This document shows, piece by piece, positions 1 to 7,095 of a stretch of 7,095 nt of DNA. This DNA comes from a virus. The notes beneath the pieces are model-generated. The model had not been told where the DNA came from, did not search any database, and saw only the letters and a list, made by a program, of their open reading frames with translations. Made by a program: the position numbers and the translations under genes. The stretch's first letter is position 1, and the number at the start of each line of letters is the position of its first letter. Where the stretch lies: the IMG/VR virus record IMGVR_UViG_3300008223_000003; one strand, given 5' to 3'.

Positions 1-123
1 ATTAATCTCCAGAAAAAAAAGGTTTTTTGCTATCAAAAAGATAAAAAGACGTTGATCAGGGCTATGAGGAAGTAATTTAATATCTAAATATGCGCCCATT
101 AGAGTTATGAGCGCTATAAGAAA
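1..123. repeat. Terminal direct repeat, copy 1 (identical to 6973-7095); signature of circular-contig overlap
   Basis: Base-by-base comparison shows attaatctccagaaaaaaaagg...gagcgctataagaaa identical at both window ends, with an offset of 6972. Confidence 0.95.
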
Positions 124-177
124 ACATTGGTAGCTAAGATCAAAAGAGGTTGATCATTCCTGCGGAATAAAAGCGGG

Positions 178-1365
178 TTAGTCTGCTAATGAAAGTTTTC
201 TAGTTACAGAATTAGATCCGCCTTCCGAACGATCGGGGGAGTCGCAAACCAAAAAATCCTCATATTCATTGTAAGTAATTCTAGCGCTGCAATCTGAATA
301 AACCTCGACATCATAACCAGCCTTAAAAAGATCATTGGAATCAATATCGAAAATAACTCTATTACGTTTAGAGGCTGAAATTTCTAAGCTATCAATGTAA
401 CGACCATTTCCAACTATTTTAGAGCGGCCTACGATATGAAGGCTGACTTTATCAAAGGGATGGCGTTCAAGATCAAAATCACTAGGCTGTGGTGCTGCAA
501 CTGGGGCAGGACTTGGGACAGGATTAGAATTGGGTTTTAAATTAGCAGGGTTATTATTAGAAGGAATGTGAGTCGATTGAATAGAGGGATTTTCAACAGG
601 TACAACTTTAGCCTCTGGAACTTCAACGGGACTGGTAGAAAACATGCGATTGAATATGAATATGAGAAGCAGAACCGCAAAACCTAAAACAAATATGATA
701 GGTTTTTTGTTAGGAAAGAAACCACCGCCTTTAAGATCTTCTAGCTTAGTTTCAGTAACAGAACTAGAGGACAAGGTATGCGAGCTGTAAAAATCAAAAT
801 ACGCGGGGTCATAATCTCTTGTTTCCTCAGAAATGAACTCAGCATTTCTAAACTGACATGAAGAATATACTTTTCTCTTATATTGTTTGTCATTACCAAC
901 AATACCAAGCTTGATTGTCCTGATAGCAATATCAGGCATTTTTCTAACAACTTTATCTAACTGACTCACATCTTGAGTGAGCAGTAAAATATCAAAGCCA
1001 TAGTGACCGTGCATTGCTAAAAACTTTTTTACTTCTGAAGTGCAGCCTTCACCAAAAACAAAGTGAGCCTCGTCAATAATAAAATAAGGGCCTTGATTAT
1101 TATCATTCTTCCAAGTGTGTCGAATAAAGTGATCTGGCGTTGAAAAATAATGATCGGTAGGCTTTCCAGTGAAATCCGAAAAATCGGATTCAACAACAAC
1201 AATTAAATCCCTAAGGTGTTCACCATAAACCGCGCAAATCCTATCAATATTGAGACTTAAATTTGTAACAACCATTCTATTTTTTTTAAGTTGCTCGATA
1301 GCATTATATCTAACTGCTTCATAACTTTTACCACTTCGAGTTCGCCCAACAATTGCATTTATCAT
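178..1365 (-). CDS. zot: pI/Zot-family phage assembly ATPase (zonular occludens toxin-like), 395 aa
   Basis: ATG start. Walker A GRTRSGKS at aa 7-14 and Walker B FIIDEAH. A single central TM segment (IIFVLGFAVLLLIFIF) precedes a periplasmic C-terminal domain. Its C-terminal block SNDLFKAGYDVEVYSDCSARIT resembles recalled M13 pI SDDLQKQGYSLTYIDLCTVSIK. It is the last gene of the morphogenesis module, as in Ff and CTXphi. Confidence 0.93.
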   Translation of the reverse strand: MINAIVGRTRSGKSYEAVRYNAIEQLKKNRMVVTNLSLNIDRICAVYGEHLRDLIVVVESDFSDFTGKPTDHYFSTPDHFIRHTWKNDNNQGPYFIIDEAHFVFGEGCTSEVKKFLAMHGHYGFDILLLTQDVSQLDKVVRKMPDIAIRTIKLGIVGNDKQYKRKVYSSCQFRNAEFISEETRDYDPAYFDFYSSHTLSSSSVTETKLEDLKGGGFFPNKKPIIFVLGFAVLLLIFIFNRMFSTSPVEVPEAKVVPVENPSIQSTHIPSNNNPANLKPNSNPVPSPAPVAAPQPSDFDLERHPFDKVSLHIVGRSKIVGNGRYIDSLEISASKRNRVIFDIDSNDLFKAGYDVEVYSDCSARITYNEYEDFLVCDSPDRSEGGSNSVTRKLSLAD

Positions 1366-1499
1366 AATTATTTTTCCATTATTTTTTTTGATGCTCTGAG
1401 GCTTTACGGGTAAGCGTGTGAGAGCCGTTTTTAAAAACCCTTGCCCTAGTATCAGAGAGAAGAGAACTCGATTTTAGTATATTTTTTGAACAGTTTTTT

Positions 1500-1826
1500 T
1501 TATCCACCCAATCTAACAAACGGGATCATTCTTAATAATATTCTTATAGAAATTGCAGCCACTAACATTCCCATGCACTCATTAAAACCAACGGCAACCA
1601 TGAAATATTTAGTGCTTTCAGGAATGCCGTCAATATAAGTAAGGGGACTAAATGTATTTAAACTAAGACTGACAGAATCAAGAACTAGAACTATGGCAGA
1701 AAATAAACTGTCTAAAATCCACCAAAGAAAATCCTTTAAAAAATCAAAAACGGTTAATAGCAACCTGTAAAGAAAATCAACAAAACCTTCCCAGATAGAT
1801 TTAAACCAAGCAAAAACATCATTCAT
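1500..1826 (-). CDS. Small polytopic membrane protein in the pVI (minor coat, CTXphi Ace-equivalent) position, 108 aa
   Basis: The ORF track starts at a TTG (1856) that overlaps pIII. I prefer the ATG at 1826 (MNDVFAWFK...), which follows AGGGGG by 7 nt and lies 2 nt after the pIII stop (TAATTATG). The protein is hydrophobic and sits between the pIII-like gene and pI/Zot. The function is assigned by position only. Confidence 0.6.
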   Translation of the reverse strand: MNDVFAWFKSIWEGFVDFLYRLLLTVFDFLKDFLWWILDSLFSAIVLVLDSVSLSLNTFSPLTYIDGIPESTKYFMVAVGFNECMGMLVAAISIRILLRMIPFVRLGG

Positions 1827-1828
1827 AA

Positions 1829-3301
1829 TTAACCCCCTGTAACAATTTGACGGCAATAGATAGCACAGGTAAAAAGTAATATTGCTCTTAAAAATGCTAT
1901 TACAAAATCAGGAATAGTTACCTGATAACAACCAAAATTAGCAATACCAAAATCCAAACAGACCTCGCCAAAGCCAAGATCAAGAGAACCAGATATTTCA
2001 ACGTCCCACTCAGTGACGGAATTCATCAAAGCTGAATTCATTATTGAAGCCTCATTCCTAGACCAAACATCAGAAAAACCATTAGGAAATTCAGGAGTAT
2101 AAAACCCTGTGAGATCAGGAGAGGGCGTATAGGAAATTTCTGGAAGAGCTGGAGAATTATCGGTATCAGGACAGCCTTCACCTAAACGAATAATAGAACC
2201 ATCAGGACAAGCTAAAGGGCAGACGTCAGGAACATTATTATTTGGACCTTTTGGCGTAACACCATCAGAGCAATATTCAGTGGTATCAACATCAGCACAG
2301 ACGGGTCTAGAATCCCCCTCCTCACATTCAGCTAGAAGACGCTCAAAACCATCTTGTATGGACTCGTTTACAGTATCGACAGAATCAACAACCTCATCCA
2401 ACTTAGAACTATTTTTACTAGAAGATTCATCAACAGAATCTTTGATTTGATTTAATTTATTAATATTATTCGTATCAGAATTTTTCACAGAATCATTAAG
2501 TCTATCTAGTTTCTTTTCAACCCTAGAAAGATCAACCTTATCATTTTCTGTATTTGAATCTGTATTTGAATCTGTATTTGAATCTGTATTTGAATCTGTA
2601 TTTGAATCTGTATTTGAATCTGAATCTGTATTTGGGCCTGGTGCATCAGGATCTTCTATATTAGGCTCAGGATCAAAACAACCCTGAACTGTATTACCCT
2701 CTAGGTCTGTATATGTGCCACAATTTTTATCATCCTCGACGCAAGAATATTGATTATTCATATAACCACAGCCATCAGGTATAGATTCGCATTGACCTAA
2801 AGAATTTTTTTTCTTGCCTATGCCGCAATCCTTTTCATCCTTTGAGCGGTCTGAGTTTGGATTCAGATCTGTATTAATATTTTCACCAGTACACTCATTA
2901 AACTGCAATGTGCTAGGATCGTCGTCAATTCCTGTAGAGCATTGTGATTCGCCACCATTACTACTTCCACCACTGCCGCCACTACCACCACCGCTATCAC
3001 CTCCACCACCACCATCACCGCCCTGATCGCAATCATCACCAGCAACAAAAAAGGTAGAGCAATTAAACTTACCCTCCGTATATTCTTCGCAATCAGCAGA
3101 ATAAATAGTTCCATCAGTAACACTAGCTTTCAGTTCTTCAATACTAGCTAAGTAAAGATCAGGTCTAGAAGTGGAAGTATTGCCACCATACTGAGTAGCA
3201 TTCTGATAACCGCCCGGACATTCTTCGTCTAGAGTAGAATTTGAATTAGCGGAAAATAATAGAAGTGATACAAGCAGAAAAAATAATGATTTTAGATTCA
3301 T
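1829..3301 (-). CDS. pIII-like minor coat / host adsorption protein, 490 aa from the ATG
   Basis: The ORF track start (3313) is a GTG. The ATG at 3301 gives a classic signal peptide, MNLKSLFFLLVSLLLFSANS. The N-terminal part is Cys-rich. A Gly-rich linker GGDGGGGGDSGGGSGGSGGSSNGG is encoded at about 2951-3022, and an (SNTD)n repeat follows. The block KLDEVVDSVDTVNESIQDGFERLL resembles recalled Ff g3p KLDSVATDYGAAIDGFIGDV. There is a C-terminal Cys pair plus a hydrophobic anchor, FVIAFLRAILLFTCAIYC, as in Ff g3p. Confidence 0.85.
   Translation of the reverse strand: MNLKSLFFLLVSLLLFSANSNSTLDEECPGGYQNATQYGGNTSTSRPDLYLASIEELKASVTDGTIYSADCEEYTEGKFNCSTFFVAGDDCDQGGDGGGGGDSGGGSGGSGGSSNGGESQCSTGIDDDPSTLQFNECTGENINTDLNPNSDRSKDEKDCGIGKKKNSLGQCESIPDGCGYMNNQYSCVEDDKNCGTYTDLEGNTVQGCFDPEPNIEDPDAPGPNTDSDSNTDSNTDSNTDSNTDSNTDSNTENDKVDLSRVEKKLDRLNDSVKNSDTNNINKLNQIKDSVDESSSKNSSKLDEVVDSVDTVNESIQDGFERLLAECEEGDSRPVCADVDTTEYCSDGVTPKGPNNNVPDVCPLACPDGSIIRLGEGCPDTDNSPALPEISYTPSPDLTGFYTPEFPNGFSDVWSRNEASIMNSALMNSVTEWDVEISGSLDLGFGEVCLDFGIANFGCYQVTIPDFVIAFLRAILLFTCAIYCRQIVTGG
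2547..2636 (-). repeat. 12-bp in-frame tandem repeat (tctgtatttgaa x6 perfect, then degenerate units) inside the pIII-like gene
   Basis: Six perfect units span 2547-2618, followed by tctgaa and tctgtatttggg. On the minus strand they encode DSDSNTDSNTDSNTDSNTDSNTDSNTEN. Confidence 0.95.
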
Positions 3302-3330
3302 CTTTAAACACACATAAATTTCGGTGAATA

Positions 3331-3353
3331 TAAAAAAACGACCAAAAGGCCGT
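3331..3353 (-). terminator. Rho-independent terminator between the coat-gene block and the pIII-like gene
   Basis: The minus strand reads ACGGCC-TTTT-GGTCGT followed by TTTTTT. This is a 6-bp stem with one G-U pair, a 4-nt loop and a U-run. The position matches the known Ff terminator downstream of gene VIII. Confidence 0.7.
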
Positions 3354-3388
3354 TAATTAATTGCTAACAATAATCCAATAATCAATTA

Positions 3389-3481
3389 TCATTTGAAAAT
3401 TTGATCAGCTAGAACATAAGCCGCCATAGCGCCGATTAAAGCAACTATGGCAAAACTTAGTGTGACAAGTGCGCCAGCCAT
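3389..3481 (-). CDS. Uncalled 30-aa hydrophobic micro-ORF (MAGALVTLSFAIVALIGAMAAYVLADQIFK), candidate pVII/pIX-like minor coat protein
   Basis: Hand translation. The ATG lies 5 nt after the coat-gene stop (TAATCTAGATG), and the TGA is at 3389-3391. The protein is one TM-length hydrophobic helix with a short polar tail, similar in size to Ff pVII (33 aa) and pIX (32 aa). It lies upstream of the terminator. No clear Shine-Dalgarno is present, so coupling to coat translation would be needed. Confidence 0.45.
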   Translation of the reverse strand: MAGALVTLSFAIVALIGAMAAYVLADQIFK

Positions 3482-3486
3482 CTAGA

Positions 3487-3735
3487 TTAGATCTTAGAGA
3501 TATTACGCTTAGCTACACCAATACCTTTTTCACCCATCTTAATACCGATGATAACTAGGCCAAGAGCAGCAACAGCAGCAACCGCAACAGCCGCTTCAGT
3601 GGAAACTTGTGCGAACAATTGAGTGATCATTGAATCACCCTCAGCAGCAGAAGCAGAGGCAGAAGCAACAACACCAGTAGCAACTAGAGCAAGACGTTGA
3701 GAGCGAGCTTTTAAAACAGCTAATTTATTTTTCAT
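3487..3735 (-). CDS. Major coat protein (pVIII-like), 82-aa precursor
   Basis: AGGA lies 7 nt upstream of the ATG. The 30-aa leader ends ASA, and the predicted mature 52-aa protein starts AEGD, the same four residues as Ff pVIII. It has an acidic N-terminus, a hydrophobic core (AAVAVAAVAALGLVIIGI) and a basic C-terminus (KMGEKGIGVAKRNISKI), the canonical inovirus coat architecture. Confidence 0.92.
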   Translation of the reverse strand: MKNKLAVLKARSQRLALVATGVVASASASAAEGDSMITQLFAQVSTEAAVAVAAVAALGLVIIGIKMGEKGIGVAKRNISKI

Positions 3736-3743
3736 AATTAATC

Positions 3744-3983
3744 CTAAATCATTTTTATAAAGTTAGTTGCGGTTCTAATTTTAAAACCAGCAAAGGCCAA
3801 AGAGAAGATCACAATAAAGGTTCCAGAGAAAGCCAGCATGTAATCATCCACAGTGTGACCACTTGCTAAATAATTCATTGAGTATTCAGCAGGTGATACC
3901 AAAACAACCCCAGTACATTCGTTGACCGGAATTGTATTTGATTTTACATATCCATTTGTATCAATCGAGGCACAAAGAGCCAT
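3744..3983 (-). CDS. 79-aa small membrane protein between the ssDNA-binding and coat genes (position of Ff pVII/pIX or CTXphi Psh)
   Basis: Its ATG overlaps the upstream stop (TAATG). It has a C-terminal TM segment, FSGTFIVIFSLAFAGF. The function is inferred from position only. Confidence 0.6.
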   Translation of the reverse strand: MALCASIDTNGYVKSNTIPVNECTGVVLVSPAEYSMNYLASGHTVDDYMLAFSGTFIVIFSLAFAGFKIRTATNFIKMI

Positions 3984-4267
3984 TACACAAGTGGAGCCAG
4001 ATGATCATGTAGATCAAAAGGACTTAAATCAGGTTTGTCATATTTGCCGCGAACAATGGCGGAAGGCTTTAGATAATATTTGCCAATGGTAAAAGGCTTA
4101 TCCTTTTCAATGCCGACACGAACACGTTCAGGGAAGGCACCACCAGTGTGGACAAACAAATCTTGAGAGTAATTTGTCTTTTCACCAAATGTTTTCTCAT
4201 GAACTTGGTCATGACCAGAAACACACTCAAAAACAATTGCTAGAGATTCAGGTAATTTTGCAGACAT
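3983..4267 (-). CDS. gpV-like ssDNA-binding protein, 94 aa
   Basis: It lies immediately downstream of rep (TAA-C-ATG) with an AGGA Shine-Dalgarno. Size and pattern (YSQDLFVHTGGAFPERVRVGIEKDKPFTIGKYYLKPSAI) parallel recalled M13 gpV (YSLNEQLCYVDLGNEYPVLVKITLDEGQPAYAPGLYTVHLSSF). Confidence 0.75.
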   Translation of the reverse strand: MSAKLPESLAIVFECVSGHDQVHEKTFGEKTNYSQDLFVHTGGAFPERVRVGIEKDKPFTIGKYYLKPSAIVRGKYDKPDLSPFDLHDHLAPLV

Positions 4268-4268
4268 G

Positions 4269-4673
4269 TTATACGATCCTTAACTGAGGTCTTTCAGTTT
4301 TATTAGTAATATTATTTAACATCGAAGCATCTAGGCCCGCCGCCATGCGGAGATCTGGAATTTGATAATTATCAGGGGTTTGATTTCCAAAATTGATAGT
4401 GATTTCACGAATCAAAGGAACTACATTTTCATCATTATTTTCAATTGACTGGATGAATGCTTTATTCAAACCGCACTCTAAAAGTGAAGTAACACGATCA
4501 TAAAATGTTCTAGGAGGAGTGTTATCTTTTACAAACTGATAACCCATAGATTTCAATTCAAAATAAAAGCCACGCGCAGAATTAGCACGACGTCGATTAA
4601 CTCGACCATTGGAACTTACAGTGACCAAGCACTTTTCAATCTGAGCTAGAATTGTTTTATCATCTGTTTTCAT
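4269..4673 (-). CDS. Candidate pX-like protein, a 134-aa in-frame internal initiation product of rep
   Basis: The internal ATG at 4673 (aa 323 of the track ORF, FEAFEGLTIMKTDDKTILAQIEKC) aligns with the recalled M13 pX start (FEGDSMNIYDDSAVLDAIQSK). GAAGG lies 10 nt upstream. Confidence 0.45.
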   Translation of the reverse strand: MKTDDKTILAQIEKCLVTVSSNGRVNRRRANSARGFYFELKSMGYQFVKDNTPPRTFYDRVTSLLECGLNKAFIQSIENNDENVVPLIREITINFGNQTPDNYQIPDLRMAAGLDASMLNNITNKTERPQLRIV

Positions 4674-5600
4674 AATCGTTAAACCTTCAAATGCTTCGAA
4701 TATTTTATCGAATGCTAAATGCCATAAATCTTGGATCGTACTTTTCTCACGATCTGAGCAATATTTAATAAATTTAAGCATGTTTGTGGGTATGCCACAG
4801 TCCCTTAATTTTCTTGCTTTGATTCTCCCCTCGAATCTTACCATTCCAGTGCAATAATCCTTTACTGAGTAAAGCGATTTCAACCTGTCTAGTGTTCGTT
4901 TTTGGAATTTTTTATCAAGCAATTTGAAGTTTTTCTTTTTCTTTATTTTTTCTAAATCAGATATTTCATTAAGTAGTTCGGGTAACTTTAAATAAGCGAC
5001 ACGAACAATATGGGAACCGCCAGAACGGCCAGCACTACCACCAAACGTATTCCAATAAACAGAAGTTTCAAAACTAGACCTAGATTTAATTTGACCGTTA
5101 GAAGTAGTTGATAACGCTTTGATACATTGTTCTGCAAGATGTTGATTTTCAAATCTAGCAAAGTAAGTGCAATCAATTTGCATTAATTCAGAGCGAAGAA
5201 CATCGAGATCATTAAACAAAGTCGGGTATGAATCTAACAAAGTTGCTAGCATTTCCAAAAATCCAACCTTTGGATCTTCAAAACCAAAAACATTGTGCCC
5301 TTGCAAAATTTTAGCTGGTGAACATTTAAGCATCACATGCGGGAAAGGATAGCCACCGTTACCTTTAGACATGACGCAAAAAGCAACACCAGAGAAAGAG
5401 CTGGCTAATGATTCGTAAGAGTGGGTTTCGTAAGAGGACGCAATAGAGCCGCAATCATCCCTAGAGCGAGTGCTGCGAGTTTCTAAGCCATCATGCAATA
5501 TATATTCATCAAACGAAGGTAAGACAGCGCTAGAGCGATCAGGTGCAAAGATGCACTTTTCGTCTTTAAACGGTATCCTTAGTTCAAGCTTATCTATCAT
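4269..5600 (-). CDS. gpII-type rolling-circle replication initiation endonuclease, 443 aa from the ATG
   Basis: The ORF track start at 5639 is a GTG with no RBS. The ATG at 5600 gives MIDKLELRIPF, compared with recalled M13 gpII MIDMLVLRLPF. Several blocks match recalled gpII: SPAKILQGHNVFG vs SPAKVLQGHNVFG, GMVRFEGRIKAR vs GLVRFEARIKTR, DLWHLAFDKIFEAFEG vs DLWSFSFSELFKAFEG, and NVVPLIREI vs NVVPLVRFI. Confidence 0.93.
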   Translation of the reverse strand: MIDKLELRIPFKDEKCIFAPDRSSAVLPSFDEYILHDGLETRSTRSRDDCGSIASSYETHSYESLASSFSGVAFCVMSKGNGGYPFPHVMLKCSPAKILQGHNVFGFEDPKVGFLEMLATLLDSYPTLFNDLDVLRSELMQIDCTYFARFENQHLAEQCIKALSTTSNGQIKSRSSFETSVYWNTFGGSAGRSGGSHIVRVAYLKLPELLNEISDLEKIKKKKNFKLLDKKFQKRTLDRLKSLYSVKDYCTGMVRFEGRIKARKLRDCGIPTNMLKFIKYCSDREKSTIQDLWHLAFDKIFEAFEGLTIMKTDDKTILAQIEKCLVTVSSNGRVNRRRANSARGFYFELKSMGYQFVKDNTPPRTFYDRVTSLLECGLNKAFIQSIENNDENVVPLIREITINFGNQTPDNYQIPDLRMAAGLDASMLNNITNKTERPQLRIV

Positions 5601-5660
5601 TATTCCATTATCCGTGAAGATGTTACGTAAATGTAACACTCAAATAACTAAGAAATCAAT
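5601..5660. promoter_or_regulatory. Divergent rep / repressor control region with nested palindromes (candidate operator)
   Basis: Only 60 bp separate the two start codons. It contains the 8-bp palindrome TTACGTAA (5623-5630) nested in GTTAC-N6-GTAAC (5622-5637). I could not place convincing -35/-10 hexamers by eye. Confidence 0.55.
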
Positions 5661-5861
5661 ATGAAAGCATTGAAATTAATAAAATACTTAAGAAATAAAG
5701 GTTTAGAAGGACAAGAGCTAGCAGAGGCAGCAGGAACCACAAGGGCTACAATATCGAGAATTGAAAGCGGTAAAATCGAAAAACTAAATATAAACATGCT
5801 TGAAAAAGCTGCTCATTTTTTAAACAAAACACCAGACGAACTACTGTCAGAAATCGAATAA
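5661..5861 (+). CDS. XRE/Cro-C1-type helix-turn-helix transcriptional regulator, 66 aa (phage repressor-like; positional analogue of CTXphi RstR)
   Basis: HTH signature LEGQELAEAAGTTRATISRIESGK. It is the only plus-strand gene and is transcribed divergently from rep. Confidence 0.88.
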   Translation: MKALKLIKYLRNKGLEGQELAEAAGTTRATISRIESGKIEKLNINMLEKAAHFLNKTPDELLSEIE

Positions 5862-5884
5862 CTGCGCTCCACCGCACAAGAGTA

Positions 5885-5901
5885 GAACATTAAGTATGTT
5901 C
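5885..5901. promoter_or_regulatory. Perfect inverted repeat GAACAT-TAAGT-ATGTTC in the noncoding region
   Basis: Read directly from the sequence. It is a 6-bp arm with a 5-nt spacer, 24 nt after the regulator stop codon. The function is unknown; it could be a protein-binding site or an ssDNA hairpin. Confidence 0.4.
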
Positions 5902-5937
5902 AACCCCTGCGGGTTGTATCCCCGCAAGCGGGGCCCC
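5901..5937. other. GC-rich cluster of overlapping hairpins (candidate packaging signal or minus-strand origin structure)
   Basis: 27 of 37 bases are G+C in an AT-rich genome. The possible pairings are caaccc/gggttg (5901-5916), gcggg/cccgc (5909-5925), ccccg/cgggg (5920-5933) and the palindrome ggggcccc (5930-5937). No U-run follows on either strand, so it is not a typical terminator. Confidence 0.5.
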
Positions 5938-5975
5938 TCAACTCCTCGGCGCACCATATTCACCACAAAATAAGC

Positions 5976-6001
5976 TCAAACAGGGTAAAGATTCTGTTTG
6001 A
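5976..6001 (-). other. Candidate plus-strand origin nick-site hairpin, copy 1
   Basis: The minus strand reads TCAAACAG-AATCTTTACC-CTGTTTGA, an 8-bp stem with a 10-nt loop. The loop contains TCTTTA, as does the recalled Ff origin hairpin AGTCCAC-GTTCTTTAATA-GTGGACT, where gpII nicks at CTTT/AATA. The motif is on the gene-sense (presumed viral) strand, as in Ff. Confidence 0.5.
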
Positions 6002-6077
6002 CTGATTGTGAGGCTTACAAGGCATACTACGTACTTTAGCGTCGCCAAACTCCTAATCAATTCACCAAAAAATAAGC

Positions 6078-6103
6078 TCAAACAGGGTAAAGATTCTGTT
6101 TGA
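6078..6103 (-). other. Candidate plus-strand origin nick-site hairpin, copy 2
   Basis: Identical hairpin 102 bp from copy 1, within the second repeat unit. Confidence 0.5.
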
Positions 6104-6187
6104 CTGATTGTGAGGCTTACAAGGCATACTACGTACTTTAGCGTCGCCAAACTCCTAATCAGGACTACCAATAAAAAGCTATTCGCT

Positions 6188-6655
6188 TCATTTCGCCATC
6201 ATTTTTTTTGCCATCAATCTATTAAATCTTGAAGCGGTGCCTTTAAGTCCGAAAGAATTATCGTCAAGAAAGGATGTATCTTTGAAAAATAATTCAGAAC
6301 AAAAACCTCTCGAAATAAAAATGCCGTCATGATCAAAGTCTCTACCAAATATCTTTTTATATCTAACTTTTGACTCATAGCTATCATCGATAATAAACGG
6401 CATTTCAGGAATTGAACCAAACCAAGAAAAATCTTTAACCTCTTCGATCATTAAATAGTTAATCATGTAAGGGGCTAATGTTGGAGACTTCAAAGAGCTC
6501 ATTAATATAAAATCTGATGGCTCAATATCATATGACCAGACAAAAGAATCATCTTCAACACCTAAGCAATAAATTCTACAAGTATCATCATTGAGCAAAA
6601 CAGGACTTGGATTTGTTTTGCTATCGGTAAAGTCATATCCAATTATTTTAATCAT
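6188..6655 (-). CDS. 155-aa hypothetical cytoplasmic protein, downstream partner of the cargo pair
   Basis: AAGGGA lies 7 nt upstream of the ATG. The start overlaps the upstream gene stop by 8 nt (ATGATTAA). There is no signal peptide or TM segment. The protein is Asp-rich with a basic tail (RFNRLMAKKMMAK). I recognise no family motif. Confidence 0.75.
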   Translation of the reverse strand: MIKIIGYDFTDSKTNPSPVLLNDDTCRIYCLGVEDDSFVWSYDIEPSDFILMSSLKSPTLAPYMINYLMIEEVKDFSWFGSIPEMPFIIDDSYESKVRYKKIFGRDFDHDGIFISRGFCSELFFKDTSFLDDNSFGLKGTASRFNRLMAKKMMAK

Positions 6656-6923
6656 TTAAAAATCCCTTAATTTTATTTTCAAGTAATATTTTTTCAGAAA
6701 GAAGCTCTTTGAGTTCATTATAGTCAGCTTGTAAAGCTTCTAAATCACATTCTAATTCATATTTTGATTCTGTCTTATGCTGTGCCATTTGAAGCCACAT
6801 CACTATAGCGCTTGTGTCAGTTTTAAGATTCCAAGTCTTTTTTATATATTCCAAAGACTTTAGAGCCTCATTATGACTAGAAGTATTACCGTTAAGCCTT
6901 AAAGTTAGCGTTTTTGATGTCAT
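6648..6923 (-). CDS. 91-aa protein with a ribbon-helix-helix-like N-terminus and a coiled-coil-like C-terminus, upstream partner of the cargo pair
   Basis: AGGGA lies 7 nt upstream of the ATG. KTLTLRL looks like a beta strand, followed by helix-turn-helix-like segments (SSHNEALKSLEYIKKTW / TDTSAIVMWLQMAQ) in a CopG/Arc/ParD-like pattern. The C-terminus is heptad-like (LEALQADYNELKELLSEKILLENKIKGFL). The fold assignment comes from pattern reading only. Confidence 0.7.
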   Translation of the reverse strand: MTSKTLTLRLNGNTSSHNEALKSLEYIKKTWNLKTDTSAIVMWLQMAQHKTESKYELECDLEALQADYNELKELLSEKILLENKIKGFLND

Positions 6924-6972
6924 TTTGATGTCCCTGGGTTAGTTTAAATCGTTAATATGCTACCAAGATAAC

Positions 6973-7095
6973 ATTAATCTCCAGAAAAAAAAGGTTTTTT
7001 GCTATCAAAAAGATAAAAAGACGTTGATCAGGGCTATGAGGAAGTAATTTAATATCTAAATATGCGCCCATTAGAGTTATGAGCGCTATAAGAAA
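6973..7095. repeat. Terminal direct repeat, copy 2 (identical to 1-123)
   Basis: Same as copy 1. The window ends inside the repeat, as expected for a permuted circular assembly rather than att sites with host flanks. Confidence 0.95.

Follow-up and report, generated by a model that had tools for sequence, protein, structure and literature searches.

The window, by which we mean the whole stretch of 7,095 nucleotides that was analysed, is a complete circular inovirus genome of 6,972 bp, as its first and last 123 bases are identical. Based on Pfam domains and the list of open reading frames, it has an inovirus gene content in which the structural and replication genes are all encoded on the minus strand. 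Besides the gpII-type Rep, these are the genes for a single-strand-binding protein, the major coat protein, a g3-like protein, a g6/Ace-like protein and Zot, and two orphan genes, orf91 and orf155, are found on the same strand. The packaged strand of inoviruses is the gene-sense strand, so the viral strand here is the minus strand of the window. The gpII-type nature of Rep, which had been proposed in the earlier note, was confirmed by two Pfam domains and by an identity of 34.5% to Ff gpII with 93% of the length covered. The Rep start is probably the ATG at 5600 (MIDKLELR...), judging from its match to database proteins. Rep and the regulator gene that diverges from it are located as follows.

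4269-5600/5639, minus strand: gpII-type Rep gene (Pfam Phage_CRI, 3.7e-37; G2P_X_C, 2.3e-13)
5661-5861, plus strand: gene for an XRE-type HTH regulator, divergent from Rep

The tandem repeat under study sits in a 326-nt gap that is bounded by orf155 on one side and by the 3' end of the HTH gene on the other. A homologue search with orf155, the neighbour of the repeat, gave none, and the gene neighbourhood consequently provides no functional hint for the repeat. Neither the whole genome nor the intergenic region showed DNA similarity to GenBank phages or PLSDB plasmids, and no convincing 28-mer was found in the window when we looked for a dif-like XerCD site.

Around the 3' end of the HTH gene, we located a single-copy element that is predicted to be the plus-strand origin and that Rep would nick on the viral strand. 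Its parts are listed below.

5856-5906, minus strand: predicted plus-strand origin core, composed of hairpin D, ACTCTTGT and hairpin E
5882-5904, minus strand: origin hairpin D, with the loop ATACTTAAT at 5889-5897
5876-5883, minus strand: the invariant ACTCTTGT
5862-5877, minus strand: hairpin E, the second inverted repeat

The element reads as a hairpin with the loop ATACTT|AAT, followed by ACTCTTGT and then by the second inverted repeat, and the stop codon of the HTH gene lies one base from hairpin E. Its alignment to M13 and IKe is gap-free over the segment that runs from the nick motif to CTCTTGT, and the spacing from AAT to CTCTTGT is 6 nt in all three. The M13 counterpart is AGTCCAC-GTTCTTTAATA-GTGGACT-CTTGTTCC-AAACT-GGAAC, which is nicked between 5781 and 5782, at CTTT/AAT in the loop of the first hairpin (PMC11765958). 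By alignment to CTTT/AATA of M13, the nick in the window is predicted between minus-strand positions 5892 and 5891, 66 nt away from the nearest repeat boundary. The window element is thus like the origin cores of Ff (M13/f1/fd) and IKe in architecture, in spacing, in the TT|AAT loop and in the second inverted repeat directly after CTTGT, and the Rep proteins are homologous. While these features are common to both, the stem sequences differ, the loop is 9 nt instead of the 11 nt in Ff, and the side that holds an A+T-rich enhancer in Ff is occupied in the window by the 3' end of the antisense HTH gene.

Relatives were gathered via Rep from IMG/VR loci, from 5.8 billion proteins with contig look-ups, and by a DNA pattern scan. 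The alignment set contained 12 lineages (the window, L001, L002, L003, L026, L031, L034, L035, L037, L072, L073 and L074) with Rep proteins that are 49-100% identical, and the contigs P0006 and P0014 were without an intergenic region. Scanning GTDB genomes with the origin pattern gave no match, and single-protein Rep patterns gave none in the metagenome and GTDB genome collections. The origin element was present in 12 of 12 lineages with the loop and ACTCTTGT invariant or nearly so, and it was positioned beside the HTH stop codon in every lineage. It reads GTAGAAC-ATACTTAAT-GTTCTAC, then TCTTGT and a short inverted repeat. The stems covary across the 12-lineage alignment, with 87.8% of cells paired and 8 of 13 pairs changed on both sides. 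None of 500 shuffles was as good, and sliding the partners by one to three columns abolished the signal. For stem D, most lineages have GTAGAAC/GTTCTAC, and L072 and L073 have GTGCTGC/GCAGCAC. The layout of the origin is alike in 7 distant gpII-type phages. In the lineage of L002 and L076, TGGAT replaces TTAAT in the loop at the aligned nick position, and the rest of the element is intact. The earlier note had suspected a duplicated plus-strand origin within the repeat, and this suspicion was not upheld, as the Ff/IKe-like core is found at 5856-5906 instead, in single copy and covarying in all relatives. In terms of annotation, homology and covariation place the plus-strand origin for an uncultured clade of gpII-type inoviruses, and the case illustrates that a hairpin merely resembling the Ff nick site can mislead.

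Tandem Repeats Finder reported the repeat at 5958-6161 with a period of 102, 2.0 copies and 99% matches. By direct comparison, the copies at 5958-6059 and 6060-6161 are identical at 101 of 102 positions. The sole difference is C at 5966 against A at 6068 on the plus strand, which corresponds to G against T in the gene-sense direction.

6060-6161, minus strand: repeat unit, 5' copy in the gene-sense direction, T variant (A at 6068 on the plus strand)
5958-6059, minus strand: repeat unit, 3' copy, which adjoins the origin, G variant (C at 5966 on the plus strand)

The duplication had earlier been placed at 5959-6162 with 100 of 102 matches. The duplication itself stands, whereas the frame was displaced by one base, which accounts for the lower count. 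The repeat extends 0 bases past either boundary, so the junction has no microhomology. Several assemblies agree on the two-copy arrangement. Contig L079 from JGI 3300008249 contains the right flank, a G-variant copy, the junction GGTGAAT|TGATTAGG and most of a T-variant copy, and in contig L022, which comes from that sample as well, the left flank runs into the T variant. In addition, the Logan contigs assembled at k=31 from SRR5469034, SRR5469066 and SRR5469068 end exactly at the branch points expected of a two-copy repeat, one being 30 nt ahead of the variant base and the other 30 nt inside the unit. As the junction and both variants are present in L079 and L022 and the Logan branch points agree, the duplication is not an artefact of a single assembly.

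Judging from its sequence, the repeat unit is an accessory noncoding module in which an almost invariant block of 40 nt is followed by a variable linker and then by a hairpin whose 10-nt loop is conserved. The hairpin that the earlier note had described in each copy is present in both, with an 8-bp stem. These parts, together with the hairpins that separate the repeat from the origin, are given below.

6119-6158, minus strand: conserved 40-nt block TTAGGAGTTTGGCGACGCTAAAGTACGTAGTATGCCTTGT, 5' copy, with the quasi-palindrome TTTGGCG-A-CGCTAAA at 6137-6151
6078-6103, minus strand: hairpin TCAAACAG / loop AATCTTTACC / CTGTTTGA, 5' copy, followed by GCTTATTTTTTGG
6017-6056, minus strand: conserved 40-nt block, 3' copy, with the quasi-palindrome at 6035-6049
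5976-6001, minus strand: hairpin TCAAACAG / AATCTTTACC / CTGTTTGA, 3' copy
5901-5933, minus strand: two G+C-rich mini-hairpins between repeat and origin (gene-sense CCCCGC-TT-GCGGGG and CAACCC-GCAG-GGGTTG; -11 kcal/mol)

Folded as single-stranded DNA, the unit hairpin has an energy of -5.7 kcal/mol (z = -4.1), while the whole unit, with z = -1.7, is not strongly structured, the A+T-rich hairpin being its only structured part, and weakly so. A perfect 8-bp hairpin by itself is not rare, as the window contains 5 of them and shuffled sequences had 1.6 on average and 6 at most, and TCTTTA is found at 5 places on the gene-sense strand. The credibility of the unit hairpin comes from its conservation in a second lineage, described below. 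The 15-bp quasi-palindrome is found in the units only and nowhere else in the genome, and it would be equally suited to be a double-stranded protein-binding site. The CCCGCTTGCGGG-type mini-hairpin is confined to the window and L002/L076, and in other relatives this place is taken by a G+C-rich hairpin of another kind. The window's own G+C-rich hairpins could supply a minus origin and a packaging signal, and the relatives manage without the unit.

A coding role of the repeat was considered and rejected. The 77-aa open reading frame at 5938-6171 spans both copies merely because 102 is a multiple of 3, the same frame in L002 is closed by a stop codon about 16-19 codons on, and a mere 1 nt separates AGGAG from the closest start codon.

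The unit was found only in the window lineage and in one other lineage (L002, L076 and L077), whose Rep is 75% identical to that of the window. The lack of a conserved hairpin with the TCTTTA loop in related phages, which the earlier note had named as speaking against its nick-site reading, was indeed observed, as at least nine related lineages with a homologous Rep are without the unit. The closest Rep relatives of L002 (L003, L034 and L035; 86-89% identical) are among those lacking it, and the unit therefore behaves as an exchangeable intergenic cassette. In L035, the complete intergenic region is 98 nt long with one G+C-rich hairpin and the origin, which indicates that the unit is dispensable for replication. 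Exact-word scans of IMG/VR with the block and the loop gave L002 as the only true match, the other 13 and 34 matches being due to chance, and a covariance model of the unit gave no further homologue among 90 loci (best E-value 0.11).

Comparing the two unit-bearing lineages, the 40-nt block of the window is identical to that of L002/L076 at 38 of 40 positions, following the pattern TTAGGAG-Y-TTGGCGACGCTAAAGTACG-Y-AGTATGCCTTGT, and the linker of about 20 nt after the block is unalignable. In the L002/L076 hairpin, the loop (AWTCTTTACC) and the inner stem are kept, and 2 outer pairs are changed on both sides. Changes on one side of the stem give G-T/G-C or T-G/C-G pairs in the gene-sense strand and A-C mismatches in the opposite strand. 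This wobble asymmetry gives a weak hint that the element may work as a single gene-sense strand, either as viral DNA or as sense RNA; the covariation evidence for the unit is thin, with only two unit-bearing lineages.

The copy number of the unit varies in both lineages. One copy of the G variant, continuous from flank to flank, is present in L021 (JGI 3300025397), which is otherwise identical to the window, and in L019 (ENA ERZ511469), a 99.8% identical strain at 4.3x coverage, and this is the variant carried by the 3' copy of the window. Two copies are present in the window and in the sample of L079 and L022. The coexistence of one-copy and two-copy genomes, which the earlier note had anticipated, is thus seen in public assemblies; as it was judged from assemblies and not from reads, one-copy contigs might in principle reflect collapse by the assembler. 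In the other lineage, the ends of the circular contig L076 (JGI 3300076247) overlap by 127 nt, its genome has 6,490 bp, and its Rep is identical to that of L002. The contig has four tandem homologous units with a period of 107 nt, while L002 (6,169 bp) has one, and the sizes agree with this difference (6,169 + 3 x 107 = 6,490). The four cores in L076 are identical and the junctions differ, reading GGTCTTTATTAGGAGT or GCTCTGTTTTAGGAGC. As two of the junctions are identical, four copies are a minimum, and the divergence of the junctions shows that the array grew stepwise and persisted long enough to mutate. Since the boundaries and the period differ between L076 and the window, the two amplifications were independent. 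Long-period intergenic repeats were found neither in about 10 relatives without the unit nor in 75 distant gpII-type inoviruses, so the amplification is specific to the unit. The persistence of the array points to tolerance of extra copies or to selection for them.

Taken all together, we consider it very probable that the origin lies elsewhere than in the repeat, that the unit is an accessory cassette, and that its copy number varies. What we take as the best explanation overall joins a separate origin and a variable-copy unit with a signal on the viral strand, and we hold it with reservation, at somewhat less than an even chance. According to this explanation, Rep would nick the single-copy element at 5856-5906 on the viral strand, and the 102-nt repeat would be positioned 52-255 nt 5' of the plus-strand origin on that strand. 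Given that the unit would not be a Rep nick site, rolling-circle termination would leave tandem copies uncollapsed, and the copy number could drift or be selected via slippage or unequal recombination, giving 1 or 2 copies in the window phage and 1 or at least 4 in the other unit-bearing lineage. The unit itself would be a cis-acting signal that is read in the single viral strand. Its likeliest role would be that of an extra signal for initiation of the complementary (minus) strand or for enhancement of replication, together with the adjacent G+C-rich hairpin, and its effect may scale with copy number. That the unit is such a putative viral-strand signal, aiding complementary-strand synthesis or replication with dosage effects, is a tentative proposal that we consider possible and no better than that.

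The position of the unit favors a viral-strand signal, as it corresponds to that of the minus origin and the morphogenetic signal of Ff and IKe. The orientation of the unit is fixed, and it sits between the last gene and the G+C-rich hairpin with the plus origin; in the annotation of IKe, the order is the last gene, the morphogenetic signal, the minus origin and the plus origin. Long stretches without variation also occur in the minus origins of Ff and IKe, and rolling-circle plasmids have single-strand origins (sso) that can be exchanged as cassettes. The unit is like these elements in lying just upstream of the plus origin in a fixed orientation, and in its conserved loop, long invariant stretch, dispensability and cassette-like distribution. 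It differs from the Ff and IKe minus origins in having no detectable sequence similarity and a much smaller structure. Homology to the Ff/IKe minus origin or packaging signal, which had been suspected from the words ACGTAGT and ACGCTAAA, was rejected because the alignments were at chance level; local alignments of the unit with the minus-origin and packaging regions of M13 and IKe gave no significant similarity (p 0.36-0.9). To our knowledge, a tandem array of minus-strand origins is without precedent, and the variable-copy iteration of the unit likewise has no counterpart known to us among minus origins or sso elements.

Ff miniphages, which are defective interfering genomes, likewise have an intergenic tandem duplication by the origin with a plausibly selected cis advantage, but the genomes here are full-length ones, and the origin core lies outside the segment that was duplicated. 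The module described here is optional and intergenic, it holds a near-invariant block of 40 nt, and its amplification took place independently in the only two lineages found to carry it. Should replication or packaging respond to its copy number, the module would be a case from nature of cis-element dosage evolution in a single-stranded DNA phage, and such evolution, if true, would be comparable to the origin duplications of laboratory miniphages. A bolder form of the proposal would make the unit an undescribed dosage-tunable single-strand signal of about 100 nt, a cassette exchanged between lineages and amplified for an advantage in replication or packaging over co-resident genomes, and we regard this form as decidedly improbable.

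Among the other explanations, an iteron-like array acting in the double-stranded replicative form is unlikely. The units would then be protein sites that tune replication or origin-ward transcription, or that titrate a factor. The earlier note had mentioned this reading as a hedge, and it is compatible with the recurrent amplification that was found: tandem direct repeats adjoin the origin and were amplified independently in two lineages, the invariant block holds the genome-unique quasi-palindrome, and the array cores are identical while the junctions vary. The unit also resembles plasmid iterons and sopC-type arrays, being a direct repeat by the origin that contains an inverted repeat and differs in copy number between close relatives. 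Plasmid iterons are about 17-22 bp long, are bound by the initiator of the replicon and are present in every replicon of a family. In contrast, the unit is missing from most relatives, its period (102-107 nt) far exceeds that of known iterons and the roughly 20-43 bp of plasmid iteron and centromere-like repeats as a whole, Rep is a rolling-circle nickase and not an iteron-binding initiator, and the window phage has no partition genes. An operator array for the phage's own HTH regulator was rejected, as the palindrome GTTAC-N6-GTAAC, which is conserved in the HTH-Rep spacer of every relative, is missing from the unit, and the type of HTH protein does not follow the presence of the unit. Moreover, the 6/7 palindrome is statistically unremarkable, and the covarying stem, conserved loop and strand-asymmetric wobble suggest a single-stranded form, unlike the plasmid repeats.

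An RNA element is quite improbable. Each unit would be a small RNA gene, or the repeat would form the 3' end or terminator of orf91-orf155 that shields the origin and the antisense HTH gene. The window hairpin is followed by a T-run (GCTTATTTTTTGG) that is lengthened by the T variant, the conserved single-stranded block and loop resemble the seed regions of small RNAs, and the wobble-compatible changes fit RNA. A weak -35/-10 pair is also present at the junction, where the earlier note had pointed out a sigma70-like element (TTGATT-16-TAAAGT), but this did not survive comparison: it matches 8 of 12 positions, fewer than the 9 that the scan requires, and the related arrays have not kept the -35. 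Likewise, L002 and L076 have neither a T-run after the hairpin nor a usable -35, and in L002 there is no upstream gene that the unit could terminate. A promoter and terminator scan of the repeat gave no site, an Rfam search gave no match, and no complementary target of the block or the loop was conserved within the phage genomes.

That the extra copy is functionless, having arisen recently and neutrally by slippage or through misassembly of a conserved element that is present once, has only a slim chance. While a single base differs between the copies and the one-copy genomes are otherwise identical or 99.8% identical, the junction is present in independent contigs and samples, and a second lineage amplified the unit independently, with other boundaries and another period, its junctions having diverged since. 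Furthermore, such repeats were seen in no other intergenic element among about 85 related genomes. If the element is neutral, it represents an ordinary repeat polymorphism.

A packaging (morphogenetic) signal or a helper of one, in which the unit is the first hairpin after the last gene and extra copies aid competitive packaging, seems very improbable. The unit does lie directly after the last gene as in the IKe annotation order, with the same orientation in both lineages. However, packaging signals known so far are long, stable hairpins, whereas that of the unit is short, A+T-rich and weak at -5.7 kcal/mol, the nearby G+C-rich hairpins are better candidates, and most relatives lack the unit.

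The least probable reading is that each unit hairpin is a gpII nick site, so that two origins, or an origin and a terminator, would give rise to one-copy genomes and 102-nt minicircles. It draws on the coexistence of one-copy and two-copy genomes, on TCTTTA in the unit loop and TTCTTTA in that of L076, the latter equal to 7 nt of the M13 nick loop, and on the report that the hairpin with the M13 nick site is by itself enough for nicking in supercoiled DNA (PMC11765958). Against it, the element at 5856-5906 is a far better origin homologue that is universally conserved, being present in 12 lineages when the unit is present in 2. The unit loop AATCTTTACC is without the (C)TT|AAT motif of Ff, IKe and this Rep clade, and the hairpin is followed by GAGCTTATTTT and not by ACTCTTGT or a second inverted repeat, so TCTTTA is all that the unit has in common with the Ff origin, a word of 6-7 nt that is at chance level. 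In f1 constructs with two origins in the same orientation, each round of replication reduces them to one. The persistence of at least four same-orientation copies with diverged junctions in L076 therefore argues against the units as working origins. A small probability is kept for a Rep-related role of the unit in the L002/L076 lineage, as the odd change of TT to GG in the canonical loop is found in the only other lineage that bears the unit. In this more radical variant, the unit hairpin may be a secondary site recognised by Rep, which would matter in L002 and L076, where TTAAT has become TGGAT.

In the sole other lineage that bears the 102-nt noncoding repeat unit, represented by L002, L076 and L077, the canonical origin hairpin loop was ATACTGGAT versus ATACTTAAT (e.g. 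L002 171-191). The resulting TT-to-GG change falls where the alignment places the Ff nick, and it was present in three independent assemblies, all of this lineage. In the same lineage, a set of short direct repeats directly adjoins the unit array, and the word CTGATT recurs at the start of the unit, in the hairpin stem of L002 and, throughout the clade, in the post-Zot motif. These repeats and the further features of the window and of other contigs are as follows.

Sequence features in the window and in other contigs
Window 1-177 and 6924-6972, minus strand: post-Zot gap module, also in L001, L002/L076, L030, L034 and L037
Window 2547-2622: perfect 12-nt tandem repeat within the g3-like gene, 6.3 copies, coding for (TDSN)n
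Window 2963-3019: Gly/Ser-rich repeats, besides the (TDSN)n repeat of the g3-like gene
Window 5622-5637, minus strand: palindrome GTTAC-ATTTAC-GTAAC, within the 60-nt HTH-Rep spacer
Window 6188-6923, minus strand: orf155 and orf91 insert, flanked by the Zot-side module and the 102-nt repeat
L002 82-108 / L076 229-255: short direct repeats GGTCTGATT(G), three copies, immediately following the unit array
L129 1143 and 7340: identical origin cores

The circular contig L002 has a 78-nt terminal overlap, which lies wholly within the unit core. This placement may have arisen by chance (about 1-3%), or it may be a sign that the L002 assembly, too, contains unresolved extra copies of the unit. Contigs of the public Logan assemblies also break at the repeat region of the g3-like gene.

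The spacer between the genes of the XRE-type HTH regulator and the gpII-type Rep holds a palindrome that is kept as GTTAC-N6-GTAAC, with variants, across all relatives and that probably serves as the HTH operator or as a leader element of Rep. Since the palindrome overlaps the GTG at 5639, the Rep start is most likely the ATG at 5600.

The post-Zot gap carries a motif of ~19 nt as two direct repeats, GATCAACCTCTTTTGATCT at ~135-153 and GATCAACGTCTTTTTATCT at ~34-52 of the window, and between them lies ATGGGCGCATA(T), a conserved sequence whose inverted partner is imperfect. Several relatives keep the module, L003 has only a single motif of it, and L035 lacks it. It shows a likeness to a XerC arm; a search of the window for a full dif-like site found none. 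The neighboring orphan genes orf155 and orf91 form a joint accessory insert that is missing from all relatives. Neither gene had a Pfam or PHROG match, and no homologue of orf155 beyond this phage was found among 5.8 billion proteins.

Two other contigs showed unusual arrangements. The palindromic contig L083, which carries Rep on each strand, probably represents a chimera produced during assembly. L129 is an IMG/VR contig of 27 kb from a distant phage of the gpII type; its two identical origin cores are 6,197 nt apart, which may represent a tandem or integrated arrangement.

Follow-up and report, generated by a model that had tools for sequence, protein, structure and literature searches.

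Small cargo genes in the slot after zot are the main way in which filamentous phages alter host behaviour, and cholera toxin is the classic case. In CTXphi, ctxAB lies after pI/Zot and before the intergenic/att/repressor region, and the VGJphi record annotates a "distinctive region" at the corresponding position. The content of this post-gI slot varies among otherwise syntenic Vibrio-type inoviruses. CtxAB proteins carry signal peptides. P22 Mnt is a small phage regulator of 82 aa, in which an RHH domain is joined to a tetramerising coiled coil.

Many inovirus genes are uncharacterised singletons, and when 10 hypothetical inovirus proteins were tested, 2 gave superinfection exclusion (PMC6813254). 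Toxin-antitoxin (TA) cargo and exclusion genes are documented in inoviruses (PMC6813254; PMC12328805). Examples of the former are 15 putative TA sets in 181 genomes (PMC6813254) and the PfiAT and KKP modules of Pf phages; PfiT is a ParE/RelE protein, and KKP involves Ser/Thr kinases. Pf4 PfiT/PfiA, Pf6 KKP, and the 15 sets of Roux et al. 2019 are accessory modules of two or more genes in filamentous phages, in which a small first gene overlaps a larger second one.

The two-gene pair described here occupies the same slot as ctxAB and the VGJphi distinctive region and has the same small-then-larger overlapping layout as the inovirus TA modules. Unlike CtxAB, neither of its proteins has a signal peptide, so the pair is not a secreted toxin, and unlike PfiT and KKP, the pair has no recognisable family. 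Our preferred reading is that of a lineage-specific moron bicistron whose products may act jointly in the carrier state, interfering with the host or with a competitor. We hold this reading at about even chances.

RESULTS

The pair follows zot in a circular inovirus genome.

The window, meaning the whole stretch of 7,095 nucleotides that was analysed, contains a circular inovirus genome of 6,972 bp net, with bases 1-123 repeated as 6973-7095 (terminal repeat). The genome had no DNA-level match among deposited phages, and no Rfam RNA family was found across the window. All of the phage genes are on the minus strand except for that of a 66-aa HTH_3 repressor. The genes placed by Pfam and PHROGs, together with the repeats that border the pair, are as follows.

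178-1365, minus strand: Zot/pI assembly ATPase
3983-4267, minus strand: gV-like ssDNA-binding protein
4269-5639, minus strand: G2P/Phage_CRI replication protein (gII)
5661-5861, plus strand: HTH_3 repressor, 66 aa
5958..6161, no strand assigned: tandem 102-bp repeats, two copies, directly downstream of the cassette, forming the intergenic/origin-side insertion boundary

Between the gV-like gene and Zot lie ORFs of 79 aa, 82 aa (pVIII), 30 aa, and 494 aa (pIII), followed by pVI, all with coat-protein-like sizes and order. The minus-strand order is gII, gV-like, 79 aa, pVIII, 30 aa, pIII, pVI, pI/Zot, and the pair, and then the two 102-bp repeats and hairpins. The synteny and the post-zot, pre-origin position that had been claimed for the pair were thus borne out by the Pfam and PHROG matches. 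The Zot protein shares about 30% identity with the assembly proteins of the Vibrio phages fs1, VEJ, and VGJ, whereas the replication protein, in a departure from Vibrio-type inoviruses, is closest to Ff gII (34.7% identity). None of the ORFs of VGJphi, fs1, and the relatives described below is similar in sequence to the pair. When genomes were scanned with Zot, one scan gave no match and a second gave two MAG contigs only, with Zot proteins 38-39% identical. These contigs are labelled Flavobacteriales and Patescibacteria, and no host can be assigned from them.

Three complete close relatives lack the pair.

Relatives were retrieved by gII and Zot searches, and three of them were complete circular genomes with terminal overlaps.

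L011: 5,844 bp net, gII 79% identical
L012: 6,169 bp net, gII 75% and Zot 69% identical
L013: 6,070 bp net, gII 72% identical

All three carry the same divergent repressor as the window, and neither tblastn nor phmmer detected a trace of either protein of the pair in them. The genomes of these cassette-less relatives are 5.8-6.2 kb in size, compared with 6.97 kb for that of the window. The noncoding DNA between zot and the repressor is 230 bp in L011, 514 bp in L012, and 219 bp in L013, against a zot-to-repressor distance of 1,288 bp in the window. In two more distant relatives, the post-zot slot holds other cargo: L008 has a secreted PEP-CTERM protein of 237 aa there, and L009 has a pair of small ORFs that overlap. 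The pair therefore combines a location after gI on the coding strand with dispensability, as seen both in its absence from relatives and in the variable content of the slot, and the proposal that it sits in a ctxAB-equivalent cargo slot is upheld. Judged by these genome comparisons, the pair is an accessory cassette specific to one phage lineage. Its composition is not foreign: the GC3 values of the two genes (0.23 and 0.28) fall within the core-gene range of 0.22-0.33, and compositional foreignness was rejected.

The same comparisons bear on the possibility that the pair serves a core inovirus function, for example, as a diverged accessory factor in assembly or replication. Its position directly after the morphogenesis genes, in the same orientation, speaks for such a function, but three complete relatives lack the pair and yet have all of the other genes. 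In addition, neither protein is similar to any inovirus family in Pfam or PHROGs, whether of morphogenesis or of replication, and neither has a transmembrane segment or signal peptide. We give a core function almost no credence.

Both ORFs have the marks of real genes.

The pair and its translation signals are arranged as follows.

6648..6923, minus strand: gene for the 91-aa protein (ORF; each family search null)
6188..6655, minus strand: gene for the 155-aa protein (ORF; each family search null)
6648..6655, minus strand: 8-nt stop/start overlap ATGATTAA, with the 91-aa stop at 6650..6648 and the 155-aa ATG at 6655..6653
6931..6935, minus strand: Shine-Dalgarno AGGGA of the 91-aa gene, 7 nt before the ATG
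6663..6667, minus strand: Shine-Dalgarno AGGGA of the 155-aa gene, 7 nt before the ATG and within the 3' end of the 91-aa gene
6202..6209, minus strand: A8 homopolymer close to the 3' end of the 155-aa gene; A9 in L001

The two ORFs, their 8-nt overlap, and the AGGGA sites 7 nt from each ATG are as the original prediction had read them from the sequence. Both ORFs begin at the earliest possible start codon of their own frame. The coding strand of the whole genome has just five AGGGA motifs, and the Shine-Dalgarno sites of the pair are the strongest in the genome, none of the core genes having an equal ribosome-binding site. Since the genes are co-directional and overlapping, translational coupling of the 155-aa gene to the 91-aa gene is plausible.

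Both ORFs are intact in the window and in a further six independent contigs, which come from ENA, JGI, and Logan assemblies and represent at least six samples. The source samples include ERZ511469, SRR5469066/68, SRR19733687, and JGI 3300008249 and 3300025397. The sole diverged copy is L001, in which the 91-aa protein is 86% identical (variant P0003). Between the window and L001, the 91-aa gene has a dN/dS of 0.38 with a dS of 0.18, and zot has a dN/dS of 0.075 over the same comparison. The 5' UTR around the first Shine-Dalgarno site is almost wholly turned over in L001. The site of the 91-aa gene there is AGGTG, at the same distance from the ATG, and that of the 155-aa gene is AAGGAA; the ATGATTAA overlap is unchanged. 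When the 736-nt region was shuffled 5,000 times, 13 shuffles gave an ATG-initiated ORF of at least 91 codons, and none gave one of at least 155. Intact reading frames, a dN/dS of 0.38 for the 91-aa gene, retained Shine-Dalgarno sites, and the shuffles together bear out the claim that the genes are real, and the pair is read as being under purifying selection.

These results were also weighed against a neutral hitch-hiking insertion, whose ORFs would be little expressed or unexpressed and would be decaying. Such an insertion is consistent with an orphan confined to one lineage and with the relaxed constraint on the 91-aa gene relative to zot, but omega is below 1 and the ORFs are intact in every contig. 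The frame shift caused by A9 in L001, which replaces the last 4 residues of the 155-aa protein with a 12-residue tail to give a 163-aa product, is again what decay might produce; against it stand the Shine-Dalgarno sites, which were kept despite the turnover of the sequence around them, and the failure of 31% GC DNA to yield a 155-codon ORF by shuffling. Finally, a genome made 10% longer in a length-constrained filament would be unlikely to be neutral. A neutral insertion is very unlikely in our estimation, and the preferred reading of a functional moron bicistron is retained.

The 155-aa gene appears to have been exchanged between lineages.

Divergence between the window and L001 is about 7% across pIII, pVI, zot, the spacer, and the 91-aa gene, and from about position 6660 onward the two are nearly identical. 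The 155-aa gene has 3 substitutions and one homopolymer indel, compared with about 32 differences expected (Poisson P = 5e-10), and its dS is 0.0115. This drop in divergence indicates a recombination breakpoint at about the gene junction. As read from this alignment, the 155-aa gene was exchanged between lineages recently and the 91-aa gene stayed with the morphogenesis side; the origin-side DNA next to the 155-aa gene was probably exchanged along with it. With the breakpoint at the junction, the two genes do not behave as one indivisible evolutionary unit.

The protein differences between the window and L001 follow the same division. The 91-aa protein has 13 substitutions, of which 9 are in the C-terminal coiled-coil half, some of them altering charge, and the N-terminal loop residues 13-15 also differ between the lineages. 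Over the first 151 residues of the 155-aa protein, only two residues differ. Nine changes in the coiled-coil half set against two in the 155-aa protein argue weakly against a tightly co-evolving interface.

Much of the spacer predates the cassette.

The DNA between zot and the pair contains the following features.

6924..6972, minus strand: proximal spacer and 5' UTR; hypervariable between lineages in the roughly 30 nt that precede the ATG (L001 alignment)
1..177, minus strand: distal spacer, immediately following the zot stop; intergenic DNA of ancestral origin that is not specific to the cassette
114..92, minus strand: spacer hairpin (DNA fold)
97..89, minus strand: GGGCGCATA, in the distal spacer
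64..50, minus strand: TAGCCCTGATCAACG, in the distal spacer

Across the junction of the circle, the two parts add up to the predicted spacer of about 226 bp (49 + 177 = 226 bp). The spacer had also been taken to suggest that the pair has its own promoter, and this part of the prediction fared less well. Consensus scans of 6924-7095 and 1-177, which are weak evidence, detected neither a terminator nor a coding-strand match to sigma-70-like promoters, and relatives without the cassette conserve part of the spacer. The post-zot block made up of the hairpin at 114..92, GGGCGCATA, and TAGCCCTGATCAACG.CTTTT is common to L011 and L012, both of which are cassette-less, so much of the 226-bp spacer is ancestral and was not brought by the cassette. 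On the same weak evidence of consensus scans, the pair differs from a classical moron, which has a promoter and terminator of its own. Because no promoter or terminator consensus separates zot from the pair, read-through is the simplest account of its transcription. A dif-like attP reading of GGGCGCATA was tried and rejected, as the spacing and the XerD arm did not fit and were not conserved.

Both proteins are orphans in the searches performed.

Searches of Pfam, PHROGs, NCBIfam, and PADLOC gave no significant match for either protein; the sole family-scan match, to BrxC, was non-significant (E=0.004, 12.8 bits) and was set aside. A word index of 5.8 billion proteins returned only the pair's own proteins and the one 86% variant of the 91-aa protein. 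Comparison with PDB sequences gave E>0.8 for both proteins, phage and plasmid records yielded no significant tblastn match for either, and IMG/VR scans found neither. Co-occurrence of the pair outside this phage lineage was found in none of the protein index, plasmids, and IMG/VR. By these searches, both proteins are orphans without family outside this phage lineage. The orphan proteins are what is new here; an inovirus moron cassette is in itself an ordinary kind of thing.

The 91-aa protein resembles a coiled-coil protein with a basic head.

Residues 1-50 of the 91-aa protein are basic (pI 9.9), and residues 51-91 are acidic (pI 4.4). Hydrophobic residues recur at 3-4-residue spacing from L57 to L89, and the C-terminal half is leucine-zipper-like. 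The AF2 model (pLDDT 80.6) is all-helical, with helices at residues 3-10, 14-31, and 37-90. As modelled, the last helix of 54 residues implies oligomerisation of the protein.

The protein had been described as a small RHH-like DNA binder with a coiled-coil tail. The tail is supported by the leucine-zipper-like C-terminal half and by the long modelled helix. The RHH head, in contrast, was at chance in all sequence tests, and the DNA-binder assignment found no backing in Pfam and NCBIfam, hhalign, Smith-Waterman, HMM, or Foldseek analysis of the AF2 model. Specifically, no Pfam RHH family matched at E<=1, and there was no NCBIfam match. Comparisons were also made with RHH reference sequences, as a check and not as a formal test. 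Against an alignment of these, hhalign gave a probability of 0.15%; Smith-Waterman z scores ranged from -1.7 to 1.7 against 11 RHH proteins; and an RHH HMM ranked the real sequence 164th of 501 among shuffles. A Foldseek search with the model found no related or DNA-binding fold (best E values, 1.3 in PDB and 0.49 in BFVD). Residues 3-10 are modelled as a helix and not as the N-terminal strand of an RHH fold; the model is of a monomer, which an RHH forming only in the dimer would escape. By eye, the stretch KTLTLRLN looks like a CopG/NikR strand, a likeness that fails the hhalign, Smith-Waterman, and HMM tests.

Most likely, the 91-aa product is a coiled-coil protein that oligomerises and bears a small helical head of basic character. 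It is similar in size to P22 Mnt (91 versus 82 aa) and, like it, has a basic N-terminal region followed by a long amphipathic helix, but comparison with Mnt and other RHH proteins detected no similarity (z about 0; hhalign 0.15%). This likeness bears on a further alternative, that the pair regulates the phage's own genes. The repressor/gII switch or the 102-bp repeats would then be the target of the 91-aa protein, as an antirepressor or transcription factor of the RstC or Mnt type, and the 155-aa protein would be its co-factor. The position of the pair, which adjoins the intergenic/repressor region, and the basic head and coiled-coil tail, which recall small oligomeric phage regulators, are consistent with this role, but close relatives with the same repressor and gII function without the pair, and no DNA-binding fold or family was detected for the 91-aa protein. 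Variation between lineages in both the 5' UTR and loop residues 13-15 also speaks for this role, although lack of constraint is a simpler account of the UTR variability. We consider self-regulation of the phage unlikely and continue to prefer a bicistron directed at the host or at competitors.

The 155-aa protein contains one propeller-blade-like unit.

The 155-aa protein is acidic (pI 4.8) and soluble, and it has no signal peptide or membrane segment. An exhaustive phmmer search of 1.84 billion representatives, performed for this protein only, returned, besides the protein itself, only multi-repeat proteins whose units of about 46 aa match residues ~5-60; the large summed E-values in this search stem from many weak repeats. 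Most of these proteins are lactonase/SGL- or PQQ-type beta-propeller proteins by Pfam and NCBIfam; a fusion with a phage tail-tube domain is seen in one. Against an HMM of the blade unit (91 units), the 155-aa protein scored 14.7 bits, compared with a maximum of 9.5 among 2,000 shuffles. A single blade-like unit at residues 10-46 (TDSKTNPSPVLLNDDTCRIYCLGVEDDSFVWSYDIEP) scored 13.9 bits, for a motif chosen post hoc after a database-wide search, and BLAST gave a weak possible second unit at residues 60-99. By these scores, the likeness of residues 10-46 to a propeller blade is real, but one blade is no propeller: a single unit scores, where a propeller has four or more.

The lactonase/SGL-type proteins (P0004-P0018), of which one blade unit of about 46 aa aligns with residues 10-46, differ from the 155-aa protein in other respects. 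Each contains between 4 and 18 units in tandem, and large surface or tail proteins are frequent among them, whereas the 155-aa protein has one unit and is predicted to be cytoplasmic. The AF2 model of the 155-aa protein (pLDDT 35.6) is unusable and hints at beta-strands only; the protein is probably beta-rich. A match of P0017 to residues 64-128 was rejected, being weak and lying outside the CARDB and fn3 domains of that surface protein.

A toxin-antitoxin module is not supported beyond the gene layout and charge pattern.

The original prediction had read the pair as having the architecture of a type II TA module. In such an addiction or abortive-infection system, the 155-aa gene would encode a novel toxin, and its 91-aa partner would serve as DNA-binding antitoxin and autorepressor. 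The small-then-larger gene order, the 8-nt overlap, the location on a mobile element, and the TA cargo of other inoviruses all fit this description, as does the division of the 91-aa protein into basic N-terminal and acidic C-terminal halves, which is seen in many antitoxins. The genes are adjacent, co-directional, overlapping, and small, and they probably share a single transcript. The products fit less well. No toxin, antitoxin, or defence family was matched, and no known toxin superfamily was recognised by sequence in Pfam, NCBIfam, PADLOC, PHROGs, PDB, or phmmer searches. The candidate toxin is acidic and lacks a nuclease, kinase, or acetyltransferase signature, which, together with its lack of a homologue elsewhere, distinguishes it from the larger proteins of inovirus TA modules. 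An acidic, probably beta-rich protein with a single blade-like motif does not resemble the type II toxins known so far. No antitoxin DNA-binding domain was recognised in the 91-aa protein by the sequence tests or in the monomer model. TA modules are typically promiscuous, although promiscuity does not strictly define them, and neither the protein collections nor the plasmids nor IMG/VR contained the pair in another context. In addition, the coiled-coil tail has changed at 9 positions, including changes of charge, with no compensating change in the 155-aa protein. The gene order and overlap of the predicted architecture stand; toxin and antitoxin families and recurrence elsewhere were not found. 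The TA reading, which rests on gene order and charge pattern, gained no support from these tests and is weakened, and we now regard it as quite improbable.

DISCUSSION

Under the preferred reading, a moron bicistron would have entered the intergenic region of an Ff-gII-type inovirus with a repressor, with the ancestral post-zot element on one side of it and the hairpins and repeats of the origin side on the other. Most of its transcription may come from read-through of the gIII-gVI-gI morphogenesis operon, or else from a weak promoter that departs from the consensus. The second gene would be translated by coupling to the first, so that both proteins would be made together. The 155-aa product would reside in the cytoplasm as an acidic and probably beta-rich protein, and its propeller-blade-like motif would serve in binding. 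Our best guess is that the two products act together as a cytoplasmic binding or regulatory complex that favours the carrier state. Candidate roles are interference with a host process or with competing phages, that is, host manipulation or superinfection exclusion, and a poison/antidote pairing of the two products is not favoured. Since both TA cargo and exclusion genes are documented in inoviruses, either outcome would fall in a known class.

A bolder possibility is that the pair represents a new two-component system for TA/addiction, exclusion, or anti-defence. Here an effector with a blade-like fold and without relatives would be held or delivered by its coiled-coil partner and carried by an episomal marine-type inovirus, and it would spread between lineages by recombination, as suggested by the near identity of the 155-aa gene in two backbones that are about 7% apart. 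We would be surprised if the whole of this description held.

As a cargo pair without relatives, the two genes are candidates for a new way of interfering with the host or with phages. The window lineage and L011, L012, and L013 form a clean natural set of phages with and without the pair. The pair adds one orphan moron to a singleton-rich class, and its immediate value is modest.

The repeats at the origin-side boundary of the insertion vary as well. The copy number of the 102-bp repeat is polymorphic, with one copy in L002, and 41 nt of the repeat unit are 95% conserved in L012.

Recombination and modularity of the genome

Within the cassette, the 155-aa gene (window 6188-6660) is near-identical to its counterpart in the diverged cassette-carrying contig L001 (2714-3238), with a dS of 0.0115. 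Everywhere outside this gene, the two lineages are ~7% apart, and the near-identity within it departs from that level with a Poisson P of 5e-10. Because of this difference, we place a recombination breakpoint approximately where the two cassette genes meet. The homopolymer at window 6202-6209 is A8 in the window and A9 in L001, and the additional nucleotide shifts the frame, so that the 155-aa protein becomes one of 163 aa with an altered C-terminal tail. Either true variation or a sequencing error could account for this difference.

By sequence comparison, the inovirus genomes of the window and of two complete circular relatives that lack the cassette, L011 and L013, are modular mosaics. The gII replication genes of L011 and L013 are 79% and 72% identical to that of the window, respectively, and their repressors are 84% and 65% identical; their Zot proteins are only ~23% identical to the window Zot. 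L012, a third complete relative without the cassette, has both modules (gII/repressor and Zot) in common with the window.

Noncoding elements flanking the cassette and zot

The following elements were found in the window.

50-114, again at 7022-7086, minus strand: conserved intergenic element directly 3' of zot
114..92, minus strand: hairpin of this element
97..89, minus strand: GGGCGCATA of this element
64..50, minus strand: TAGCCCTGATCAACG of this element
5885-5945, minus strand: GC-rich hairpins CCCCGCTTGCGGGG and AACCCGCAGGGGTT
5958-6161: 102-bp unit duplicated in tandem, perfectly or nearly so, next to the cassette on its downstream side

The post-zot element (window 50-114) is common to L011 and L012. 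Its role could be that of an attP, of a signal for packaging, or of a (-) origin. GGGCGCATA agrees at 8 of 10 positions with the XerC arm of dif, but neither the spacing nor the XerD arm is that expected of dif.

The hairpins at 5885-5945 adjoin GAACATACTTAATGTTC, a palindrome located at the repressor gene's 3' end, and the block containing this palindrome is kept in L011, L012, and L013. Folding of the 5885-5945 region gave a z of -2.8. This region may serve as a bidirectional terminator or as an origin hairpin.

The 102-bp unit is present once in L002, an ENA contig, versus twice in the window, and 41 nt of the unit are 95% conserved in L012. The repeat could function as an origin or an operator; the number of copies either is polymorphic or was collapsed by assembly.

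pIII repeats and the gII start

Two repeat arrays lie inside the pIII coat protein gene of the window.

2535-2642: repeat array
2958-3017: repeat array

One is a 12-nt tandem repeat in seven overlapping copies, encoding an (SNTD)n-type linker, and the other has a 9-nt period and encodes a Gly/Ser-rich linker. The pIII of L012 carries a different repeat, GGGDS, at the equivalent place.

The longest gII ORF in the window begins with a GTG at 5639 that lacks a Shine-Dalgarno site. In L002 (position 3057), gII was called as 443 aa, which fits an internal ATG 13 codons downstream, and the G2P homology of the gII product starts at residue 14. On these sequence features, the gII start site is ambiguous.

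Other cargo in the post-zot slot

In L008, a distant relative, the slot filled by the cassette in the window is occupied by a different gene.

L008 2632-3345: protein of 237 aa that combines a signal peptide with a PEP-CTERM sorting tail

A possible role of this cargo is modification of the host surface.
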